The translations under genes were made by a program, and so were the position numbers. Shown in pieces: positions 1 to 64,000 of a stretch of 64,000 nucleotides of DNA. The notes under the pieces were generated by a model. That model ran no database searches and was not told where the DNA came from. It was given only the letters and a program-made list of their open reading frames with translations. This DNA is from Candidatus Poriferihabitaceae bacterium (GTDB lineage: Bacteria > Pseudomonadota > Gammaproteobacteria > Arenicellales > Poriferihabitantaceae). The stretch covers positions 1,362,773 to 1,426,772 of the forward strand of contig CBDBBV010000002.1 of NCBI GenBank assembly GCA_965203265.1. The letters run 5' to 3'. Numbering within the stretch: the first letter of the stretch is position 1; each line of letters starts with the position of its first letter.

Positions 1-1772
1 CGCCCGCGCAACTGGTGCAGCTGCGCCAGCCCGAGGCGCTCGGCGTTTTCGACGATCATGAGGCTGGCGGCGGGCACATCGACGCCCACTTCGATCACCG
101 TGGTGGCGACCAGCAGGTCGATGTCGCCGTGGTGGAATCTGCGCATGATTTCTTCCTTTTCGGCGGATTTCATGCGCCCGTGGATGAGATCGACGGCGAC
201 TTCGGGGAGTTGTCGGGCGAGGGTTTCGCGAGTTTCCGTGGCGGCCTGCGCCTGCAGTTTGTCCGATTCCTCGATGAGCGGGCATACCCAGTAGGCTTGC
301 TGCTTGCGTCCGCGCATTTTGCGGATGCGCGCGGCCACTTCGGCACGGCGGCTGTTGGGCAACACCACGGTGTGCACGGGTTTGCGCCCCGGCGGGAGTT
401 CGTCGATGCTGGAGATGTCGAGGTCGGCGTAGAAAATCATCGCCATGGAGCGCGGGATGGGCGTCGCGCTCATGATCAGCTGGTGCGGCACGATGCCGCT
501 ACCGCCGCTGCCGCCGTCGTCGCCTCCTCCCGCCTTGTTGCGCAGAGCCAGGCGTTGATCGACGCCGAAACGATGCTGCTCGTCGACGATCATCAGGCCG
601 AGGCGGTGGAATTCCACCTGCTGCTGGAAGAGGGCGTGGGTGCCGATGACCATCTGCGATTCCCCCGACTGAATGCGGTGCACCGATTTCGCCCGCGCCG
701 CCGCCGGCATTCGTCCGCTCAGCCATTCGAGTTCGATGCCGAGGGGTTCGAGCCATCCGGCGAAGGTTTTGCGATGCTGCTCGGACAGCAATTCCGTGGG
801 CGCCATGAGGGCCGCCTGATGGCCGCCGTCGATGGCGCTCAGCGCCGCCGCCGCCGCCACCACGGTCTTGCCGGAGCCCACATCCCCCTGAATCAAGCGC
901 ATGGCCGGCGATGAGCCGGCCAGATCGGCCAACACTTCGCCGATAACCCGCTGCTGGGCGGCGGTCAGGGTGAAGCTGAGTTGCGACTGCAATTTCTCCC
1001 AGCTGCCGCCGCCGGCGTTGCATCGGGGGGCGTTGCGCGCGCGGTGTTTTTCCCGCAGGCGGGCGAGGGCGAGGTGATGGGCGAGCAGCTCCTCGGTGGC
1101 TAGCCGTTGTTGCGCCGGGTGGGTACCGGCGAGCAGGGCGTCGGTGTCGGCATCGGGGGGCGGGTGGTGGACGGTTTGCAGGGCTTGTTCGAGGGGCATG
1201 AGGTCGAAGTGTTGGCGTACCGACTGGGGCAGGCATTCTTGCAGGTTATCAAGGTCGCGGTCGAGGGTTTGGCCGACCAATTTGCGCATGGCGTCGGCGC
1301 CGATGCCGGCGGTGGTCGGGTAGATCGGCGTGAGCGCGGCTTCGGTGGCGTTTTGCGGGTAATTCGGGTAGAGGCGGTATTCCGGATGCACCATTTCCGG
1401 CGGATGGATGCCGCTACGCCGCGCTTCGCCGTAGCAACGCACCCAGAGGCCCGTTTGGAAGCCGCGCTGTTGCGCCGGGTAGAAGTGGAAGAAGCGCAGA
1501 GTCAGGCCATCGGTTTCGTCGCGGATGTGAACCCGTAGGCTACGCCGCCGGCCCGGTTGAATGTCGGCTCCCTCGATTCGCCCCAGCACCACCGCCTCAC
1601 GCCCCATTTGCAGGTCGCGAATCGGGGTAATGCGGGTGCGATCCTGATAGCGGTACGGCAGATGGAAGAGCAGATCGCGCGGGTGCTCGATGCCCATCCG
1701 CTGCAGCCGCGCCGCAATTCGGGGGCCGATGCCGCCGAGTCGCTGCAGGGGATGTGGAGCCTTGGAGTTCAG
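1..1772 (-). CDS. recG: ATP-dependent DNA helicase RecG (C-terminus runs off the window; start codon unclear)
   Basis: Minus-strand translation gives PLQRLGGIGPRIAARLQRMGIEHPRDLLFHLPYRYQDRT near nt 1750-1640 and DLLVATTVIEVGVDVPAASLMIVENAERLGLAQLHQLRG at nt 1-120. It is absent from the ORF track because there is no stop in the window. There is an in-frame TGA at 1809-1811. No ATG/GTG/TTG lies before the conserved N-terminus; CTG at 1772 is the only candidate start. Confidence 0.85.
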   Translation of the reverse strand, partial: MNSKAPHPLQRLGGIGPRIAARLQRMGIEHPRDLLFHLPYRYQDRTRITPIRDLQMGREAVVLGRIEGADIQPGRRRSLRVHIRDETDGLTLRFFHFYPAQQRGFQTGLWVRCYGEARRSGIHPPEMVHPEYRLYPNYPQNATEAALTPIYPTTAGIGADAMRKLVGQTLDRDLDNLQECLPQSVRQHFDLMPLEQALQTVHHPPPDADTDALLAGTHPAQQRLATEELLAHHLALARLREKHRARNAPRCNAGGGSWEKLQSQLSFTLTAAQQRVIGEVLADLAGSSPAMRLIQGDVGSGKTVVAAAAALSAIDGGHQAALMAPTELLSEQHRKTFAGWLEPLGIELEWLSGRMPAAARAKSVHRIQSGESQMVIGTHALFQQQVEFHRLGLMIVDEQHRFGVDQRLALRNKAGGGDDGGSGGSGIVPHQLIMSATPIPRSMAMIFYADLDISSIDELPPGRKPVHTVVLPNSRRAEVAARIRKMRGRKQQAYWVCPLIEESDKLQAQAATETRETLARQLPEVAVDLIHGRMKSAEKEEIMRRFHHGDIDLLVATTVIEVGVDVPAASLMIVENAERLGLAQLHQLRG

Positions 1773-1816
1773 GGGGAATTCGCCTTGCGCCTTGCGTGGT
1801 GTTCGGTTTCAGCTTT

Positions 1817-2212
1817 TCAGCTGTGCTTGTCGAGCACGAGGACGGCTTCGATCTCGATGGCCGCGCCCTTGGGCAAGGCCGCCGCGCCGACCACCGCCCG
1901 CGCCGGATACGGCGCCCGAAAATAGCGCGCCATGACCTCGTTGACGACGGCGAAATTGGCCAGATCGGTGAGGAAAATGCTCACCTTGACGGCGTCGTTC
2001 AGCGTCCCGCCGGCAGCAGCGGCCACCGCCGCAAGGTTGCCGAACGCCTGACGAGCAGCGGCCTCGAAGTCGCGCCCCGCCATTTCACCGGTATTCGGGT
2101 CGAGGGGTATCTGCCCGGAAAGATAAACCGTGTCGCCGACTCGAACGCCCTGAGAATAAGTCCCAACGGCGGCGGGCGCTAGTTCGCTGTGGATGGCTTC
2201 GATGGCAGGCAT
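1817..2212 (-). CDS. ridA: RidA/YjgF family reactive-intermediate deaminase
   Basis: Track ORF 1817..2338 trimmed to Met43 ([39 protein letters not shown]...[10 protein letters not shown]). Size (131 aa) and motifs are typical of YjgF/RidA. Confidence 0.85.
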
Positions 2213-2277
2213 GGCCGTCTCCGAGGTAGTTGAATCGGCAGAGATTACACCACACTCACGGGGATTTTTCCCGTTGG

Positions 2278-2346
2278 TGTACGATGCCGATACATCCCGG
2301 ATTACGGGCGGTTTGAAACTGGCGTAAGGAGGCGACAAGTGATTGA
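2278..2346 (+). repeat. 69-bp repeat copy 1: solo IS481-like terminal inverted repeat (37 nt) fused to RBS and start of a small ORF
   Basis: TGTACGATGCCGATACATCCCGGATTACGGGCGGTTT, then GAAACTGGCGTAAGGAGGCGACAAGTGATTGA. It is 64/69 identical to 2946..3014. The first 37 nt match the end of the IS at 3636 and the remnant at 36662. Confidence 0.8.
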
Positions 2347-2836
2347 TTTAGCAGGGTTTAGATCGGAGACGATCGCGCGGCAGCGGATTGCCGAGTATCT
2401 GGGCGGGGCGAGGTTTGCGTTGTTGTGGAAGAATACGCCGATTCTCCGTACTTTGGCGGAGCGGCGGAAGTTCGCACAGGAGCAACCGAGTTTGGACACG
2501 GCGGTGGCGGTGTTCGGCGCGGTGCTGCGGGAGCAGGGGATTCCGCCGTGGATGCGGCTATCCCGGGACGGAATCGGCCATATCAAGGCGAGCGGGCGGG
2601 GGATCAAGCCGGAGCATCTGCGACTGGTGCAGGCGGCGGTGGATGGGGAGCAGACCTATCAGCAGCGCGACAACCAATGGATTAGCTATGCGCGAGACGA
2701 GAAGCGGCAATGGTGGGCGGTGGCGTGGAAGCTTACCGGAGACGGGCGGCGAGCGTATCTGACGACGTTCCATCGAGCAGACGATCGGCATATCGAGCGA
2801 GATCGGCGACGCGGCGGGGAGGATGGAGAGGGGTGA
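2339..2836 (+). CDS. hypothetical protein (165 aa), paralog of 3007..3315
   Basis: GTG start 7 nt after AAGGAGG. The N-terminus ([14 protein letters not shown]) and the C-terminal block ([24 protein letters not shown]) align with the next ORF. I do not recognise a family with confidence. Confidence 0.5.
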
Positions 2837-2945
2837 TAGACGGTGCCTGCGGGCGCGTGACCTCCCGGTGGAACCTGTCCAGAACGACGACTGACTCAGG
2901 CACCCAATCGCAGGGTACTCCCTCGTAGGGGCAGTGTCAACTCAT

Positions 2946-3014
2946 TGTACGATGCCGATACATCCCGGACTCCGGGTGGTTTGAAAGTGGCGCAAGGAGG
3001 CGACAAGTGATTGA
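2946..3014 (+). repeat. 69-bp repeat copy 2 (solo IS481-like IR + RBS + start)
   Basis: TGTACGATGCCGATACATCCCGGACTCCGGGTGGTTTGAAAGTGGCGCAAGGAGGCGACAAGTGATTGA; see copy 1. Confidence 0.8.
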
Positions 3015-3315
3015 ATCAGTGGAATTGAGGACGGAGACGCTTGGGCGGGCGTTGGCGCGGACGATTGCCGATCCGGATGAGATTTGGCAGGTGAAGCTCC
3101 CCATCAAGCAGGATGTCGGCAGAGAAGTCGAAAAACGGAACTATGTGAAGTTTTGGCGGGATGAGGGCAAGACGTTAGCGACGCTGGCGGTGTTCAAGCG
3201 GGGGGATGATGGGTGGAAGATGGTTACAGGTTTCCAAGTCGACAGGAACGATTGGCTCTCCTACCTCAACCGACAGGTGCGCTTGGGCGAGCTGGTATAT
3301 GACAAGACAAAGTGA
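3007..3315 (+). CDS. hypothetical protein (102 aa), paralog of 2339..2836
   Basis: Same RBS and GTG context as copy 1. MIESVELRTETLGR... and ...LATLAVFKRGDDGWKMVTGFQVDRND align with ORF 2339..2836. Confidence 0.5.
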   Translation: MIESVELRTETLGRALARTIADPDEIWQVKLPIKQDVGREVEKRNYVKFWRDEGKTLATLAVFKRGDDGWKMVTGFQVDRNDWLSYLNRQVRLGELVYDKTK

Positions 3316-3626
3316 AAGCCGACAACGCCGCCCTATCCGAAGGTGCGGCTGGAAGAAAACAAGACGCCGTATACGGTATCGGTGATGGGGCGGGGAGATG
3401 GTGTACGAAAGAGGGGAAAATCAACCGGCCATGCCGCCGCATGACCGGTAACCCTTTGCTGCGCCTGATGAGGTCCGGCGGGAGCACTGCAACAGCAAGA
3501 GACCTGATTTTTCAGGATACCACTTGGCAGCGCCGCCGCCGCGCCACGAATTTCCGGGTTTGTAACTCTTCAAAGACGGCGTGATTCCCGGATGTTCAGC
3601 GAGTATTACAACATGCGGCGGGGGTG

Positions 3627-4598
3627 TCAAGGGGCTGTACGATGCCAATACATTCTGGACTCCGGATGGTTTTCCGCGAGGAACTGCACGGGGGAGCGGA
3701 ATTGCAGTGAGGCGTGGGGGCGGCGGGTGTTGTATTTTTCTAGGTAATCCAACAGGCGCTGGTTGAAAGCAACGCGGTCGGTGAGTAGCAGGTCTTCCTC
3801 GTAATCCACGAAATCCTCCTGAATGGTGCGGTTGAAGCGTTCCACGATGGCGTTCATTTTAGGCGATCTCGGATAGGTGTATGCGTGCGTCCAGCCCCTT
3901 TCTTTCGCAAACTGGTCGAACGCCCCGGCGAACTCCGAGCCGTTGTCGGTCAGGACGTTCTCAATGGGAAACGGAAACATCGCTTCGACCAATTCGGCGA
4001 ATCGGGCGGCGTTTTTACTCGATGCGCTTTCGGGGCAGATGGCCACAGACAAGCGGGTGGCGTGGTCGATGGCAACGATCAGGTATCGCCGCACGCCATC
4101 TATGTGCCGCACAATGGTGTCGAAGGCAACGCAACGGCCGGGGATGGTGGTGCGCCGGATGGCGCGGCTAAGTCGTTGTTTTATCTGGCGTGTGAATGCT
4201 TTGAGCCGGCCGTAGCGGGTGATATTCGCCGGAGCGATGCGCAGTCGATCCGGCTGGTCGGCGATGATGCGTCCGAGGGTGCGAGCGCTTGGGCATTTCA
4301 TCCTGTTTTCCGCGCACCACTTAGCCAGATGCACGCGCAGGGCTTCTCCGGCGATATTGGGAAACTCGCGGCGCAACTTTCGCATTTGCTCAATCAGGGC
4401 GCGCGGATAATTGCGCCGCCGCACGCGAAGCGGCTTGGTAGTGCGATTGGTGAGCGCCGCCACGCCGCCCTGCTGATACGCCTTGCGCCACGCATACAGC
4501 GTGCTGCGACTGACCTGAAAGGCCGTCATAGTTGCGTGAATGTCGTGTTCGCGCCATACTTCGAGGGCGCGGAGTTTGACTTCGGTCGACTGGCTCAT
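3627..4598 (-). CDS. IS481-family DDE transposase (HTH + rve integrase core)
   Basis: Track ORF 3627..4700 trimmed to MSQSTEVKLRALEVWREH..., whose ATG is at 4598, 5 nt after AAGGAGG. DDE/rve motifs are present (AFDT.., VLTDNGSEF, ERFNRTIQEDF). The last 3 codons and the stop lie in flanking DNA. Confidence 0.9.
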   Translation of the reverse strand: MSQSTEVKLRALEVWREHDIHATMTAFQVSRSTLYAWRKAYQQGGVAALTNRTTKPLRVRRRNYPRALIEQMRKLRREFPNIAGEALRVHLAKWCAENRMKCPSARTLGRIIADQPDRLRIAPANITRYGRLKAFTRQIKQRLSRAIRRTTIPGRCVAFDTIVRHIDGVRRYLIVAIDHATRLSVAICPESASSKNAARFAELVEAMFPFPIENVLTDNGSEFAGAFDQFAKERGWTHAYTYPRSPKMNAIVERFNRTIQEDFVDYEEDLLLTDRVAFNQRLLDYLEKYNTRRPHASLQFRSPVQFLAENHPESRMYWHRTAP

Positions 4599-4728
4599 GT
4601 GTGCCTCCTTCATTCCCAAAGAAGCAACATGATACATCCCGCGCACGCGGAAGCCGACACGCTGAATCAGCATGTCGGCTTCCCTTTTTCCGACAGCCAA
4701 AAGTCCAGAATGTTTCTGGCATTATGCA
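3636..4728 (-). mobile_element. IS481-family insertion sequence (intact)
   Basis: Imperfect terminal IRs: TGTACGATGCCAATACATTCTGGACT (3636->) and TGCATAATGCCAGAAACATTCTGGACT (reverse complement from 4728). GGGGC lies on both flanks (3631-3635 and 4729-4733), a possible 5-bp target duplication. It encloses a DDE transposase gene. Confidence 0.85.
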
Positions 4729-4733
4729 GGGGC

Positions 4734-4810
4734 TGTACGATGCCCGTATATGCCGCACACGCTTTCTTTTCCCACCAGCTAAAATTCCGAAATGTTTGCG
4801 GCATCATGCA
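4734..4810. mobile_element. 77-bp MITE-like element made of both IS481-like ends
   Basis: TGTACGATGCCCGTATATGCC... at the left end and ...AAAATTCCGAAATGTTTGCGGCATCATGCA at the right. The right end matches the IS end at 4702-4728. It has no coding capacity. Confidence 0.65.
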
Positions 4811-4815
4811 GACGA

Positions 4816-4993
4816 TCACCCTCCACCAACAAACCGCCGAATCACGGCGAGGAAATCGTCTCCGTATCGCGCCATCTTCACCTGCTCCACGCCGGATGCC
4901 GCGGCCATCTCCTCGGCATTGGCGGGTTTTGTCTTCGCCATGTCCGCCGACGTCGCGGTGGCGAAAATCATAAATGACGGTACATTCTACGCA
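4816..4993 (-). pseudogene. displaced duplicate of the recQ 3' end (last ~59 codons, HRDC region)
   Basis: Minus strand encodes [55 protein letters not shown]. RecQ encodes [55 protein letters not shown]. The 183-nt gapless match of 4811-4993 to 5629-5811 has 31 mismatches by hand count. Confidence 0.85.
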
Positions 4994-5301
4994 TGCACTG
5001 GATCCGCGCGCCGCTCGGCAACACGCCTGTCGCGACGCGCCTGCGCCAGCGCGTAGCTCGCCTGCATCCGCATCCAGTGCTCGGCGGTGCCCCAGCCGAT
5101 CGCCTCCAGCTGCAACGCCATCTTCGCGGACAAGCCCATCTTGCCGTTCAACAGGCGCGACAACGTCCCGCGCCGGCAGTCCAACCGCACCGCCGTCTCG
5201 GTAACATTCCATCCGACCTCATCCATACTCTCGCGGATCAGTTCGCCCAAGTGGGGCGGGTTCAGCATCGAGCCGACTCGATCATTTGCAATTTCATTCA
5301 T
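4987..5301 (-). CDS. higA: HigA-family antitoxin (XRE-type HTH)
   Basis: MNEIANDRVGSMLNPPHLGELIRESM...GTLSRLLNGKMGLSAKMALQLEAIGWGTAEHWMRMQASY. ATG at 5301 lies 6 nt after GAGGTG. It sits directly downstream of higB. Confidence 0.85.
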   Translation of the reverse strand: MNEIANDRVGSMLNPPHLGELIRESMDEVGWNVTETAVRLDCRRGTLSRLLNGKMGLSAKMALQLEAIGWGTAEHWMRMQASYALAQARRDRRVAERRADPVHA

Positions 5302-5321
5302 GGTAATCACCTCTGTTTCGC

Positions 5322-5594
5322 TCAATGGTAGTCGATCAGATCAACATCCACGGCCTCGCCATCCACAAAATGGAAGACTACGCGCCGGTTGCCGGAAACG
5401 CGGATGCTCCACTGGCTCGCGCGGCCACCCTTCAGGGGGTGCAACCGAAAGCCGGGGGCGTCGGCGCTGCCCGGATGCGTCGCTTCCTGCAAGCGGAACA
5501 GGATGCGTCGCAGCCGTGGCACCAGACTCGAAGGAAGCCGCGCGGCATCATCCTGCACGTGTAGCGCGCGCAATCCCTTGTGCCTGATCCGCAT
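5322..5594 (-). CDS. higB: HigB-family toxin (RelE/ParE superfamily, 'plasmid maintenance system killer')
   Basis: MRIRHKGLRALHVQDDAARLPSSLVPRLRRILFRLQEA...LHPLKGGRASQWSIRVSGNRRVVFHFVDGEAVDVDLIDYH. Gene order is toxin first, as in higBA. Confidence 0.85.
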   Translation of the reverse strand: MRIRHKGLRALHVQDDAARLPSSLVPRLRRILFRLQEATHPGSADAPGFRLHPLKGGRASQWSIRVSGNRRVVFHFVDGEAVDVDLIDYH

Positions 5595-5633
5595 GGTTCA
5601 CTGTAACATCTCGCGTTACACTACGCAAGACGC

Positions 5634-7487
5634 TCACCCCCCACCGCCAAACCGCCGAATCACGGCAAGAAAATCGTCCCCGTATCGCTCCATCTTCACC
5701 TGCCCCACGCCGGAGACCTCGGCCATTTCCTCGGCATCGGCGGGTTTTTTCCGTGCCATGTCCGCCAGCGTCGTGTTGTGGAATATCACATATGGCGGCA
5801 CATTCTGCGCGCGCGCCAGATTGAGGCGCAGTTCCCGCAGTTCCTCGAACAACAAGGTCTCGATGGAATCGAGGGGCTGAGCGGGTAGCGAAGGCTTGGT
5901 CGCCGTCCGCTTCCGCGCGGCCTTGCGTTCGGGCAGTTTTCGCAGGAGGATGGTTTGTTCGCCTTTCAGCACGGGGCGGCTCTTGGCGGTCAAGCGCAGG
6001 CCACCGTGGCCGTTGGGGTCGGGGGCGAGCAGGCCGGCTGCGGTCAGTTGCCGCAGAATCGATCTCCATTCGTTTACATTCCATTCCGTGCCGACGCCGT
6101 GCACGCTCAGCTGGTGGTGGTTGAACTGGTTGATCTTCGGGGTGTCCTTGCCGAGCAGCACATCGGTCAGGTGGGCGACGCCGAATCGCTGCCCGGTGCG
6201 GTAGACGCACGAAAGCGCTTTCTGCGCGGCCACGGTTCCGTCCCAGGTTTCCGGGGGGTCGAGGCAGTTGTCGCAGTTTCCGCAAGGGCCATCATATGGT
6301 TCGCCGAAGTAGCCGAGCATGATCTGCCGCCGGCAACTCGCGGACTCGCACAGCCCCAGCAGGGATTGCATCTTGCTGCGCTCCACGCGCTTGAATTCCT
6401 CATCGGCCTCGGAGTTCTGCAGCAGATTCAGCAGCATCACCACATCCTTGAACCCGTAGCTCATCCACGCGCTGGCGGGCAGCCCGTCGCGGCCGGCGCG
6501 GCCGGTTTCCTGATAGTAGGATTCGATGTTCTTGGGCAGATTCAAATGCGCCACAAAACGCACATCGGGCTTGTCGATTCCCATGCCGAAGGCGATGGTG
6601 GCGACGACGATGACGCCGTCCTCGCGCAGGAACAGATCGTGGTTGCGCGCCCGCTCCGCCGCCTCCATGCCGGCGTGATAGGGCACGGCGCGCAGCCCCT
6701 GAGTGCGCAGCCATTCGGCGGCCTCATCCACATTGCGGCGCGACAGGCAATAGACGATGCCCGAATCCCCCGGATGTTTTTGCGTGATGAAGTCGAGCAG
6801 CGCCCGCCGCGCGCCGGCCGTCTCGCTGATCTGGTAGCGGATATTGGGGCGATCGAAACTGGCGATGAATTGCTTGGCGTCGCGCAGTCGCAGCCCTTCG
6901 GCGATGTCCCGCCGAGTCAACTCGTCCGCGGTGGCGGTCAGGGCGATGCGCGGCACTTCGGCAAAACGCTCCGCCAGAACGGACAACTGCCGGTATTCCG
7001 GGCGGAAATCGTGTCCCCAACGGGACACGCAGTGGGCTTCGTCGATGGCGAACAGCGCGATTCGGACGCTCGCCAGCATGTCCAGCATCGACTCCGTGAG
7101 CAGTCCCTCCGGCGCCACATAGAGCAGGTCGAGATCGCCCTGACGCAGCTCCCGCCGGGTGTGCTGTCTTTCCATTTGCGACAAACTCGAATTCCAGAAC
7201 GCCGCGCGCACGCCGTACTGGCGCAACGCATCCACCTGATCCTTCATCAGCGCCACCAGCGGCGAGATCACGATGGCCGTGCCCGCGCGCACCAGTGCGG
7301 GGAGTTGATAGCACAGGGACTTGCCGCCGCCGGTGGGCATGATGGCGATGGCATTTTCACCGGCGATGACCTCGCGCACGATCTCCTCCTGATGGGGATG
7401 GAAGGCGCTGAAGCCGAAGGTGTCGCGCAGAATCGCGAAGGCGCGGTCGGTTTCCTTGCCGTTGTCCGTGTTCGTATTCAATGGCAT
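5634..7487 (-). CDS. recQ: ATP-dependent DNA helicase RecQ
   Basis: Track ORF trimmed to [37 protein letters not shown]. The ATG at 7487 is preceded by AGGAAAACGGA. Motifs present: DEAH ([20 protein letters not shown]), the Zn-finger cysteines and a C-terminal HRDC domain. Confidence 0.95.
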
Positions 7488-7569
7488 TCCGTTTTCCTGC
7501 GGTTCGAGATGGCGCGCCGAGGCAATCCGAACCGGCGGAATTCGCTCGGAATTCCGCCTTTCAGTCGCG

Positions 7570-8829
7570 CTAGGCGTCCTCGGCGTCCCCAGCGTCCTCG
7601 GCAAATTCGGCAATCGCGGCTTCCAACAACGCCAGCCCACGAGCGATTTCCGGTCCCGTAATAGTCAACGACGGCGCCAACCTCAGCACATCGGCACCGG
7701 CCACCAGCGCCAACAACCCGTGGTGGACGCAGGTTTCGACCAGATCGCGCGCGCGTCCCTTCCACGGCGCCTTCAATTCGCATCCGAGCAGCAGCCCTGC
7801 CCCGCGAATCTCGCTGAACACCGCATGCCGCCGGTTGATGGCCTCCAACCCCCGCGCCAACATCCCACCCTTCTCGCGCACCGCCTCGAGCATCTGCGGG
7901 GCGGCGGCGATTTCCAGCACCACATTGGCCACCGCGCACGCCAGCGGATTGCCGCCGAAGGTGCTGCCGTGGGTGCCGACGGCCAGACTGCGGGCGATGG
8001 CCTCGGTGGTCAGCATGGCGCCGACGGGGAAACCGCCGCCCAGCCCCTTGGCGGTGGTCAGGATGTCCGGGACAACGCCGAGTTTCTGGTACACATAGAG
8101 GAAACCGGAGCGGCCGACACCGGTTTGTACCTCGTCCAGTATCAATAGCGCGTCGTGGCGATCGCACAGTTCGCGGGCGGCGGCGACGAAATTCGCGGTG
8201 GCCGGCGTAACCCCGCCCTCGCCCTGAATCGGCTCCAGCATGACCGCGCAGGTGGATGGCCCGACGGCCTTTTCCAGAGCGGCGATATCGTTGAACGGCA
8301 AGTGGGTGATGCCGCCGGGTTTCGGCCCGAAACCGTTGCTGTATTTGCGCTGCCCGCCGACGCACACTGTGAAAAAGGTGCGCCCGTGAAAGGAGTTGTC
8401 GAAGGCGATGATGCCGTCCTTGTTCGCGCCGAATCGGTCGAAGGCGTGGCGGCGCGCCAGCTTGAGCGCGGCCTCGTTGACCTCGGAGCCGGAGTTGGCG
8501 AAGAACACCCGTTCGGCGAAGGTGAGGTCGCACAGCCGCTGCGCCAATTCGATGGCCGGCTGGTTGACCAGCAGATTGCTGACATGCCAGAGTTTGTCCG
8601 CCTGCGCCGCCAGCGCCGCGCGCAATCGCGGGTGGGCATGGCCGAGGGCGCTGACCGCAATTCCCGCGGCGAAGTCCAGATATTCTCTGCCGTCCGCATC
8701 CCACAACCGCGCCCCCTCGCCGCGCACCGGCACGATGGCCATCGGCGCGTAGTTTGGGGTCATCACTTGATCGTACAACTCCCGGTCGATTTTCGTTGTA
8801 TCGAGGGGGGGTGTCGGGGCGATTGCCAT
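7570..8829 (-). CDS. argD: acetylornithine/succinylornithine aminotransferase (class III PLP)
   Basis: Motifs ...[18 protein letters not shown]..., [14 protein letters not shown] and [14 protein letters not shown]. Confidence 0.85.
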
Positions 8830-8938
8830 GATGGGGATCGGGGATCGGTGAATTGTCGCTGCAGGTGTGGCATTTTACCCCCATCGGTAGGAAAATAGCA
8901 GAGTTGATTTGCCCCCTTACGCAGAGGAGAGTATCGCC

Positions 8939-10624
8939 ATGCCAACCAATGAAGCCCCGCCGGAACGCGAATCCATGGCGGTCGATGTGGTCATAGTCGG
9001 TGCCGGGCCGGCCGGATTGTCCGCCGCCTGCCGATTGATGCAACGGGCTCGCTCGGCCGAACGGGAACTGTCCGTGGTGGTGCTGGAAAAGGGATCGGAG
9101 GTGGGCGCGCACATCCTCTCCGGCGCCGTGTTCGAGCCGCGCGCGATGGATGAATTGTTTCCCGACTGGAAACAGCTCGGAGCGCCGCTCGATACGCCGG
9201 TCTCGGCCGATCGGGTATACATGCTGCGAAACGCCGAAAAGGCCATCGCCATGCCCCACTGGATGGTGCCGAAACCGATGCGCAATCAGGGCAACTACAT
9301 TGTCAGTCTCGGCGATGTATGCCGTTGGCTCGGGCAGCAGGCCGAATCCCTCGGCGTGGAAATTTTCCCGGGTTTCCCGGCGTCCGAGGTGCTGTACCAC
9401 GAAGACGGCGGCATCAAGGGCGTCGCCACCGGAGAAATGGGGCGCGCCGCCGACGGCGAGCGCAAGGGGTCGTTCGAGGCCGGCATGGAATTGCACGCCC
9501 AAGTAACGATCTTCGCCGAGGGCTGCCGCGGCCACCTCGGCAAACAATTGATCGACCAATTCCAGCTGGACGCCGAGAGACAAACTCAGCATTACGCCAT
9601 CGGCATCAAGGAACTGTGGCAAATCGATCCGAGCAAGCACGAACCCGGTCTGGTGGTGCACGGCGCCGGCTGGCCGCTGTCCGAGAGCGGCGCTTCCGGC
9701 GGCTCGTTCCTCTACCATCTCGGCGACAATCTGGTATCTCTTGGGTTGATCACCGATCTGTCGTATCAAAACCCCCACCTCAGCCCCTTCGATGAACTGC
9801 AGCGGCTGAAGCACCACCCGGTGTTCAAAACGCATCTCGAAGGCGGCGAGCGCATCTCCTACGGCGCCCGCGCCATCACCAAGGGGGGCTTGAATGCGCT
9901 GCCGAAGATGGTGCTGCCCAACGGACTGCTCATCGGCTGCGACGCCGGTACCCTCAATTTCTCCAAGATCAAGGGCTCCCACACGGCCATGAAATCCGGC
10001 ATGTTGGCCGCCGAGGCCGCGTTCGAGGCGCTCGCCGACGGCGGCGCGGCGCTGGATTCCTATCCGCGCCGCTTGCGCGAGTCGTGGCTCTACCGGGAGC
10101 TGTACCGCTCGCGCAATTTCGGTGCGGCGCTGCACAAATTCGGCATGTGGATGGGCGGCGCCTACAATTACCTCGACCAGAACCTGTGCAACGGCAAACT
10201 GCCATTGAAGCTGACCGACCCGGTAGCGGACTGCGACACCCTGCGACCGGCATCCGAGTGCGCGCCCATTCCCTACCCCAAGCCCGACGGCAAAATCAGT
10301 TTCGACAAGACCTCATCGGTGTATCTGTCCAACACCAATCACGAGGAGGATCAGCCGGTGCACCTGCGCCTGAGCGAGCCGTCTCGGGCGGTGGCGATCA
10401 ACCTCGACAAATACGCCGGCCCCGAGGCGCGCTTCTGCCCAGCCGGCGTGTACGAATTCCTCGCCACCGAAGACTCGGCGGCGGCGGCCACGGCCACGGC
10501 GGAACTTCGCATCAACGCGCAAAATTGCGTGCATTGCAAAACCTGCGACATCAAGGATCCCACCCGCAACATCACCTGGGTAAGCCCGGAGGGCGGCGGC
10601 GGGCCGAATTATGTGAGCATGTAG
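8939..10624 (+). CDS. electron-transfer flavoprotein:ubiquinone oxidoreductase (ETF-QO)
   Basis: ATG at 8939 after GAGGAG. It has the FAD fingerprint VDVVIVGAGPAGLSAA and the C-terminal 4Fe-4S motif NAQNCVHCKTCDIKDP. Confidence 0.9.
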   Translation: MPTNEAPPERESMAVDVVIVGAGPAGLSAACRLMQRARSAERELSVVVLEKGSEVGAHILSGAVFEPRAMDELFPDWKQLGAPLDTPVSADRVYMLRNAEKAIAMPHWMVPKPMRNQGNYIVSLGDVCRWLGQQAESLGVEIFPGFPASEVLYHEDGGIKGVATGEMGRAADGERKGSFEAGMELHAQVTIFAEGCRGHLGKQLIDQFQLDAERQTQHYAIGIKELWQIDPSKHEPGLVVHGAGWPLSESGASGGSFLYHLGDNLVSLGLITDLSYQNPHLSPFDELQRLKHHPVFKTHLEGGERISYGARAITKGGLNALPKMVLPNGLLIGCDAGTLNFSKIKGSHTAMKSGMLAAEAAFEALADGGAALDSYPRRLRESWLYRELYRSRNFGAALHKFGMWMGGAYNYLDQNLCNGKLPLKLTDPVADCDTLRPASECAPIPYPKPDGKISFDKTSSVYLSNTNHEEDQPVHLRLSEPSRAVAINLDKYAGPEARFCPAGVYEFLATEDSAAAATATAELRINAQNCVHCKTCDIKDPTRNITWVSPEGGGGPNYVSM

Positions 10625-10661
10625 CCGTAGCCGCGCCCGCGTGCGCCCTGCCCTTTCCCCT

Positions 10662-13600
10662 TCAGTCCACCCACACCCGCGCATTGCGGAAAATCCGGAT
10701 CCACGGGCTGTATTCCCCCCAATCGTCCTCGCCATCGGGCCGCCAGGAATTGCACACGGCGCGAAACACCCGTTCCGGATGGGGCATCATGATGGTGAAC
10801 CGCCCGTCCTCGTTGGTGAAGCCGGTTACGCCGCCGGGGGAGCCATTGGGATTTGCCGGATAGACCTCGCTGGCGCGCCCGTGGTTGTCGACGAAGCGCA
10901 GACCGATCTGTTGGCGGCGCTCCAGCCGGGCGAGATCGCCGGCGGCGAATTCCGCCCGACCCTCGCCGTGGGCGGTTGACACCGGCAGCATGGTGCCGCG
11001 CATCCCGCGCAGCAGCACCGACTCGTCCGAGCACACCTCCACCATGGCCACGCGGGCTTCGTACTGCTCCGAGCGGTTGCGCGCGAAGCCGGGCCAGTGC
11101 GCCGCGCCGGGTATCAACTCCTTGATGGCCGCCATCATCTGACAACCATTGCAGACGCCCAGAGCGAAGGTGTCCGCACGCGCGAAGAACTCGGCGAAAA
11201 TGTCCCGCAGCCGGGAGTTGTACAGAATGGACTTGGCCCACCCCTCTCCGGCTCCCAGCACATCACCGAAGGAAAACCCGCCGCACGCGGCCAAGCCCTT
11301 GTAGCGCACCAGCGACCGATCGGCGGCGAGATCGCTCATGGTTACATCCACCGCGGCAAAACCGGCGCGGTCGAACGCCGCCGCCATTTCCAGCTGGCCG
11401 TTGACTCCCTGCTCGCGCAGGATGGCGATCTTCGGGCGCTGTCGGCGCGTCGCAAACGGCGCGGTGATGTCCGTCTTGTGGTCGAAGGTCAGCCGGGAAA
11501 ACAGCCCCGAATCGTCGCGCGCCTCGATGCGCGCGTATTCCTCATCGGCGCACGCCGGGTTGTCGCGCAACTTCTGCATGCGCCAAGTGGTCTCGGACCA
11601 AGTGCGCTGCAGCGCCACGCGCGCCACCCGCAGCAAGGTCTCGCCGCCGCGAGTGATGTCGATGTGGTCGTCTTCGCTGATGCGGCCGATGCGATGAGCC
11701 GCCTCCCCCAGCCCGAATTGGCGGATTTGCGCCGCAATGGCATCGCGCTCGGCGCGGCGGGTCTGGATTACCGCGCCCAACTCCTCGGTAAAGAGCACCG
11801 CGAGGGGGGGGCCAGCCAGCCGGTCCAGCTCGATATGCAGGCCGCAGCGCGAGGCGAATGCCATCTCGCACAGGGTGGCCATCGCGCCGCCGTCCGAGCG
11901 GTCGTGGTAGGCCAGTATGCGCCGCTGGCGGGCGAGGGATTGAATCAGCTCGAAGAATTGCCGTAGCAGGTTGGCATCGTCCACATCCGGCGCCGAGTCA
12001 CCCATCTGCGCGCTCACCTGCGCCAGCACCGAGCCGCCCAAGCGGTTACGGCCGAGGCTCAAATCCAGCAGCCACAGGTCGCTGCCGTCTTTGCCGAGGC
12101 GGCAATCCAGCCGAGGCGTCAGGGTATGGCGGATGTCGTCCACCGCGGCGAACGCCGTTACCACCAGCGAAACCGGCGAAACCGCCTTGCATTCGCGCTC
12201 GGCTCGGTCGCGCCACACGGTTTTCATCGACATCGAGTCCTTGCCCACCGGAATCGATATACCCAGTTGCGGACACAGGTCGAGTGCAACCGCGCGCACC
12301 GCCCGAAACAAGTCGGCGTCCTGACCGGATTCGCCGGCGGCGGCCATCCAGTTGGCCGACAGTTTGATATTGCCGATGGTGCCGATGCGCGCCGCGGCGA
12401 TATTGGTGATCGCCTCGCCCACGGCCATGCGGCCACTGGCGGGAGCGTCGAGCACGGCCAGCGGCGTACGCTCGCCGAGGGCGACCGCTTCGCCGGTATG
12501 GGTGTGATAGTCGTCGGCGACCACGCCCACATCCGCCACCGGCACCTGCCACGGGCCGACCATCTGATCTCTGGCGACCAAGCCGCCGACGCTGCGGTCG
12601 CCGATGGTTACCAAGAAAGTCTTGTCGGCCACCGTAGGGAAAGCCAGCACCTGTTCAGTGGCGCGCCGCAGGGACAGGCCATCCAAGCGCAACTTCGCGC
12701 GTGCGCCGGGGGCGCTGACGGCATCCAAATTCATCTTCGGCGGCGAGCCGAACAACATCGCCATTTGCAAATCCACCGGAGTCGCGTGCGGCTTCCCCTG
12801 CGCGGCAAAATGCTCGTCGCGCACCAGCAGATTCTGCGCCGCATCGGCGCGCCCCACCTCGGCGTAGGGGCAACGCTCCCGCCGGCAGATCGCCTCGAAC
12901 TCGGCAAAACGAGACGGCGCCACCGCCAGCACATATCGTTCCTGCGATTCATTGCACCACACCTGCATCGGCGTCATGCCCGATTCGTCGCTGTGCACTC
13001 GCCGCAATTCGAAAGTGCCGCCGCGCGCGCAATCGTGCAACAGCTCCGGCAAGGCATTGCACAGTCCACCGGCGCCGACATCGTGGATGGAGACGATGGG
13101 ATTGCCTTTACCCAGCGCGCAGCAGGTGTCGATGACTTCCTGACAGCGCCGCTGCATTTCCGCGTTGCCGCGCTGCACCGAGGCGTAATCGAGCGTTTCC
13201 GAGCGGTTGCCGGAAGCGACGCTGGAGGCGGCGCCGCCGCCCAGCCCGATCAACATGGCCGGACCGCCGAGTACGACTATGGGGGCGCCTTCGGGGATGG
13301 TGTCCTTGCGGATGTGTTGTGGGCGGATGGCGCCGATGCCGCCGGCCAGCATGATCGGCTTGTGGTAGGCGTGGCGGAAGGCGCCGTCGCCGCCGGGCGG
13401 AATCTGCTCGAAGGCGCGGAAGTAACCGGCGATGGCGGGTCGCCCGAATTCGTTGTTGAAGGCGGCGGCGCCGATGGGCGCTTCCAGCATGATGCGCAGC
13501 GGCGAGGCGATGCGCGCCGGTTTGCATTCGTCCCCCTCCCACGGGCGGCGGCAATCCGGTAGCCGCAGGTGCGACACCGAATAGCCGACTATGCCCACCT

Positions 13601-14633
13601 TGGGTTTGCCGCCTCGGCCGGTGGCGCCTTCGTCTCGGATTTCCCCACCGGCGCCGGTGGCCGCGCCGGCGTAGGGGGAAATGGCGGTGGGGTGATTGTG
13701 GGTTTCCACCTTGGCGGTGATGTGGATGAGTTCCCGCCGATTGGTGAATATTCGGGTGCGCGGGTCGGCGCGAAAGCAGGTGGTCGTGCCGCCCGCCAGA
13801 ATCGCGGCGTTGTCGTCGTAGGCGACCAAGGTGCCGTGGCCGTGCTGCCGGTGGGTTTCGCGGATCATGGCGAACGGCGAACGATCCGCCGCTTGCCCGT
13901 CCACCCGCCAGTCGGCGTTGAAAATCTTGTGGCGGCAATGCTCGGAATTGACCTGCGCGAACATCATCAATTCCACATCCGTGGGATTGCGCCCAAGCTG
14001 GGCGAATTGCGCCGCCAGATAACGCCGTTCCGCCGCGCTCAGGGCGAAACCCAGCTCCATCTCGGCCTGTTCGAGGGCCTGCAAACCGCCGCCGAGAATA
14101 TCGATGACGGCGAGGGGTGCGGGCGGGGCGCGATGAAACAACTTTGCCGCGGCGGCGCGATCGGGCAACACCGATTCGGTCATGGCGTCGTGAATGATCG
14201 GCAATACCGCGTCGATAACCGAGTCAGCCGGTGTGCCTGAGATGCCGAGACGCCACTCGACCCCCCGCTCGATCCGCTCGACCGCGCCCAGCCCGCAGCG
14301 ATGCAGAATATCGGTGGCCTTGCTCGACCACGGTGAGATCGTGCCGATTCGCGGCGTTACCACGCGGACGAAGGCGGCGGCGTCAGCGTCGGCATCGGCG
14401 GGCGGTTGGCTGGAATGGCCATCGCGCTGGCGCAACAGGCGCTGCAGAATGGCTTGATCGTCAGGGGATAACTCGCCTTCGACCACGGCAAAGTGGATGA
14501 AACGGGCGTGGGCGGCGCGGCACTCCGGCACGACCGATTGCAGTTGCCGCAATATCTTGGCGGCGCGAAACGCGGACAACGCCTCGCCGCCGGGGATGAC
14601 CAACATGTTGTCGAACGATTTTGCTTGCGCCAC
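10662..14633 (-). CDS. purL: phosphoribosylformylglycinamidine synthase (large single-chain PurL)
   Basis: 1323 aa. The N-terminus is MAQAKSFDNMLVIPGGEALSAFRAAKILRQL. The C-terminal GATase domain carries the motif ALGVCNGCQMM. Confidence 0.95.
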   Translation of the reverse strand: MAQAKSFDNMLVIPGGEALSAFRAAKILRQLQSVVPECRAAHARFIHFAVVEGELSPDDQAILQRLLRQRDGHSSQPPADADADAAAFVRVVTPRIGTISPWSSKATDILHRCGLGAVERIERGVEWRLGISGTPADSVIDAVLPIIHDAMTESVLPDRAAAAKLFHRAPPAPLAVIDILGGGLQALEQAEMELGFALSAAERRYLAAQFAQLGRNPTDVELMMFAQVNSEHCRHKIFNADWRVDGQAADRSPFAMIRETHRQHGHGTLVAYDDNAAILAGGTTTCFRADPRTRIFTNRRELIHITAKVETHNHPTAISPYAGAATGAGGEIRDEGATGRGGKPKVGIVGYSVSHLRLPDCRRPWEGDECKPARIASPLRIMLEAPIGAAAFNNEFGRPAIAGYFRAFEQIPPGGDGAFRHAYHKPIMLAGGIGAIRPQHIRKDTIPEGAPIVVLGGPAMLIGLGGGAASSVASGNRSETLDYASVQRGNAEMQRRCQEVIDTCCALGKGNPIVSIHDVGAGGLCNALPELLHDCARGGTFELRRVHSDESGMTPMQVWCNESQERYVLAVAPSRFAEFEAICRRERCPYAEVGRADAAQNLLVRDEHFAAQGKPHATPVDLQMAMLFGSPPKMNLDAVSAPGARAKLRLDGLSLRRATEQVLAFPTVADKTFLVTIGDRSVGGLVARDQMVGPWQVPVADVGVVADDYHTHTGEAVALGERTPLAVLDAPASGRMAVGEAITNIAAARIGTIGNIKLSANWMAAAGESGQDADLFRAVRAVALDLCPQLGISIPVGKDSMSMKTVWRDRAERECKAVSPVSLVVTAFAAVDDIRHTLTPRLDCRLGKDGSDLWLLDLSLGRNRLGGSVLAQVSAQMGDSAPDVDDANLLRQFFELIQSLARQRRILAYHDRSDGGAMATLCEMAFASRCGLHIELDRLAGPPLAVLFTEELGAVIQTRRAERDAIAAQIRQFGLGEAAHRIGRISEDDHIDITRGGETLLRVARVALQRTWSETTWRMQKLRDNPACADEEYARIEARDDSGLFSRLTFDHKTDITAPFATRRQRPKIAILREQGVNGQLEMAAAFDRAGFAAVDVTMSDLAADRSLVRYKGLAACGGFSFGDVLGAGEGWAKSILYNSRLRDIFAEFFARADTFALGVCNGCQMMAAIKELIPGAAHWPGFARNRSEQYEARVAMVEVCSDESVLLRGMRGTMLPVSTAHGEGRAEFAAGDLARLERRQQIGLRFVDNHGRASEVYPANPNGSPGGVTGFTNEDGRFTIMMPHPERVFRAVCNSWRPDGEDDWGEYSPWIRIFRNARVWVD

Positions 14634-14865
14634 TCGGTTATCGATCTACCGACTCACTGAATTGCGGCTTGCGGATTGCGGGTCGCCATGCCGCGTCTAG
14701 CCGTCTGTGTTGGGGCATTTCAATCTGCCGGTGAAGCGCCGTGGGGAAAGCGGTATGGTACTTGCGCCGCCATCGGGAAACAAGTTTTTCCTCGACCGGA
14801 TCGGCATCGGCAGTCAGCCGTTTTACTTGGTAGAATCCCGTCCGTTTTCCCCCGACAACACCATA

Positions 14866-15609
14866 ATGAACGATACCCCGCAACTGCGCGTCGGCCTGTT
14901 GTTGTGCGACGATGTCGATGAACCGGCGCGCGCCGACCACGGCACCTATCTCAGCATGTTCAGTCAGGGCATCCACGCCACCGACCGCAATCTGCGACTG
15001 CTGCCGGTGCGCTGCCATCGGGGGGAAATGCCCGACTCGCCGGACGATTTCGACGGCTATCTGATTTCCGGCTCGCGTCACGCCGCCTACGATCCGCTGC
15101 CGTGGATCGAGCAACTGGGGGATTTCGTGCGCCGTTGCCGAGCGCGCCGCAAAAAGACCGTGGGCATCTGCTTCGGCCACCAACTGATCGCCCACGCCCT
15201 CGGCGGCGAGACGCGCCGCGCCGAGGTCGGTTGGGGCCTCGGCATCCACACCGCCCGCATCACCGCACCGCAGGCGTGGATGGGCGATGTGCAAAACGGC
15301 GGGCTGCGCGCCCCGAGCCACTACAATCTGGTGGTCGTGCATCAGGATCAGGTGGTCAGCCTGCCGCCCGGCGCCCGCGCGATCGCGCAAAACGACTTCT
15401 GCCCCATCAGCATGTTCGTCGCCGACGAGGTCATGCTCGGCATTCAGGGACACCCGGAATTCAGCCGGGAATTCGGCGTGGCCAGAGTAGACAGCCGCAA
15501 GGCGCAGCTTGCCCCCGACCTGTACCGGCAATCTCGCGCCTCCCTCGAGCGGCTGGCGTTGGATTCCGCGCAGGTGCTCGGCTGGGTGGCGCGATTCCTG
15601 CGCGGCTGA
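14866..15609 (+). CDS. class-I glutamine amidotransferase-like protein (GMP-synthase-type GATase1 domain)
   Basis: Trimmed to MNDTPQLRVGLLLCDDVDE. The nucleophile elbow is GICFGHQLIAHALGG and a HPEF motif is present. Confidence 0.75.
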   Translation: MNDTPQLRVGLLLCDDVDEPARADHGTYLSMFSQGIHATDRNLRLLPVRCHRGEMPDSPDDFDGYLISGSRHAAYDPLPWIEQLGDFVRRCRARRKKTVGICFGHQLIAHALGGETRRAEVGWGLGIHTARITAPQAWMGDVQNGGLRAPSHYNLVVVHQDQVVSLPPGARAIAQNDFCPISMFVADEVMLGIQGHPEFSREFGVARVDSRKAQLAPDLYRQSRASLERLALDSAQVLGWVARFLRG

Positions 15610-15634
15610 GGCGACCGAGGCGAGCCGAGGCGCC

Positions 15635-16288
15635 ATGACCTGGATCGCCCTGCTTCGCCACGGCGTTACCGAATGGAATGAACGCGGCCTGATTCAGGGG
15701 CAAACCGACATCCCGTTGAGCGCGAGCGGGCTGGCGAAACTGCGCCGAATCCAGCCCGGCGACGAGTTTCTGCGGGCGCGCTGGGTGACCAGCCCGCTGC
15801 AACGCGCGCGGCAGACCGCCGCCGCCCTCAACCCCCGCGCGGCGGCGGAAGTCCACCCGCACTTGATCGAAGCCGACTGGGGGGAATTCGAGGGGCTGCG
15901 CCGGGATGAAGTGCCCCAGCGGATTCGCGACCTGGCCCTCGTGCCGGCCTGCGGGCTCGACTTCCGACCGCCCGCCGGGGAAAGCCCGCGCATGGTGCGG
16001 GAAAGACTGTTGAGATGGTGCGCGAAAATTGCCGCCGAGGACAGCGACAGCGCGGCGGCGGTGGTCGCGGTAACCCACAAGGGCGTCATTCGCAGCGCGC
16101 TGAGCGCCGCCTGCGGTTGGCAGATGGAGGCGGATTTCGAGACGACACCGGACTGGTCGCTACCGCATATCTTCCGTTTCGACAGCAGTAGCGGCAGCCT
16201 ACGCCTCGTGCGCCTGAATTGCCCGTGGCAGCAGGCGCCGCAACCTCATGCGGATCAAACGGATCACGAGGCAGCGCCGCCGTCCTGA
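15635..16288 (+). CDS. histidine phosphatase (phosphoglycerate mutase) family protein
   Basis: MTWIALLRHGVTEWNERGLIQGQTDIPLS contains the RHG catalytic motif. Confidence 0.8.
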   Translation: MTWIALLRHGVTEWNERGLIQGQTDIPLSASGLAKLRRIQPGDEFLRARWVTSPLQRARQTAAALNPRAAAEVHPHLIEADWGEFEGLRRDEVPQRIRDLALVPACGLDFRPPAGESPRMVRERLLRWCAKIAAEDSDSAAAVVAVTHKGVIRSALSAACGWQMEADFETTPDWSLPHIFRFDSSSGSLRLVRLNCPWQQAPQPHADQTDHEAAPPS

Positions 16289-16944
16289 TCCGCCGCAGCC
16301 GCCTGTTCGGCGTACAGTGTGAGTACTTCGCCGATGTTGCGGCGCGCGCGCGCCTCGCACAGGTCGTGGAAAAACGGGGTCGAGTAGATGCGCTCGCGCG
16401 CCAGCAGATTTTCGAGGAAACGAGATTGGCCGCGCAGGAATTCGGCCTCGCTTATACCGAGACCGGCAACGAATTCCTTGCGGATGTTGTCGCCGTCTCG
16501 CCAGAACGACTGCGCCGGCATGCCGATGCCGCTCAAGTCCACATCGACGACAAATTGTGCCCCGTGGTCGGTGGGCGGTTCGCGGTGGGTGGTGCTCATT
16601 ATGTAGCCCTCGACCCGGCGTATCATTTCCGGCGGAAACCGGTCGGCGGCTTTCTCGATAAACCAATCGGCGCTGCGCCGCTCGTTGTCGGCGGCGCCGG
16701 ACTCGTAGATCACATCGTGGAACCAGATGGCCAGCTCGACACTGTCCGAATGCCCCAACTGCTCCGCCGCCAAGTCCATGCGCGACAGGCAGTCGTCGAT
16801 GTGGCCGCCGGTGTGATAGTGGCGATGGGGTTCGCCGTAGTGCGCCGCCAACTCCTCGAAAACGGCGCCCGCCAACTGCTCATCGGCAACCACGCCGGGG
16901 CGAAGGTTGCGTTGCCAGAGACGACAAAATCGAGATTTATCCAC
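16264..16944 (-). CDS. predicted HD-superfamily metal-dependent phosphohydrolase
   Basis: HYHTGGHIDDCL...AIWFHDVIYE has His/Asp spacing like an HD domain. The function is uncertain. Confidence 0.55.
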   Translation of the reverse strand: MDKSRFCRLWQRNLRPGVVADEQLAGAVFEELAAHYGEPHRHYHTGGHIDDCLSRMDLAAEQLGHSDSVELAIWFHDVIYESGAADNERRSADWFIEKAADRFPPEMIRRVEGYIMSTTHREPPTDHGAQFVVDVDLSGIGMPAQSFWRDGDNIRKEFVAGLGISEAEFLRGQSRFLENLLARERIYSTPFFHDLCEARARRNIGEVLTLYAEQAAAADQDGGAAS

Positions 16945-17065
16945 GGAATTTCTCGCAGTATGAGAGGCAATAATCGGGGATTAGAAGCCGATTAAACCAT
17001 ATCGGGACGAGTACCGCATTTCCGGGTATACTGCCTCGACTTCCAACGAAAACGGGTACCTCGCA

Positions 17066-17857
17066 ATGATCGTCGAACAAATCTGGACCGGCAACGCCTA
17101 CCGCAACTTCAACTACCTGATCGCCTGCCCGCAAACCGGCGAGGCCTTGGCCATCGATCCACTGGATCACCGCAAATGCCTCGCCCTCGCCCGCCAACGG
17201 GGATGGGAAATCACGCAGGTGGTCAACACCCACGAACATCAGGATCACATCGGCGGCAATCGCAAGGTGGTGGAGGCGACCGGCGCGAAAATTCTCGCCC
17301 ACAGCGGGGCGGCGGCGGCGATACCGGAGATGGATCGGGGCCTGGCCGCCGGCGACACCATCAAACTCGGCGCCACCGTGGAGCTGGAAGTGCTGGACAC
17401 GCCGGGCCACACCATGAGCCATGTCTGCCTGCTGTCGCACACCGATGTTCCGGCGTTGTTCTGCGGCGACACCCTGTTCAACGCCGGCGTCGGCAACTGC
17501 CACAACGGCGGCCATCCCGAGGAACTCTACCAAACCTTCGCCGATCAACTGGCCGCTTTGCCGGATGACACGATGATCTATCCGGGCCACGAGTATCTGG
17601 AAACCAACCTGCGATTCACCCTGGCACGCGAACCCGGCAACACCCGCGCTCAGAGCCTGCTCGACACCGCCTCGAATCAGGATCCGAACCACGCACTGGT
17701 AACCACTCTGGGCCTGGAGAAGCAAATCAACGCCTTCCTGCGCCTGCAAAATCCGGAGGTGATCGCCCAACTCAAACTGCGCTGCCCGGAATTGGTGGAC
17801 GAACCGGATGACAAGACCGTGTTTTTGAAACTGCGGGAATTGCGGAATGAGTGGTAG
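17066..17857 (+). CDS. gloB: MBL-fold hydrolase, hydroxyacylglutathione hydrolase-like
   Basis: Motif VNTHEHQDHIGGN (THxHxDH), then TPGHTMSHVC, and a length of 263 aa. Confidence 0.8.
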   Translation: MIVEQIWTGNAYRNFNYLIACPQTGEALAIDPLDHRKCLALARQRGWEITQVVNTHEHQDHIGGNRKVVEATGAKILAHSGAAAAIPEMDRGLAAGDTIKLGATVELEVLDTPGHTMSHVCLLSHTDVPALFCGDTLFNAGVGNCHNGGHPEELYQTFADQLAALPDDTMIYPGHEYLETNLRFTLAREPGNTRAQSLLDTASNQDPNHALVTTLGLEKQINAFLRLQNPEVIAQLKLRCPELVDEPDDKTVFLKLRELRNEW

Positions 17858-17877
17858 GGGTGGCGGCGCCTCGGTAG

Positions 17878-20800
17878 GTGGATATGGGAGGATGGCATCT
17901 TTCTCCGACACGTGACCCCCTTTGGATGAAGCGGAAAATGAACGATGTAGAAAAGAAACGGAAAGATTTTATCGAGAAGTTGGCTCGTAAAAATAGGAAG
18001 CTTTATGGAACATCCGATGGGAGCGGACTGCTGAGGGTAATCAAATTCGCTTTTGAGCATAGTTGGGTCTACGTCTTCGAACTGGTTCAAAATGCACTTG
18101 ATGCAGGTGCGCGCTCAGTTGCGCTTCGACTGACCGAAGACGGTGATTCCCTGATTTTTCAGCATGATGGAAATTGCCCTATCAAGAAAAAGGACGTTAA
18201 AGGACTCTCTAAGGTTCTACGATCTACCAAAGGCGCATCTTCCGTGGGCTTTATGGGCATCGGTTTCAAGAGCATCTTTACGCGATTTCAGGAGGTTCGG
18301 GTCTCTGGGTGGAGATGGACATTTCGCTACAAGGTTTCACAGCAGGTTGGTGGTAAATACGGAGACGTACAACGCGATTGGCTGGGGGCAGTGATTCCAA
18401 TCTGGGATGACACAATCGCCGCACCTGACGGTAGATTCACAACCCGTTTTGAAATGCGCCAACGAACGAAGAGAGATACGGATTTGAACTCCGATTTGAC
18501 ACACTTTCTTCCTGATAATGATTGTACATCCCTCGCAATTCTAGCAGTGTCTGGGCTGAAACGCCTCGAGATAAACGGTCGGATATGGAAATTGAACGTC
18601 AGCGCGGAACACAATGGAAGATCGGAGGCGACTGCTCTTTCGGAAGGAAAGATCCGGCGTTGGCGAGTTTTTCCAGTGGAATTCAAACCTTCCCGTGAAG
18701 CGGTCGCCTGTTTCCTCGAACACCGCGATATCCAACCAACCGAGGAAAAACGCGAGCAGGTGGAGGCGGAAGCTGCCCGCCCTCGCAAAGTGCTGGGAGT
18801 ACTACCTTTGGATGAAAATGGTATACCTGACCCACCACTCAGAGGACGTGTCTACGCCACCTTACCAACCGAGGTTACCGTGCCCTTTGGCCTCCACATC
18901 CATGCCGACTGGTTGTTGAATATATCGAGGAGCGGTTTTAAAGAACTTGAAGACAACCCGTGGCAGCGCGGTATCACGGACAAGATCGCGGACATTATTG
19001 GAGCATTCCTCGAGTGGTCCGCCGATACGCACACACAGCCCGATGCGGTGAAAGCAACGTTCAACGTCCTTGCACCACCGTTGCTCGAAGTAGGCGGTCT
19101 TGAAAAGCTTCTTGCCGAGGATAGCTGGCTGTCGAGATTGCGGAAACGTATTGAAGATTCTGCGGTATTCCCCGTCTGGACTGGTGAACCGAGCACCGTG
19201 AAGTTTGCGAAACCGGGTGAAATTCTTGTCCCTCCGAAACCGCTGACAGATGCATTTGAGGAAAAACCGGAATTACGGCCGACAGATCTCTTGAAAGGGC
19301 ATGTGCTCAGATATGACTTGCTTGGAGATGAGGCGCTTGAATTTCTGCGCCGAATTGGTTTTCTTACCGAAATGTCGCCGCGAGACTTGGAGCGTGCGTG
19401 GAAAGATGGTTTGGAGGAGTGGTGGAAAACACTCCCCAACAATAAGAAGGAGCGCCGTCAGCTGCTTTTCCGCATTTGGGCTGCTGTCGCTGACCTGTCC
19501 TACGATGAAGCATGGCGAGATGCCAAGCTCCCGTGCATCCGTTCCGTCACCGGGAAATGGCTTCCGGTGGATGAGGCCGCATTCATCAAAGGGAATCTAC
19601 CGAAAGAAGATCAGCCGGGCGGTGCTGAGACGCTTCAGTTCATGCAACCATTTATCAAGGATGAAAACCGCTTGCCGAACCAATGGATTACTGCGCTGGA
19701 TCAATGGTATAGCCAACCAGAGGATTCAGACCCAATGAAAAAAGCTTGGAAATGGATTAAGGATGAGGATAACGCAAAAAGCATTAGTCTCAAAGAAATT
19801 GTCGAGGACGCGATGAACACTCTGATATCCTCGACAACGCCTGACTGGTCGGTGCTCGTACCGTTTGGGCACTGGGCAAAGCACGGAAATCGCCATGACC
19901 TGTTGACTCACGTGCTCGTAGAATCAGAAGACAACCCGCAGGGTGTGCCAGTTAGAGAGGCACTCTTGGCCGACCCTTATATCGAACATGGGCAGGGCCG
20001 CCGATGCTTTTTTCCAGATATTCCCGCAATCGTGCCGGCTTATCTGGAACGGGACCCCAAGAACGCAGACGCCCGAGAATGGGGTGAGTTTTTCAAGAGG
20101 GCTGGCGCCCAAGGCCAGATTGAAGTGCTGCCAATAAAAAAGAAAGCCGGTCGATATGATAGGAATACAGTCGCAGAGTTTCTTTGTCGTCAAGTCGGAA
20201 AGGAGGACGAATCCAATGACGACGGTTATACGCTTACGGACTTCGATATCAATCCAGAGATTCCAGAATCAAATGCACCAGAAGAACAACGAATGGCTTT
20301 TGCGCTTTGGCTTAACGGCGAATTCAACGAACTGAAAGGCAAGGGAAAACGGCAAGCATCGTATTATTTCGGCAAACAGAAGCCCCCCCTCGAGGGGAAG
20401 GCACCTAGCATTTGGGTAAACAAACTATCCGAACTTGCCTGGATACCCTGCAAAGACGGAAAACTCAGGCAACCACGAGAGATACTTCGGCAGTTTGATC
20501 CCGCGCGGGAAGACGCGCCGGTCGCACAGTTATCGTCCGAGCTTATGGATGTGTTGGAAAAAGAAGGTGTGGAATTCGGTACGGATATTCCCGAAGCCAC
20601 AGCGCTCAGCCGCTTCTTGAATATTGCCTCCAAGCCCGATGCGAAAGAGCTTGCACAGTGTCTTTCCGAGTGTCGCAAACAGATAGAGACAGAAACAGAT
20701 AAAAATAGCTTCGTTCAATCTCTGCCAAACCTCAACATACCATTTGGCGATGACAAACACGTGCCACTCAACCGAATCGTCCGTCGAGCCGGAACGGGCT

Positions 20801-22440
20801 ACGGAAGCGATCTCGGTGGCTGGATTGTGCCATTGGATCGCATTGACAAAGAATTGCGAGAAGAATTGAAGCACCCCGATTTCCGCTACACTGTCCCGGA
20901 AGTCACCACGGGCGATCAAGCCTTGAATTACATTCAGCATGTCTGGAGGCGTGCCCGCTCGTCACCTGAGAGACTGGCGATCGAGGTTCGCGACGTTCTC
21001 CCGGTCGCCTATGGGTACTGTTTGGAAGAGTGTTCCAAAGACGTTGAGCTCTCGGATTTATGGAACGCAGCAAAACCACAAGCAATGGTATTTGTGGAAC
21101 GAGAATGGGTCTCCTTGACGAACGCCAGCAATATCTACTTCGACGATATCGAAGATCGGCGCTTTATACCCAATAAAGGCGAATTTCAAACCGTCACGGG
21201 TGGGCATCTAGGCCGCGACCTGCCCGAACGGATTCGTACCGTGGGAGCACTTGACCTGCCGTATCTATCTTCAATTGTAAAACGTGATTGGGATGAAGGC
21301 GAGACGTTAGCAGTTTCCTTCGATTGGTCATCCAAATTCAAATTTATATGCAAACTTCTCCGGCAGGTGCGGGGAAATGATCCTGCGGAGGGCGACAGGG
21401 CGGATAATGGAACCGATACACGACTGCGTCTTCTCCATGTTAGTAAACTTTCTTTGAAAGTCAGCATCGGGAATTCCACTGCTGAAAGCGTACCTGTGCA
21501 CGCCCGAATCCACGAGAAAATTCTGACTGTTGCAGGCCAGCCACTTGAGTTCGGCACCGACGCATCCAAGGAACTTCGACGCCATTTCTCTTTCGGGCAA
21601 CGCGCTGATCTTGCAACGGATCTCACCGGAATGCTCATGACCATCAATGACCCGGATTCGTTTAATTCCGCCGCCGAAAAATTTCGGCGTGCGCATGTTC
21701 CTGATTATGAATTGCCTACAGAATTCCGTCATGAGGCCACAAGTGGAGACATGACTGGTTCGGCATACAAGCCAGATCAAACCACCGTAGAATCAGATGT
21801 ACCCATGAGTCGAGTCGCACCCTCAAATGGCGGCTCTAGCCCCGGCAGGTCCGACCTGTCCACAGATAGCGAGGCAGTCTATGCTCCATCCGGTATGCCC
21901 AATACACCCGGACATCGGGTGTCGAGCTCGATGGGCGGCTCGTATACCAAGAACAGAGCTAAAGCTCTTGCGGAAATCAAGCCGCCCCATCAACAAGACG
22001 ATACAAACAAGGTAGGAACGACTAATGGAAATCCCGGCGCGTTTCACGCAGACACAGAGGAACGACAAATCGCCGCGAAATACGAAAGAGAAGATGGTCG
22101 TGAACCGGAACTCCTTCCCTTCCACCACAAAGGCTGGGATATCCGTAGCACCGATCCGAAAAGCGGAACGGTTCGCCTGATCGAGGTGAAAGGAAAGGGA
22201 TGTCCATGGGTTCAGGATGAAATCGTGGAGCTGAGCCATACACAGTTACGCGCAGCATTCGAAGCATCCGGCGAACCGAACACAGATTGGTATCTCTATG
22301 TTGTGGAGAAGACGGACAACGGCGATTACCAAGTGCTACCTATTTCGAACCTAGACCTTAAAGCCAATTTGGTCCTCTGTGGTGAGTCTTGGCGGGGGTT
22401 GGCAGAAAACCCCAAACGCTTCGAAAACCCTTCACAATAA
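17878..22440 (+). CDS. 1520-aa protein: N-terminal GHKL/sacsin-like ATPase domain + long unassigned middle + C-terminal DUF3883-like PD-(D/E)xK nuclease domain
   Basis: GHKL motifs are FELVQNALDAG (N-box, ~nt 18079), QHDGN and GFMGIGFKS. The C-terminus is GWDIRS...RLIEVKGKG...DWYLYVVE (~nt 22057-22380). G+C falls sharply inside the gene: 28/60 at 18001-18060 versus 40/60 at 17101-17160 by hand count. The start is uncertain (GTG 17878, ATG 17926 or ATG 17938). Confidence 0.8.
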   Translation: MDMGGWHLSPTRDPLWMKRKMNDVEKKRKDFIEKLARKNRKLYGTSDGSGLLRVIKFAFEHSWVYVFELVQNALDAGARSVALRLTEDGDSLIFQHDGNCPIKKKDVKGLSKVLRSTKGASSVGFMGIGFKSIFTRFQEVRVSGWRWTFRYKVSQQVGGKYGDVQRDWLGAVIPIWDDTIAAPDGRFTTRFEMRQRTKRDTDLNSDLTHFLPDNDCTSLAILAVSGLKRLEINGRIWKLNVSAEHNGRSEATALSEGKIRRWRVFPVEFKPSREAVACFLEHRDIQPTEEKREQVEAEAARPRKVLGVLPLDENGIPDPPLRGRVYATLPTEVTVPFGLHIHADWLLNISRSGFKELEDNPWQRGITDKIADIIGAFLEWSADTHTQPDAVKATFNVLAPPLLEVGGLEKLLAEDSWLSRLRKRIEDSAVFPVWTGEPSTVKFAKPGEILVPPKPLTDAFEEKPELRPTDLLKGHVLRYDLLGDEALEFLRRIGFLTEMSPRDLERAWKDGLEEWWKTLPNNKKERRQLLFRIWAAVADLSYDEAWRDAKLPCIRSVTGKWLPVDEAAFIKGNLPKEDQPGGAETLQFMQPFIKDENRLPNQWITALDQWYSQPEDSDPMKKAWKWIKDEDNAKSISLKEIVEDAMNTLISSTTPDWSVLVPFGHWAKHGNRHDLLTHVLVESEDNPQGVPVREALLADPYIEHGQGRRCFFPDIPAIVPAYLERDPKNADAREWGEFFKRAGAQGQIEVLPIKKKAGRYDRNTVAEFLCRQVGKEDESNDDGYTLTDFDINPEIPESNAPEEQRMAFALWLNGEFNELKGKGKRQASYYFGKQKPPLEGKAPSIWVNKLSELAWIPCKDGKLRQPREILRQFDPAREDAPVAQLSSELMDVLEKEGVEFGTDIPEATALSRFLNIASKPDAKELAQCLSECRKQIETETDKNSFVQSLPNLNIPFGDDKHVPLNRIVRRAGTGYGSDLGGWIVPLDRIDKELREELKHPDFRYTVPEVTTGDQALNYIQHVWRRARSSPERLAIEVRDVLPVAYGYCLEECSKDVELSDLWNAAKPQAMVFVEREWVSLTNASNIYFDDIEDRRFIPNKGEFQTVTGGHLGRDLPERIRTVGALDLPYLSSIVKRDWDEGETLAVSFDWSSKFKFICKLLRQVRGNDPAEGDRADNGTDTRLRLLHVSKLSLKVSIGNSTAESVPVHARIHEKILTVAGQPLEFGTDASKELRRHFSFGQRADLATDLTGMLMTINDPDSFNSAAEKFRRAHVPDYELPTEFRHEATSGDMTGSAYKPDQTTVESDVPMSRVAPSNGGSSPGRSDLSTDSEAVYAPSGMPNTPGHRVSSSMGGSYTKNRAKALAEIKPPHQQDDTNKVGTTNGNPGAFHADTEERQIAAKYEREDGREPELLPFHHKGWDIRSTDPKSGTVRLIEVKGKGCPWVQDEIVELSHTQLRAAFEASGEPNTDWYLYVVEKTDNGDYQVLPISNLDLKANLVLCGESWRGLAENPKRFENPSQ

Positions 22441-22521
22441 TACCAGTCAGCTGGGTAACCTACCCCGCACCGTCTCCTCCATCCACATCCTCAAGCGCCT
22501 CGGCGCCGCCCCGGCCGCCCA

Positions 22522-23649
22522 TCAGTCGGTCAAACAATCCGTCAGCGAATCCGCCAGATTCTGCATCAGGGCGAACCATGCGTCCGCGCCCGGTTGCAAT
22601 CCTGCACCGAGTGGGTCGAGGACGCCGCCGGTGGCGGCGGTGTCGGCTACCAGGGTGGTAACCAAGCCGGGCGGGAATTGGGGTTCGCGGAAGATGCAGT
22701 TGGCGTTGCGTTCTTGGATCAGTTCCTTGATTTCGCGGACTCGTTTGGCGCCGGGGGGTACCTCCGGGTTGATGGTCAGGGCACCGGCCGGGTGCAGGTC
22801 GAATTCGTGCTCGAAATACTGGTAGGCGTCATGGAAGACGATATATGGCGCCTCCGCAACCCCGCTCAGTTGTTCGCGCAGGGATTGTTGCGTGCGATCC
22901 AGCTTGGACAGGAGTTCGCGGGAATTGGCCTCGTAGCGATCGCGGTTGGCCGGATCCATGCGCGTCAGTTGGGCGGTTACGATGTGGGCGATGGCGCGCG
23001 CATTGGCGAACGACAGCCACAGGTGCGGATCAATCCGCGCGCGGTCGGCGGCGTGGTCGTCATGATCGTCATGGGCTTCATCGTCATGGCCTGCATGATC
23101 ATCATGGCCCTCGTCTTCATGGCCTGCATAATTGTCATGGCCCTCGTCTTCATGGCCTGCATGATCGTCATGGCCTTCGTCGTCATGGCCGGCATGATCG
23201 TCATGACCTTCATGGTCGTCATGGTCATGCCCTGGCCAGTGGCCGCCTTCTCGTTGTGGCAGCAGGGTTATCTCGTCGCTTTCCAGCAGGGTAACGACCT
23301 GCGTCTCGGCGCGCCGTTCGTGCAGAATTTTCTCCAGAGAACGCTCGATTTGCGGGCCGATCCAGACGACCAGATCCGCCTTTTCCAGCATGCGCGCCTG
23401 AGAGGGTTTCAGCTGGCTTACATGGGGGGACTGACCCGCCGGCATCAGCAACTGCGGTTCGCCGACATCGTGCATGAGGGCGGACACCAGCGAGTGCACC
23501 GGCAGCATGGAGGCGACTACTTTGGGGGCGGCGTAGGCCGATACGGATGCCAACAAAATCGCCCCGCCGAGCAGGAATCGAGGCAGGACGGACGATCCGG
23601 TGCCGGCGAGGCGAGAACGAAGGCGAAGGGATGTGGATGGATGAGACAT
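22522..23649 (-). CDS. znuA: zinc ABC transporter periplasmic binding protein ZnuA with long His/Asp/Glu-rich loop
   Basis: It has a signal peptide, a ~60-aa loop (GHDHDDHEGHDDHAGHDDEGHDDHAGHEDEGHD...), and sits in a znu/zur context. Confidence 0.9.
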   Translation of the reverse strand: MSHPSTSLRLRSRLAGTGSSVLPRFLLGGAILLASVSAYAAPKVVASMLPVHSLVSALMHDVGEPQLLMPAGQSPHVSQLKPSQARMLEKADLVVWIGPQIERSLEKILHERRAETQVVTLLESDEITLLPQREGGHWPGHDHDDHEGHDDHAGHDDEGHDDHAGHEDEGHDNYAGHEDEGHDDHAGHDDEAHDDHDDHAADRARIDPHLWLSFANARAIAHIVTAQLTRMDPANRDRYEANSRELLSKLDRTQQSLREQLSGVAEAPYIVFHDAYQYFEHEFDLHPAGALTINPEVPPGAKRVREIKELIQERNANCIFREPQFPPGLVTTLVADTAATGGVLDPLGAGLQPGADAWFALMQNLADSLTDCLTD

Positions 23650-23683
23650 GAGCGGCTCCGAATGAGATGGTTGATGAAATGAT

Positions 23684-23725
23684 GTTACAGTATAACACGA
23701 ATAATGTTATAGTATTACATAACAA
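23684..23725. promoter_or_regulatory. two adjacent Zur-box-like palindromes in the znuA / zur-znuCB divergent promoter
   Basis: TGTTACAGTATAACA (23684-23698) and ATGTTATAGTATTACAT (23703-23719) lie in an AT-rich 118-bp intergenic region. They resemble the TGTTATAnTATAACA-type Zur operator. Confidence 0.65.
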
Positions 23726-23767
23726 TTTCACCGCCTCAGCCCCACAGCCCCTATCCCCACATCCACA

Positions 23768-24247
23768 ATGCCCACCACCTCCGCATTCCACCCCCACTCC
23801 CACAATCACGACCACTGCATCGCCACAGCGATGACGCAGGCGGAAAACATCTGCCGGCGCAAGGGCGTGCGCTTCACCCCCATCCGCCGCCGGGTGCTGG
23901 AGTTGATTTGGGCGAACCCCCGCCCGGTGTCCGCCTACGACCTGCTACAGCAACTGCGCCGGGAAAAGCGCAATGCCGAGCCGCCCACCGTATACCGCGC
24001 CCTCGATTTCCTGCTGGCACACCAACTGGTGCACAAGATCGTGTCCTTGAACGCCTTTGTCGGCTGCCCCCATCCCCAGCGCCGCCATGACGCCCAGTTC
24101 CTGATCTGCAGCGACTGCCGCCAAGTGGCGGAGATCGATGACGCCGATCTGCAGCGCACCATCGAATCCGCGGCTCACCGAGGCGGCCTCGAGGCGGCGC
24201 GCCCGACCATCGAGATCACCGGCCTCTGCCCGCGATGCCGCCAGTGA
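23768..24247 (+). CDS. zur: Fur-family zinc uptake regulator Zur
   Basis: Motifs RFTPIRRRVLELIWANPRPVSAYDLL and CPHPQRRHDAQFLICSDCRQV...CPRC. It is adjacent to znuCB. Confidence 0.85.
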   Translation: MPTTSAFHPHSHNHDHCIATAMTQAENICRRKGVRFTPIRRRVLELIWANPRPVSAYDLLQQLRREKRNAEPPTVYRALDFLLAHQLVHKIVSLNAFVGCPHPQRRHDAQFLICSDCRQVAEIDDADLQRTIESAAHRGGLEAARPTIEITGLCPRCRQ

Positions 24248-25050
24248 GCGCAACCCCCTCGCCCCCGCCGACTCCGCTCATCCACCTCGAGCGGATTACC
24301 ATCGAGCGAGACGGGCAGACCATCTTGCAGAATGTCGATCTGTCGGTCGGCATCGGCGAAATCGTTACCCTGATCGGGCCGAACGGCGCCGGCAAGAGCA
24401 CGCTGGTCAAGATCGCCCTGAACCTGCTCACGCCGGATCGCGGCACTGTGCAGCGGCGTGCCGGATTGTCCATCGGCTATGTTCCGCAGACCGTCGATTT
24501 CGACCAGACCCTGCCGCTCACGGTGGAACGCTTCCTCAAACTGGGGCATCGCTACGCGGCGGCGGCCATCGACCAAATGTTGGCGCAGGTGGGCGTGGCC
24601 GGATTGCGCGCGGCGCCGATGCACTCCATATCCGGCGGCGAAATGCGGCGGGTGCTGCTCGCCCGGGCGCTGTTGCGCGACCCCGACCTACTGATCATGG
24701 ACGAGCCCAGCGCCGGCATGGACATCAACGGGCAAGCCGAACTGTATCGCCTGATTCAAGCGATCCGCGACCAACGCAGATGTGGCATCCTGCTGGTCTC
24801 CCACGATCTGTACATGGTCATGGCGTCCACCGACCGAGTGTTCTGCATCAACCGGCACATCTGCTGCTGCGGCCAACCGGAAGATGTACGCCGCCATCCG
24901 CAATTTCTCGCGCTGTTCGGGCGGCAGGCCGCCGAAGAATTGGCCGTCTACCACCACCGCCACGATCACCAACACGACCTGCACGGCGCCGTCGGATCCG
25001 ACCAACCCGCCCCATCCGCCCACTCCACCGAAGCGCCGCACAATGGATGA
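24235..25050 (+). CDS. znuC: zinc ABC transporter ATPase ZnuC
   Basis: Walker A GPNGAGKST, ABC signature SGGEMRRVLLARAL and Walker B LLIMDEP. Confidence 0.9.
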   Translation: MPPVSATPSPPPTPLIHLERITIERDGQTILQNVDLSVGIGEIVTLIGPNGAGKSTLVKIALNLLTPDRGTVQRRAGLSIGYVPQTVDFDQTLPLTVERFLKLGHRYAAAAIDQMLAQVGVAGLRAAPMHSISGGEMRRVLLARALLRDPDLLIMDEPSAGMDINGQAELYRLIQAIRDQRRCGILLVSHDLYMVMASTDRVFCINRHICCCGQPEDVRRHPQFLALFGRQAAEELAVYHHRHDHQHDLHGAVGSDQPAPSAHSTEAPHNG

Positions 25051-25843
25051 CTTCCTGCTGCGGGCACTGCTCGGCGGCCTCGGCGTCGCCGCCATCTGCG
25101 GCCCGCTGGGTTGTCTCGTGGTATGGCAGCGAATGGCGTATTTCGGCGCCACCTTGGCGCACTCCGCGTTGTTGGGGGTCGCTATGGGCTTGTTCTTCCG
25201 GCTCAATCTGCAACTGTCCATCCTGCTGATCTCCCTCGCGGTTTCCTTTCTGCTGGTGCTGATGAACCGGCGCCGCCAGCTCAGCGCCGACACCATCCTC
25301 GGCATCCTCGCCCACGGCACGCTGGCGCTCGGATTGGTGCTGTTGTCGCTGTTGCCGGGGGTGCGCTTCGATCTGCTCATCTACCTGTTTGGCGACATAT
25401 TGGCCATCCGCCGCTTCGACCTCCTGTGGATATTCTTCGGCGGAACTGGCGTCCTGCTGACCCTCGCAATCGTCCGCCAGCCGCTGCTGTCGCTCATCAT
25501 CCAACGCGACCTCGCGCTGGTGGACGGCGTGAACGAAAATCGAATACGCGCCATATTCTTCCTCCTGTTGAGTCTGGTGGTGGCCGTTTCCATGCAGGTG
25601 GTCGGCCTCCTGTTGATCGTGTCGCTGCTGATCATCCCGGCCGCCACGGCGCGCTATTTCGCCAATTCGCCGGAAACGATGGCGCTACTGGCCATGCTCT
25701 TCGGCATGATCTCCGTGGGCGGCGGTCTCGCCATGTCGCTGCTTTTCGACACCCCCGCCGGCCCCTCCATCGTGGTGGTCGGCACCACGATATTCGCCCT
25801 CACGGCCTCGCTCGCCGCCCTCAGGCGGATTGGCGGCGGGTGA
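25043..25843 (+). CDS. znuB: zinc ABC transporter permease ZnuB
   Basis: Track ORF trimmed to MDDFLLRALLGGLGVAAICGPLGCLVVWQRMAYFG. It is polytopic and hydrophobic. Its start overlaps the znuC stop. Confidence 0.9.
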   Translation: MDDFLLRALLGGLGVAAICGPLGCLVVWQRMAYFGATLAHSALLGVAMGLFFRLNLQLSILLISLAVSFLLVLMNRRRQLSADTILGILAHGTLALGLVLLSLLPGVRFDLLIYLFGDILAIRRFDLLWIFFGGTGVLLTLAIVRQPLLSLIIQRDLALVDGVNENRIRAIFFLLLSLVVAVSMQVVGLLLIVSLLIIPAATARYFANSPETMALLAMLFGMISVGGGLAMSLLFDTPAGPSIVVVGTTIFALTASLAALRRIGGG

Positions 25844-25877
25844 TTCGTTTGCGCGCGGACGGCAAGCGGGGCCGGAT

Positions 25878-25915
25878 AAAAAAGGGCGGCGGCGCCTTGA
25901 GGAATCGCCGCCGCC
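25878..25915 (-). terminator. intrinsic terminator downstream of the autotransporter gene (possibly bidirectional)
   Basis: GGCGGCGGCG (25885-25894) pairs with CGCCGCCGCC (25906-25915) around an 11-nt loop. The A6 run at 25878-25883 reads as U6 after the hairpin on the minus strand. Confidence 0.7.
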
Positions 25916-25979
25916 TTGGGCAAATGATGCATAACCTGAACGGCGCGACCATAGCCATACAGCACGCCGTTCGTGATGG

Positions 25980-28900
25980 TCAGAATCGTGTCTCGCCCTT
26001 CAATAGAACTGCGTGGTCGGCATCCGCATTCGCCGATTCGCGGCGTTCGCCGGATAGGCGCAGGGTGAACGGGAACGAGCCTTTGGAAGCCCAATCCACG
26101 CCCAGACGATACAGTTTGCCGTTTTCTTGCAGAGTCAGGCCGCCCCATGGGGTGAGTAGGCCGTTTCGTTGGCCGGGGGTGGATAGGCCGTAGCCCATGC
26201 GTATTTCCAGTCGTCCGCTGGGGTCGTGGGCGACAGGAGAAGCGTCTCCGCGCAGGCCGTTCGACCAGATTTGGCCGGTGTTGCCGCCGCCGTTGTTGCC
26301 ATAGCCGGGGCGCATCACGAAGGACAGGCCCTGCCCATCGGCGCCGGGGGAGTTGCGTAGGGTGGCTTGGATGCCCCATTCCTCGTAGTCGTTTCGGCCA
26401 AGTAGGGCGTGGGCTGTGGCGGAGGCGTTTATGCCGGTTTGCGGGTTGGTATAGCGCACGCCGGTGGCGATTTCCGCGCCGGCGCCGGTGTTGCCGTCTC
26501 CGCCGTCGTGGCGCATTCCGAGGGAGAATGACGGGGAAAGGTGGCCGCCGTTGGTGAGGCTACGAGTGCGGCTGGCTTCGGCGGCTAGGCGCATGAGGGT
26601 GGCGTCTACCGTGAGGGCGGCGGTTTGTTCGCTTTTTTCTACCTCCATCTCGGTTTGCGTGAATTCGCCTTTGAGGCGCACGTTGGCGGTGCCGTCGGCG
26701 CTCGACCACAACAGGCCGCTGCCGCCGGTGCCGATGGTGCGTAGGTTTACATCGCTGGATGTGGCTGGGCTGCCTTCGGGGGTGATTTCCACTTCGCCGC
26801 TGCCGTAACCGGCGGTAGCCCACCAACTCAGCGCGCCTGAACGCCAGCCGAGGTAGGGGTGGATGGCTTGTATATCGATCTCGTAATCGCCCTGGCCACC
26901 GCCGCCTTCGCCGGTGTCTTGGTAGTCGAACTCGCCCTCGCTCCACGATAGGGCTAGGCCGGCCAACAAGTTTTCCCGCAGTATGCTGTCTACGCCGATT
27001 TGTGCGCCGTGCAGGTTGCCGTCGAATTCCAACCCGTCGTTTTCGCCGGAGAGGTTGCGGTATTCGCCACTGCCCCACAGGGAGGTTTTGCGCACGCCGT
27101 CTGCGCGACTACTTTCGGTGTGAAACGGCAGAACGAATCGGCTACCGTGCAACAGGTCGCGTAGGGGGCGGTTTTCGTTGATCAAGCCGGGGGCGTGAGT
27201 TTGCAAGGTGCCCGCGAGGGAACTTTGGCCGCCGAGATTGGCCGAGGCGGTGCCGCCGCCCCCACCGCCGCCATTTAGCACCTGCCCGACTCGCGCCGAA
27301 ATAGCACCGGTCACCCGACCGGCCACGGCGCGCGCTACTTCGGGTAGGGCGGTGCGGTGTATCTGCTCCGTGGGGGTTTTCGGGGCGTCTTTATCGGTGA
27401 TGGTTATCGTCACCGAATTGGGACTGCCGGCGGTTACCGTGGCGGGTAGGGTGCCGAGGGCGACTGTGAAGGTTTCGTTGTCGGCATCGGCGTCCTGCGT
27501 GGTGGTGATGGTGCCGGTGGCGCTGGTTTGGCCGCTTGATATGGTGATGCTCGACAAGGTGCCGTAATCGCTGGAATCGGTGCCGCTACCGGCGGTTAGC
27601 GTTAGCGGAATGACCACATCGGCACTGGGACTGAGCGCCGCCGACAGGGTGGCCGTTATGGTTACGGAAGTGCCCTCGGCTACCGTGCTCGGCGTGGCCG
27701 AGAGGCGTACAGTGGGGATAGTGGGGGTAGTCGGTGCCGATTGCGGCAGTCGTAGGCTGAGGGGCACTGTGTTGCCCGCGGTCCAGCTCAAGCCGGTGTT
27801 CGACCAGACGGCTTGTCGACCGGTGATCGTGGCGCTCGACAGGGCGAAGGCGGTAGTGCCGACATAGAACGAGTAGGTTTTCAGCTTGGTGCTGGGGGCA
27901 AGGCCGAAACTCACGGTCAGGGTGCCGCTATTGACGGTGATTCGATTAATCGCCACCCTTACGCCATCAATCACAACACCATTGTCGTTCAAATTGAGCG
28001 AACTGTCCGTGGTGGAGCAGGTAGTAGCACCCACACCAATGCAGCCCAAGCCGTCCGCTCCGGCGTTGGTGATAGTCAGCGTGTCCGACCACAGGGTGCG
28101 CCCCGGCGTCCCCGTACCCGTAACCCACGAGCCGCCGCCCCCCGCGTTCACCGCCCGCACCCGCACATCGTAGGATGTATCGTCGGTCAGTCCCGTGATC
28201 TCCCCGCTCGCCGTGGTGCCGCTGTGTGCGGCGTCCACCCAGCCGGTGGACGGATCGCCCGCCGTGCTCGCCGCCTGATTCGCCGCGCTCGTCAACTTAT
28301 ACTGCACATCGTAGCCGCTGAGCGCCCGCGAGCCGGTGTCCGTCGGCGCGGTCCAAGTGGCGATCAGCTTACCGGGTTCCTGCTCAAGCACGAGGCCGGT
28401 GGGCGCGCCGGGGGCGACTGCCGCCGTCCGTTGTAGCGTTACCGGCAGCACCTGCCCTACGCTCCAAGTCTGCGTGGTGGTCCACTCAGCGCTCGCGCCC
28501 GTTTCCGTATGCAAAGGGAAAGGCTGGCCGCCTACATGCAGCGAGTACTCCCGCAAGGCGGCGCTCGGTGCTGGGTTGAGATTGAAGGAGGCAAAACCTG
28601 CATCGACATAAAGCCCTGTCACCGTGTGCGTCGTGCCGCTCAGAGTGATCGTGTTGTCCGTGAGCCTTGCTGCATCGCTACACCGGAAGGCGGTCACACT
28701 GTTGTCGCAGCCGTACTGGGATGATTGCTGCGCTACCGTCAGCGTGGCCGCCCAAATCGGCTGGTCGCTGGCGTCTTGCCGGGTGATGCGCACCATGTAG
28801 GTCTTTTTGGTGGTGCCGTCCTGCGCGGTAACCTCCACCATGATCGCATTCGCCCCCTCCGTCAGCACGATGGCGGCGCTGTCCGTGCCGCTGCTCACCG

Positions 28901-29165
28901 CCGTCAGGGGGGCGCTCTTGCCCACTTTCACGGTGGCGTTGGACTGGTTCACAGTCGGCGTCAGTTTGACATGGCTGATCGAATTCGCCACCAATGCCGA
29001 GTACTCGACAGTAGTGGCGGCGAAGGTGGAAGGGGACAGCGTGAGCGCGGAGAATGTACCCGTTTCGCTCGTACTGCGCGAGGCAGTCAAGGCGCTCAGG
29101 GTGGCGTCGGTGGATTGGGCGGTGGCCGGGAGAGTTGTGAACAGAAACAATGCGCCCGCGAGCAA
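25980..29165 (-). CDS. autotransporter-type outer-membrane protein with repeat-rich passenger (cadherin-like/FN3/Calx-beta-like segments); 5' end probably extends to ATG 29323 across a poly-C tract
   Basis: The C-terminal beta-barrel region (SLWGSGEYRNLSGENDGLEFDGNLHGAQIGVD...) ends in the LLKGETRF terminal Phe. An FN3-like segment reads APGAPTGLV...GYDVQYK. The track start is TTG at 29165, which lacks a charged signal n-region. Confidence 0.8.
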   Translation of the reverse strand: MLAGALFLFTTLPATAQSTDATLSALTASRSTSETGTFSALTLSPSTFAATTVEYSALVANSISHVKLTPTVNQSNATVKVGKSAPLTAVSSGTDSAAIVLTEGANAIMVEVTAQDGTTKKTYMVRITRQDASDQPIWAATLTVAQQSSQYGCDNSVTAFRCSDAARLTDNTITLSGTTHTVTGLYVDAGFASFNLNPAPSAALREYSLHVGGQPFPLHTETGASAEWTTTQTWSVGQVLPVTLQRTAAVAPGAPTGLVLEQEPGKLIATWTAPTDTGSRALSGYDVQYKLTSAANQAASTAGDPSTGWVDAAHSGTTASGEITGLTDDTSYDVRVRAVNAGGGGSWVTGTGTPGRTLWSDTLTITNAGADGLGCIGVGATTCSTTDSSLNLNDNGVVIDGVRVAINRITVNSGTLTVSFGLAPSTKLKTYSFYVGTTAFALSSATITGRQAVWSNTGLSWTAGNTVPLSLRLPQSAPTTPTIPTVRLSATPSTVAEGTSVTITATLSAALSPSADVVIPLTLTAGSGTDSSDYGTLSSITISSGQTSATGTITTTQDADADNETFTVALGTLPATVTAGSPNSVTITITDKDAPKTPTEQIHRTALPEVARAVAGRVTGAISARVGQVLNGGGGGGGTASANLGGQSSLAGTLQTHAPGLINENRPLRDLLHGSRFVLPFHTESSRADGVRKTSLWGSGEYRNLSGENDGLEFDGNLHGAQIGVDSILRENLLAGLALSWSEGEFDYQDTGEGGGGQGDYEIDIQAIHPYLGWRSGALSWWATAGYGSGEVEITPEGSPATSSDVNLRTIGTGGSGLLWSSADGTANVRLKGEFTQTEMEVEKSEQTAALTVDATLMRLAAEASRTRSLTNGGHLSPSFSLGMRHDGGDGNTGAGAEIATGVRYTNPQTGINASATAHALLGRNDYEEWGIQATLRNSPGADGQGLSFVMRPGYGNNGGGNTGQIWSNGLRGDASPVAHDPSGRLEIRMGYGLSTPGQRNGLLTPWGGLTLQENGKLYRLGVDWASKGSFPFTLRLSGERRESANADADHAVLLKGETRF

Positions 29166-29224
29166 TGCGGCGCATAGACCGATTTGGCGGCGGGCGGCTA
29201 CCCCCGCCGATTTAAACGTTAATA

Positions 29225-29246
29225 GGGGGGGGGGGGGGGGGGGGGG
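29225..29246. repeat. homopolymer G22 (C22 on the coding strand of the autotransporter)
   Basis: Counted directly as 6+10+6 G. It lies between an RBS-preceded ATG (29323) and the signal-peptide-like region of the autotransporter. Confidence 0.95.
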
Positions 29247-29602
29247 CTTGGGTTCAGGCTTGGGTTCACATTCTCGCCAACGGCGATGGTAGCGGATTGG
29301 ATGATTTGACGATGGCTATTCATGACGATTCTCCTGCGGGTGGGTGAGTTGGGCAGTCGGCTGATCTGCCGTTTTGAATTGGAGGGGCTACATTACCGGA
29401 TATTCTCGGTGCTTGGCAAGGCCCTGTACCCGGCGATTTATCGCGAAATTCGGGCGATTTTACAGATAACCGCGTCCGGCGGGGGGAAATTCGGCGTTTT
29501 TGCGCTATTTTCGGGGCGACCGACCCGATCCGGGCGCGCCGACCGCCGCGCGGGTTCTCGGTTATAATCCGCCTCCATCCGAACCACCCAGCCATCACCG
29601 CC

Positions 29603-30466
29603 GTGAAAATCGACACAGTCGGACTGTTCGGCAAATTCAATGACCGCAGCGTGAGCGGCACGGTTGCCGACATCCGTGCATTGCTGGAGAAAAATCGCCT
29701 GAAAGTCCTGCTGGGCGGCACCACCTCGCCGGCCATAGATGGCGAACGTCTGGACGAGGGCGACCCACGCCTCGGCGAGATCATCGATCTGGCCATGGTG
29801 GTGGGCGGAGACGGCACCATGCTGAGCGCGGCGCGCACGTTGGCGGCGCACGAAATCCCGGCGGTCGGCGTCAATCTCGGCCGCCTCGGCTTTCTCGCCG
29901 ACATCGCTCTCGGCGACCTGAAATCCAGCCTCGACGCCATTTTGCGGGGCGACTATCACATCGAGCGGCGTAGTTTGCTGGACACCAGCGTGCGGCGGGG
30001 GGGCGAGATCGTGTGCGGCGGCAGTTCGGTCAACGATACGGTGATTTCCAAGGGCAGCACGGGTCGCCTGATCGAGTTTGAAATCCGCGTCAACGGGCAG
30101 TTTCTCAGCCACATCCGCAGCGACGGCGTAATCCTCGCCACGCCGACCGGCTCGACCGCGTATTCGCTGTCCGCCGGCGGGCCGATCATCTATCCGACCT
30201 TGCCGGTGATCAGCCTTTCGCCGGTGTGCCCGCACATGCTGAGCAATCGCCCCATCGTCCTCGACCACAATGCGACCATCGAAATTTCCCATCTGGTGTT
30301 CGCCGAAACTCACGCCAATCTGGCTCTGGACGGGGTGATCATCTGCAAACTGCACGGAGACGAGGTGATCACGGTGAGCAAGGCGGCGGCGACTCTGTCC
30401 ATGATTCGCATCAACCGCCACGACCACTTCGAGACGCTGCGCTCCAAACTCGGCTGGAATGAATGA
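29603..30466 (+). CDS. nadK: NAD(+) kinase
   Basis: Motifs MVVGGDGTML and VNLGRLGFLAD, in an NadK-recN arrangement. Confidence 0.9.
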   Translation: MKIDTVGLFGKFNDRSVSGTVADIRALLEKNRLKVLLGGTTSPAIDGERLDEGDPRLGEIIDLAMVVGGDGTMLSAARTLAAHEIPAVGVNLGRLGFLADIALGDLKSSLDAILRGDYHIERRSLLDTSVRRGGEIVCGGSSVNDTVISKGSTGRLIEFEIRVNGQFLSHIRSDGVILATPTGSTAYSLSAGGPIIYPTLPVISLSPVCPHMLSNRPIVLDHNATIEISHLVFAETHANLALDGVIICKLHGDEVITVSKAAATLSMIRINRHDHFETLRSKLGWNE

Positions 30467-30469
30467 TCG

Positions 30470-32140
30470 ATGATCGACTGGCTGGAAATCCGCGATCTGG
30501 CCATCGCCGAGCACATCGCGCTGGAATTCGGCGACGGCTTCACCGCGGTTACCGGCGAGACCGGTTCGGGGAAATCGCTCATCGTCGAGGCGTTGGCGGC
30601 GCTGCTCGGCGGGAGATGCGAAAACGCGATGATTCGGCGGCGGCAGGAAAGCGCGGAAATTCAGGGGGGCTTCAAGTTGGACGGCTGTGAGGCGGCGATG
30701 GCGTGGCTGCGCGACAACGATTTCCACAATGAAATTGCAGATGAGGACGCGAGCGAGTGCATCCTGCGGCGGGTGGTGCGGCGCGATCGGCCGAGCCGCG
30801 CCTATATCAACGGGCGCGCCGCCACCGCCGCCCAGCTGCGCGCCCTCGGACGCGAGTTGGTGGAGATTCACGGGCAGAACGAACACCATGCCCTGCTCGG
30901 CAAGCCGGGGCAGTTGGCGCTACTCGACGGCGCCGCCGGCAACGGCGAAAAACTGGCGCGGCTGGGCAGTTGCCACGAGAAATTGATGGCGGTGCGCGCG
31001 CAAATGGCGCAGGTGACCGAACGCGGCGATCTGGCGCGCGAGCGAGCCGAGCTGCTGGGCGCGCACATTGCGGAACTGGAGTCTCTCGCCCCGCAGGCCG
31101 ACGAGTGGCCGCGACTGGAGGCACAGCACCGGCGCATGCACCACGCACAGGAGTTGGCCGAGGGGACGCGCACGGTCGCCGAGCGACTGCGGGAAAGCGA
31201 GAGCGAGGTGCTGGCGGCGTGTTGTCGGCAGTTGCGGCGGCTGGCGGAATTCGATGGGCGGCTGAACGGCATCGTCGCCATGTTGGAGGAAGCCGGAGTC
31301 AATCTGAACGAGTCCGCCGAGCAGTTGCTGGCGTTGGGCGGAGACGGCGCCGTCGATGCGGCGCAGATTGCCGAGATCGAGGCGCGATTCTCCCGCTATC
31401 ACGAACTCGCCCGCAAGCATCGGGTGTTGCCGAACCTGCTCGCGGAAAAACTCGAACAGCTGCGCGTCGAACTGGCGCAAGCGGCGGATCCGGCGGCGGA
31501 ATTGCAGCGGCTGGAGGCGCAGTGGCAGGCTCACTTGGCCGAGTACGATGAGCTGGCGGGCGAAATCGGCAAACGCCGAGGCAAGGCGGCGAAACACCTG
31601 TCCGCCGGCGTTACCGAGCTGATGCAGGTGCTCGGCATGGCCGGTGGCGAGTTGGAAATCCGCCTGCTGCCGAACGAAACGGGGCGCATCGCCCGGCGCG
31701 GCGGGGAGAGCGTGGAATTCGCCGTGAGCGCCAATCCGGGGCTGCCTCTCGGGCCGCTGGAGAAGGTCGCATCCGGCGGCGAACTGTCGCGCATTTCGCT
31801 GGCCATCAATGTGGTGCTGGCGGCGGATGCGCCGACTTCCACCCTGCTGTTCGACGAGGTGGATGTGGGCATCGGCGGGCGGGTGGCGGAGATCGTCGGG
31901 CGGAAATTGCGCCAACTGGGGGGCAGTCGGCAGGTGGTGTGCATAACCCATCTGCCGCAGGTGGCCGCCAACGGGCATCATCACTGGTCGGTGGTCAAGC
32001 AAACCGGCAAGCGGGCCACGGTCGGCGTGCACCGGTTGGACGGCAATCTGCGCGTGGAGGAGATCGCCCGCATGACCGCCGGCGCCGATTTGACGCCGCA
32101 ATCTCTGGCGCACGCCGAGCGGTTGCTGCAATCGGCATGA
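30470..32140 (+). CDS. recN: DNA repair protein RecN
   Basis: Walker A GETGSGKSLIV, a long coiled-coil middle and the C-terminal motif LLFDEVDVGIGG...VVCITHLPQVAA. Confidence 0.95.
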   Translation: MIDWLEIRDLAIAEHIALEFGDGFTAVTGETGSGKSLIVEALAALLGGRCENAMIRRRQESAEIQGGFKLDGCEAAMAWLRDNDFHNEIADEDASECILRRVVRRDRPSRAYINGRAATAAQLRALGRELVEIHGQNEHHALLGKPGQLALLDGAAGNGEKLARLGSCHEKLMAVRAQMAQVTERGDLARERAELLGAHIAELESLAPQADEWPRLEAQHRRMHHAQELAEGTRTVAERLRESESEVLAACCRQLRRLAEFDGRLNGIVAMLEEAGVNLNESAEQLLALGGDGAVDAAQIAEIEARFSRYHELARKHRVLPNLLAEKLEQLRVELAQAADPAAELQRLEAQWQAHLAEYDELAGEIGKRRGKAAKHLSAGVTELMQVLGMAGGELEIRLLPNETGRIARRGGESVEFAVSANPGLPLGPLEKVASGGELSRISLAINVVLAADAPTSTLLFDEVDVGIGGRVAEIVGRKLRQLGGSRQVVCITHLPQVAANGHHHWSVVKQTGKRATVGVHRLDGNLRVEEIARMTAGADLTPQSLAHAERLLQSA

Positions 32141-32637
32141 AGGCGGCGCAGCAGTCAGCCCAGCGGGAGATTCGCGCGGCGCGATTGGAGGATGTGGAGG
32201 GCATTCACGCGCTGTTGAGGCATTTCAGCGACCACGGCGTGTTGCTGCCGCGCTCCCACAGCGACCTGTATCAGAGTTTGCGCGAATTTCTGGTGGTGGA
32301 GGCGCACGGCACCATCATCGCCTGCGGCGCTTTGCAGATTTTCACCCATGAATTGGGCGAGGTCAGGAGCCTGGCGGTTGCGCCGCGCCACGCCAATCTG
32401 GGGCTGGGGCACGATCTGGTGCGCCGCATCGAGGAGGAGGCACTGGAGATCGGCCTGAGTCGGCTGATGGCGCTGACCTACGCCACCGGTTTCTTTCACA
32501 AACTGGGCTTCCGCACTGTAGAGATGAGTGAGTTGCCGGAGAAGGTGTGGGGCGCCTGCATCAACTGTTACAAGTTCATGAATTGTGATGAAATAGCCGT
32601 CCTCAAAAATTTGAACCCGAATCCGAACCCGCAATAA
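32137..32637 (+). CDS. GNAT-family N-acetyltransferase
   Basis: Trimmed to MKAAQQSAQREIRAARLEDV; its ATGA overlaps the recN stop. The acetyl-CoA motif is RSLAVAPRHANLGLGHDLV. Confidence 0.8.
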   Translation: MKAAQQSAQREIRAARLEDVEGIHALLRHFSDHGVLLPRSHSDLYQSLREFLVVEAHGTIIACGALQIFTHELGEVRSLAVAPRHANLGLGHDLVRRIEEEALEIGLSRLMALTYATGFFHKLGFRTVEMSELPEKVWGACINCYKFMNCDEIAVLKNLNPNPNPQ

Positions 32638-32657
32638 CCTAACCGAGAACCCATCCG

Positions 32658-33014
32658 ATGAAATCGTTTTATCGTCTATTTTTATTGTCCGCCGCCCTTT
32701 GTCTGCTACTGCAAGGTTGCGTATACCGCATCGATGTGCAGCAGGGCAATGAAATTACTGCGGAAATGCTGAACCGGCTGGAAGTCGGCATGAGCAAGGA
32801 GGAGGTCATCGAGGTGCTCGGCCTGCCGCTGGTCAACGATCCGTTTCATCTGGATCGATGGGACTACTATTTCTACCTGAAGAAGGGCAAGGGCGGCGAG
32901 GTGGAGCAACGTTCCGCGACCTTGCGATTTAGCGAGGGGGTGCTGAGCGGCATGGATAGTACGTTGGTCGACGAAGCGGAAACGGAGACGGAAACGGAAA
33001 GCGAAAGCGAATAA
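32658..33014 (+). CDS. bamE: outer membrane protein assembly factor BamE (SmpA/OmlA lipoprotein)
   Basis: Lipobox LLQGC, then YRIDVQQGNEITAEMLNRLEVGMSKEEV. Confidence 0.85.
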   Translation: MKSFYRLFLLSAALCLLLQGCVYRIDVQQGNEITAEMLNRLEVGMSKEEVIEVLGLPLVNDPFHLDRWDYYFYLKKGKGGEVEQRSATLRFSEGVLSGMDSTLVDEAETETETESESE

Positions 33015-33059
33015 GGCGCTCTCGGTCGCCGGTCGCCAGCCGCCAACTGCCAACCGCGA

Positions 33060-33545
33060 TCAGTCGCGGAAATTCACATATTGCAGGGGTAGTCCGAGCC
33101 GCTGTTCGTCGAGGAAGGCGATCACCTGCTGCAAGTCGTCTCGCTTCTTCCCGCTCACCCGAACCTGCCCGCTGCGGATGGCCGACTGCACCTTCATCTT
33201 GCGCCCCTTGATCAGCTTCACGATCCGCCGAGCCAGATCGATGTCCACGCCCTGACGCACCTTGATCTCCTGCACCGCCTTGCCGCCCGCACTCACCCGC
33301 ACCTCCCCCTTCTCCAAGCAGGCAACATCCACCGCCCGCTTGGCCAGTTTCAGCTGCAGCACCTCCACCACCTGCCCGACCTTGAAGTCGTCATCGGCGT
33401 GCACGGTGAGCAGCGGATCGCTTTCCTCCACGCGGGCATCGCTGCCCTTGAAATCGAAACGGGTGCCGACCTCCCGATTGGTCTGGTTCACGGCGTTCTT
33501 CACCTCCTGCCAGTCCACTTCGGAGACGATATCGAACGAGGGCAT
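33060..33545 (-). CDS. yajQ: YajQ-family nucleotide-binding protein (UPF0234)
   Basis: MPSFDIVSEVDWQEVKNAVNQTNREVGTRFDFKGS...; 161 aa. Confidence 0.9.
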   Translation of the reverse strand: MPSFDIVSEVDWQEVKNAVNQTNREVGTRFDFKGSDARVEESDPLLTVHADDDFKVGQVVEVLQLKLAKRAVDVACLEKGEVRVSAGGKAVQEIKVRQGVDIDLARRIVKLIKGRKMKVQSAIRSGQVRVSGKKRDDLQQVIAFLDEQRLGLPLQYVNFRD

Positions 33546-33562
33546 GGTTCAAATTCCTCCGA

Positions 33563-34540
33563 TCACAGCAAGTCGCGAATCGCGTCCCGCTCCTGCCGCA
33601 ATTCCTCCGCGGTGGCGTCCATCAAGCGGCGGCTGAAGTCGCTGATTTCCAAGCCCTGTACGATGCGGTATCGCCCGCCTTCGCAGATGGTCGGGAATGA
33701 GTAGATCAGGCCCGCTTCGATGCCGTAACTGCCGTCGCTGGCAACCGCCATGCTGACCCAATCGTCGGCGGCGCTGCCGAGGGCCCAGTCGCGCAAATGG
33801 TCGATGGCGGCGCTGGCGGCGCTGGCGGCGCTGGACGCCCCGCGCGCCTCGATGATGGCCGCGCCGCGCTGTTGTACCGCCGGAATGAAGTCGCGCTCAA
33901 GCCATTCCTGTTCGACCATTTCCCGCGCGCTTTCGCCCTTGGCCAGAGTATGGGAGATGTCCGGATATTGGGTCGCCGAATGGTTTCCCCAGATGGTCAT
34001 TCGGCGGATGTCGCCGGCATGGAGATTCAGCTTGCCCGCCAGCCCAGCGACGGCGCGGTTGTGATCCAGACGAGTCATGGCGGTGAACTGGGTGGGGTCG
34101 AGATCGGGCGCGTTGGCGGCGGCGATGAGGGCGTTGGTGTTGGCCGGATTGCCGACCACCAGCACCTTGACCGATCCGGCGGCGTGGTCGTTGATCGCCC
34201 GCCCCTGACGGGAGAAAATCCTGCCGTTGTCCTGCAAAAGATCGCTGCGCTCCATGCCCGCAACGCGCGGCTTGGAGCCCACCAGCAGTGCGTAGTCGGC
34301 ATCGGCAAAGGCCACCTCGGCTTCATCCGAAACGACGATACCGGCGAGCAGGGGGAAGGCGCAGTCCTGCAGCTCCATGACCACGCCGTGCAGGGCGTCC
34401 ATCGCCGCCGGCACCTCCAGCAGTTGCAGAATGACCGGCTGATCGCGGCCAAGCATATCGCCGGCGGCAATGCGAAACAGCAACGAATAGGAAATACTAC
34501 CGGCAGCACCGGTCAGCGCGACACGGGCGGGTGATTGCAT
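33563..34540 (-). CDS. mdh: malate dehydrogenase
   Basis: Trimmed to [31 protein letters not shown]; also contains the motif [10 protein letters not shown]. Confidence 0.9.
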
Positions 34541-34778
34541 GGGATTTAACCGGAATGACAGGGATGACAGAGGGCGCGGATTATACCGAAAGGGGCGATT
34601 GTCCACACCTCGCCGGGCGTGTTAGAGTTCACTTTGCTGTTATTCTGTTATCAGTTGACCCACAAACCTTGGAGCATAATGGTCATGTCGATAATCATTC
34701 CGCCCTGCGTTGCACAAACAACCTTGGGCGCATCGCCGGGATTGTCGGCAAGCGCCTCCGCTACGCGGATTTGATCGG

Positions 34779-35831
34779 ATGACAACGGCAGTTCTGACGC
34801 GCAGCGGCGAATATCGGCCTCATATCAAACAGCGCCGCGCCCCCAACTCGGGCGACAAATACCGACGGGGCGAGGTGGCGCTGCACTACGGGAAGGCGGA
34901 AGACTGCTACACCGAGTGGGCCGCGCCTGTTTGTATCATTGCCGATGGCCCATATGGTTTGAGCGGTTTCCCCGGCGACCTGCATTCCGCCAAGGGGCTG
35001 GCGGCATGGTATCGCCCCCACATCGAGGCATGGTCGAAGAGGGCCAGCGCGGAAACGACTCTGTGGTTCTGGAATTCGGAATTGGGATGGGCGACGGTTC
35101 ACCCCGTTCTTGTGGAATTCGGATGGGAATATCGAAACTGCCACATCTGGGACAAGGGCTTGTCGCATGTGGCGGGAAACGCGAACACCAAGACGTTGCG
35201 CAAGTTCCCGGTGACTACGGAAACATGCGTGCAATATGTCAAGCCGCCTCGCTTCGATGGTCTGTCGATGCAGGAATGGCTGCGGCACGAATGGATCCGC
35301 ACGGGCTTGCCCATGCGATTGGCGAACGACGCTTGTGGCGTGCGGAACGCCGCAACCCGAAAATACCTTACCGCCGATCATCTTTGGTATTTCCCGCCTC
35401 CGGCCGCATTCGTGCAAATGGCTGCATTTGCGAACGAACATGGAGATCCGGCCGGGCGCCCGTACTTCAGCACGAACGGCGAGCGCCCGATTAGCGCAGC
35501 CGAATGGGCTGCCAACCGTGCAAAGTTCAACTGTGCGGTCGGTGTTACCAATGTCTGGCGGCGCCCTCATGTTTCAGGGGGCGAGCGCATAGCCGGTAGC
35601 CGGAGTGCAATGCAATGGAAATTCAAGAGTCTGCACGGCAGTCAGAAGCCGCTCGAGCTCATTGAAATGGCCATTGCGGCCAGCACCGACCCCGGCGATA
35701 CGGTATGGGAGCCCTTTGGTGGCCTGTGCCCCGCTGCGGTAGGAGCGTGGCGCTTGGGGCGGGCATGTCATAGCGCGGAGATCGTCCCGGAGTTCTACAA
35801 TGCAGCCGTTGACCGCCTCGCCGGCGCCTAA
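34779..35831 (+). CDS. beta-class N4/N6 DNA methyltransferase (type II R-M)
   Basis: Motif IV variant IIADGPYG comes first. The later block is HGSQKPLELIEMAI...DTVWEPFGGLCPAAVGAWRLGR (motif I). The start was taken as MTTAVLTRSG. Confidence 0.8.
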   Translation: MTTAVLTRSGEYRPHIKQRRAPNSGDKYRRGEVALHYGKAEDCYTEWAAPVCIIADGPYGLSGFPGDLHSAKGLAAWYRPHIEAWSKRASAETTLWFWNSELGWATVHPVLVEFGWEYRNCHIWDKGLSHVAGNANTKTLRKFPVTTETCVQYVKPPRFDGLSMQEWLRHEWIRTGLPMRLANDACGVRNAATRKYLTADHLWYFPPPAAFVQMAAFANEHGDPAGRPYFSTNGERPISAAEWAANRAKFNCAVGVTNVWRRPHVSGGERIAGSRSAMQWKFKSLHGSQKPLELIEMAIAASTDPGDTVWEPFGGLCPAAVGAWRLGRACHSAEIVPEFYNAAVDRLAGA

Positions 35832-36585
35832 GCCGCTCGAGCCGGTCGAGTGGGAACATTTCGACCTGTGGCGGCGCGTCCGAAGAGCCTTGTTCGCGAT
35901 TCCGGATCACTTCACGACCGCGATCAACCTTGAAGGACTGTCGGCAACGGACATCTTCACGCTGAACACGCCACTCGGAGCGACCATTGAGGACTCGTTC
36001 GTCAAAACCTTGAACACGCTGCGCCCGGCTTGGGATCCGAATTCGAAATACCAGACCTATTCGTTCGTCCGGCAGGCGCAGACTTTCCCCGATATCGTCC
36101 TGCGCACAATCGACAACGGATCGACCCCGCTTATGGGGATCGAAATGAAAGGCTGGTATCTTCTCGCCAAAGAGAAAATGCCGACTTTCCGGTTCACTCA
36201 GACTGCCGCCGCTTGCGCTCCTCAGGATTTGCTGGTTGTCGTTCCTTGGGTTCTGTCGAATGTTCTGGCGGGCGCGCCCGTTCTTTCCCGACCATTTGTG
36301 CAGCTCGCCCGGTATTGTGCCGAGAAACGTAACTACTATTGGCAATATGAGCGGGGCAGCACCCACGATACGGGGATCGAAATACCGCACCGCGTGTCGC
36401 CTTATCCAGCGAAAAGCGAGCAGATTTCAGATACGCCCAAGAGCGACTCCGGCGGTAACTTCGGACGCTTGGCGCGCTATGGGATCATGGGAGACTACAT
36501 CGCGCAAATGCAGATGGAAACGGTGCGAGGCATCCCGGTGTCATCGTGGCATGAATTCTTCAAGAAGCACGGGGACACCAAATGA
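35800..36585 (+). CDS. probable cognate type II restriction endonuclease (PD-(D/E)xK)
   Basis: FPDIVLRTIDNGSTPLMGIEMKGWY gives a PD...ExK arrangement. It overlaps the methylase 3' end by 32 nt. I recognise no other family. Confidence 0.55.
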   Translation: MQPLTASPAPKPLEPVEWEHFDLWRRVRRALFAIPDHFTTAINLEGLSATDIFTLNTPLGATIEDSFVKTLNTLRPAWDPNSKYQTYSFVRQAQTFPDIVLRTIDNGSTPLMGIEMKGWYLLAKEKMPTFRFTQTAAACAPQDLLVVVPWVLSNVLAGAPVLSRPFVQLARYCAEKRNYYWQYERGSTHDTGIEIPHRVSPYPAKSEQISDTPKSDSGGNFGRLARYGIMGDYIAQMQMETVRGIPVSSWHEFFKKHGDTK

Positions 36586-36599
36586 CGAAGAAGAAACCT

Positions 36600-36662
36600 C
36601 CCGCCTCAGTGTAGTTCATCGCGGAAAACCACCCGGAGTCCGGAATGTATCGGCATCGTACA
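36600..36662 (+). mobile_element. truncated IS481-family end (transposase 3' remnant + terminal IR)
   Basis: TTCATCGCGGAAAACCACCCGGAGTCCGGAATGTATCGGCATCGTACA encodes [16 protein letters not shown]. The intact copy encodes FLAENHPESRMYWHRT. The orientation is opposite to the copies at 2278/2946/3636. Confidence 0.8.
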
Positions 36663-36704
36663 GGCGATTGACGCCGTGCGGGATACTGGGTAGTATGCCG
36701 CGCG

Positions 36705-38222
36705 ATGAAATTTCCCCTCCCCCGAATCACATCGTCGGCAAGCGCCGTGGCCCTGGTGGCGTTGTTGGCGGGCTGTGCGCCGCTATTGGAATACGCCTCG
36801 GCGTTGCGCGCGCCGACCGAGGCGGCTGAATCGGCTGATCCGGTTGAGCCGGCCGAAGATGCCCGGCATGACGCGGGCGACCAATCTCGCACTGCTCACG
36901 AGATGGCGGATGCTCCGGCGGCGATTGTCGCCATCCGGCAACCGCCCGAATCCGTGGAATCTACCGGTATCGAGCCGGATCAAGCCACCGAAGACGGTGA
37001 ATCCGGCCAAATCACCGGCACCGAACCTGCCCAAGCCGTCCAATCCACTCCGCCCGCCCTACCCCCCGACAATCTGTGGCCGCGATTGCGCGGCAATTTC
37101 CGCCTGTCCGACCAACGGTTGAATGCGAACCGCCTGCGTCATTTCGAGGACTGGTACAGCAGCCGCCCCGGTTATTTCGCCCGGCTGGTGCAGCGCGCCC
37201 ACTGGTTCCTGCCATTTGTGCTCGCCGAGGTGGAGAAGCGGGGGATGCCCGGGGAGATCGCGCTGCTGCCCGCCATCGAAAGCGCGTTTCGGCTGGACGC
37301 GGTGTCGCATTCCAACGCGGTGGGATTGTGGCAATTCATCGCCTCCACCGGGCGGCGCTTCGGCCTGCGTCAGGACTGGTGGGTGGACGAGCGGCGGGAT
37401 CTGGTGCACTCGACGCGCGCGGCGCTGGATTATCTCGACTTCCTCGAAAAGGAATTCAACGGCGACTGGGAGCTGGCGCTGGCCGCCTACAATGCCGGCG
37501 AGGGCGCGGTGCGGCGGCGGGTGGCGGACAACCGCAAGCGCAACAAGCCGACCGATTATTCCTCCCTGCGACTGCGCCGGGAAACCGCCGACTATGTGCC
37601 CAAACTGCTGGCGGTACGCAACATCATCCAACAGCCCGACCAATACGGCATCACTTTGGAGCGCATCCCCAACCGCCCCACGCTGGCGATGATCGACGCC
37701 AGATCGCAGACCGACCTGAGCGTGGCGGCGTCGGCGGGCGGCATCAATCGCGAGCGGTTGCGCTGGTTCAATCGGGGGTACAAGCGCGGATCGACGCCGC
37801 CCAACGGGCCGCATATTCTGGTGGTGCCGATGGCGCATTCCACGCAACTGCGCACCGCCCTCGACCAACTCGGCGCCGAGGCGCGCCTGCGGTGGGCGCG
37901 GCATCAGGTGCGTCCGGGGGAATATCTCGGCAAGATCGCGAAAAAATACGGCGTTACCGTGTCCTCGATCGTCTCCACCAACCAACTCACCTCCAGCCTG
38001 ATCCACCCGCGTCAGGAATTGCGCATCCCTCTCAGCACCGGCCGCTGGCTGGCGGAAAGCACCACCCGCGAAGGCGACATCCTGCATCAGGTCAAACCCG
38101 GCGATTCCCTGTGGCGCATCTCCCGCCGCTACGGAGTCAGCATCCCCCAACTGACCAGATGGAATCGGATTTCCCCCAACGCTTTGCTGCATCCGGGTCA
38201 ATCGTTGGTGGTGGGGCGGTAA
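36705..38222 (+). CDS. mltD: membrane-bound lytic murein transglycosylase D-like lipoprotein (SLT domain + two LysM)
   Basis: Lipobox LLAGC. SLT motifs are LPAIESAFRLDAVSHSNAVGLWQF and AAYNAGEG. C-terminal LysM repeats are HQVRPGEYLGKIAKKYGV and HQVKPGDSLWRISRRYGV. Confidence 0.85.
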   Translation: MKFPLPRITSSASAVALVALLAGCAPLLEYASALRAPTEAAESADPVEPAEDARHDAGDQSRTAHEMADAPAAIVAIRQPPESVESTGIEPDQATEDGESGQITGTEPAQAVQSTPPALPPDNLWPRLRGNFRLSDQRLNANRLRHFEDWYSSRPGYFARLVQRAHWFLPFVLAEVEKRGMPGEIALLPAIESAFRLDAVSHSNAVGLWQFIASTGRRFGLRQDWWVDERRDLVHSTRAALDYLDFLEKEFNGDWELALAAYNAGEGAVRRRVADNRKRNKPTDYSSLRLRRETADYVPKLLAVRNIIQQPDQYGITLERIPNRPTLAMIDARSQTDLSVAASAGGINRERLRWFNRGYKRGSTPPNGPHILVVPMAHSTQLRTALDQLGAEARLRWARHQVRPGEYLGKIAKKYGVTVSSIVSTNQLTSSLIHPRQELRIPLSTGRWLAESTTREGDILHQVKPGDSLWRISRRYGVSIPQLTRWNRISPNALLHPGQSLVVGR

Positions 38223-38276
38223 GGTCGCCCCCAATTCCCCTATAAGCAAACAGTCGGCTGGCGCGGAAATGGCCGA

Positions 38277-38304
38277 TTGACAACCACCCGCGCATCCGTA
38301 TACT
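38277..38304 (+). promoter_or_regulatory. near-consensus sigma70 promoter (TTGACA-16 nt-TATACT)
   Basis: TTGACA at 38277-38282, a 16-nt spacer, and TATACT at 38299-38304, in the mltD-lipoprotein intergenic region. Confidence 0.55.
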
Positions 38305-38310
38305 CCCACG

Positions 38311-38443
38311 CACACCTTAGCAGATGAGACCTGCATTATTGGGGCTCTCGTGCATGCAATGCCGTGTATTAGCGTTGCCCGACGGGGTAGCACTTGGAAA
38401 TAAACGGGGTTTCGCGCGCGGCATTCCCTGCCGCTCGTTTTTT
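38311..38443 (+). ncRNA. candidate ~130-nt sRNA or terminator-containing 5' leader of the downstream lipoprotein gene
   Basis: It runs from the predicted TSS (~38311) to the intrinsic terminator GCGGCA-TTCCC-TGCCGC + TCGTTTTTT (38418-38443). The only ORF is a 47-codon frame with no SD. Confidence 0.35.
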
Positions 38444-38494
38444 CGCATTTGCTAAGGTAGCAGACCCGGCACCTCGCCGGATTCACCTTGGCAA

Positions 38495-39007
38495 ATGCGG
38501 AGAATTACAGTGAAAAAATCATCTACCCTTACCATGATCGCGATTGCGATCGCTATCAGTGGCTGTGCGGCACCATCATTTATACCGCCTTCAGAACACG
38601 ACAAAGAAACCAGCCGACAATATGACCACTCTTATCAAGTATCGTGGGATGCCGTGTTGGATCTGGTAACCGTCTCCGGTTTCAGACTCGAGCAAGTGTC
38701 GAAAGACTCCGGTTATATCAGCATCGCACATAATTTACATCTTGACAGTAGCGAGGCAGATTGCGGGGTATTTGAAGCTGGTGGCACGTTGCAAGTCTAC
38801 ACGATGGATGCCGTCGCTCATGTAGCAATCAGATTCAAAGAACTTTCAGACGACCGCTCGGAAGTCAACGTTGTCGTCACTGGAGAAAAAACCATTACCG
38901 GTAAGAATGCATGGAGCGGCGCCTTTTACAAGCGCATATTCCCATGCGAATCCACCGGCGAATTGGAACGCCAAGTGTTGGACTATGTGTCCAATTACAA
39001 AGGATAG
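38495..39007 (+). CDS. hypothetical lipoprotein (170 aa) in a lower-GC patch
   Basis: Signal plus lipobox (IAIAISGC). I recognise no family. Sampled lines have ~47-57% G+C. Confidence 0.6.
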   Translation: MRRITVKKSSTLTMIAIAIAISGCAAPSFIPPSEHDKETSRQYDHSYQVSWDAVLDLVTVSGFRLEQVSKDSGYISIAHNLHLDSSEADCGVFEAGGTLQVYTMDAVAHVAIRFKELSDDRSEVNVVVTGEKTITGKNAWSGAFYKRIFPCESTGELERQVLDYVSNYKG

Positions 39008-39031
39008 CGCGTACCGGTAATGCCGCTTTGA

Positions 39032-41614
39032 CTATGCAAACCGCAGCTCCGGCACCACCGAATCGGCGGCGGCGGTATAGGCGGGGATTTCGTTGAAGTT
39101 GAGATAGCGGTAGATGTCGGCGGCTAGGGCGTTCAGTTCGCCCGCCTCGTTCATGTATTCCTCGACGGTCGGTAGGCGACCGAGGACGCCTGCCACCGCG
39201 GACAGTTCCGAGGACGCGAGGTATACATTGGCGCCTTGGCCGAGGCGGTTGGGGAAGTTTCGCGTTGAGGTGGATATCACCGTGGCGTTGTCCGCCACGC
39301 GCGCCTGATTGCCCATGCACAGGGAGCAGCCGGGCGGCTCGGTGCGCGCGCCGGCTCGGGCGAAGATGGCGTAGTGCCCCTCCTCGCGCAGTTGCGCCTG
39401 ATCCATGCGGGTGGGCGGCACGATCCACATGCGCGTGGGGATGACCTTGCCCATCTTGTCGAGCAGGCGGCTGGCGGCGCGGAAGTGGCCGATGTTGGTC
39501 ATGCACGAACCGATGAATACCTCGTCTATGCGGTCGCCCGCCACTTCCGACAGCAGCCGCGCATCGTCCGGATCGTTGGGCGCGCACAGGATCGGCTCGG
39601 TGATGGTGTTGAGATCGATGTCGATGATTTCGCGGTATTCGGCGTCGCCGTCGGCTTCCATCAGTTGGGGCGCTTCCAGCCACGCCTGCATGGCCTCGAT
39701 GCGCCGGTTGATGGTGCGCGCGTCTCGGTAGCCCTGGCTGAGCAGCCACTTGAGCATGACGATGTTGGAGGTGAGGTATTCGGCGATGGGTTCTCGATTC
39801 AGTTTGATGGTGCAGCCGGAGGCGGAGCGTTCCGCCGAGGCATCGGCCAGCTCGAACGCCTGCTCCACCTTGAGGTCGGGCAGTCCCTCGATTTCCAGCA
39901 CCCGCCCGGAATAGATGTTCTTCTTGCCCTCTTTCTCCACGCTCAACAGGCCCTTCTTGATGGCCACAAATGGGATGGCGTGCACCAGATCGCGCAGGGT
40001 TATGCCCGGCTGCATTTCGCCGCTGAAGCGCACCAGCACGGATTCGGGCATGTCCAGCGGCATGACGCCGGTGGCGGCGGCGAACGCCACCAAGCCGGAG
40101 CCCGCCGGGAACGAAATGCCGATGGGGAAGCGGGTGTGGGAGTCGCCGCCGGTGCCGACGGTGTCGGGCAGCAGCATGCGATTCATCCACGAGTGGATGA
40201 TGCCGTCGCCGGGGCGCAGGGATATGCCGGCGCGATCCATCATGAAGTCCGGCAAACTGTGTTGGGTTTCGATGTCCACCGGCTTGGGATAGGCCGAGGT
40301 GTGGCAGAAGGACTGCATAACCAGATCCGACTGGAAGCCGAGGCAGGCGAGGTCCTTGAGTTCGTCTCGGGTCATCGGGCCGGTGGTGTCCTGAGAGCCC
40401 ACGGTGGTCATCTTCGGCTCGCAGTATTGGCCGGGACGCACACCGTCCAGACCACAGGCGCGGCCCACCATCTTTTGCGCCAGTGTATAGCCGCGATCGC
40501 TTTGCGCCGGTGGAGACGGTTTGCGAAACACCTCGCTTTCGCCGAGGCCGAGGGCTTGGCGCGCCCGCGCGGTCAGGCCGCGACCGATGATCAGGTTGAT
40601 GCGCCCACCGGCGCGAACCTCGTCCAACAGGACTTCGGTTTTTATCTTGAATTCGCTGATCACTTCATCACTATCGTGGCGGCAAACCACGCCTTTATAC
40701 GGATGCACATCGATCACATCCCCCATTTCCATCCCGCTCACATCCATTTCGATGGGCAGGGCGCCGGAATCTTCCAGCGTGTTGAAGAAGATCGGCGCGA
40801 TCTGCCCGCCGAAGCAATACCCCCCGGCGCGCTTGTTGGGGATGCCGGGAATATCCTCGCCGGTATGCCACAACACGGAATTGACCGCGGATTTCCGCGA
40901 GGAACCGGTGCCGACCACATCGCCGACATATACCACCGGGAAACCCTTCTTCTTCAACTGCGCCAGAATTTCGAGGGGGTTGTCGGCCAGACCCGGACGC
41001 GGATTCTTCAGCATCGCCAGCGCGTGCAGCGGAATATCCGGACGCGACCACGCATCCGGCGCCGGCGACAGATCGTCCGTATTGGTCTCGCCGGGCACCT
41101 TGAACACCGTTACCGTGATGGTCGCAGGCACCTCGTCGCGCGCGGTGAACCACTCCGCGTCGGCCCAGGACTGCAACACCTTGCGGGCGCTATCGCTACC
41201 CCCTTCGGCGCGCTCGGCCACATCGTAGAAAGCGTCGAACATCAGGATGGTGTGGGAGAGCGCCCGCACCGCGCCGTCCGCCAACTGCGGTTCGTCTAGG
41301 CAGGCGATCAGCGGCTCGATGTTGTAGCCGCCGTGCATCATGCCGAGCAGTTCCACCGCCAGTTCGCGTTCGATCACCGGAGATTTCGCCTCGCCGCGAA
41401 CCACGGCGGCGAGGAATGCCGCCTTGATATAAGCGGCTGGGTCGACGCCGGCGGCGACTCGATTGCGAATCAGGTCGAGCAGCTGCGCCTCGCGTCCCGC
41501 GGGCGGGGCTTTCAACAACTCCACCAGCTGCGCGGTCTGGCCGGCATCCAGCACACGAGGAACGATGCCCAGCGCGGCGCGCTCGGCTACCTGTTTTTCA
41601 TATTCTTCCAACAC
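39032..41614 (-). CDS. acnB: bifunctional aconitate hydratase 2 / 2-methylisocitrate dehydratase
   Basis: 860 aa, starting MLEEYEKQVAERAALGIVPRVLDAGQTAQLVELLKAPP; contains GSCMTNIGHFRAA and CSLCMGNQARV. Confidence 0.95.
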   Translation of the reverse strand: MLEEYEKQVAERAALGIVPRVLDAGQTAQLVELLKAPPAGREAQLLDLIRNRVAAGVDPAAYIKAAFLAAVVRGEAKSPVIERELAVELLGMMHGGYNIEPLIACLDEPQLADGAVRALSHTILMFDAFYDVAERAEGGSDSARKVLQSWADAEWFTARDEVPATITVTVFKVPGETNTDDLSPAPDAWSRPDIPLHALAMLKNPRPGLADNPLEILAQLKKKGFPVVYVGDVVGTGSSRKSAVNSVLWHTGEDIPGIPNKRAGGYCFGGQIAPIFFNTLEDSGALPIEMDVSGMEMGDVIDVHPYKGVVCRHDSDEVISEFKIKTEVLLDEVRAGGRINLIIGRGLTARARQALGLGESEVFRKPSPPAQSDRGYTLAQKMVGRACGLDGVRPGQYCEPKMTTVGSQDTTGPMTRDELKDLACLGFQSDLVMQSFCHTSAYPKPVDIETQHSLPDFMMDRAGISLRPGDGIIHSWMNRMLLPDTVGTGGDSHTRFPIGISFPAGSGLVAFAAATGVMPLDMPESVLVRFSGEMQPGITLRDLVHAIPFVAIKKGLLSVEKEGKKNIYSGRVLEIEGLPDLKVEQAFELADASAERSASGCTIKLNREPIAEYLTSNIVMLKWLLSQGYRDARTINRRIEAMQAWLEAPQLMEADGDAEYREIIDIDLNTITEPILCAPNDPDDARLLSEVAGDRIDEVFIGSCMTNIGHFRAASRLLDKMGKVIPTRMWIVPPTRMDQAQLREEGHYAIFARAGARTEPPGCSLCMGNQARVADNATVISTSTRNFPNRLGQGANVYLASSELSAVAGVLGRLPTVEEYMNEAGELNALAADIYRYLNFNEIPAYTAAADSVVPELRFA

Positions 41615-41650
41615 GGCGATGCTCCGCTATCGGGATTGAAACGTTTCGCC

Positions 41651-42235
41651 CTACTTGCCGAGCAGTTTCCACACGCTCGGCAACACCACCATGGCGAGGA
41701 TGATCTTGAACAGGTCGCCAATCAGGAACGGGTACATTCCGAGACTCAGCACGGGCTTGTCCCAGCCGATCACGCTGCCCAGATGCACCAAGCCGAAGGC
41801 GTAGATGATCAGGTTGCCGATGAGCATGGCGGCGAAGGTGGTGTGCGCGCGCCGATCCCAGCCGCGCTCCGCCAGATAGCCGCAAACCGCCGCGGCCACG
41901 ACGAATCCAAACAGATACCCGCCGGTCGGCCCGAAGAGAATGCCGAGACCGCCCCCTTTGGCAAATACCGGCAGACCGTAGGCGCCTTCGGCTAGGTAGA
42001 GCAACACGGTCAGCGCGCCGAGCCGCCAACCGTAGGCCACGCCGATGACCAACACCACAAATGTTTGCATGGTGATCGGAACCGGCTGAAGGGGAATCGA
42101 AACTTTGGCCGAAAGCGCTATCAGAACGGAACCGGCCACTGCCAGAGCGGCTGCGCGGAAGAAAGCGTGCCATCGACCTTCACTCTGCCAGAGTACGGTC
42201 GCCAATGTGGGATGTCTGATTGTTTGAGTGGTCAT
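41651..42235 (-). CDS. bioY: biotin transporter BioY
   Basis: Trimmed to MTTQTIRHPTLATVLWQ. Contains VPITMQTFVVLVIG and GPTGGYLFGF. 194 aa. Confidence 0.85.
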   Translation of the reverse strand: MTTQTIRHPTLATVLWQSEGRWHAFFRAAALAVAGSVLIALSAKVSIPLQPVPITMQTFVVLVIGVAYGWRLGALTVLLYLAEGAYGLPVFAKGGGLGILFGPTGGYLFGFVVAAAVCGYLAERGWDRRAHTTFAAMLIGNLIIYAFGLVHLGSVIGWDKPVLSLGMYPFLIGDLFKIILAMVVLPSVWKLLGK

Positions 42236-42315
42236 GGAGAAAATCGCCTCACGAGTTGGGAGTTGGGGGATTGACGGAATTTCACGAGCACGCGGCTCGC
42301 TCACGGGCGCGAATT

Positions 42316-43839
42316 CTAGCGCAATTCCCGCTCGGCGAACAACAACCCCAATGTGCCCAACGCGCCCAGCGCCACGGCCACAATCAACGCCGGCCAATCG
42401 CCGAATGCGGTGTAGGGGGTAACGCCCGCGCGCGGCTGCACGCTGGCGGTGACTACGGTCTTGACGAATTGCGGCGCGACGGCGACCACCCGGCCACGCC
42501 AGTCGATGACCGAGGACAGGCCGTTGTTGGACGCGCGAATCATGTACCGCCCGCTTTCCAGCGAGCGAAAGCGCGCCATCTGCAAGCGCTGATGCGGCGC
42601 CAGCGAATCGCCAAACCACATATCCTCGCTGACATTGAGCAGTATGCCGGAGGCCGGCACCTGACGACGCCATTCCTGCGGGAAGGCGTCCTCGTAGCAA
42701 ATCGAGGCGGCGAATAAATTTCCCGCCGCCGCCAGCGCGCTCTGAGGCTGCCGCCAATGGGCGAAATCCGACATCGGAATGTTCATCATATCCAGCAGCG
42801 GGCGTAGCCACGGCAACGGCAGAAACTCGCCGAATGGAACCAGATGCTGTTTGTGGTAGAGGGAGATGCGGTCATGGCCGCTGAGTGCGGCGATGCTGTT
42901 GTAGTACCGCCAAGCGCCGTTGCCGTTGCCATCGCCGGCGGCGGCGCGGGTGAGCACGCCGAAGATGAAGTCGGCGGGGTGGGCGCGGATTTGCCGGTGG
43001 AAATTCGCGGGCAGGCGGTCGAGATAATCGGGCACCGCCGCTTCCGGCCAGACCACCACATCCACATCCCGATGGCGGGCGCTTTGCGCGAGATACTCCC
43101 GCACGATGCGCGCGCTTCTGGCGCCGTCCCACTTGAGCGTTACCGGCACATTGTTCTGCACGATCGCCACGGAGATCGCCCCGTCCCGAGCTTGCGTCCA
43201 GGGGGTGGCGGACAGTTGCCACGCGCCCAGCCAGATCAGCCCCAGTAGAAACGCCAGCAGCGCATTCCCACGGCATTTCTCGCCCAGCAGCGCCGACAAC
43301 GCGCCCACCGTGGTCAGGGTCAGCAAACTGACCAGATACACCCCGCCGAGAGGGGCGAAACCGGCGATGGGGGTGTCGAGCATGGCGTAGCCGGTGGTCA
43401 GCCAGGGGAAGCCGGTGAACAGCCAGCCGCGCAACCACTCGGTCAACAACCACACGCTCGGCATGATCGCCGCCAACCGAATGGTAGCGGCACGACCGGT
43501 TCGCGCCCGACTGCGCGCGCATCCCTGTACGAATCCGGCGAGAGCCGGAAACCATGACATCGCCAGCACCAGCAATAAAACGCACAGACCGGCGAGCACG
43601 GGCGGCATACCACCGAAATTGTGAATGCTGACTTGAATCCAGGAAATTCCGACTCCGAACATACCCAGCCCGTAGACGAATCCGTGCCAAGCGGCGGCGG
43701 CGCGGCTGTCGGCACGCCACAGGGCGAACAGCGCGGCGAAACTAAGCAGGCACAACGGCCACCAACCAAGCGGGGCGAACGAAAGGGCGTTGGCGCATCC
43801 CGCGCCGAATGCGAGCAGGGTTGCGGGCAGGGGTTTCAT
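42316..43839 (-). CDS. lnt: apolipoprotein N-acyltransferase
   Basis: Trimmed to MKPLPATLLAFGAGCANALSFAPLGWWPL. It has a C-terminal CN-hydrolase domain (ASICYEDAFP) and lies next to ybeY. Confidence 0.9.
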   Translation of the reverse strand: MKPLPATLLAFGAGCANALSFAPLGWWPLCLLSFAALFALWRADSRAAAAWHGFVYGLGMFGVGISWIQVSIHNFGGMPPVLAGLCVLLLVLAMSWFPALAGFVQGCARSRARTGRAATIRLAAIMPSVWLLTEWLRGWLFTGFPWLTTGYAMLDTPIAGFAPLGGVYLVSLLTLTTVGALSALLGEKCRGNALLAFLLGLIWLGAWQLSATPWTQARDGAISVAIVQNNVPVTLKWDGARSARIVREYLAQSARHRDVDVVVWPEAAVPDYLDRLPANFHRQIRAHPADFIFGVLTRAAAGDGNGNGAWRYYNSIAALSGHDRISLYHKQHLVPFGEFLPLPWLRPLLDMMNIPMSDFAHWRQPQSALAAAGNLFAASICYEDAFPQEWRRQVPASGILLNVSEDMWFGDSLAPHQRLQMARFRSLESGRYMIRASNNGLSSVIDWRGRVVAVAPQFVKTVVTASVQPRAGVTPYTAFGDWPALIVAVALGALGTLGLLFAERELR

Positions 43840-43873
43840 CGGTGCGGGCGGGGGCGGGGGCAAAGTGGGCAGA

Positions 43874-44344
43874 TCACTCGGGCGAGGGCGGGTGGGGTAT
43901 GCCGAGGGCGGCGAGAATATCCCGTTCCAGAGATTCCATCCGCTCGGCCTGCGCAACCAACTGATGATCCCAGCCGCACAGGTGCAGGACGCCGTGAATG
44001 ACGATGTGCGCCCAATGATCCATCAGCGGTACCCCCAGCGATTCGGCCTGAGCGGCCACCAGCGGCGCGCAGATCACCACATCGCCGAGAATCTCCAGCG
44101 GCAAATCAGCCTCGGCCTCGGCCTCGAACGGGAAGGACAACACATCGGTGGCGCCGCTCTTGCCGCGATAGCGATGATTGAGATCGGCCATTTCAGATTG
44201 ATCGACCACGCGCACGGTCAATTCCCCCCGGCACCCAACCTGCGCCAATGCGGCGCCGATCCAGCGTTCGATCCGGCCGAGGTTGGGAACCACCCGGTGG
44301 TCGGCACAGGCGACCTGCAGTTGCAGTGGTGGTTGCGGCCGCAC
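43874..44344 (-). CDS. ybeY: rRNA maturation endoribonuclease YbeY
   Basis: Motif HGVLHLCGWDH. The GTG start at 44344 overlaps the ybeZ stop by 1 nt. Confidence 0.85.
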   Translation of the reverse strand: MRPQPPLQLQVACADHRVVPNLGRIERWIGAALAQVGCRGELTVRVVDQSEMADLNHRYRGKSGATDVLSFPFEAEAEADLPLEILGDVVICAPLVAAQAESLGVPLMDHWAHIVIHGVLHLCGWDHQLVAQAERMESLERDILAALGIPHPPSPE

Positions 44345-45318
44345 TAGCCGCCGGACTGCTCGTAGGCTTCGACTATGCGCTGCACCAGCGGGTGGCGCAC
44401 CACATCCTCGGGCAGGAATCTGGTGAAACTGATGCCGTCGATTCCCCCCAACACCTGCCGGGCGTGCTTGAGCCCGGAGCGTTGCTCTCGCGGCAAATCG
44501 ATCTGGGTGATGTCGCCGGTAACGATCGCTCGGGAGCCGAAACCGATGCGCGTCAGGAACATTTTCATCTGCTCCGCCGTGGTGTTTTGCGCCTCGTCGA
44601 GAATCACGAAGGACTCGTTGAGGGTGCGCCCGCGCATGTACGCCAGCGGCGCCAGCTCGATGGTGCCGCGCGCGATCAATTTGCCCACCCGGTCGAATCC
44701 CAGCATGTCGTACAGGGCGTCGAACAGCGGGCGCAGATAGGGGTCGATCTTCTCGCCGATGTCGCCGGGCAGAAAGCCCAGTTTCTCGCCCGCCTCCACC
44801 GCCGGACGAACCAGCAGGATGCGCGCGACCCGGCCCTCGGAAAGCGCCTGAATGGCGCATGCCACCGCCAGATAGGTCTTGCCGGTGCCGGCCGGGCCGA
44901 TGGCGAAGTTGATGTCGTGGCTGGCGATGCGCTGCAGGTATTTGCGCTGGCGCGGGTTTTGGCCGCGAATGAGGTGTTTGCGCAGTTTGACCACGACCTC
45001 TTTCTTCGCTGCGTCCGCCTTGCGCTCGTCGGGCGACTGCGCCTGCTCGGCACCGGCGCGCGCCAACTCCAGATGAACATCGTTGCCGGTAATCGGCTCG
45101 CTCTTGTATTTGGTCATTTCAAACAGACTGCGGATGACGGATTCGGCGCGGCTGGCGGCGTGGTTGGCACCGGTAACGCGAAAGGCATTGTGGCGCTGGG
45201 AGATGCGCACATCCAGCCGATCTTCGATTTGCTGCAGATGCGCGTCCAGTTCCCCGCACACCTGAGACAGCCGCTCGTTCTCGGCGGGCAGCAGCTGGAA
45301 CAGGATCGCCTTGCTCAA
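44344..45318 (-). CDS. ybeZ: PhoH-like ATPase
   Basis: Walker A GPAGTGKTYLA, followed by LDEAQNTT. It sits in a miaB-ybeZ-ybeY context. Confidence 0.9.
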   Translation of the reverse strand: MSKAILFQLLPAENERLSQVCGELDAHLQQIEDRLDVRISQRHNAFRVTGANHAASRAESVIRSLFEMTKYKSEPITGNDVHLELARAGAEQAQSPDERKADAAKKEVVVKLRKHLIRGQNPRQRKYLQRIASHDINFAIGPAGTGKTYLAVACAIQALSEGRVARILLVRPAVEAGEKLGFLPGDIGEKIDPYLRPLFDALYDMLGFDRVGKLIARGTIELAPLAYMRGRTLNESFVILDEAQNTTAEQMKMFLTRIGFGSRAIVTGDITQIDLPREQRSGLKHARQVLGGIDGISFTRFLPEDVVRHPLVQRIVEAYEQSGG

Positions 45319-45348
45319 CGCGGCGACAAACTCCGGCGGCGGGATGCC

Positions 45349-46752
45349 TCAGGCAACCTGCCTCCTCCCCGACCACCTCGCCGACCCCGCCGACACTACG
45401 CCGCGCAGGGAATTGGGTAGCGCCTCGGTGATGCGCACCGCGACCAATTCCCCGACCATCTCCTCCGCGCGCCCGTCGAAATTCACCACGCGGTTGTTCT
45501 CGGTGCGCCCCGCCAGCTGGCTCGCGTCCTTGCGCGAAGGGCCTTCCACCAGCACCGACTGCTCGCTGCCGACCATCCGCGCGCTGATTGCGGCGGCCAT
45601 TTCGCCGATGCGCTGCTGCAGCACCTGCAATCGCTCCTTCTTCACCTCCAGTGGCACATCGTCCGGCAACTGCGCCGCCGGTGTCCCCGGACGCGGGCTG
45701 TATAGGAAGCTGAACGATTGGTCGTAGCCGACGAGATCGATCAGATCCATGGTGGCGGCGAAGTCGGCGTCGAGTTCGCCGGGGAAGCCGACTATGAAAT
45801 CCGAGGACAGGGAAATATCCGCTCGATTCGCGCGGATTTTGTCGATCCAAGCGCAGTATTCGTCCGCGCTGTAGCCGCGCTTCATCAAGCCCAGTATGCG
45901 GTCGGAACCGCTTTGCACCGGCAGATGCAGGTGGCCGGCCAACTGGGGGATTTCGGCGTAGGCGCGCGCCAGCGAATCGGTGAAATCGAGGGGGTGGGAG
46001 GTGGTGTAGCGAATCCGTTCGATGCCGTCTATCGCGGCGACATAGTGGAGCAGTTCGGCCAGATCGACCTGTCCGCCGTCGTGCCGCGGCCCGCGATAGC
46101 CGTTGACATTCTGCCCAAGCAGATTGACCTCGCGCACGCCCTGACGGGCGAGGCCGTACACCTCGGTGATCACATCGTCGAAGGGGCGGCTGAACTCGGT
46201 GCCGCGAGTGTACGGCACCACACAGAAGGAGCAGTATTTGCTGCAGCCCTCCATGATCGAAACGAACGCCTTGACGCCGTCGGCGCCGGGCGGCGGCAGG
46301 CAGTCGAATTTCTCGATTTCGGGGAAGGTAACATCGACCGATTTACCACGCCGAGCGGCGCGGTCGAGCATGGCCGGTAGCCGGTGCAGGGTTTGCGGGC
46401 CGAAGACGATATCGACAAACGGCGCCCGCCGCAGGATCATCTCCCCTTCCTGACTGGCGACGCACCCCCCCACGCCGATGACCAGTTCCGGTTTGCGCGC
46501 CTTGAGGCGGCGCCACTGCCCCAGTTGGGAAAACACCTTCTCCTGCGCTTTTTCCCGCACCGAGCAGGTGTTCAGCAACAGCAGGTCGGCATCGTCGGGA
46601 TCGTCGGTGGTTTCATAGCCGTGGCTGGCGCGAAGCAGATCGGCCATGCGCGATGAATCGTATTCATTCATCTGACAGCCGAATGTTTTGACATGCAGTT
46701 TAGGCGTCACGGGCGATAACGGGGATGGGGGTTTCGTGCGGGGATTGTACAC
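45349..46752 (-). CDS. miaB: tRNA-2-methylthio-N6-dimethylallyladenosine synthase (radical SAM)
   Basis: Motifs [16 protein letters not shown] and [18 protein letters not shown]. The maximal ORF is given. By comparison with the E. coli N-terminus, the true start may be GTG at 46710 ([13 protein letters not shown]). Confidence 0.9.
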
Positions 46753-46780
46753 CGGTAGGCGTGGAACAGGCGTGGGGCAC

Positions 46781-47383
46781 TCAGCGCGCCACCATTTCCG
46801 CCCTGTTGATCACGATGGGTTCGAGGGGTACATCTTGATATACGCCCACCGTGCCGGTTGGCTGGGCGGCGATCTGCTCCACCACATCCATGCCGCCGGT
46901 CACCCGCGCGAATACCGCGTAACCCCAGCCCTGCGGAGTCGGCGCGGTGTGGTCGAGGAAAGCGTTGTCGGCGAGGTTGATGAAAAACTGGGAGGTGGCC
47001 GAATGCGGATCCGGCGTGCGCGCCATGGACAGGGTGCCGGTGAGATTTTTCAGGCCGTTTTCCGCCTCGTTTTGGATGGGCGGGCGGGTCTGGCGCTGGC
47101 GCATGTCGCTGGTGAAGCCGCCGCCCTGAATCACGAATCCGGGGATGACGCGATGGAAGATGAGATCGTCGAAGTGCCCGGACTCCACATATTCGACGAA
47201 ATTGCGCACGCTGACGGGCGCCTCCTGCGGATAGAGTTCGATTTCGATTTCGCCCAGAGTGGTGGACAGTTTGACCGTGTTGGTCATGGTTTTTTCTCCT
47301 TCGGTTTGGCCATGTAGCGGCGCCACGGACAGCCCGGTCGCAGCCAACAGCGTGAATAGAATGATGAATGCGGAACGTTTCAT
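46781..47383 (-). CDS. ppiA: periplasmic cyclophilin-type peptidyl-prolyl isomerase
   Basis: Trimmed to [22 protein letters not shown] (signal peptide); contains [15 protein letters not shown]. Confidence 0.85.
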
Positions 47384-47838
47384 GGTGTGATCATCTCCAG
47401 AATGTGTTGCCAATGGCGTTGTTCCACCGGCATGACGGACAAGCGGTTGCCGCGCTGCAGCAGTCGCATATCGGCCAGAGCCGGCTCGCGCCGCAACTGC
47501 GTCAAGGTAACGGGTTTTTCCAGTTTGCCGAGGAATGCCACATCGACCAGCATCCAAGTGGGGTTTTCGGGATCGCTCTTCGGATCGTAGTGGGAGTTTT
47601 CCGGATCGAAGGCGGTCGCGTCCGCGTAGGCTTCGCTGGCGATTTCCATGGTGCCGACAATGGCGGGCGTCTTGCAGCTCGAGTGATAGAAAAACGCCCG
47701 ATCCCCGACCGCCATTTCATCGCGCATGAAGTTGCGCGCCTGATAATTGCGCACGCCGTCCCACGGCTCCACCCCGACCCGCGCCAGATCGTCGATGGAA
47801 AATTCGCCCGGTTCGCTCTTCATCAACCAGTATTGCAT
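47380..47838 (-). CDS. EVE (PUA-like) domain protein
   Basis: MQYWLMKSEPGEFSIDDLARVGVEPWDGVRNYQARNFMRDEMAVGDRAFFYHS. Confidence 0.8.
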   Translation of the reverse strand: MQYWLMKSEPGEFSIDDLARVGVEPWDGVRNYQARNFMRDEMAVGDRAFFYHSSCKTPAIVGTMEIASEAYADATAFDPENSHYDPKSDPENPTWMLVDVAFLGKLEKPVTLTQLRREPALADMRLLQRGNRLSVMPVEQRHWQHILEMITP

Positions 47839-47861
47839 AGAAAATTACTCCGATTCCCCGT

Positions 47862-48476
47862 TTACGCCGGTTCGCATCGATATACCCGTTCATCGGTAAC
47901 CACCTCGGCGATGGGGATGTCCCAGTTTTCCGCGTCGATCTCGTCGAGACGCTGGATTTCATGCGCCAACCCGACCAGCCGGGGAAGCGCGTGCGGGCGG
48001 CGCTGCTTGAACGCGAAGGTGGTGTCGTAAAACCCCCCGCCCATGCCGATGCGATTGCCGCGCCGGTCGAATCCCACCAACGGCAGCAACACCAAGTCGA
48101 GATCACCGGCGTCGATCAATTCGTCCGCCGACAGCGCGGGCTCGGCGATGCCGAATCGATTGCGCCGGAAGCGGGTGTGCGGCGTAACCTCGCCGAATCG
48201 CAACACATTCCCCTCGCCGCCGATGCCGCCGATGATCGGCACATAGCACCGCTTGCCGCGATCAAGACGCCAGCGCATGGCCTCGGCAGGATCGATCTCG
48301 CCGTCGTTGGCCAGATACAACGCGACGGATTCGCTCTGCCCGAAGGCCGGCAATGCCGCCAGCTGCTCGGCCAAAGCGGCCGCCGCCTGCGCCTGTCGCG
48401 CCGCCCCGAGGGCGCGGCGCCGCTGCCGCAACAATTTCCGCAACTCGGATTTCCCCTCAGCCGGGTGCATGCTCAT
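47862..48476 (-). CDS. ygfA: 5-formyltetrahydrofolate cyclo-ligase
   Basis: Trimmed to MSMHPAEGKSELRKLLRQRRR. Contains GFDRRGNRIGMGGGFYD. It lies downstream of zapA and 6S RNA, as in E. coli. Confidence 0.85.
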   Translation of the reverse strand: MSMHPAEGKSELRKLLRQRRRALGAARQAQAAAALAEQLAALPAFGQSESVALYLANDGEIDPAEAMRWRLDRGKRCYVPIIGGIGGEGNVLRFGEVTPHTRFRRNRFGIAEPALSADELIDAGDLDLVLLPLVGFDRRGNRIGMGGGFYDTTFAFKQRRPHALPRLVGLAHEIQRLDEIDAENWDIPIAEVVTDERVYRCEPA

Positions 48477-48554
48477 CCCGATGTGGTCAACACGCCCAAA
48501 CTTCGTTTTCGTTGGTCGTTGATCGTTGGCTTCAGACAACAAACCCCTACCACG

Positions 48555-48603
48555 CAATCGATAATCGATAATCGACCATCAACCATCGACCATCGACCAT
48601 CGA
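48555..48603. repeat. seven tandem heptamers ([A/C]ATC[G/A]A[T/C/A])
   Basis: The run is AATCGAT AATCGAT AATCGAC CATCAAC CATCGAC CATCGAC CATCGAA. It lies between the predicted 6S RNA 3' end and ygfA. Confidence 0.9.
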
Positions 48604-48606
48604 AAT

Positions 48607-48809
48607 AGACGCTGCCCGCCGGTGCCGTGTGCCTGCGTTGCCTTGAACCGGAAGATTCAAGTGGGCGCCTGAGGTCGCTTCGGGATCACCAGCAGCGTAC
48701 TGATTCAGTAGCAGTGGCGATGCACGCCCGCGACCTGACTCTGGTGCCCTACACTTTGGATTAGGTCCTAAGGGATTCGGCAAACATCACGAACACCGCA
48801 GGCAGCGCA
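48607..48809 (-). ncRNA. ssrS: 6S RNA
   Basis: It sits in the conserved zapA-ssrS-ygfA position. The minus strand has a 5' arm GCGCTGCCTGCGGTGTTCG pairing with the 3' arm CACCGGCGGGCAGCG. It also has CACTTGAATC..CCGGTTCAAGG, like E. coli CACCUUGAACC..GGGUUCAAGG. An extended -10 (TGCTACAAT) lies at 48824-48816. The ends are good to +/- 10 nt. Confidence 0.7.
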
Positions 48810-48898
48810 GGGGCTATTGTAGCATGGGGAAATGAAATCGGGGGATACTAGTCGGCGCGGCAATCGCGCGGGGAAACGGATCAACCGGACAGCGAACG

Positions 48899-49204
48899 CT
48901 ACCCGCCCACCTGCCGCAGGTTGGTGATCGCCTCGTCCACCTGCTGGTGCAAACTTTCCAGCCGGGAATGGGTCTGCTCGTCCTCGCCCGCCGCCCGGCG
49001 CAACGCCAGCAGTTCATGGCTGATGTTCAACCCCGCCATGATGGCGCAACGGTCGATGCCCAACACCCGCCCGCCGCGGGAAACCGCGCGCATCTGCTGG
49101 TCGAGATAGGCCGCCGCCTCGACCACGCCGCGACTCTCCTCGGCGCTGCAGGCGACGGTGAATTCGCGCTGCATGATGCTCACCTTTACGCTTTCTTTTT
49201 GCAT
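48899..49204 (-). CDS. zapA: cell division protein ZapA
   Basis: 101 aa, VKVSIMQREFTVACSAEESRGVVEAAAYLDQQMRAV. Its position upstream of ssrS supports the call. Confidence 0.8.
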   Translation of the reverse strand: MQKESVKVSIMQREFTVACSAEESRGVVEAAAYLDQQMRAVSRGGRVLGIDRCAIMAGLNISHELLALRRAAGEDEQTHSRLESLHQQVDEAITNLRQVGG

Positions 49205-49214
49205 GGGCGGCTAG

Positions 49215-49415
49215 TCAAACTTCGAGAGATTTCAGGCGCGCCACGATCTGCTCGACTCGCCCGTGGGCGATGCGGTTCTTTTCCTGCAAGGACTGGCAGG
49301 TCTGCTGCAACATGCGCAGGTCGTTGCGCAACACCTCGTTTTCCCGGCGCACGCTCTCTGCGATCTTGATCAGGTCGGCGGTGCGCCGTTCGAGTTTTTG
49401 TATGGTCTGGTTCAC
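49215..49415 (-). CDS. small coiled-coil protein (ZapB-like / zapA-associated family)
   Basis: 66 aa with heptad character (LERRTADLIKIAESVRRENEVLRNDLRMLQQTCQSLQEKN), directly upstream of zapA. Confidence 0.5.
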   Translation of the reverse strand: MNQTIQKLERRTADLIKIAESVRRENEVLRNDLRMLQQTCQSLQEKNRIAHGRVEQIVARLKSLEV

Positions 49416-49540
49416 CGGGTTCGTCTTGGGATTTCGATGGGGAATATAAATCGCCCGCCGAGGCGCGTCAAATGCTTATCGCCGAAAAGTACATTTCGCC
49501 CTGAGGATGCCGCCTGCGGGTTACGGGTTACAATAATGCG

Positions 49541-50122
49541 ATGAACATGAACGACACCCTAGCGCCCCCGACCGGGCAATTCCAAGCGAAAATCTACCGG
49601 CAACTCGACGAGCGGCTGAAGACATCCAGCTGGAACGGCGGCGCCGCCGAAGCACACGGGCTGCTCAGCGCCCTCGCCTGCCGCGGCATCCCCGGCGAGC
49701 AGCTGGGCGCCAAGGCGTGGCTGCTGCAGATGACGGAGAAGGCGGACATCGACCTGCTCGAAGGCATGTACGGCCTGATCCTGCGGGATTTGCAGTCCGA
49801 CGACTTCGCCTTCACCCTGCTGCTGCCGGATGAGGATTGCGATCTCGCGCGACGCATCGAGGCGCTGGCGGACTGGTGCGGCGGCTTCATGCAGGGATTC
49901 CTGCACGACGGCGCCGGGCGGCTCGACGACATCCCCGACACGGTGCGCGAATCCATCGACGACATCATGGAAATCAGCCGCCTCGACGGCGACGCGCGCG
50001 CCGACGAACAGAGTGAACGCCAGTTGTGCGAACTCGAGGAATACCTGCGGGTCGCCGCCCGGCTGATCTTCGAGGAACTCAATCCCGCCGCGCCCGCCAC
50101 CGCCGCGAGGGCGAGTGAGTAG
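49541..50122 (+). CDS. ygfB: UPF0149 family protein YgfB
   Basis: It contains AEAHGLLSALAC and LADWCGGFMQGF, and lies in ygfB-pepP-ubiH order. Confidence 0.8.
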   Translation: MNMNDTLAPPTGQFQAKIYRQLDERLKTSSWNGGAAEAHGLLSALACRGIPGEQLGAKAWLLQMTEKADIDLLEGMYGLILRDLQSDDFAFTLLLPDEDCDLARRIEALADWCGGFMQGFLHDGAGRLDDIPDTVRESIDDIMEISRLDGDARADEQSERQLCELEEYLRVAARLIFEELNPAAPATAARASE

Positions 50123-50139
50123 AGGAGAGACGAAAGCCG

Positions 50140-51456
50140 ATGAATCCCGAATTCGACCGCGAAATACACCGCCGCCGCCGCCGCGACCTGATGGACTTCA
50201 TGGGAGACGGCATCGCCATCATCCCGACCGCGCCCCATCAGCCGCGCAACGGCGATGTACTGTTCCCGTTTCGCCCGGACAGCGATTTCTACTACCTCAC
50301 CCATTTCCCCGAACCGGAAGCCGTGGCGGTGCTGGCGGCGGGCAGGCCCGAGGGGGAATTCCTGCTGTTTTGCCGGGAACGGGACGCCCACAGGGAAAGA
50401 TGGGAGGGACGCCGTCAGGGCCTCGCCGGCGCCGTCGAAGTTTACGGTGCCGACCGCAGTTTCCCCATAGACGAACTCGACAAGCACCTGCCGCCTCTGC
50501 TGGAAAACCGCACCACGGTGTACGCCACCATGGGGCGCTGGCCGGATTTCGACGGCGACCTGCTGCGCTGGATCAGCAACATCCGCGCCCGCCAGAACGC
50601 CGACATCCACGCTCCCGGGGAACTGGTCGATCTGGGGCATATCCTGCACGAAATGCGCCTCATCAAGAAGCGAGACGAGCAAAAACTCATGCGCCGCGCC
50701 GCCAAACTGTCGGCGGCGGCTCATCGGCGCGCCATGCGGGCCACCGCGCCGGGGCGCTACGAATACCAAATTCAGGCGGAACTCGAATGCGAATTCCGCC
50801 TCGGCGGCAGCGAGTGGCCGGCCTACCCCGCCATCGTCGCCGGCGGCGAAAACGCCTGCATCCTGCACTACACGGACAACAACCGAATGCTGCGAGACGG
50901 CGAACTGCTGCTGATTGACGCCGGCGCCGAACTGGACTGCTATGCCGCCGACATCACCCGCACCTTTCCGGTCAACGGCCAATTCAGCGATGCGCAAAAA
51001 TCTCTCTACCAAGTGGTGCTGGCGGCGCAAAAAGCCGCCATCGAATCGATTCAGCCGGAACGGCCGCTGAACCACTACCACGATGCCGCCACGGCGACCC
51101 TGACCGACGGGCTGATCGACCTCGGCCTGCTACGCGGCGAGCGCGACGAACTCATCGAAACCGACGCCTGCCGGCGGTTCTACCCGCACCGCACCGGCCA
51201 CTGGCTGGGGATGGATGTGCACGATGTGGGCGATTACAAGATCGACGACCAATGGCGGCTGCTGGAAGCCGGCATGGTGCTGACCGTCGAGCCCGGCCTA
51301 TACATCACCCCGGCGGACGACATCGACGAGAAATGGCACAACATCGGCATACGCATCGAGGACGATATTCTGGTCACGCGCACCGGCAACGAAAACCTGT
51401 CCGCCGATGCCCCCAAGGAAATCGAGGACATCGAGGCGTGGATGGCGGGGGCATGA
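50140..51456 (+). CDS. pepP: Xaa-Pro aminopeptidase (M24B)
   Basis: Motifs LLIDAGAELDCYAADITRTF, HRTGHWLGMDVHD and VLTVEPGLY. Confidence 0.9.
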   Translation: MNPEFDREIHRRRRRDLMDFMGDGIAIIPTAPHQPRNGDVLFPFRPDSDFYYLTHFPEPEAVAVLAAGRPEGEFLLFCRERDAHRERWEGRRQGLAGAVEVYGADRSFPIDELDKHLPPLLENRTTVYATMGRWPDFDGDLLRWISNIRARQNADIHAPGELVDLGHILHEMRLIKKRDEQKLMRRAAKLSAAAHRRAMRATAPGRYEYQIQAELECEFRLGGSEWPAYPAIVAGGENACILHYTDNNRMLRDGELLLIDAGAELDCYAADITRTFPVNGQFSDAQKSLYQVVLAAQKAAIESIQPERPLNHYHDAATATLTDGLIDLGLLRGERDELIETDACRRFYPHRTGHWLGMDVHDVGDYKIDDQWRLLEAGMVLTVEPGLYITPADDIDEKWHNIGIRIEDDILVTRTGNENLSADAPKEIEDIEAWMAGA

Positions 51457-52736
51457 CGCAGTCGCCGGATGTGGTCATCGTCGGCGGCGGACTGGTCGGC
51501 GCCAGTCTGGCGGCGGCGCTGGAATCCAGCGGCACGCGGTTGGGGTTGGAGCTGAGAGTGGCGGTGGTCGAGGCGTTCGCGCCCGACGCCGAGGCGCAAC
51601 CGAGTTTCGACGAGCGCACCATCGCCCTGACCGACAACGCCCGCCGCATCTACACCGGCCTCGGCCTGTGGAGCGAGATTGCGCCGCACGCCGAGCCCAT
51701 TCGGGAAATCCATGTATCCGACCGCGGCCATTTCGGCATGACTCACCTGCGCCCCAGCGATGCCGGCGTCGGCGGCGCCCTCGGCTATGTGGTGGCGAGC
51801 CGCGTCCTCGGGCGGATTCTGCATCGGCATCTGAATCGCAGCGCCGCCGTTTCCCTGCACTGCCCGGCCACGGCGGAACAGCTGACCCAGCGCCAACGGG
51901 TGGCCGAGGTCGGCATATCCCGTAACGGCAAAAGCGACGAAGGCGGCAAAAGGAGCACGCTGGAAGCCGCTCTAGTGGTGCTGGCGGACGGCGGGCGCTC
52001 GCCGCTGGCCGGGCGGCTCGGCCTGCAACCCGACGCCGACGGCAGCAAGTACCGGCAAAGCGCGATTCTCAGCGTGGTCGAAACCGACCGCGCCCATCGC
52101 GGGCGCGCATTCGAGCGATTCACCGGCGAGGGGCCGCTGGCGCTACTACCGCACAGCGAGCGGCGCTACGCAGTGGTGTGGACTACCGGCGCCGAGCGGC
52201 TGACGCCTCGCTTGGCGCTGTCGGACGCCGAGTTCGTCGCCGAACTGCAACGGGTGTTCGGCGACCGCGCCGGCAATTTCAGCCGACCCAGCGCGCGAAA
52301 ATGTTATCCCCTGCGCTACCAGCGGATGAAAAATCCGGTCGGCCAACGGGTCGCGGTCATCGGCAACGCCGCCCACAGCGTCCATCCGGTGGCCGGGCAA
52401 GGCTTCAACCTCGGGCTGCGCGATGCCGCCGTGCTGGCCGAGATCATCACGCGCGCGCGGCGGCAGGGGCGGGACATCGGCGGCTCGGCGGTGCTTGGCG
52501 AATACGCCGCCCTGCGGCGGCGGGAAACCGTGCGGGTGGGCATGTTTACCGACGGCCTGATTCGGCTGTTCGGCAGTCGGCGCAAAACCATCCAACTGGC
52601 GCGCAATCTCGCCCTCGCCGGCATCGAATTTTCGCCAACCGCCAAGCGGCTGTTGTTGCGGCGCACCATGGGCCTGGCCGGCAAACCGTCGCGGCTGGGT
52701 GCGGGACTGCCCGTTGTGCCGGATGGCGAGAGCTGA
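51453..52736 (+). CDS. ubiH: 2-octaprenyl-6-methoxyphenol hydroxylase (FAD monooxygenase)
   Basis: Trimmed to MTQSPDVVIVGGGLVGASLA; its ATGA overlaps the pepP stop. Contains IGNAAHSVHPVAGQGFNLGLRD. Confidence 0.8.
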   Translation: MTQSPDVVIVGGGLVGASLAAALESSGTRLGLELRVAVVEAFAPDAEAQPSFDERTIALTDNARRIYTGLGLWSEIAPHAEPIREIHVSDRGHFGMTHLRPSDAGVGGALGYVVASRVLGRILHRHLNRSAAVSLHCPATAEQLTQRQRVAEVGISRNGKSDEGGKRSTLEAALVVLADGGRSPLAGRLGLQPDADGSKYRQSAILSVVETDRAHRGRAFERFTGEGPLALLPHSERRYAVVWTTGAERLTPRLALSDAEFVAELQRVFGDRAGNFSRPSARKCYPLRYQRMKNPVGQRVAVIGNAAHSVHPVAGQGFNLGLRDAAVLAEIITRARRQGRDIGGSAVLGEYAALRRRETVRVGMFTDGLIRLFGSRRKTIQLARNLALAGIEFSPTAKRLLLRRTMGLAGKPSRLGAGLPVVPDGES

Positions 52737-52758
52737 GACGGAGCCGAGGCGCGCGTCC

Positions 52759-54012
52759 ATGCCCAAGCGGTTTGATGTGGTGGTGGCGGGCGCCGGCCTG
52801 ATTGGCGCGGCCAGCGCCTGCCTGTTCGCCCGTCAGGGCTTCAAAGTCGCCGTGGTGGAGGCGCGCGCCCTCGACTCGCATCGGCGCTCGCCTCAGGATG
52901 GGCGCGTCAGCGCCGTCAATGTGGCCGTGCGCAATCTGCTCGAGGCGCTGGATGTGTGGGTAGGAATCGACCCGTGCGAGGTGAGCGGCTTCCACGCCAT
53001 GCGGGTGTGGGATGACAACAGTTCGGCGAAAATCTCGTTCAACGCCGCCGATCTGGGCGAGCATTGCCTCGGCTACATCATCGAGAATCGGGTGATGGTG
53101 GCGGCGATGATGGCGAAACTGCGGCACAGCTACAATGTTGTCGTCATGGACGACACCGAGGTCGACGCCATCGAGCGGCGCGGCGGGCGTTTGCTCGTCT
53201 CTCTGGGCGGCGGAGGAGGCGGCAGCGGGGGCGAGGTCGAAACCCGGCTACTGGTCGGCGCCGACGGCGCAAACTCCCGATTGCGAACGCTGAGCGGCAT
53301 AGACACCACCTTCTCCGACTTCGCTCAGGACGCCATCGTTACCACGCTGCACACCGCCCGCGAGCACGGCGCGACCGCCCGCCAATGCTTTCTCGAAACC
53401 GGCCCGGTGGCGATGCTGCCGCTGGCGGACGGGCGTTGCGCCGTGGTGTGGTCCTGCGACCGCGAGCTGGCGGACCAGCTCATGGCGCTGGATTCGGCGC
53501 AGTTCCTCGACCGCCTGCAGCCGCTGTTCCACCACGAACTCGGCGAACTCGGCGAGTGCCAACCGCGTCAACGCTTCCCCCTCGCCCAACACCACGCCGA
53601 CCGGTACATCGCCGATTCGGTCGCGCTGGTGGGGGATGCCGCCCACATCACCCACCCCCTCGCCGGACTCGGCGCCAACATCGGCTTTGTCGACGCAGCC
53701 GCGCTGGCCGAGGTGGCGGCGCACGCGCGCGACCACGGCAGAGACATCGGCCGCTACAGCGTGCTGCGGCGCTACGAACGCTGGCGGCGCGGCGACAATG
53801 CGCTGGTATTGGCGATGATGGCGGGTTTCAAGGACATCTTCGGCAGCCCCCTGGCCGCCGCCAAAAGCGCGCGCAGCATCGGCATGAATCTGGCGGACTC
53901 CGTTTCCCCGCTGAAAATCACGCTGGCGAAATTCGCCGCCGGCCTGCACGGCGACTTACCGGCCATCTGTCGCGCAGGTCGGCACGGCGGCGGCGGCGCG
54001 GGTGGGGTATAA
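52759..54012 (+). CDS. ubiI: UbiH/UbiF/VisC-family ubiquinone biosynthesis hydroxylase
   Basis: Trimmed to MPKRFDVVVAGAGLIGAASA. Contains VGDAAHITHPLAGLGANIGFVD. It is the second gene of the ubiH-ubiI pair. Confidence 0.75.
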   Translation: MPKRFDVVVAGAGLIGAASACLFARQGFKVAVVEARALDSHRRSPQDGRVSAVNVAVRNLLEALDVWVGIDPCEVSGFHAMRVWDDNSSAKISFNAADLGEHCLGYIIENRVMVAAMMAKLRHSYNVVVMDDTEVDAIERRGGRLLVSLGGGGGGSGGEVETRLLVGADGANSRLRTLSGIDTTFSDFAQDAIVTTLHTAREHGATARQCFLETGPVAMLPLADGRCAVVWSCDRELADQLMALDSAQFLDRLQPLFHHELGELGECQPRQRFPLAQHHADRYIADSVALVGDAAHITHPLAGLGANIGFVDAAALAEVAAHARDHGRDIGRYSVLRRYERWRRGDNALVLAMMAGFKDIFGSPLAAAKSARSIGMNLADSVSPLKITLAKFAAGLHGDLPAICRAGRHGGGGAGGV

Positions 54013-54056
54013 TTCCGCGTTGCCTCCAATCAAGACGAAACCGATTCCGATTCCCC

Positions 54057-54512
54057 GTGGCAAGCAGCGCCGATCTCCAGCAAGCAGGACTGAAGGCTAC
54101 CCTCCCTCGCCTCAAGGTGTTGTCGGTGCTGGAAAACAGCGAGGTGCGGCATATGGCGGCGGAAGATGTGTATCGGGTACTGCTCGAAGACGATCAGTCC
54201 ATCGGCCTCGCCACCATCTATCGGGTGCTGACCCAGTTTGAAAACGCTGGGCTGGTAATCCGCAATAAATTCGAGGGCGAGCGGGCGGTATTCGAGCTCA
54301 ACGACGAAGCCCACCACGACCATATGGTGTGCATCGAATGCGGCAGCGTTACCGAATTTTTTGACAAGCACATCGAGGCGCAGCAGGAGAAGGTGGCGAA
54401 AGACCACGGATTCATCATCCACGACCACGCCCTCACCCTCTACGGCAAATGCAAGAACTGCGCCGCCAAGAAGCCGACTCCGCCTCCGGTATTCAATCGC
54501 TCGCGTTCCTGA
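54057..54512 (+). CDS. fur: ferric uptake regulator
   Basis: GTG start. Sequence is VASSADLQQAGLKATLPRLKVLSVLENSEVRHMAAEDVYRVLL...HHDHMVCIECGSVTEF. It is the tail of the long track ORF 53064..54512. Confidence 0.9.
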   Translation: MASSADLQQAGLKATLPRLKVLSVLENSEVRHMAAEDVYRVLLEDDQSIGLATIYRVLTQFENAGLVIRNKFEGERAVFELNDEAHHDHMVCIECGSVTEFFDKHIEAQQEKVAKDHGFIIHDHALTLYGKCKNCAAKKPTPPPVFNRSRS

Positions 54513-54548
54513 GTTTCCTGAGTTCCTGAGCGCCGCCGCAACCCGCCC

Positions 54549-55502
54549 ATGCCCACCCTGATCACCGGTTCCTTCGCTTACGACACCATCATGGTGTTCC
54601 ACGACCGGTTCAAGAACCACATCCTTCCCGAACAGACGCACATCCTCAATGTATGCTTCGCCGTGCCGGAACTGCGGCGGGAATTCGGCGGCTGCGCCGG
54701 CAATATCGCCTACAACCTGAAATTGCTCGGCGGCGACCCGCTGCCCATGGGCACCGTGGGGGAGGATTTCGCGCCGTATCGCAGCTGGCTGGAGGAAAAC
54801 CGCATCGACCTGACTCACGTGGTCGAAGTGCCGGGCGCCTTCACCGCTCAGGCATTCGTAACCACCGATGCGGACAACAACCAGATCACCGCCTTCCACC
54901 CCGGCGCCATGGAGCACGCCCACCGCAATCGGGTAACCGACGCCGCCGCCGACGCCGCTGGAATCGATTTGGGCATCGTCGCCCCGGACGGGCGCGAAGC
55001 CATGATCCAACACGCGGCGCAATTCGCCCGCGCCGACATCCCCTTCATCTTCGACCCCGGCCAAGGGCTGCCCATGTTCACCGGCGCCGAGCTGGATCAA
55101 TTCATCGAGCAGGCAACCCACATAGTGGTCAACGACTACGAAGCCGAACTGCTGCAGGAAAAAACCGGCAAGAGTCTCGAACAAATCGCCGCCCGCACCC
55201 AATCTCTGGTGGTAACTCGCGGCGCACGCGGCGCCGACATCCACAGCGACGGCGCCTGCATTCACATTGCCGCGGTGCCCATCGATCAAGCGAGGGACCC
55301 CACCGGCTGCGGCGACGCCTTCCGCGCCGGCTTGCTATACGGCCTCGCCCACCACCTCGACTGGCAAACCAGCGGGCAAATCGCCTCCCTCCTCGGCGGC
55401 ATCAAGATCGAACAACACGGCACGCAGAACCACAGATTCGACAAATCCGAATTCGAGGCGAGATACAGGGAGAGTTTCGGCGATTCGATTCGTTTGGCCT
55501 GA
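54549..55502 (+). CDS. PfkB-family carbohydrate/nucleoside kinase
   Basis: Motifs GGCAGNIAYNL and DPTGCGDAFRAGLLYG. Confidence 0.8.
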   Translation: MPTLITGSFAYDTIMVFHDRFKNHILPEQTHILNVCFAVPELRREFGGCAGNIAYNLKLLGGDPLPMGTVGEDFAPYRSWLEENRIDLTHVVEVPGAFTAQAFVTTDADNNQITAFHPGAMEHAHRNRVTDAAADAAGIDLGIVAPDGREAMIQHAAQFARADIPFIFDPGQGLPMFTGAELDQFIEQATHIVVNDYEAELLQEKTGKSLEQIAARTQSLVVTRGARGADIHSDGACIHIAAVPIDQARDPTGCGDAFRAGLLYGLAHHLDWQTSGQIASLLGGIKIEQHGTQNHRFDKSEFEARYRESFGDSIRLA

Positions 55503-55592
55503 GTGGTGCGGCGGGGTCGGCGGCGGCGCGCCCCGCGCATCTACCGTGCCGATTATTCGGCCCCGCGTGTCGCAAGGAGGAGAAGAGAATCG

Positions 55593-57224
55593 TTACGCAA
55601 CGCCCTCGTTGAGCACAGCGGAACCGCCCACAGGCACAAACAGATCGGCTTGGACTTCCAATCGTCGCTTCGCCAATGCGGGAAACAGCTCGACCAACGC
55701 CTCCGCCGGGACGTTTCCCAGTTCCCTCGGTTCCAGTTTGTGCAGCCCGCCCCCGTAGACGCGACCTTCACCGAGCATAGCCTGCGGGCAAATCCGGTTC
55801 AGATATTCCCACACCCGCCTCTTCAGTTCCGGCCGATCCGACAAAGCGCGCGCAACAGGCGCCCGTGGGTACAACATCAGGTATACATTCGCCGCCGTCG
55901 CCTTCGAATGGTTCAGAATGAAGCGGAACGGCCTACCGTTCTTCTTGTCGCTCCGCCCAAGATAAGTGCAAACAAACGGTGCCGGAGGGCGGTATTCTTG
56001 CGCGTACCACATCGCCCGATGTCGGCAAATATAGCGATCGGCGGTGCCCGCCGCTCTGCCTTCTTGCAAATAAATCCACAGATTCGGGTAGCGCTTCCTG
56101 ATCTCATCTTCCGTCCACGGCGGATCCAGCAGAAACAATCGCCGCTCCAACACCGGATTGCCATCGCAATCAGATGTAATTTCGTCGTCCGGAACATAGC
56201 GTGGGCTTGGCAGAATCGGCTTGAATGCGTCGATGGGCAACCCACGGGACGCAATTTTCCGTTGCGACAATATGAAGTAACTGTTGTTACCGGTAACAAT
56301 GCCCCGCTTGATCTTGAACAAATCACCCAGCACCGCCCCGCCCACCGTTTCGTGGGATTCCTTCACCGGATAGCGCGTCCACTTTGCATCGCGGCGCAGG
56401 GTTTCCACCGAAACGGATCGTTCCAGCCTCGGTCGTTGCAGCGTTCCGCCGAAAGTGAATCGTATATTCCCCCCAGTCAGAGGCGGCTTGTTGCGGAACC
56501 ACACAACCGCCGACGACACAAGCGCGTCACCGAACTGCACTTCATTCGGATCGAAACGGTGAATATGCAAGAGCGTAACCTTGTCGAGCAGATAACTCTT
56601 CACCGAGACGCCGTAATTCACATCCATGAACTCGCTTGGAATCAACCAGCCTGCCAGAGCATTATCGGCCATCCAAACATGACTCAAACCCAGAAAATAG
56701 CAATAGAGACCGGCCAGTCCGCCGATCTCCACCCCGCAAGCGTTTCGCGCGCGCATCTTCAATCGCTGTTTCTCACCGCTGACAATGTGATGATGTCGCA
56801 CATATGGCGGATTGCAAATCAGCAGATTGAATTTTTCGGCAGGAAGCGGCGCCTCGGCTTGAGTGAAGTCCTCGAGGCGAATATCCAGACCAGTCTTGCC
56901 CCACAGTTTCTTCGCCGAACCGCCGTAATGCGGATCGACTTCATATCCCACGGCAGCACTGATGCGATCTTGCGGAAAAACACCCAGCAAAGCCGAATAG
57001 AACGCTCCCGTGCCGATGGCCGGATCGATGAATCGCACCTTCTCGTCTTTTGCGAAATGCCTGTTCGCATAGCGTTGAATATCAACGGCCAAGTCGGTCG
57101 GCGTCGCGAATTGTCCCATTCGGTTGCGGCTAGCGGAGTCCCGTTGCCGATCAAGCAAATCCTGTAAAGCCAGTCGCTGCGCCTCGAATTCTGCAACGGT
57201 TTTATTGGGAATTATGTGTGACAC
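55593..57224 (-). CDS. gamma-class (Eco57I/TaqI-like) N6-adenine DNA methyltransferase; N-terminus rebuilt by a transposon TIR
   Basis: Motifs GQFATPTDLA, DPAIGTGAF and LLICNPPYV. The usable in-frame start is now GTG at 57224, inside the tnpB-element TIR. The track ORF extends to 57287 through the tnpB 3' end. Confidence 0.85.
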   Translation of the reverse strand: MSHIIPNKTVAEFEAQRLALQDLLDRQRDSASRNRMGQFATPTDLAVDIQRYANRHFAKDEKVRFIDPAIGTGAFYSALLGVFPQDRISAAVGYEVDPHYGGSAKKLWGKTGLDIRLEDFTQAEAPLPAEKFNLLICNPPYVRHHHIVSGEKQRLKMRARNACGVEIGGLAGLYCYFLGLSHVWMADNALAGWLIPSEFMDVNYGVSVKSYLLDKVTLLHIHRFDPNEVQFGDALVSSAVVWFRNKPPLTGGNIRFTFGGTLQRPRLERSVSVETLRRDAKWTRYPVKESHETVGGAVLGDLFKIKRGIVTGNNSYFILSQRKIASRGLPIDAFKPILPSPRYVPDDEITSDCDGNPVLERRLFLLDPPWTEDEIRKRYPNLWIYLQEGRAAGTADRYICRHRAMWYAQEYRPPAPFVCTYLGRSDKKNGRPFRFILNHSKATAANVYLMLYPRAPVARALSDRPELKRRVWEYLNRICPQAMLGEGRVYGGGLHKLEPRELGNVPAEALVELFPALAKRRLEVQADLFVPVGGSAVLNEGVA

Positions 57225-58400
57225 TTGACAAGCCTCATACTTGCGGGCAAACCGGAGCAACCCCCAGCTTAGCGCCCAACGGAGCATTCCCGCCCCTTTT
57301 CTTGATATTCACAGCGGCGTTCCTATCCCTATCCATCACCAACCCGCATTGCGGGCAGGAATGGACGCGAACCGCCAGCGACTTTTTCACAATCGCGCGG
57401 CAGTCGGAACACATCTGCGTTGTCTGTTTCGGGTCAACTTTCATCACTGCCAAGCCAGCACTTTCAGCCTTGCATGTCAGCCGTTCGACAAAAGCAGCCC
57501 ACCCTACATCCGAAACCTGCCGCGACAACATCCCTCGCGCCAAGCCTTTCACATTCAAGTCCTCGACAATCAGCGTCTTGCCCTGCTCCACCAATTTTTT
57601 CGCTGCCTGCCAGTGGAAATTTGCTCGCTGATTCCGCACCCGCAAGTGCAGTCGTTCTACTACTTTCCGTTGCCGCTCCCTGTTTCCGCTGCCGCGCTGC
57701 TTTCTCGCAAGCGACCTCTGCGCTACGCGAAGCCGTTTCAATTCCCGCTGCAGGAAGCGCGGGTTCGGAATCTGTTCCCCGGTGTCCGTTGTCAGGAAGT
57801 GCGTCAACCCTACATCGATTCCCATCGTGTCGGATACCGGAACGCGGGCAACATCCGGCAGGTCGAGCGTCAGTTGTAGTTTCCAACCTTTCGCGTCCCG
57901 CACCAACCGAGCGTATTTCTGCCTTGCTTCGGCTGGCAATGGGCGGTGGAAGTAGACGCGCAGGCGGCCATTAATCCCCTTGAACGAGAGAAATCGCCAA
58001 TTTCCGTTGCCGATTTCTATCCGATAGACTTTCTCCAGATCAATGCTCCGCCAGCGATTTCTCCCCTTGAATCTTGGGAAACCACAACCTTCCTTGAATC
58101 CCTTGAAAAACGCCTTGAACGCCTTGTCCAGTCGCGTCAGCGCGCCCCGCCCTATCTGGGCGGACTGCTCACGCCACCCTTCGTCAAATGAGCGTATCTC
58201 GGTCAAACTTTTGCATTGGTCGTAGTACGAAATCCCCCGCCCAGTCCGTTTGTAGCAGTCGATTCGCTCCTGCAACGCCGCGTTGTATAGCCCGCGCGTC
58301 ATGCCGAGCAGGACAAGCAGGCGCTTTTCCTGGCCCTTTTGCGGCAAACAACGGTATTCGTAGGTGCGGATCATCTTGTCAAGATTGATACATAATTCCC
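57207..58400 (-). mobile_element. 1194-bp tnpB-only element with 26-bp terminal inverted repeats and 8-bp direct target repeats
   Basis: GGGAATTATGTGTGACACTTGACAAG (57207-57232) and CTTGTCAAGATTGATACATAATTCCC (58375-58400) are inverted copies, 22/26. They are flanked by GTTTTATT at 57199-57206 and at 58401-58408. Confidence 0.8.
57235..58374 (-). CDS. tnpB: TnpB (OrfB) RNA-guided endonuclease-family protein
   Basis: 379 aa. RuvC residues lie in MGIDVGLTHF, LIVEDLNVKG and DRDRNAAVNI. The zinc finger is CSDCRAIV...CPQCG. Confidence 0.9.
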   Translation of the reverse strand: MIRTYEYRCLPQKGQEKRLLVLLGMTRGLYNAALQERIDCYKRTGRGISYYDQCKSLTEIRSFDEGWREQSAQIGRGALTRLDKAFKAFFKGFKEGCGFPRFKGRNRWRSIDLEKVYRIEIGNGNWRFLSFKGINGRLRVYFHRPLPAEARQKYARLVRDAKGWKLQLTLDLPDVARVPVSDTMGIDVGLTHFLTTDTGEQIPNPRFLQRELKRLRVAQRSLARKQRGSGNRERQRKVVERLHLRVRNQRANFHWQAAKKLVEQGKTLIVEDLNVKGLARGMLSRQVSDVGWAAFVERLTCKAESAGLAVMKVDPKQTTQMCSDCRAIVKKSLAVRVHSCPQCGLVMDRDRNAAVNIKKRGGNAPLGAKLGVAPVCPQV

Positions 58401-58414
58401 GTTTTATTCATCGT

Positions 58415-59377
58415 CTACAACCCGAATTCGGCAAGATCGTCGATGCGGTGTTCCCATACCCAATCGATGCCTTCCGCGGCCTCATAGCCGAGATAACCGC
58501 TGTCGAAATATCCACACAGGAACAGGATGTAACGTACATCGTCACCAAATGTTCGTCGCAACAAACTCATCTTTTCGGCTTCTTCCTTTCGTCGCTTGTT
58601 TACGTTTGTAAAGTCTCCCGCCGACTTTGCCTCGATAAGCAACGGCAGTTCGCCTGCTTTCGCCGCCTTTGGCATCACCACCGTATCCACCGGCATATTG
58701 ACGAGTCTGGCGGCCCCATCCTGCTCTACCGGAACGTTGAGTCGATACGAATACGTCCCCGGCGCCATCTTGTCGTACTTCGCGCCTTCGCCCGCCGGTT
58801 GGTTTTCATATCCTCGGGCTGTCAACCAGCTGCCAATCGCATTCAGTTGACGCTTCTCCTGCGCGTTGCGGATGATCGGGTTGGCAACGGCACCGCAAAG
58901 GCGATCCGCCACAATCGTTGCCGCCCGATACCGTTCCTGTTCGGACGGATCGTCGCCGCGAGCCAGCCAAACAAAGACATCCGGATCGGCCATCCGCTCG
59001 ATGATTTTCCCGATCTTCTCAAGGTCTTCGTCGATCTCGCCTGCGGGCATTCGCGCAGGAAGCCTATTGTCTTTCTCCATTACCTTGACGAGGTTCCCCG
59101 ATACGCCTGCAAGCCCAATCAGCCGATCCACGGCCAAGGGTGGACAAGTGGACATGCGCAACGACGGCAACACCGAGGGGTTCGCCCGCAACAACGCCAC
59201 GCCCACATTCGTCAGGTTCATCGTCGATTCGAGTGTTGCCTCCACGTCCTGAGTGGTCTGCACCCGCGTTGTCCGGTATGCCTTCGGCGCAAATCGCATG
59301 AACCAGTCGTTGTACATGTCCACCGACTGCGCAATATCCCGTTTCCACTGATCCGGCTTATTCCGGTTGATCGCCAT
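58415..59377 (-). CDS. type II restriction endonuclease (resembles the XamI family from memory)
   Basis: Trimmed to MAINRNKPDQWKRDIAQSVDMYNDWFMRFAPKAYR; the ATG at 59377 lies 8 nt after GGGAG. It contains LLIEAKSAGDFTNVNKRRKEE (ExK). Before the tnpB insertion its stop lay 3 nt from the methylase ATG. Confidence 0.6.
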   Translation of the reverse strand: MAINRNKPDQWKRDIAQSVDMYNDWFMRFAPKAYRTTRVQTTQDVEATLESTMNLTNVGVALLRANPSVLPSLRMSTCPPLAVDRLIGLAGVSGNLVKVMEKDNRLPARMPAGEIDEDLEKIGKIIERMADPDVFVWLARGDDPSEQERYRAATIVADRLCGAVANPIIRNAQEKRQLNAIGSWLTARGYENQPAGEGAKYDKMAPGTYSYRLNVPVEQDGAARLVNMPVDTVVMPKAAKAGELPLLIEAKSAGDFTNVNKRRKEEAEKMSLLRRTFGDDVRYILFLCGYFDSGYLGYEAAEGIDWVWEHRIDDLAEFGL

Positions 59378-59603
59378 CACTGGAGCTCCCGCCTGAGCAA
59401 CCGACCGCGCGGCGATCGCCGGCAACGGACGATTTCCTTACACGGCTTTCCGGCGGCCTCGAGCCGATGCCCCCACGCGATGGCACAATCGAACATACTG
59501 CACAGTATCGCATGACTTCGGCTCGCGCCGCTCGATTTTCTACGCTGATCGAAGTTCGATCTTGCCTCCAAGTTGATTTTGCGCCGGTAGGTGGGGTAGC
59601 ATT

Positions 59604-59627
59604 CCGCAAATCCCGCAAATTGCGGGG
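59604..59627. promoter_or_regulatory. operator-like direct repeat plus palindrome in the divergent R-M control region
   Basis: CCGCAAAT (59604-59611) is followed by the 15-bp palindrome CCCGCAAATTGCGGG (59612-59626), ~45 nt upstream of the RHH gene. Confidence 0.3.
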
Positions 59628-59673
59628 TTTTGCCCGATTTTCGGGCGGTTATCTACTTACGGAGGTGGGCAAA

Positions 59674-59898
59674 ATGTTGACTGTTACCGTACCGAAAAAT
59701 CTCGAGAAGCAGATCAGGAAAATGGCCGAAGAGGTCGGGCGAACGCCGGAAGACTATGTTCGCGTGGTTTTGGCAGCCGGCTTGGAGGAGCTTGATGCGG
59801 TGCATGAGGCATTCAAGTCGTTCCAGCGAGTCCGGAGCGGAGAGGAAAGGACCTATACGAGAGAGGAAATGCGGGCTGAACTTGGGTTGGACGATTAG
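59674..59898 (+). CDS. ribbon-helix-helix (CopG/antitoxin-like) small protein
   Basis: ATG 6 nt after GGAGGTG. MLTVTVPKNLEKQIRKMAEEVGRTPEDYVRVVLAAGLEE has the beta-alpha-alpha pattern of RHH proteins. 74 aa. Confidence 0.6.
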   Translation: MLTVTVPKNLEKQIRKMAEEVGRTPEDYVRVVLAAGLEELDAVHEAFKSFQRVRSGEERTYTREEMRAELGLDD

Positions 59899-59989
59899 GT
59901 GTTCCGATGGGAATTGGGCATTATCACCGAGGGGGGTTCCGGCTGAAAGTGGCTAGAAAAAATGCGCTGAATGCACAGGCGGTGGACTC

Positions 59990-60865
59990 ATGAGCCTAGC
60001 CGCCGCCCTCACCGCAGTCCCGAAAACGCTTCCCCGATCCAACCGCTCGAATTCGCCGTTCCGCTATCCGGGCGGCAAGTTCTATGCGCGCAAGTTGATT
60101 CTCGACGAACTGCCGCCACACGATCTGTATTGCGAGCCGTTCGCTGGGGGAGCCAGCGTATTCTTTGCCAAGCAACCGGCGCGGGTTTCGTTCCTGAACG
60201 ATGCGGACGCGGAAGTGGTCAACACGCTGCGGCAAATCCGCGACAGGGTAGAAGATCTGATCGGATTATTGCACGGCATTGAAGCGACAAAAGAAAATCA
60301 CGCCTACTACAAGAACGAGTTCGAACCACGTTGCGGCCTCGAACGCGCTTTCCGATGGTTCTTTCTGAATCGCACATCCTATAGCGGCATCATGCGCCGG
60401 GAGAACTGCTACTGGGGTTACGGGCGCAAATACTCGATGTGCCCGGAGAACTGGCCGCCGCACCTGCGAACCGTGTCCGACAGGCTGCAAGGCGTGGAAC
60501 TCACCTGCATGGATTTCGAACTGGTGATCGACGCGCTGCCGAACGGCTGCTTCCTATTCATCGACCCGCCCTACTACGCCGCCGACCAGCAGAAATTCTA
60601 TTCATGCGCCTTTGCTGTGGAAGATCATCTGCGGTTGGTAGAGTGCCTCAAACGCAACAGCGAACGGCTACCCTTCCTGTTGACCTACGACGAACATCCG
60701 GATGTGAAACGGATGTACGCATGGGTTGAGTCGATCAACAATCGGCAATGGAACTACACCATCAACCGCACCGACGACCAGCGAAACGGATCAAAGCTGA
60801 AAGACGGTTTCCGCGGCGTTCGGGAGAAGGGAAGAGAACTGTTTATCAGGAACTACGATGTCTGA
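59990..60865 (+). CDS. alpha-class (Dam/D12-family) N6-adenine DNA methyltransferase
   Basis: Motifs FRYPGGK, CEPFAGGASVF and FLFIDPPYY. Confidence 0.85.
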   Translation: MSLAAALTAVPKTLPRSNRSNSPFRYPGGKFYARKLILDELPPHDLYCEPFAGGASVFFAKQPARVSFLNDADAEVVNTLRQIRDRVEDLIGLLHGIEATKENHAYYKNEFEPRCGLERAFRWFFLNRTSYSGIMRRENCYWGYGRKYSMCPENWPPHLRTVSDRLQGVELTCMDFELVIDALPNGCFLFIDPPYYAADQQKFYSCAFAVEDHLRLVECLKRNSERLPFLLTYDEHPDVKRMYAWVESINNRQWNYTINRTDDQRNGSKLKDGFRGVREKGRELFIRNYDV

Positions 60866-61583
60866 AAACGACGACGCCTTGCGGATCTACCGGAGCATTC
60901 GAGAATACTGCATCACCTACAACATCCCACAAGAAAACCTGCTCGATATACTGGAAGATCAAAAGGTAGTGCCGATGATTCGGGGCAAGGCGACCGAGTA
61001 CATCGGCGCGGCCGTTCTCAAGCAGGCCCTGGACCCCCGCGATTGGGACGTGCAGAAACTGAATCTCAACCCGCAACCGGGCATGTACGATGAAGATGTG
61101 GGCATCACCTACAAGCGCACCGGAGACAGGCTGAAAGCCGAGACCAAAAACGCAGTCCGTGCCAGCTTCCGCATGGCCACAAGACAGACGAAAGCGCCGC
61201 ACTTCAAGATCAAATGCCACAAATCGCGTAGCAATATCGAGAAGGCCACTACCACGAATGACCGCTATCTAGTCGGCGATTTCGACGTTCTGCTGGTAAA
61301 CGTGTCAAACGCGATTTTCCGAAGAAAGACGCTGGATCGAGGCTTGCCCCTGATCGAAGACTCCGCGCTGATTGCGTGGCTTCAAGCATTCTACAAGGCG
61401 CGATCAGAAGACGAGTTGCGCCAAGCCAGTTACAATGATTGGCGAGTTTGTCTGCCGGTAACAATCGCCCAAGAAGACGACACGATACCGCGCACCCCTA
61501 CCGTGTACATGGAAAACGATCCGAACTGGTTCGGCCTCGACCAGTTGGCGGCGAAACTTCGCACACTGATAAACGGTGGCTGA
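60858..61583 (+). CDS. probable cognate type II restriction endonuclease
   Basis: The start overlaps the methylase stop (gATGtcTGA). MYDEDVGITYKRTGDRLKAETKN gives a D...ExK arrangement. I recognise no family. Confidence 0.5.
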   Translation: MSENDDALRIYRSIREYCITYNIPQENLLDILEDQKVVPMIRGKATEYIGAAVLKQALDPRDWDVQKLNLNPQPGMYDEDVGITYKRTGDRLKAETKNAVRASFRMATRQTKAPHFKIKCHKSRSNIEKATTTNDRYLVGDFDVLLVNVSNAIFRRKTLDRGLPLIEDSALIAWLQAFYKARSEDELRQASYNDWRVCLPVTIAQEDDTIPRTPTVYMENDPNWFGLDQLAAKLRTLINGG

Positions 61584-61641
61584 TATGACGAGCAAATGGC
61601 GATTGTCATGATAGCGGTGGAACTTCGCGCCGCTCCCCCAC

Positions 61642-62292
61642 TCACCCCACCCCCAACCTCCCCATAACCGCCTCCACCACTACCTCGCTGGCGGTGGAAT
61701 TCACCGTGAGTAGCAAGTTTCGTTTTTCGTAGAAGCCGATTAGGGGGGCGGTTTTTTCCTGATAGGTTTGTAGGCGTTGGTCGATGGCGGTTTCGGTTTC
61801 GTCTTCGCGTTGGCGTATTGGGCTGCCGCATTTGTCGCAGATTCCTGCTTGCTTGGGGGGTTTGCTGCGGAGGTTGTAGATTTCCTGGCAGTCGCGGTTT
61901 TCGCAGGTTCGGCGGGTGGTCAGGCGGTCGAGGATCACAGATCGCGGCACCTCGATGTTCACCACCATATCGAGCACGATGCCCAGTCGGTCGAGCAGGC
62001 GCGCCAGCGATTTGGCTTGCGGGATGGTGCGGGGGAAGCCGTCCAGTAGGAAGCCGTTGTCGCAATCGGGTTGGCGTAGTCGTTGCTCCATCATCACCAT
62101 GATCAGTTCGTCCGGCACCAACTCCCCCCGGCGCATACATTCCTCGGCCTGCTTCCCCAGCGCATTGCCCGCGTCGACGGCGCCGCGCAGGATGTCGCCG
62201 GTGGAAATCTGCACGGCGCCGTGCGAGTCGGACAGTATCTTGGCGATGGTGCCCTTGCCCGCTCCCGGCGCGCCCAGCAGGATCAATTTCAT
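61642..62292 (-). CDS. adk: adenylate kinase
   Basis: MKLILLGAPGAGKGT, with the lid cysteines CENRDC...CDKCG. ATG at 62292 is preferred over the track's GTG at 62298. Confidence 0.9.
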   Translation of the reverse strand: MKLILLGAPGAGKGTIAKILSDSHGAVQISTGDILRGAVDAGNALGKQAEECMRRGELVPDELIMVMMEQRLRQPDCDNGFLLDGFPRTIPQAKSLARLLDRLGIVLDMVVNIEVPRSVILDRLTTRRTCENRDCQEIYNLRSKPPKQAGICDKCGSPIRQREDETETAIDQRLQTYQEKTAPLIGFYEKRNLLLTVNSTASEVVVEAVMGRLGVG

Positions 62293-62450
62293 GCTCACAA
62301 CCCCGCCCTCGCTCCAGCCTCCGCGAATTTCACGCTCACAACCCCGCCCTCGCTCTCGCCCCCGCGAATTTCATGCTCACAGCCCCGTCCTCGCTCCAGC
62401 CTCCGCGAATTTCATGCTCACAACCTCACCCCGCTCTCCCCGCCCCCGCG
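62285..62450. repeat. four tandem ~41-bp repeats reiterating the adk translation start
   Basis: Units start at 62285, 62326, 62367 and 62408 (the last is 43 nt and diverged). On the minus strand each carries GTGAGC(A/G)TGAAATT. Confidence 0.9.
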
Positions 62451-62451
62451 T

Positions 62452-62763
62452 CTAGGCGCGAATGCGAAAATCGCCGGAATCGGGCGCCTCGCTCGCCGCC
62501 GTTGCCGCCGTTACCGAAATTACCCGGGCCGACTCCGGCCCGATCCACAACCACTCCTCGAACGCCGCCAGATTGCCCTCCTCGCCGCGCGCCACCGCCT
62601 CGACCGTGCCATCCGGCAGGTTTCTCACCCAGCCGGATAAATCCAGCCTCTCGGCGCGGCACTTGGCGGCGTGGCGAAAACTCACCCCTTGCACCCGGCC
62701 ACTGACGACGAAATGCCGAGCGGCGATGTTGCCACGATTTGATTTCGCTTGCGTTTGATTCAC
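62452..62763 (-). CDS. acyP: acylphosphatase
   Basis: GTG start at 62763. VNQTQAKSNRGNIAARHFVVSGRVQGVSFRHAA...GWVRNLPDGTVEAV. 103 aa. Confidence 0.8.
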   Translation of the reverse strand: MNQTQAKSNRGNIAARHFVVSGRVQGVSFRHAAKCRAERLDLSGWVRNLPDGTVEAVARGEEGNLAAFEEWLWIGPESARVISVTAATAASEAPDSGDFRIRA

Positions 62764-62764
62764 T

Positions 62765-62912
62765 ACTGAACGGGAATGGGAACGGGAACAGGGAAATGGA
62801 AACAAAAATTCCCGTCGGTGGGCCCGGATATTCGCCGGGGCGGTTTGGCAATCCGGCTGTTGGGGGTTGCCGCGCCCCCGAAAGTGGGGGCGCGGGTGGG
62901 TGGTTTGGTTGT
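62765..62912 (+). ncRNA. weak candidate GGA-rich (Csr/Rsm-type) sRNA
   Basis: Five GGA motifs lie in 62772-62803 (GGGAATGGGAACGGGAACAGGGAAATGGAAAC), enclosed by GGGAAT/ATTCCC pairing, with a sixth at 62825-62827. The GC hairpin CGCGCCCCC-GAAAGT-GGGGGCGCG (62871-62894) is followed by GGTTTGGTTG. No convincing promoter was found. Confidence 0.2.
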
Positions 62913-62924
62913 GCCGTGGGGCGA

Positions 62925-64000
62925 TCAGAATCTCATCTCCCCCTTCAGCACCACGGCGTGGCTGGCATCCGAGTTGGTTTGCTCGCGCCGTTCTCCGTGC
63001 AGGCGCATGGTGAGCGGCCCGCCGGAAGTCCAATCCAGCCCGACTCGATAGCGTCGCGCATCCTCTTGCAGATTCATGCCGCCCCACGGGGTCAGCAGGC
63101 CGCCGCGCTCGCCGCTAGCCGACAGGCCGTAGCCGAGACGCGCTTCCAACCGCCCTTGCGGGTCGAAATTCTGCGTGGTGTCGGCAGCGTCTCGCATGCT
63201 CTGGGACCAGATTCGGCTGGTGTCGCCGACGCTCGTTTCGGCATTGCCGCCGTAGCCGGGGCGCAGGATGAAGGACAGGCCCTGACCGTCGGCGCCGGGG
63301 GACAGTTGCACCATGCCCGATATGCCCCATTCCTCGTAGTCGCTGCGGCCGACCAGCAGGTTCACCGAGGCGGACGCGCTCACTCTGGAGTGCGGGTTGT
63401 CGTAGCGCACGCTACCGCCGACTTCCGCACCGGTGCCGGTGTTGCCGTCGCCGCCGTCGTGGCGCACGCCGAGGGACAAGGACGGCGACCTCGATCCGCC
63501 GCCGGCCAAATGCTCGGTGCGGCTCGCCTGCATCGCCACTCTGAATAGGGTGGCGTTCACCGTCAGCGATTCGGGCATTTCGTCGTTTTCATCCACGGTC
63601 ATTTCGGTTGACATGACCTCGGCCTTGAGGCGTATATCGGAGTCGCCTTCGCTCCACACTTGGCCGCCGCCGCCCGCGCCCACGGTCCATAAACTCACAT
63701 CGCTCGATGCGGCCTCGCTACCTGCGGGGTTGACTTCCACCTCGCCGCTGCCGTAGCCGGCGGTCGCCCAGAAGTTGTTGTGCCCGGAATGCCAGCCGAA
63801 ATAGGGATGGATGCCGAGGATATCCACCTCGTAATCGCCGGTGGTGGTCGCGCCGGAGCCGCCGCTGTCCTCATAGTCCAGAGTGCCCTGACTCCACGAC
63901 AGGGCCGCGCCGGCCAATAGGTCGTTGCGCAATTTCGCGTCCACGCCGATTTGCGCGCCGAGCAGGTTGCCGTCGAATTCCACGCCCTCGCTCTCGCCGG
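62925..64000 (-). CDS. autotransporter beta-barrel domain protein, paralog of 25980..29165 (N-terminus beyond window)
   Basis: EFDGNLLGAQIGVDAKLRNDLLAGAALSWSQGTLDYED...VLKGEMRF is collinear with the C-terminal ~350 aa of the first autotransporter. The reading frame continues past nt 64000. Confidence 0.8.
   Translation of the reverse strand, partial: GESEGVEFDGNLLGAQIGVDAKLRNDLLAGAALSWSQGTLDYEDSGGSGATTTGDYEVDILGIHPYFGWHSGHNNFWATAGYGSGEVEVNPAGSEAASSDVSLWTVGAGGGGQVWSEGDSDIRLKAEVMSTEMTVDENDEMPESLTVNATLFRVAMQASRTEHLAGGGSRSPSLSLGVRHDGGDGNTGTGAEVGGSVRYDNPHSRVSASASVNLLVGRSDYEEWGISGMVQLSPGADGQGLSFILRPGYGGNAETSVGDTSRIWSQSMRDAADTTQNFDPQGRLEARLGYGLSASGERGGLLTPWGGMNLQEDARRYRVGLDWTSGGPLTMRLHGERREQTNSDASHAVVLKGEMRF

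Follow-up and report, generated by a model that had tools for sequence, protein, structure and literature searches.

The large gene located between gloB and znuA in the 64,000-nucleotide stretch of Candidatus Poriferihabitaceae bacterium DNA analyzed in this work (the window) encodes a divergent homologue of TmtA, the only component of the Tiamat anti-phage system. The product fairly probably acts on its own against phages (or mobile elements) as a Tiamat-type effector, and this defence role, which we infer for its own clade, is the best-supported reading of the gene. An earlier note on this DNA had regarded the fusion of a GHKL ATPase to a DUF3883 nuclease as an architecture without assigned function, but it is that of the Tiamat protein TmtA (Millman et al. 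2022), whose PADLOC models match the protein encoded here, and therefore it is not new.

The open frame at 17878..22440 (+) comprises 1520 codons counted from a GTG and constitutes a single intact gene between its two neighbors (Table 1). The 1520 aa initially proposed hold for this frame, but the product is likely 1500 aa long, with the ATG at 17938 as the probable true start, considering that a database protein of 1500 aa (P0001) is 100% identical to the product of this ATG and that the N-termini of homologues align from it. The G+C content of the gene is 0.512, with 0.645 and 0.635 in the 5-kb flanks and 0.628 in the remaining window; the lowest value in any other 4.5-kb window is 0.556, and the gene is placed about 4.4 SD under the mean. 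GC3 is 0.52 in the gene versus 0.74-0.85 in neighboring genes. The description as a low-GC single-gene island (0.51 versus 0.63 in the rest of the window) was thus confirmed, and a recount gave the same 28/60 G+C at 18001-18060, but 38/60 instead of 40/60 at 17101-17160. As previously noticed, no integrase or clear att repeat flanks the gene: neither an integrase, a tRNA-type site nor a flanking repeat was found around it, and the downstream spacer contains no conserved att-like repeat. No promoter-like or terminator-like sites were predicted in the 80-bp upstream spacer. The proposed defence-island setting was not found, since the surroundings from about 10 to 47 kb consist of housekeeping genes (purL, gloB, znuACB/zur, NAD kinase, recN, mdh, acnB, lnt, phoH and miaB) and the sole restriction-modification (R-M)-like ORF checked is more than 33 kb distant from the gene.

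Table 1. Features of the TmtA-like gene and its immediate surroundings (positions in the window).
Feature	Position	Strand	Basis or remark
gloB	17066-17857	+	upstream neighbor
Upstream spacer, 80 bp, gloB stop to gene start	17858..17937	+	conserved in sister allele
TmtA-like gene	17938..22440	+	1500 aa plus stop; frame open from GTG 17878
Bergerat-fold (GHKL) ATP-binding core, aa ~41-250	18058..18687	+	NF047352, MutL/PMS2 N-box alignment, AF2
N-box E48/N52/D55	18079-18102	+	motif
Motif II H76-D77-G78	18163-18171	+	motif
ATP lid, aa 95-108		+	low confidence
Glycine box GFMGIGFKS, aa 104-112	18247-18273	+	motif
Hsp90-like module, continued, aa ~251-600	18688..19737	+	Foldseek, hhalign, invariant residues
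Clade-specific center, aa ~601-1255	19738..21702	+	phmmer, AF2, Foldseek, Pfam
Ser/Pro/Gly-rich linker, aa ~1256-1370, predicted disordered	21703..22047	+	pLDDT, column identity
NOV_C / DUF3883 PD-(D/E)xK nuclease domain, aa ~1371-1500	22048..22437	+	Pfam PF13020, Foldseek
Catalytic candidate D1401	22138-22140	+
Catalytic candidate E1416	22183-22185	+
Catalytic candidate K1418	22189-22191	+
Catalytic candidate E1431	22228-22230	+
Downstream spacer, gene stop to convergent znuA stop	22441..22521	.	indels vs sister allele
znuA	22522-23649	-	downstream neighbor, convergent

All the motifs from which the two terminal domains had been recognized (ELVQNALDAG, HDGN, GFMGIGFKS, GWDIRS, IEVKG and WYLYVV) are present at the indicated places. 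The sacsin-type N-terminus was confirmed with the NCBIfam model NF047352 (sacsin N-terminal ATP-binding-like), which scored 59.5 bits over a cutoff of 50. The Pfam HATPase_c_3 model, also suggested before, has no match in the protein itself (E<=1), although it matches 11 of the 28 family members. The N-box aligns with that of MutL/PMS2, the ATP-binding core was modeled by AF2 with a pLDDT of 85.5, and residues E48, N52, D55, G78 and K98 as well as the glycine box are identical in all the aligned homologues (118/118). A Foldseek search with the N-terminal model revealed full-length Hsp90, TRAP1 and HtpG proteins as top matches (E=6e-9), and the Hsp90-like part reaches about aa 600-700 according to structure prediction and profile comparison. 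Residues H320, D324, W325 and the S330-R331 loop are invariant in the family alignment, with R331 as a candidate catalytic-loop arginine.

The earlier note left about 1250 aa between both ends without any match. This holds for aa ~700-1255 but not for the preceding part, which belongs to the Hsp90-like module. From about aa 725 the center folds confidently in the AF2 model as a mixed alpha/beta structure. Searches of Pfam, PDB and BFVD gave no match for the center, and internal repeats were absent. A phmmer search with aa 440-1255 yielded only 229 representatives among 1.84 billion, and the matches of the center occupy a constant position within proteins of about 1300-1670 aa. The linker that follows has a pLDDT of 24-40 (model residues 618-722, corresponding to aa 1267-1371) and is poorly conserved, with a column identity of 0.38-0.46 and indels. 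The C-terminal DUF3883 domain was also confirmed (Pfam NOV_C, PF13020, 32 bits with a gathering score of 22.1, E=1.3e-7) and is present in 26 of the 28 family members. Foldseek matches of the C-terminal model include Hjc, RecU, EcoRV and the SPARDA nuclease, with TM scores (target) of up to 0.65, and phage NOV_C/resolvase-like proteins also match this domain. Conservation of the nuclease motif had been proposed as a check, and D1401, E1416, K1418 and E1431 were found unchanged in 116-118 of 120 full-length homologues.

The supplementary table published by Millman et al. (2022) lists TmtA of Tiamat as "Hsp90, DUF3684, DUF3883", and the protein marked there as verified is that of Bacillus cereus FORC_005 (IMG 2641244160, 1590 aa). 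Like TmtA (about 1300-1800 aa), the protein encoded in the window is one large polypeptide of 1500 aa that combines an N-terminal Hsp90-like GHKL ATPase with a C-terminal DUF3883/NOV_C nuclease, and in both cases the gene is chromosomal, neither phage- nor plasmid-borne, and has no conserved partner gene. In the PADLOC analysis advised in the earlier note, eight TmtA models matched the protein, at the two ends only, these matches being raw hmmscan output before the score and coverage rules of PADLOC/DefenseFinder. The best N-terminal match covers aa 66-454 (E=1.7e-36), and the C-terminal one places aa 1299-1512 on positions 1298-1506 of a model of 1563, which makes protein and model colinear and of similar length. 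When the family profile was compared by hhalign to TmtA fragments of the verified type, aa 45-594 aligned over 462 columns (probability 96%, E=3.9e-9), so that homology to these fragments continues to about aa 594, with an identity of about 12% in the aligned N-terminal part. When only the first 400 aa are used, accepted TmtA proteins score 19-135 bits with PADLOC models of other clades, and this family falls in the same range with 20-90 bits. The protein differs from TmtA in its own central ~800 aa, since no PADLOC TmtA model aligns to aa ~455-1298, and in that Pfam DUF3684 was undetected by hmmscan in the 28 members (0/28 at E<=1). Membership in one of the nine modeled TmtA clades was rejected, because the whole-protein maximum was 123.6 bits, at the ends only, compared to 462 and 541 bits of true clade members on the first 400 aa; the most distant relatives of this clade likewise have no TmtA model of their own. 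The Enterobacter Tiamat candidate tested in Millman et al. (2022) was marked 'x', not verified, and consequently the architecture by itself is no guarantee of phenotype.

No publication on the Tiamat mechanism was found in the literature searched, and no solved structure related by sequence to the family was found. For this validated anti-phage system, the clade provides well-conserved and confidently modeled sequences, a clear list of residues for mutation and a natural pair of alleles at the same locus. The discovery is modest because both the architecture and the defence role were already known. A branch of considerable size escapes the present HMM sets for TmtA, a gap of relevance to censuses of defence systems.

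Other known systems share parts of this organization. HmaA has in common with the protein the NOV_C PD-(D/E)xK domain, the D...ExK...E residue set, the Hjc-like fold and the fusion of an NTPase motor to a nuclease, but its motor is an SF2 (Snf2) helicase, it usually has HmaB/HmaC partners, and homology is confined to the nuclease domain. Membership in Hma was discarded, as Pfam detected no helicase domain and the N-terminus is of the GHKL type. The NOV_C domain of HmaA is a Mn2+-dependent DNA nickase that nicks supercoiled plasmid DNA and not linear DNA, and its D/E/K/E residues, to which D1401/E1416/K1418/E1431 correspond, are needed for defence (PMC11232893). MutL/PMS2 proteins also present a GHKL N-box and motif II, and behind them a long disordered linker that leads to an endonuclease at the C-terminus, and GHKL enzymes offer a model in which ATP-driven N-terminal dimerization licenses the nick (PMC12733681). 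However, the C-terminal metal site of MutL belongs to a fold other than PD-(D/E)xK, and here about 1000 extra aa separate the domains; identity with MutL was rejected, since equivalog models gave 11-15 bits versus cutoffs of 180-840, on the N-box only. The sacsin-type ATP-binding domain and the Hsp90-like N-terminal and middle domains are shared with sacsin and Hsp90, and, going by the Pfam naming, the plant protein NO VEIN carries an ATPase of this kind together with an identical type of C-terminal domain; sequences from plants get labeled Tiamat in metagenome surveys. These proteins are eukaryotic, with chaperone or developmental roles, whereas the one described here is bacterial, horizontally mobile and carries a full nuclease active site.

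The homologues, about 229 clusters at 50% identity, are stand-alone proteins with a patchy distribution across many phyla (45-62% identity). Neighbors differ in every lineage examined except the sister strain, and any given neighboring Pfam family was found in at most 3 of 21 loci, in agreement with the previous view of a gene without partners. Of the 8 other Pfam-annotated contexts, 7 include genes related to defence or to mobile elements (Shedu, BREX, type I R-M, DruA, relaxase, transposases), a raw count with no background control, the eighth containing just a MazE antitoxin and AAA ATPases. Some homologues adjoin relaxase, RepA, resolvase or transposase genes. Gene G+C is below that of the flanks in 34 of 36 loci. 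The family is nearly absent from sequenced plasmids (one weak match), and no member was found in phage collections.

At the identical gloB-znuA site, likewise among housekeeping genes, a sister strain has an allele with 70% protein identity compared to 86-99% in the flanking proteins, and neither strain shows an interruption of the 4.5-kb reading frame. The foreign composition agrees with the horizontal acquisition previously proposed, but the gene is not a one-off recent insertion, considering the allele of the sister strain at this site. Between the alleles, dS is 0.43 versus 0.07-0.15 in flanking genes, dN/dS is 0.39 versus 0.06-0.22, and dN is higher by a factor of 8-24. The divergence is mosaic, with aa 704-854 as the most divergent stretch, and the fastest exchanged parts, aa ~700-850, aa ~950-1100 and the linker plus nuclease, are candidate specificity regions. 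The 80-bp upstream spacer differs by 7 substitutions and an indel of 1 bp (8 differences in total), and in the downstream spacer two blocks (9 bp and 11 bp) are present in the window and lacking in the sister allele. Judging from this pair of sequences, the gene stays at one chromosomal position while its sequence is reshuffled at an unusually high rate.

By analogy with the systems described above, the protein would most likely operate as an ATP-gated DNA nuclease, whose gating, substrate and trigger we infer. The N-terminal Hsp90/MutL-like ATPase could function as a nucleotide-driven dimerizing switch, as in MutL and Hsp90, and the clade-specific center, which is the fast-evolving and recombining part, may be a scaffold or a sensor of an infection cue. 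The flexible linker of about 110 aa would tether the PD-(D/E)xK nuclease which, once licensed, might nick or cut DNA, by analogy with the NOV_C domain of HmaA, and the invader would be stopped directly or by abortive infection.

Among other explanations, a mobile-element conflict gene or a selfish, hard-to-lose nuclease gene (anti-plasmid/anti-ICE) instead of an anti-phage one is unlikely. The relaxase, RepA, resolvase and transposase neighbors of some homologues and the preference of HmaA NOV_C for supercoiled plasmid over linear DNA (PMC11232893) are in its favor, but the sole tested relative was scored against phages (Millman et al. 2022) and the family is nearly absent from plasmids and absent from phage collections; both roles may also be true, as the data fit either. 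A housekeeping enzyme for DNA repair or chromosome maintenance in the style of MutL/MORC, conserved by this lineage at a site of its core genome, would explain the same position in two strains, the surrounding genes and the MutL-like succession of a GHKL domain, a disordered linker and a nuclease at the C-terminus. This is quite improbable considering the MutL equivalog scores, the composition of the gene within a 0.63 G+C genome, the patchy cross-phylum spread with other neighbors in every other lineage, the elevated dN and the mosaic structure. It is very improbable that the gene is a decaying, non-functional relic of an old insertion: its dN/dS is above that of the flanks and no upstream promoter was predicted, but this ratio is well below 1, the 4.5-kb frame is intact in both strains, all catalytic residues are kept and the AF2 models are confident. 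A sacsin/Hsp90-like protein-quality-control chaperone, with the nuclease as an accessory or inactive part, agrees with the sacsin N-terminal model and with Hsp90 as the best structural match; the conserved D/E/K/E residues of the nuclease, the lack of a DnaJ, HEPN or client-binding C-terminal dimerization domain, the foreign composition and the island-like contexts make it extremely improbable.

Within the Tiamat-type reading, a more specific proposal can be advanced only tentatively and is rather doubtful as a whole. The protein would represent a separate Tiamat-like branch of about 229 clusters, none of them covered by a current TmtA model, whose ~800-aa center is the specificity determinant. 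This center would pass piece by piece among distant phyla living in one habitat (possibly sponge microbiomes), and recombination would replace it at fixed sites of the core genome with no need of a mobility gene, the nucleotide site of the ATPase being a regulatory sensor. The adenine-contacting residue of the ATPase shows a D/N dimorphism in the family, with N also present in the verified B. cereus TmtA; if the separate-branch proposal were true, this dimorphism would point to a nucleotide site that acts as a regulatory sensor and not as a plain ATPase.

The low-GC gene between gloB and znuA encodes a protein that, judging by its sequence, we conclude to be a homologue of TmtA, the single protein of the Tiamat anti-phage system, with the Tiamat architecture and on a branch lying outside the current models. 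The open frame has 1520 codons when counted from a GTG. Its product is found in the public collection (P0001, 100% identity) as a protein of 1500 aa that starts at the ATG at 17938, and the N-termini of 27 homologues line up from this same ATG, so this shorter form was taken as the gene and is used for residue numbering. The single giant low-GC ORF proposed in the earlier note has been confirmed. Its GC content is 0.512 versus 0.628 in the rest of the window, where the minimum of the other 4.5-kb stretches is 0.556, which places the gene about 4.4 SD low, and its GC3 is 0.52 versus 0.74-0.85 in the neighbours. A recount gave the same 28/60 G+C at 18001-18060, but 38/60 instead of the 40/60 counted by hand at 17101-17160.

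Coordinates of the features discussed (positions in the window unless a homologue locus is named)
Feature	Position	Strand	Remark
gloB	17066-17857	+	5' neighbour of the TmtA-like gene
gloB to TmtA-like gene spacer	17858-17937		
Open frame from GTG	17878-22440	+	
TmtA-like gene from ATG	17938-22440	+	
Codon of D77 (motif II)	18166-18168		
9-bp indel	~22455-22463		TmtA-like gene to znuA spacer, relative to the sister strain
11-bp insertion CGCCTCGGCGC	22496-22506		TmtA-like gene to znuA spacer, relative to the sister strain
znuA	22522-23649	-	Convergent with the TmtA-like gene; followed by zur, znuC, znuB
Second lower-GC stretch	55500-62000		GC 0.55-0.57
Methyltransferase-like ORF	55593-57287	-	
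Same-locus allele of the sister strain	L075 10001-14533		Compared with window 17938-22440
AAA-ATPase_like + PDDEXK_9 protein	L081 14611-16197		
GHKL-containing cluster	L165 54-8997		

Both domain assignments of the earlier note were supported by the profile searches. The NCBIfam sacsin N-terminal ATP-binding-like model scored 59.5 bits (cutoff 50), the N-box and motif II being alignable with PMS2/MutL, and Pfam NOV_C (PF13020, the former DUF3883) was above its gathering score at the C-terminus. For aa 1-700, the AlphaFold2 model (pLDDT 85.5) was closest in the PDB to full-length Hsp90, TRAP1 and HtpG (E=6e-9 over about 730 aligned columns); the low TM-score is what differing domain orientations would give. 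The C-terminal 130 residues, modelled as part of aa 650-1500, resemble archaeal Hjc, RecU, EcoRV and the SPARDA effector nuclease, with a target TM of at most 0.65, and also small phage NOV_C/resolvase-like proteins. The structure model also revealed a confidently folded central region (aa ~725-1255) and a Ser/Pro/Gly-rich linker of about 110 residues (aa ~1267-1371) that is predicted to be disordered. For aa ~700-1255 no Pfam family was detected, no fold better than E~0.1 was found in PDB or BFVD (all matches fell on the nuclease domain), and no sequence relative was found in the PDB, where the family profile recovered the PMS2 N-box only. A comparison of nine segments with hhalign detected no internal repeat here. 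When 1.84 billion cluster representatives were searched by phmmer with aa 440-1255, just 229 proteins were retrieved at E<=0.001, in which the match was always at the same position of proteins of ~1300-1670 aa or their fragments, indicating that the centre is specific to the TmtA-like architecture.

At least 253 proteins match at 49-70% identity over 98-99% of the length, and an alignment of the 120 best among the matches listed showed conservation along the entire protein, the linker excepted. Residues E48, N52, D55, G78, K98 and the GFMG[IV]GFKS box are invariant in 118/118 aligned homologues, and the same is true of H320, D324, W325, S330 and R331. The nuclease residues D1401, E1416, K1418 and E1431 are kept in 116-118 homologues of this alignment; they correspond to the D/E/K/E set needed in HmaA of the Hma system. 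The NOV_C domain of HmaA is a Mn2+-dependent DNA nickase, and mutation of its catalytic residues abolishes defence (PMC11232893). The adenine-contacting Asp of motif II is dimorphic in the family: of the 118 members, 68 have D and 50 have N. D77 is present here and the verified TmtA of B. cereus has Asn at the aligned position. In Hsp90, a D-to-N change at the adenine-contacting residue abolishes ATP binding, so nucleotide use in Tiamat proteins may be unusual, and this dimorphism in the nucleotide pocket is one of the points of further interest.

The earlier note stated that this architecture had no assigned function, a statement that does not stand in view of the Tiamat domain list and the PADLOC matches. 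Entries in the supplement of Millman et al. (2022) give Tiamat as the single gene TmtA, with the domains 'Hsp90, DUF3684, DUF3883', and mark the B. cereus FORC_005 gene (1590 aa) as verified and the Enterobacter gene (1429 aa) with an 'x'. Later papers class Tiamat among the PD-(D/E)xK systems, with one gene and an unknown mechanism, of which no description was found in the literature searched. These papers also report that the Tiamat models pick up plant sequences, which fits the NO VEIN relationship. When the PADLOC library was searched with the TmtA-like protein, eight TmtA models and no other family were matched, the best at E=1.7e-36 over aa 66-454 of the 1520-aa frame, with a second, colinear match of aa 1299-1512 to model positions 1298-1506 of 1563. 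Scores were compared with those of the tested Tiamat proteins on the first 400 aa of each. The B. cereus protein scored 462 bits with its own TmtA model and 48-135 bits with the other ones, the Enterobacter protein 541 and 19-54 bits, respectively, and the protein of the window, which has no model of its own, 20-90 bits. Its distance to each modelled TmtA clade is therefore about that between clades, and it is a member of none.

A profile comparison of the hhalign type between the family and B. cereus-type fragments (96% probability, E=3.9e-9, 462 columns, aa 45-594) reached well past the ATP-binding core. In relatives at 26-33% identity (Myxococcota, Planctomycetota, Desulfobacterales, Syntrophomonas) the TmtA models match the ends only, with at most 198 bits, as they also do in the most distant relatives of the central region. 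Pfam DUF3684 was found in 0 of 28 family members, and the centre may have diverged from a DUF3684-type region or be a separate module. The unmodelled branch with its orphan centre is another of the points of further interest. A shorter protein, P0152 (680 aa, from a family of 79 member sequences), resembles a 'mini-Tiamat' lacking the ~800-aa centre: it carries the sacsin-type ATPase and NOV_C and is matched by eight TmtA models.

A second allele is present at the same locus in L075, a metagenome scaffold of a sister strain that has the gene order of the window (purL, amidotransferase, phosphatase, an unnamed gene, gloB, the TmtA-like gene, znuA, zur, znuC, znuB). Protein identity between both strains is 86-99% in the flanks and 70% in the TmtA-like gene. 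At the DNA level, identity within 1 kb of the gene is mostly 93-100% per 100-bp window, and inside the gene it is a mosaic of 44-96%. The dS values (Nei-Gojobori) are 0.07-0.15 in the flanks and 0.43 in the gene, ranging along it from 0.16 to 1.4 with the peak in the linker and nuclease third, and dN/dS is 0.06-0.22 and 0.39, respectively. Divergence sets in inside gloB, over its final ~100 bp, and stops within ~20 bp of the znuA stop. The GC content of the L075 allele is 0.50, so that both alleles are at about this value. Three segments of the window protein (aa 751-850, 951-1100 and 1301-1500) are more similar to proteins of other lineages than to the L075 allele. Rapid divergence in situ is not sufficient by itself to account for a dS that is both raised and uneven, and the simplest reading is that foreign alleles have repeatedly recombined into this fixed site and replaced parts of the gene. 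Segment replacement of this kind is common for defence genes; here, the mosaic exchange of alleles at a core-genome site without a mobility gene is of further interest.

Close homologues (43-62% identity) were found in MAGs of Latescibacterota, Acidobacteriota, Longimicrobiales, Alpha- and Gammaproteobacteria and others, and this spread of related sequences across phyla argues for horizontal transfer. Many of the loci L001-L030, which hold close homologues and stem from MAGs of six or more phyla or classes, have bin names (RHO1_bin, COS1_bin, SB0665_bin, UUID isolates) of the kind used in sponge-microbiome studies, which suggests a possible origin from sponge microbiomes and a sharing of the gene across that habitat. 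GC content of the gene is below that of its flanks in 34/36 loci. The Pfam-annotated neighbourhoods were different every time: a Shedu-like SduA_C with a helicase and many transposases; a BREX system; a PDDEXK_9 ATPase with type I R-M and toxin-antitoxin genes (L081); IS elements and a recombinase; RepA, resolvase, VapBC and DruA; a methylase/helicase/HATPase cluster with toxin-antitoxin genes (L165); a TrwC relaxase with PLD and REase-like nucleases; and, at one locus, mostly metabolic genes. When the five large ORFs closest to the gene were compared over 21 genome loci, no Pfam family occurred more than three times, which indicates that there is no partner gene. The AAA-ATPase_like/PDDEXK_9 protein, directly adjoining the gene in several unrelated lineages (L081, and 3/21 genome loci), is the most recurrent neighbour, yet too rare for a partner. 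A pooled PADLOC scan of 105 neighbour ORFs (crude ORF calls) gave per-family counts of 2 at most. No family members were found in PHROGs, the phage collection or IMG/VR, and plasmids gave one weak match. At L165, a UvrD/PDDEXK_1 helicase-nuclease, a C5 DNA methylase, a Response_reg_2 protein and a HATPase_c_3/HEF_HK protein adjoin the homologue, forming another putative GHKL-containing defence cluster, with a Vsr gene at the locus edge.

In GHKL enzymes (MutL, Hsp90, MORC, type II topoisomerases), ATP binding leads to lid closure and N-terminal dimerisation, and this conformational cycle is passed on to distal domains; in MutL, a long disordered linker joins the GHKL module to the endonuclease at the C-terminus. 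The TmtA-like protein fits this logic, with a complete GHKL module, a large conserved body, the linker and a nuclease, and its complete PD-(D/E)xK site is of the type that nicks DNA in HmaA. By analogy with these proteins, we infer that it would be an ATP-gated nuclease in which the central region may sense the invader or restrain the nuclease. The nuclease would nick or cleave DNA, either that of the invader only or that of the host as well (abortive infection); activity, trigger and substrate all belong to this inferred scheme. In kind, the stand-alone, horizontally acquired ATPase-nuclease defence effector of the earlier note holds.

The defence-island setting implied there does not, since the immediate surroundings, from ~10 to 47 kb of the window, are housekeeping. 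Upstream are purL, a class-I amidotransferase and a histidine phosphatase, and the segment also includes NAD kinase, recN, mdh, acnB, lnt, phoH and miaB. In agreement with the earlier note, no integrase or flanking repeat was found around the gene; a tRNA-type site was not found either. The sole repeat in the two spacers, the 9-bp GCGCCTCGG, was considered as an att site or target-site duplication and rejected as chance, because its right-hand copy lies largely inside the 11-bp indel absent from the sister allele. Searches for exact copies of P0001 and gloB gave no match that could reveal an empty site or other cargo between gloB and znuA, and a metagenome scan with gloB for empty sites retrieved only relatives of at most 74% identity, without synteny. 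Neither a sigma-70-like promoter nor a terminator was predicted in the spacer behind gloB, which differs at 8 of 80 bp between the two strains; transcription by read-through out of gloB is possible. In the second lower-GC stretch of the window, more than 33 kb from the TmtA-like gene, one ORF shows a weak likeness to the N6-adenine methyltransferase BseCI (E=1.6e-4) and may be one of the R-M systems mentioned in the earlier note.

Follow-up and report, generated by a model that had tools for sequence, protein, structure and literature searches.

Repeat-slippage phase variation is a hallmark of host-adapted pathogens, and in bacteria G:C runs longer than ∼8 nt are hypermutable and drive the on/off switching of surface proteins. 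Phase-variable autotransporters whose 5' coding region contains a poly-C or poly-G tract have been described in Neisseria meningitidis (NalP/AspA and MspA/AusI) and in Bordetella (BapC). The opa genes of Neisseria, in which CTCTT repeats lie in the signal-peptide coding region, and lav of Haemophilus constitute multigene contingency families.

In the present study, we analysed a stretch of 64,000 nucleotides (hereafter the window) from a Candidatus Poriferihabitaceae bacterium, in which one autotransporter gene shares several features with these systems. As in NalP, MspA and BapC, the reading frame of a type Va autotransporter is set by a G:C run in the first part of its ORF, and stop codons in the wrong frames follow immediately. 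However, the tracts are far longer (22 nt in the window and 9-31 nt in relatives, against typically ∼8-15 nt in the pathogen autotransporters), the tract follows an N-terminal extension and precedes the signal peptide, and the passenger contains cadherin-like and fn3 domains, whereas that of the pathogen systems is a protease or a pertactin-like beta-helix. Moreover, the host is an uncultured bacterium of the sponge-symbiont type and not a vertebrate pathogen, and switching is here predicted from sequence. The resemblance to opa and lav lies in the presence of several paralogues, each with its own repeat in the leader/signal-peptide region and most of them out of frame at once, and in the combination of near-identical 5' cassettes with divergent exposed parts. 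Unlike in opa and lav, the repeated unit is a single nucleotide instead of 4-5 nt, and the proteins belong to another family. Since homopolymer-controlled autotransporters are known in Neisseria and Bordetella, the mechanism is not new; what looks new is its setting, a multigene family in sponge symbionts with very long tracts in several lineages. For the window locus, we consider it probable that a single autotransporter adhesin gene starts at the ATG at 29323, that its tract is translated and that slippage would subject it to on/off phase variation.

Homopolymeric tract and reading frames at the window locus

The initial annotation had placed a G22/C22 homopolymer in the probable 5' coding region of the autotransporter gene, and this was confirmed: a perfect G22 occupies positions 29225-29246 of the plus strand and is read as C22 on the coding minus strand. 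Only one other homopolymer of at least 8 nt is present in the 64-kb window (G8 at 11804), and the number of G/C runs of at least 22 nt expected in the window from its composition (62% GC) is 6e-7. On the minus strand, a Shine-Dalgarno sequence AGGAG (29335-29331) is followed after 7 nt by the ATG at 29323-29321, and the C22 run starts 77 nt downstream from this ATG. At the assembled length, the frame opened by the ATG comprises 34 codons, reads MNSHRQIIQSATIAVGENVNPSLNPSPPPPPPPY and ends at TAA 29221-29219, two codons past the tract; the listed ORF 29219..29323 (minus strand) reads MNSHRQIIQSATIAVGENVNPSLNPS-PPPPPPP-Y-stop. The start codon, its spacing from AGGAG and the early stop had all been described beforehand and agreed with our sequence check.

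The start codon (29323-29321) and the N-terminal leader MNSHRQIIQSATIAVGENVNPSLNP(S) together cover 29247..29323 of the minus strand. A 12-nt tandem duplication, GAACCCAAGCCT/GAACCCAAGCCC (NPSL/NPS), is included in this segment at 29247-29270 (minus strand) and abuts the tract on its upstream side. The tract itself (29225..29246, minus strand), which is read as poly-Pro when in frame, is the proposed site of slippage. Past it lies the AT-rich 16-mer TATTAACGTTTAAATC (29209..29224, minus strand), with 19% GC against 62% for the window, which supplies the stop codons for both OFF frames: TAA 29221-29219 for the frame of the ATG and, for the third frame, TAA 29214-29212 after four codons. A change in the number of repeats toggles between a full-length and a truncated product, as both wrong frames end within 2-4 codons.

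The addition of one C gives a translation of 1114 aa without internal stop, in which the leader and the signal peptide are fused to the 1061-codon ORF. The frame reached in this manner runs on as LLTFKSAGVAARRQIGLCAALLAGALFLFTTLPATAQS... into ORF 25980..29165. Full-length (ON) tract lengths are thus 20, 23 or 26, as had been predicted. The frame of the body is closed upstream by TAG 29318-29316, after which the TTG at 29165 is the first ATG, GTG or TTG, in line with the earlier reading. This TTG is not preceded by a Shine-Dalgarno sequence, and a start there would fall inside the hydrophobic core (MLAGALFLF...). The signal peptide of the ON frame (29118..29225, minus strand) has the n-region LLTFKSAGVAARRQIG, the h-region LCAALLAGALFLFTTL and the c-region PATA|QS, the bar marking the putative cleavage site. 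Only with a tract of 20, 23 or 26 nt is this n-h-c arrangement (..KSAGVAARRQIG-LCAALLAGALFLFTTL-PATA|QS) in frame with a start codon.

The 1061-codon ORF (P0001, 25980..29165, minus strand) codes for a passenger followed by an autotransporter beta-domain. Three Pfam families match the body, all above curated cut-offs: Cadherin-like PF12733 (3.8e-14; about 28776-29051), fn3 PF00041 (6e-9; about 28125-28406) and the autotransporter beta-domain PF03797 (1.2e-9, 38.7 bits against a cut-off of 26; about 25983-27080), each on the minus strand. The Cadherin-like and fn3 domains lie within residues 59-367 of the 1081-aa translation. Two features of a type Va autotransporter, a beta-barrel domain at the C-terminus and a passenger ahead of the barrel, are present, and the last residues (...GETRF) end with a terminal aromatic residue. 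NCBIfam contained no family for the autotransporter protein, and a PDB sequence search with the beta-domain gave no match to any sequence relative. Current annotation splits or truncates such genes; here, the public gene calls consist of a 34-aa protein (P0125, 29219-29323) and a TTG-started 1061-aa protein (P0001, 25980-29165).

A putative sigma-70 promoter was noted at 29392..29419 of the minus strand (-35 TTGCCA at 29419-29414, a 16-nt spacer and -10 GGTAAT at 29397-29392). A strict-consensus promoter scan made no call for this block, which is kept in the related strain L082 (see later in the text), there with a perfect -10 TATAAT; the sequence of the block and its retention are consistent with a promoter role. 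With a promoter at this position, the tract would lie ∼150 nt inside the transcript and not in the promoter. A promoter-spacer model, as for Bordetella fim and Neisseria porA, was rejected, the conserved -35/-10 being situated ∼150 nt upstream of the tract. An explanation by structured RNA or an anti-Shine-Dalgarno sequence was also rejected (fold of the 5' region, z = -0.01).

In the mechanism that we propose, the C22/G22 run would be translated between an N-terminal leader of ∼26 aa and the signal peptide, and slipped-strand mispairing during replication would alter its length. The tract is a perfect repeat inside an ORF and is long enough to slip; slippage at this locus, in either direction, would be expected from the repeat. 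At n = 20, 23 or 26, the product would be a pre-protein composed of leader, poly-Pro, signal peptide, cadherin-like/fn3 passenger and beta-barrel. At the remaining lengths, translation would end 2-4 codons past the tract with no usable restart codon, so that the gene would be OFF at the assembled length of 22. Several paralogues of the family carry the same proposed switch, so that individual cells would display different subsets of adhesins, and the purpose may be the variation of surface adhesins or of phage-receptor targets inside the host. Against this mechanism, seven or eight consecutive prolines near the N-terminus would stall ribosomes in the absence of EF-P, a burden that is unexpected in a pre-sequence with a function; expression in the ON state would then be EF-P-dependent. 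Consensus sequences built from long reads err mainly in long homopolymers, and the related MAGs are products of long-read metagenome projects. The assembled length of 22 may be one or more bases off, which would alter the present state only and not the existence of a hypermutable run.

Paralogues in the same genome and the allele of a related strain

The 2,261,425-bp contig that carries P0001 also codes for P0002-P0007, P0009, P0010, P0013 and P0014; their best local alignments with P0001 show 54-82% identity. The autotransporter family thus consists of about 12 paralogues in a 2.26-Mb genome. Two members have a poly-Pro stretch in frame with a signal peptide: the N-terminus of P0006 reads MNINSRITRSTTAAIHARAAGANVNADLNPS-PPPPPPPP-SNLRFDSAS...RRLTLRSAALLAAALALLANTPAAAQSS (P8) and that of P0014 reads MNIHSRITRSTTAASVASAAGASVNTS-PPPPPPPPP-SNLGFNSAG...RRLTLRSAALLAAAFALL (P9). 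Both can be aligned to the N-terminus that the window gene has in its ON frame, and both are read through their tracts in frame (P0006, MNINSRITRSTTAA...NPSPPPPPPPPSNLRF...RRLTLRSAALLAAALALL). Poly-Pro lengths of 7, 8 and 9 are found within this genome, those of the paralogues being judged from protein sequences and not from DNA. The leader of the window gene is homologous to the leaders of P0006, P0014 and L082, and its signal peptide aligns with those of the paralogues where in frame. P0002 and P0003 are called from 'MALALLANTPA', inside the h-region, like P0001, which is consistent with their being OFF copies whose upstream tract would be out of frame. Ordinary signal peptides (MNA(P)RR...) and no leader are present in P0004, P0005, P0009 and P0010.

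A profile search with the leaders alone returned P0125 only and missed even P0006 and P0014, the word prefilter being evidently swamped by low complexity. In Pfam, the seven leaders matched neither ESPR (PF13018) nor any other family at E <= 10. The likeness to ESPR, a ∼25-aa N-terminal extension starting MN... ahead of a classical n-h-c signal peptide, is therefore positional only. At the end of the window, the 3' end of a second autotransporter copy was observed at 62928-63998 (minus strand), with a beta-domain ∼60% identical to that of the first; its 5' end lies beyond nt 64000.

Relatives of RecN at >=90% identity were found on two ENA contigs. The first is L082 (22,958 bp), which shares 95-97% identity with the window from 29329 on, i.e. 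on the nadK-recN-...-acnB side, and has an autotransporter gene in the same divergent position. Its promoter-like block (-35 TTGCCA; -10 TATAAT, against GGTAAT in the window), Shine-Dalgarno sequence (GGAGGAG, where the window has AGGAG at 29331..29335) and ATG are conserved. The ORF of L082 is unbroken and without homopolymer: the leader MNVHATGMNVNPVAAR...RRLALLPAALLAAAL passes straight into the signal peptide, reading MNVHATGMNVNP-VAARVLSLRGASIRRLALLPAALLAAALGLIAATPASA. Compared with L082, the window carries an added segment, SLNPS-Pn-LLTFKSAG, between NVNP and VAAR. Since L082 shares the Shine-Dalgarno sequence and the ATG with an uninterrupted ORF, and since the leaders of P0006 and P0014 are in frame with their P8 and P9, the ATG at 29323 is a real start. 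This upholds the initial view that the upstream ATG is used and the tract translated.

At the nucleotide level, the homology of the two strains does not reach past the start codon (window 29323-29329, L082 7408-7415); the autotransporter body has thus been exchanged. The body of the L082 gene is ∼75% identical to the other copy of the window (62922-63982). Downstream, L082 differs by an 805-aa autotransporter allele, then a methyltransferase gene and hrcA. The locus has the appearance of a hot spot of recombination whose probable breakpoint is the 5' cassette. The second contig, L080, a short-read scaffold from the same species, breaks ∼145 nt upstream of the ATG, and L082, with its different, tract-less allele, is the only same-species contig spanning the locus. 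The initial annotation had held that orthologues lacking a repeat tract would refute phase variation. Taken literally, L082 is such a case; it does not count as a refutation, because its autotransporter allele at the locus is a different one and the tract is present in the paralogues.

Homologous loci in other sponge-symbiont genomes and alternative explanations

Screening a genome collection with the family alignment gave at least 78 loci, nearly all of them in MAGs typical of sponge microbiomes. The matches listed include Thermohalobaculum, Ca. Poriferihabitaceae, Nitrospirales, Acidobacteriota and other Alpha- and Gammaproteobacteria, and the best identity among these matches is 46%. The 1.36 Mb of listed loci contain 21 runs (thresholds, C/G >=10 and A/T >=12), 16 of which are situated at gene 5' ends (15 at autotransporter genes and 1 before an adjacent giant ORF, in L021). 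In other sponge-symbiont MAGs, 16 homologous autotransporter loci have a C/G run of 9-31 nt in the corresponding place, always preceded by a short leader with an ATG start and followed by the signal peptide. These loci, with near-identical flanks around runs of such different lengths, lend support to the phase-variable surface-protein layout first proposed from the window.

In Thermohalobaculum, the runs measure C27, C29, C30, C28, C20, C25, C18, C31, C28 and C9, with the leader MNKNDLRSARSHKFSAASRCGAVL before and RFNRASLQPQPGPPGGRRGV-MPAAPRLAALLLGP... after them. Six of these cassettes have flanks that are 97-98% identical over 100 nt upstream, with runs of C18-C31, and a conserved cassette of ∼340 bp is joined to passengers that diverge. 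Over 3176 nt, L009 and L011 share 99.9% identity, but the run is C20 in the former and C18 in the latter. Length polymorphism with conserved flanks is thus seen in cassettes homologous to that of the window locus, among them three of Poriferihabitaceae (G17, G19 and G22). Three 13-nt indels were observed by the tract, a duplication upstream in L008 and in L010 and an insertion downstream in L006. In the closest family, Ca. Poriferihabitaceae, runs of G19, G17 and G22 follow MNYHNTINNMSSLDGLSSVPFNS and precede NSARRFGAALLIGFTLLLGWS, and these loci have no start codon past the tract, like the window; in a tract-less paralogue of this family (L022), the equivalent leader is fused in frame and reads MSNHSKINKLNSADSPLATPVQGLRRRFGVSLLVGF... 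continuously. AT-rich flanks with stop codons downstream of the tract are also found in the Thermohalobaculum and Poriferihabitaceae loci. Among other gamma/alpha MAGs, L012 has C18 and L014 has C10 (leader MAGKTxLGxCxTEK), and L013 has C12 (leader MKQEKAV...). Some lineages have a C run (Pro) where the closest family has a G run (Gly), which argues for selection on the DNA repeat and not on the peptide.

The ORFs downstream of the tract are intact in nearly all frameshifted copies (989 to >3000 codons), indicating that these copies are not decaying pseudogenes. The exceptions are L014, whose longest frame after the tract has 156 codons, and L002, which is counted as ON and stops after 260 codons. 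Among the DNA-verified tracts of at least 9 nt, window included, 4 of 17 are ON (L002, L005, L011 and L014) and 13 OFF, against a chance expectation of one-third ON (P = 0.28); for tracts of at least 17 nt, 2 of 14 are ON (P = 0.11). The tally is indistinguishable from chance and is no evidence either way on frame constraint; it is compatible with a family of mostly silent copies, and equally with lengths that are random or mis-called. Two further runs, G12 at L051 1275-1286 and G10 at L069 9076-9085, are inside coding bodies and not at 5' ends. A scan of JGI metagenomes with AACCCAAG+C16 returned 10 unrelated or artefactual contigs, none similar to the window.

Some loci speak against a strict switch: L012, L013 and Thermohalobaculum have an ATG downstream of the tract and before the signal peptide, and in those genomes the tract could act via an upstream ORF, in a graded manner and not as an absolute on/off. 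In L002, L004, L009, L019 and L033 (Thermohalobaculum), ∼60 nt past the tract, a TGA of one OFF frame overlaps an ATG (GTGATG) preceded by GGGAGG, while the other OFF frame stops immediately (ATT TAA), which suggests three expression states rather than two. In L021 (9833-9847, Nitrospirales OY843588), a C15 run follows AAATTTAAT and is located 15 nt upstream of a Shine-Dalgarno sequence and ATG; it has a 5'-UTR position with respect to a separate ORF of >2534 codons beside the autotransporter homologue. These loci bear on a rheostat without strict need of frame, through termination-reinitiation at an upstream ORF or through RNA polymerase slippage giving some in-frame mRNA. Long A/T homopolymers are known to provoke transcriptional slippage, which on so long a run as the present one could leak in-frame mRNA from OFF genotypes. 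However, at the window locus and at the three Poriferihabitaceae loci, no ATG, GTG or TTG is present between the tract and the hydrophobic core, the sole candidate in the window being the TTG at 29165, which has neither Shine-Dalgarno sequence nor n-region. Moreover, the tract-less alleles (L082 and L022) are read through from the upstream ATG, and the RNA structure of the 5' region is not significant. A rheostat is thus unlikely as an account of the window gene.

According to a second alternative, the frameshift is only a consensus or assembly error, the true length being 23 (or 20) and the gene a longer intact ORF with a stable poly-Pro linker. The proneness of long-read assemblies to homopolymer errors, the in-frame state of P0006 and P0014 and the restoration of the frame by a single base are in its favour. 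However, 13 of the 17 DNA-verified tracts are out of frame, so that errors would be needed at most loci, and the near-identical cassettes span 9-31 nt, well over +/-1. Poly-G in the nearest family against poly-C here shows that no particular peptide is conserved and, to our knowledge, a perfect G:C run of 22-23 nt cannot be genetically stable. We therefore regard an error as the whole explanation as very improbable. Decay of a redundant paralogue, frameshifted in an accidental repeat of no regulatory meaning, would suit a small genome with many paralogues and a gene that is out of frame as assembled, but it is hardly credible, given that the frameshift is the sole lesion in 3.3 kb with an intact, homology-supported body of 1061 codons, that the break falls exactly in the 22-nt run (chance expectation, 6e-7) and that this layout is found again at 16 or more loci in at least 5 other genomes.

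Switching of the window gene by slippage in a translated tract is thus our preferred reading. A wider reading, which we put forward tentatively and hold to be somewhat less likely than its converse, is that a modular 5' switch cassette (promoter, short leader, very long G:C run and signal peptide), either common to sponge symbionts of several classes or arisen in them by convergence, would be recombined onto large families of eukaryotic-like cadherin/fn3 autotransporters; the symbionts concerned are Arenicellales/Poriferihabitaceae, Thermohalobaculum (Rhodobacterales) and other alpha and gamma MAGs. It might then serve a community-wide bet-hedging in a phagocytic, phage-rich host, each cell stochastically showing a different subset. 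In some lineages, such a cassette may have three outputs, i.e. the fused product, termination-reinitiation at TGATG and an early stop.

Cadherin-like adhesins of sponge symbionts and surroundings of the locus

Eukaryotic-like adhesion proteins of the cadherin/fn3 type are enriched in sponge symbionts and laterally transferred between them (PMC10947273, which cites Robbins et al. 2021 on that enrichment and transfer). The window gene resembles these proteins by its passenger with Cadherin-like and fn3 domains and by its homologues in MAGs of many phyla. In the full-text literature, a scope outside which most subscription papers lie, we found no report tying phase variation or homopolymeric tracts to sponge symbionts, and none of autotransporter display of these cadherin/fn3 proteins coupled to homopolymer switches; given this scope, the negative result is absence of evidence only. 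If the proposed switch is true, stably associated, non-pathogenic symbionts would also vary their surface stochastically, possibly escaping phagocytosis or phages, and only part of the eukaryotic-like protein repertoire tallied from a symbiont genome would be expressed at a given time.

The autotransporter gene is divergent from nadK (29603..30466, plus strand) and recN (30470..32140, plus strand). Two minus-strand ORFs, 29320..29940, which has an ATGA overlap with the start, and 29438..30889, were rejected as antisense artefacts of nadK. The window also codes for single-chain PurL, AcnB, RecQ and ZnuA, and its AcnB is 86% identical to that of a Ca. Poriferihabitaceae chromosome and 82% identical to 'Arenicellales bacterium' entries. 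These values point to a gammaproteobacterium of the Arenicellales/Poriferihabitaceae type as the most likely source, a family encountered in sponge metagenome projects. In Rfam, the whole window gave 6S RNA only, distant from the tract locus; this 6S/SsrS RNA lies at 48609-48807 (minus strand) and scores 51.5 bits, over the gathering threshold. Finally, an ORF of 1520 aa at 17878-22440 (plus strand) has a single Pfam match, NOV_C (NO VEIN C-terminal), at its end.

Follow-up and report, generated by a model that had tools for sequence, protein, structure and literature searches.

A tnpB-only element with IS1595-type terminal inverted repeats at the start codon of a restriction-modification methylase gene

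TnpB, from which Cas12 descends, has become a genome-editing tool, and nearly all of its biology has been learned from the "peel-and-paste" elements of the IS605 and IS607 families, in which one target motif serves both transposase and nuclease. The locus described here raises two questions. Its tnpB gene lies between terminal inverted repeats (TIRs) and a duplicated target site, directly behind the start codon of a methylase gene: by what machinery is such an element moved, and how can the gene that it interrupts still be read?

The element and its insertion site

Within the 64-kb window (the whole stretch of DNA that was analysed), sequence inspection delimits an element of 1,194 bp on the minus strand (57207-58400), with tnpB as its one gene. 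On the plus strand it is flanked by GTTTTATT at 57199-57206 and again at 58401-58408, and its terminal 26-mers read GGGAATTATGTGTGACACTTGACAAG (57207-57232) and CTTGTCAAGATTGATACATAATTCCC (58375-58400). These are inverted copies of one another, identical at 22 of 26 positions with the outer 11 and the inner 9 nt exact. They form the longest inverted repeat of the region (85%), and the outer 11-mer has two sites in the 64-kb window, both at the element ends. In gene orientation the target duplication is AATAAAAC, matches at 8/8 positions and abuts both TIRs, an arrangement for which the chance probability is ~1.5e-5. The left TIR (minus strand GGGAATTATGTATCAATCTTGACAAG) directly abuts the tnpB ATG; outside tnpB the element consists of 26 nt at this end and of 28 nt past the stop at the other, where the right TIR reads CTTGTCAAGTGTCACACATAATTCCC on the minus strand. 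On re-reading of the letters, every statement of the preliminary description about the TIRs, the 8-bp duplication and their coordinates held.

The insertion point is right after the methylase ATG, at codons 2-4, in sense orientation and downstream of the endonuclease gene. The latter (58415-59425, minus strand) is an intact open reading frame of the XamI family (RE_XamI, E=2e-115, model positions 2-256 of 256), and its TAG stop lies 3 nt ahead of the native methylase ATG. The methylase, an M.XamI-like N6-adenine enzyme of the Eco57I type, is translatable on the minus strand from GTG 57224 to 55593 as VSHIIPNKTVAEF... and shares 98% identity with P0121, which is uninterrupted. An empty site with a single 8-mer and a methylase beginning MNKTVAEFEAQ had been predicted, and it is found in a relative of 95-97% identity (L001), which reads ...GGGTTGTAG ATG AATAAAAC TGTTGCAGAATTC, holds the 8-mer once and encodes a methylase of 538 aa with exactly that start. 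This comparison also fixes the left duplication copy at 58401-58408 and the right one at 57199-57206. The predicted junction, TAG-acg-ATG, proved correct in its ATG and 8-mer and not in its 3-nt spacer, which is 0 nt in L001, where the endonuclease gene is mostly deleted. At a further locus (L206) the restriction and methylase genes are in pieces; because this is a 2.4x long-read contig, the fragments were not taken as pseudogenisation and that reading was dropped.

The tnpB gene (57235-58374, minus strand) encodes a full-length TnpB of 379 aa, an ISDra2-like RNA-guided endonuclease with the Pfam domains HTH_OrfB_IS605, OrfB_IS605 and Cas12f1-like_TNB. The NCBIfam model guided_TnpB scores 259 bits against it (cut-off 100), and IS607_TnpB scores 112 bits, far under its cut-off of 350. 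The closest solved structure is that of ISDra2 TnpB (8EXA; E=3e-41, aligned residues 5-360), relative to which the RuvC motifs GIDVG, VEDLN and DRDRNAA are conserved; these motifs and the zinc-finger cysteines are intact, and residues D187, E271, D350, C325, C340 and C343 are invariant among 17 relatives. Across copies of the element the dN/dS of TnpB is 0.10-0.19, the mark of purifying selection. By its residues the protein is catalytically intact. The candidate omega-RNA at the right end has a weak consensus fold (-9.3 kcal/mol by alifold), its single-sequence fold is no better than those of shuffles (z=-1.42), and a search of Rfam gave no match for it. Elsewhere, a solo right-end copy of ~120 nt (L033) was observed, the only hint of an omega-RNA.

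Related copies and IS1595-family transposons

Further copies with TIRs and 8-bp duplications, of the kind that the preliminary description had envisaged, do occur. Seven independent insertions, that of the window included, share 89-95% DNA identity, and the TIRs are present in all seven. Perfect 8-bp duplications flank four of them (window, L002, L091 and L089) and all differ in sequence (AATAAAAC, AATGTAAC, AACCCGAA, AATTTTTT); the duplication of L087 matches at 7/8 positions, and L088 and L090 have none that is recognisable. A relative from Paracoccaceae (L028), with a TnpB only 37% identical, keeps the same TIR type, the same tight arrangement of TIRs and tnpB, and a perfect duplication (AAATGTTT), so that perfect duplications are found in five of these eight elements. 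Two copies are 100% identical and occupy different sites, which points to recent movement. The source genome holds at least five tnpB copies, P0002 and P0246 being TnpBs of the source contig. The closest TnpBs outside the group (L083-L086, 61-64% identity) come without these TIRs, and the association of TIR and TnpB is therefore patchy.

Wider scans added little that was close. A profile scan of genome contigs with the TnpB alignment, which captures generic motifs, yielded L028, L033 and L039, and the matches listed were at most 41% identical, with no close copies among them. Plasmid and phage collections held only TnpBs of ≤40% identity, and the best plasmid matches (Bosea) have different ends. 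Viral contigs, when scanned for the TIR core, contained 95 single matches, none with the GGG terminus, and these were rejected as due to chance.

When metagenomes were scanned for the TIR pattern, by comparison, complete elements emerged that have the same TIRs and 8-bp duplications and lack tnpB. Elements with a DDE transposase and the same TIRs, a class that the preliminary description had anticipated, are represented by L187, L188, L192 and L194, all of which encode IS1595-family DDE transposases (Pfam DDE_Tnp_IS1595, 1e-38 to 2e-45, with Zn_ribbon_IS1595; NCBIfam transpos_IS1595, 7e-55). Perfect duplications flank L187 (AACGGGAA), L192 (TAAGAAAA) and L194 (AAACTTCC), and a gene-less element of 849 bp (L200) shares the TIR type, with a duplication of 7/8. 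Between tnpB elements and transposase elements the TIRs are identical at 17-24 of 26 positions, with the common consensus GGGaATTATATAC..ACTTGACAaG. The window TIRs match the ends of the four transposase-encoding elements at 17-22/26 and the sister copy L089 does so at up to 24/26; taken singly, the right TIR of the window scores 17-20/26 against such ends, and the left TIR 22/26 against the left end of the L194 element and 24/26 against that of L197. In L039 a decayed tnpB element and an IS1595 transposase gene are 1.5 kb apart. For the IS1595 family, direct repeats of 8 bp that are rich in A/T are on record (PMC12561309).

The only open reading frame of the element with a family match is tnpB; no zinc-ribbon DDE transposase is encoded, and the element is therefore non-autonomous. 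A tblastn search with IS1595 transposases found no such gene in the 64-kb window, and none of the best 120 homologues of the L194 transposase lies on the source contig, which is a weak test of a same-genome partner. No element bearing both an IS1595 transposase and this tnpB was found. Very probably, then, the element belongs to the IS1595 family as a non-autonomous form that carries tnpB and is moved in trans by a transposase of that family. Cut-and-paste mobilisation of the DDE type in trans had been proposed before, and the TIR type and 8-bp duplications shared with IS1595-transposase elements support it. On this model tnpB would stand in place of the transposase gene between family-type TIRs of ~26 bp; a transposase made elsewhere would bind these TIRs and would insert the element at A/T-rich 8-mers via 8-bp staggered cuts; and the element that encodes the partner would be expected to have ends matching GGGAATTAT...CTTGACA. 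As in IS605, TnpB would presumably favour persistence of the element by cleaving empty sites under RNA guidance.

Insertion behind host start codons

The native methylase ATG (58411-58409) now opens a leader of 10 codons, MNKTGIMYQS* (58379-58411, minus strand), which runs through the duplication into the left TIR and ends 4 nt ahead of the tnpB ATG. At the far end a Shine-Dalgarno-like GAGG (57233-57236, minus strand) overlaps the tnpB stop TGA (57237-57235) and lies 8 nt upstream of GTG 57224 (57224-57222), which is part of the right TIR and in frame with the methylase; the right duplication copy would supply codons 7-9 (N K T) of a methylase restarted there. Both the leader and the GAGG arrangement had been described beforehand and were confirmed. 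The accompanying claim that the methylase could restart only at this GTG was too strong, as TTG 57260 and ATG 57287 are likewise in frame, with a stop beyond them at 57311-57309. The public annotation begins the methylase at ATG 57287 (P0252, 564 aa) and carries a 26-residue artefactual extension.

No promoter or terminator consensus was found in the element, and the left TIR, by abutting the tnpB ATG, leaves no space for a Shine-Dalgarno sequence. Since the element brings neither promoter nor terminator nor ribosome-binding site with it, transcription of tnpB probably starts at the promoter of the restriction-modification operon, and TnpB is probably translated by re-initiation after the leader that starts at the host's ATG. 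A second re-initiation, at the GTG of the right TIR with the GAGG upstream, would then yield the methylase.

The window is one of three independent insertions, with L002 and L091, that lie exactly after host start codons and in the orientation of the gene. The leaders of the other two, MNVTGIMYQT* (L002) and MNPKGIMYQT* (L091), are also of 10 codons; in all three, 4 nt separate the end of the leader from the tnpB ATG and an in-frame GTG or ATG lies in the right TIR, and in L091 the layout of GAGG, tnpB stop and GTG is identical. That the right TIR rescues the methylase, as had been suggested, draws support from the in-frame codons of L002 and L091, and the restart itself stays a prediction. 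Co-transcription, translational coupling, restart, methylase activity and strong selection are what we infer from sequence at this locus. The extra nt at the right end relative to the consensus ...AAGTATATAATTCCC were considered as a post-insertion adaptation that makes the restart codon, an idea that was rejected. Restart codons are instead properties of element subtypes, since the right-end subtype of the window is also present in L091 and the ATG subtype in the intergenic L089 and L090.

It is possible, though we hold the idea tentatively, that the transposon is "translationally transparent": that it preferentially ends up or survives in sense orientation with its duplication directly behind host ATGs, borrows the ribosome-binding site and ATG of the host gene for the 10-codon leader through which TnpB is translated, and returns translation to that gene through its right TIR, the ATG serving perhaps as a target-adjacent motif (TAM). 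If so, even a restriction-modification methylase or accA would tolerate its insertion, and a TAM formed by the ATG adjoining the duplication would tie RNA-guided retention to gene starts. An alternative that we judge unlikely is that the recurrence of start codons reflects the TAM of TnpB (3-4 nt 5' of the duplication, NATG here) and not gene expression, on the premise that the guide starts at the duplication and that only TAM-adjacent insertions gain from TnpB-driven retention. An ATG does stand directly 5' of the duplication in four of nine tnpB elements (P ~7e-6 against a 1.5% background), in L039 without being a gene start, and none of the four elements of this TIR type that encode a transposase or are gene-less has it. 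Of the four ATGs, however, three are true gene starts in the same orientation, far above what a trinucleotide TAM would lead one to expect; several copies have no ATG; and the candidate omega-RNA folds weakly, by both measures given above.

Other origins, known relatives and significance

Assignment to the IS1595 family has to be weighed against three other origins. A recent nested insertion, of an IS605-type tnpB element into an IS1595-derived MITE without formation of a functional unit, is very unlikely. Gene-less MITEs of IS1595 type do occur with these TIRs (L200, 849 bp), but with the left TIR directly against the tnpB ATG and the right one 2 nt past the stop or overlapping it, no room is left for separate IS605 ends; the tight arrangement is kept in L028, despite its divergent TnpB, and the copies show purifying selection on TnpB. 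It is highly improbable that the element mobilises itself, with TnpB, whose RuvC fold is RNase-H-like, acting as a transposase on the TIRs. Although tnpB is the sole gene, several copies occur per genome (two of them identical), and no partner was seen in the 64-kb window or, among the best 120 homologues of the L194 transposase, on the source contig, TIRs of the same type and 8-bp duplications also bound IS1595-transposase elements without tnpB and the gene-less 849-bp version, and mobilisation in trans is thus simpler than a TnpB transposase. We know of no TnpB that catalyses transposition. In IS605, TnpB is dispensable for transposition (PMC13565253). That this is an ordinary IS200/IS605 (IS1341-group) tnpB element for whose movement a Y1 TnpA acts in trans, with incidental inverted ends and 8-mers, is hardly credible: although the TnpB falls in a broad clade where a Y1 TnpA gene adjoins 8 of 80 distant relatives and ISDra2 TnpB is the best match among solved structures, the ends, examined for the canonical Y1 type that had been named as another account of the boundaries, are symmetrical and have no subterminal hairpins (ssDNA folds no better than shuffles, z=+0.22 and +1.03), the flanking 8-mers vary between copies and match within the copy in five of seven close copies, the empty site holds a single 8-mer, the same ends bound IS1595 transposase genes, and IS200/IS605 elements have neither TIRs nor duplications (PMC13565253).

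As a probable tnpB-bearing member of the IS1595 family, the element resembles several known systems. Six DDE-linked branches of TnpB, which include solo TnpBs with the same ends, have been reported (Altae-Tran et al. 2023, PNAS; PMC10691335). As far as the main text of that study goes, these TnpBs also lie inside inverted-terminal-repeat transposons without IS605/IS607 ends, their solo forms are inferred there to move in trans, and the 3' end of TnpB is near the transposon end. To call the present element an "undescribed vehicle" for TnpB, as the preliminary description did, was too strong, as TnpB in TIR-bounded DDE transposons is reported there in general terms. That main text and a 2026 review (PMC13565253) name the families IS630, ISL2 and IS1031, with no mention of IS1595, and one of the six branches may be this lineage. 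Insertion at a start codon with leader and restart, as seen here, is not described for DDE-linked TnpBs in the same main text. IS1595 elements share with the present one the TIR consensus and A/T-rich 8-bp duplications, and the family includes versions with cargo and versions without genes, passenger genes and non-autonomous derivatives being on record for it in the account of Siguier et al. 2009 (via PMC12561309); unlike autonomous members, the element here has tnpB alone and no DDE transposase gene. A literature search gave no account in which tnpB is cargo of an IS1595 element, and none of the start-codon pattern. DDE-linked TnpBs are thus already known, and the IS1595 link and the start-codon pattern are without a report that we found.

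The IS1341 group likewise has tnpB alone in multicopy elements of ~1.2 kb that presumably move in trans, and it differs in its asymmetrical hairpin ends, its tetra- or pentanucleotide target and its want of a duplication, none of which apply here. IS607 elements use a serine-recombinase TnpA, have no TIRs or target duplication and end in GG, whereas TIRs and a duplication are present here, and no serine recombinase was found among the open reading frames and family matches of the element or the window neighbourhood. IStrons are chimeras of a group I intron with IS605 or IS607 elements, and they too place a tnpB element inside a host gene, in sense orientation and with host function spared. In IStrons it is RNA splicing that restores the host gene; the present element contains no intron (Rfam gave no group I match at E≤1 in 55000-60000, and there is no room for one), and the sparing would be translational. 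A parallel also exists with the eukaryotic Fanzors, TnpB-family nucleases that are carried, with no other gene, by non-autonomous cut-and-paste elements bounded by TIRs and target duplications, and in which the guide RNA must cope with a TIR and duplication at its 3' end (PMC10711439, PMC3627910); the present element differs in being bacterial, in its compact ISDra2-like TnpB and in having a prokaryotic IS family as its vehicle.

An active-looking TnpB in a DDE cut-and-paste vehicle would be the prokaryotic counterpart of the Fanzors. The chimera poses points that can be tested, namely the place at which the guide would start with a duplication in between, the motif that would act as TAM if the transposase does not choose it, and the gain that the nuclease would bring to the transposon. 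The start-codon insertions, with their leaders and TIR restarts, suggest a route into essential or addictive genes, such as accA and restriction-modification methylases, that does not kill the host, and this pattern bears on the evolution of operons, the annotation of genomes and the stability of restriction-modification systems.

The insertion and its empty site

The tnpB element of the window (57207-58400, minus strand; 1,194 bp) lies within the methylase gene of a XamI-type restriction-modification (R-M) operon. Along this strand, the XamI-type endonuclease gene is followed by TAG, ACG, ATG, AATAAAAC, GGGAATTATGTATCAATCTTGACAAG, tnpB from its ATG to its TGA, GG, CTTGTCAAGTGTCACACATAATTCCC, a second AATAAAAC and CGTTGCAGAATTC..., which continues the methylase; the coordinates and sequences of the preliminary description are all correct. 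The 26-mers GGGAATTATGTATCAATCTTGACAAG and CTTGTCAAGTGTCACACATAATTCCC are inverted copies (22/26) and constitute the longest inverted repeat of the region, and the outer 11-mer of these terminal inverted repeats (TIRs) does not occur within the 64-kb window beyond the two element ends. By Pfam, the first gene is RE_XamI over its full length (E=2e-115), the second a TnpB with three domains and the third an Eco57I-type methylase.

A close relative (locus L001) offers an empty site; synteny with the window, at an identity of 94-97%, extends over adk, a D12 methylase, the methylase, pfkB, fur and ubiH-like genes. The L001 methylase (P0121; 538 aa, N-terminus MNKTVAEFEAQ) is the closest homologue at 98% identity, and the insertion point reads GGGTTGTAG ATG AATAAAAC TGTTGCAGAATTC, with the 8-mer present once and the element absent. 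The target duplication and the restored methylase gene that had been predicted are thus both borne out. More distant homologues begin with MMKKAVAQFEAQR and similar sequences, confirming the native methylase N-terminus. The public annotation of the source genome instead places the methylase start (P0252; 564 aa, gene 55593-57287, minus strand) at ATG 57287, within the 3′ end of tnpB, and thereby adds a 26-residue N-terminal extension (MLRWALSWGLLRFARKYEACQVSHIIP...) that is present in no homologue.

The XamI endonuclease gene is approximately 950 nt shorter in the empty-site relative (L001 3930-4003 versus window 58430-59391), where the last ~14 nt and the stop are left; with the gene mostly lost, the methylase there is an orphan. 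Intact endonuclease and methylase genes without tnpB were found in no genome among those examined, and the endonuclease-tnpB-methylase arrangement recurs at 97.5% identity in a second sample (L206). Elsewhere in the window, a D12-class adenine methylase gene (59990-60865, plus strand) overlaps by 8 nt a 241-aa ORF without a Pfam match (60858-61583, plus strand), and this pair is conserved in L001. The two may form a second R-M pair, in which case the stretch from adk to fur would be a small defence island.

Related copies and a probable IS1595-type vehicle

Genes for at least five TnpBs belonging to the family of the window TnpB lie on the source contig (2.26 Mb, NCBI). Six further insertions were taken from ENA metagenome contigs, with 89-95% DNA identity to the window element and TIRs in all six. 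Perfect duplications flank the copies at L002 (AATGTAAC / AATGTAAC) and L091 (AACCCGAA / AACCCGAA), both at gene starts, and that at L089 (AATTTTTT / AATTTTTT; TIRs 23/26), away from a gene start, while the intergenic copy L087 retains 7/8 (TAGCCAAA / TAGTCAAA). No recognisable 8-mer duplication was seen on comparing the flanks of L088, or those of L090 (AATCAAAT / ATTGCTAG). The elements at L089 (2421-3609) and L090 (2421-3609) are 100% identical and come from two separate sites of a single metagenome; the missing duplication at L090 could stem from inter-copy recombination or from a deletion next to the element. Further afield, the TIRs of a Paracoccaceae element with just 37% TnpB identity are GGGGATTATATGGATAACTTGACAAG and GGGGCTTATATACATAACTTGACATG, and its 8-bp duplication (AAATGTTT) is perfect; the right-end terminus AAGTATATAATTCCC is also found in Hyphomonadaceae and Binatia relatives. 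Together, these copies and distant relatives show that the architecture is the trait of a lineage, not an isolated case.

Scanning of JGI metagenomes with the TIR pattern GGGRNTTATRTAYNNRNCTTGACA (the end type is also written GGGAATTAT(N)~9CTTGACA) yielded 19 loci, none of which encodes a relative of the window TnpB. Several are complete TIR-bounded elements, including L187 (3,640 bp; TIRs 23/26; perfect 8-bp duplication AACGGGAA), L192 (1,921 bp; 21/26; perfect, TAAGAAAA), L194 (1,936 bp; 21/26; perfect, AAACTTCC) and the gene-less L200 (849 bp; 22/26; duplication 7/8). The first ORF inside the left end of L187, L188, L192 and L194 is an IS1595-family transposase (Pfam DDE_Tnp_IS1595, 1e-38 to 2e-45, with Zn_ribbon_IS1595; NCBIfam transpos_IS1595, 7e-55). 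End to end, the termini of the tnpB and transposase elements are 17-24/26 identical, with the common consensus GGGaATTATATAC..ACTTGACAaG, and a Binatia locus (L039) holds a decayed tnpB element and, 1.5 kb away, a gene for an IS1595 transposase whose left end is related. IS1595-family elements make A/T-rich 8-bp direct repeats (PMC12561309). On the simplest reading of these sequences, the window element would belong to the IS1595 family as a non-autonomous member that is moved in trans and carries nothing but tnpB. The main inference of the preliminary description, probable mobilisation by a DDE transposase in trans, holds up: elements with such TIRs and 8-bp duplications encode IS1595-family transposases.

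Mobilisation of the IS200/IS605 type would be the conventional alternative for a tnpB element. IS200/IS605 and IS607 elements lack TIRs and target duplications (PMC13565253, PMC6188088), whereas the ends here are symmetrical, form no single-stranded DNA hairpins (z=+0.2 and +1.0) and are flanked by a real 8-bp duplication. A nested origin, by which a tnpB element landed inside a MITE, is countered by TIRs that adjoin or overlap the tnpB ORF and by an arrangement still kept where the proteins are 37% identical. That TnpB moves the element itself is compatible with the sequence but improbable, and need not be assumed when transposase-encoding elements share these ends.

Type I R-M cargo is also found between IS1595-type TIRs, in the form of HsdM/HsdS-like genes in L187 (9082-12721) and L204 and of a protein with an HSDR_N domain in L190; L199 is listed with these among the elements carrying defence-type cargo. 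The LXNI/LXNJ accession prefixes of several of these contigs presumably denote a marine-sponge metagenome. At L197 (752-1281), a left end that agrees with the L002 one in 25/26 positions precedes the N-terminus of a different-lineage TnpB (HTH_OrfB_IS605), which gave no tblastn match with the window TnpB as query. It seems that tnpB has been taken up more than once by the same TIR vehicle, or that the cargo has strongly diverged.

The TnpB nuclease and its history

Residues 5-360 of the window TnpB align with ISDra2 TnpB (8EXA, E=3e-41), with the GIDVG, VEDLN and DRDRNAA motifs conserved; across 17 relatives, neither the D-E-D residues nor the zinc-finger cysteines vary. Pairwise dN/dS among tnpB copies is 0.10-0.19, which indicates that TnpB is maintained by selection in the TIR vehicle. 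For an omega-RNA, no Rfam match was found at the window locus, the consensus fold is weak across distant members, and the right end of the window element folds with z=-1.42; the terminal 15 nt of the right end are conserved because they belong to the TIR. A tnpB-less solo right end, comprising the last ~120 nt of a tnpB element and ending in ...AAGTATATAATTCCC, lies ~900 nt downstream of a full element (L033 5001-5119). This piece, which alone hints at an RNA module, might be an omega-RNA unit in its own right or what is left of one end.

In the wider TnpB clade a Y1 TnpA gene adjoins tnpB in 8/80 loci, and the nuclease was thus most likely captured from an IS605 lineage. A rough neighbour-joining tree places two TnpBs from Bosea plasmids in a single clade with the window group, L028 (Paracoccaceae) and L033. 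One Bosea element (L208 2398-3791; Bosea sp. ANAM02 plasmid pANAM02) has inverted ends of a different TIR sequence and an 8-bp direct repeat (TTTGTTAG), and with L207, another element of the sister clade, shares an inverted end with a 19-nt identical core (CCGGCATCCGAGGTTGATC) that is also hairpin-forming at the right end. This type may represent a second TIR/8-bp vehicle for the clade. Window-type TIRs are absent from the ends of L083-L086, whose TnpBs are 61-64% identical; together with the Bosea ends, this shows that the history of the TnpB/TIR association is not simple.

At three of these loci (L083 1400-1520, L084 and L085 1353-1470; TnpB P0005, 64% identical), a 38-nt repeat (GGTGGGAAAGCATTTGGTTTTGAGTGCATGTCCACCCC) directly 3′ of the tnpB stop is followed by ~28 nt varying by locus and a second repeat copy. 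This mini repeat-spacer-repeat, beside a TnpB without IS1595 TIRs, is either CRISPR-like or a duplicated guide-RNA end. In the fourth (L086 3001-4180; TnpB P0009, 61% identical), tnpB sits amid a phage-like methyltransferase cluster (C5, D12-like, MT-A70) and the left TIR is absent. Its right-end remnant (GAGTATATGATTCCCC) contains the ATG with which the C5 methylase downstream (MIPRVFDLFCGGGG) begins, another case of an element right end feeding a methylase gene.

Start-codon insertion and relation to known systems

At three loci (the window, L002 and L091) the duplication begins right behind the ATG of a host gene, and the element lies sense to that gene. The host genes are those of the methylase and of an outer-membrane efflux protein with a signal-peptide-like N-terminus (MNVTRQSLLRRL...), and accA (MNPNYLEFEKPIAELE...), respectively. 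In all three, the host ATG, 8 nt and left TIR compose an ORF of 10 codons, with 4 nt between its stop and the tnpB ATG. The right TIR contains an in-frame start, which is ATG in L002 and GTG behind GAGG at the other two loci, and from there the frame runs through ...IIP to codon 2 of the host. These restart codons are features of two right-end subtypes, and occur also in copies away from gene starts (L089, L090). The element of the window contains no promoter or terminator consensus, and no Shine-Dalgarno sequence precedes tnpB.

An ATG stands immediately 5′ of the duplication in 4/9 tnpB elements against a background of 1.5% (P ~7e-6), and in none of four transposase-bearing or gene-less elements. 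This pattern may arise because insertions that are expressed and do no harm are selected, because certain sequences are preferred, or because TnpB requires a TAM. The methylase frame of the window offers TTG 57260 and ATG 57287 as well as GTG 57224, and the intact endonuclease ORF argues that the methylase would still be made. Mobilisation, RNA guide, TAM and translation of the element are predictions from sequence.

Altae-Tran et al. (2023; PMC10691335) describe six DDE-transposase-associated TnpB branches, each of them bounded by inverted terminal repeats, as well as solo TnpBs that have these same ends and are inferred to move in trans. The DDE families named, in the main text of that paper or in a 2026 review (PMC13565253), are IS630, ISL2 and IS1031; IS1595 is mentioned neither in that main text nor in the text of the review, and full-text literature searches returned no paper linking IS1595 with TnpB as cargo. 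Fanzors (PMC10711439) are a eukaryotic instance of the same solution. What is apparently undescribed is that the element has entered host start codons in line more than once, in combination with a leader ORF and with a TIR that supplies the restart codon. The finding itself is real: TnpB is carried on a DDE transposon, an association known in kind, and here of the IS1595 type.
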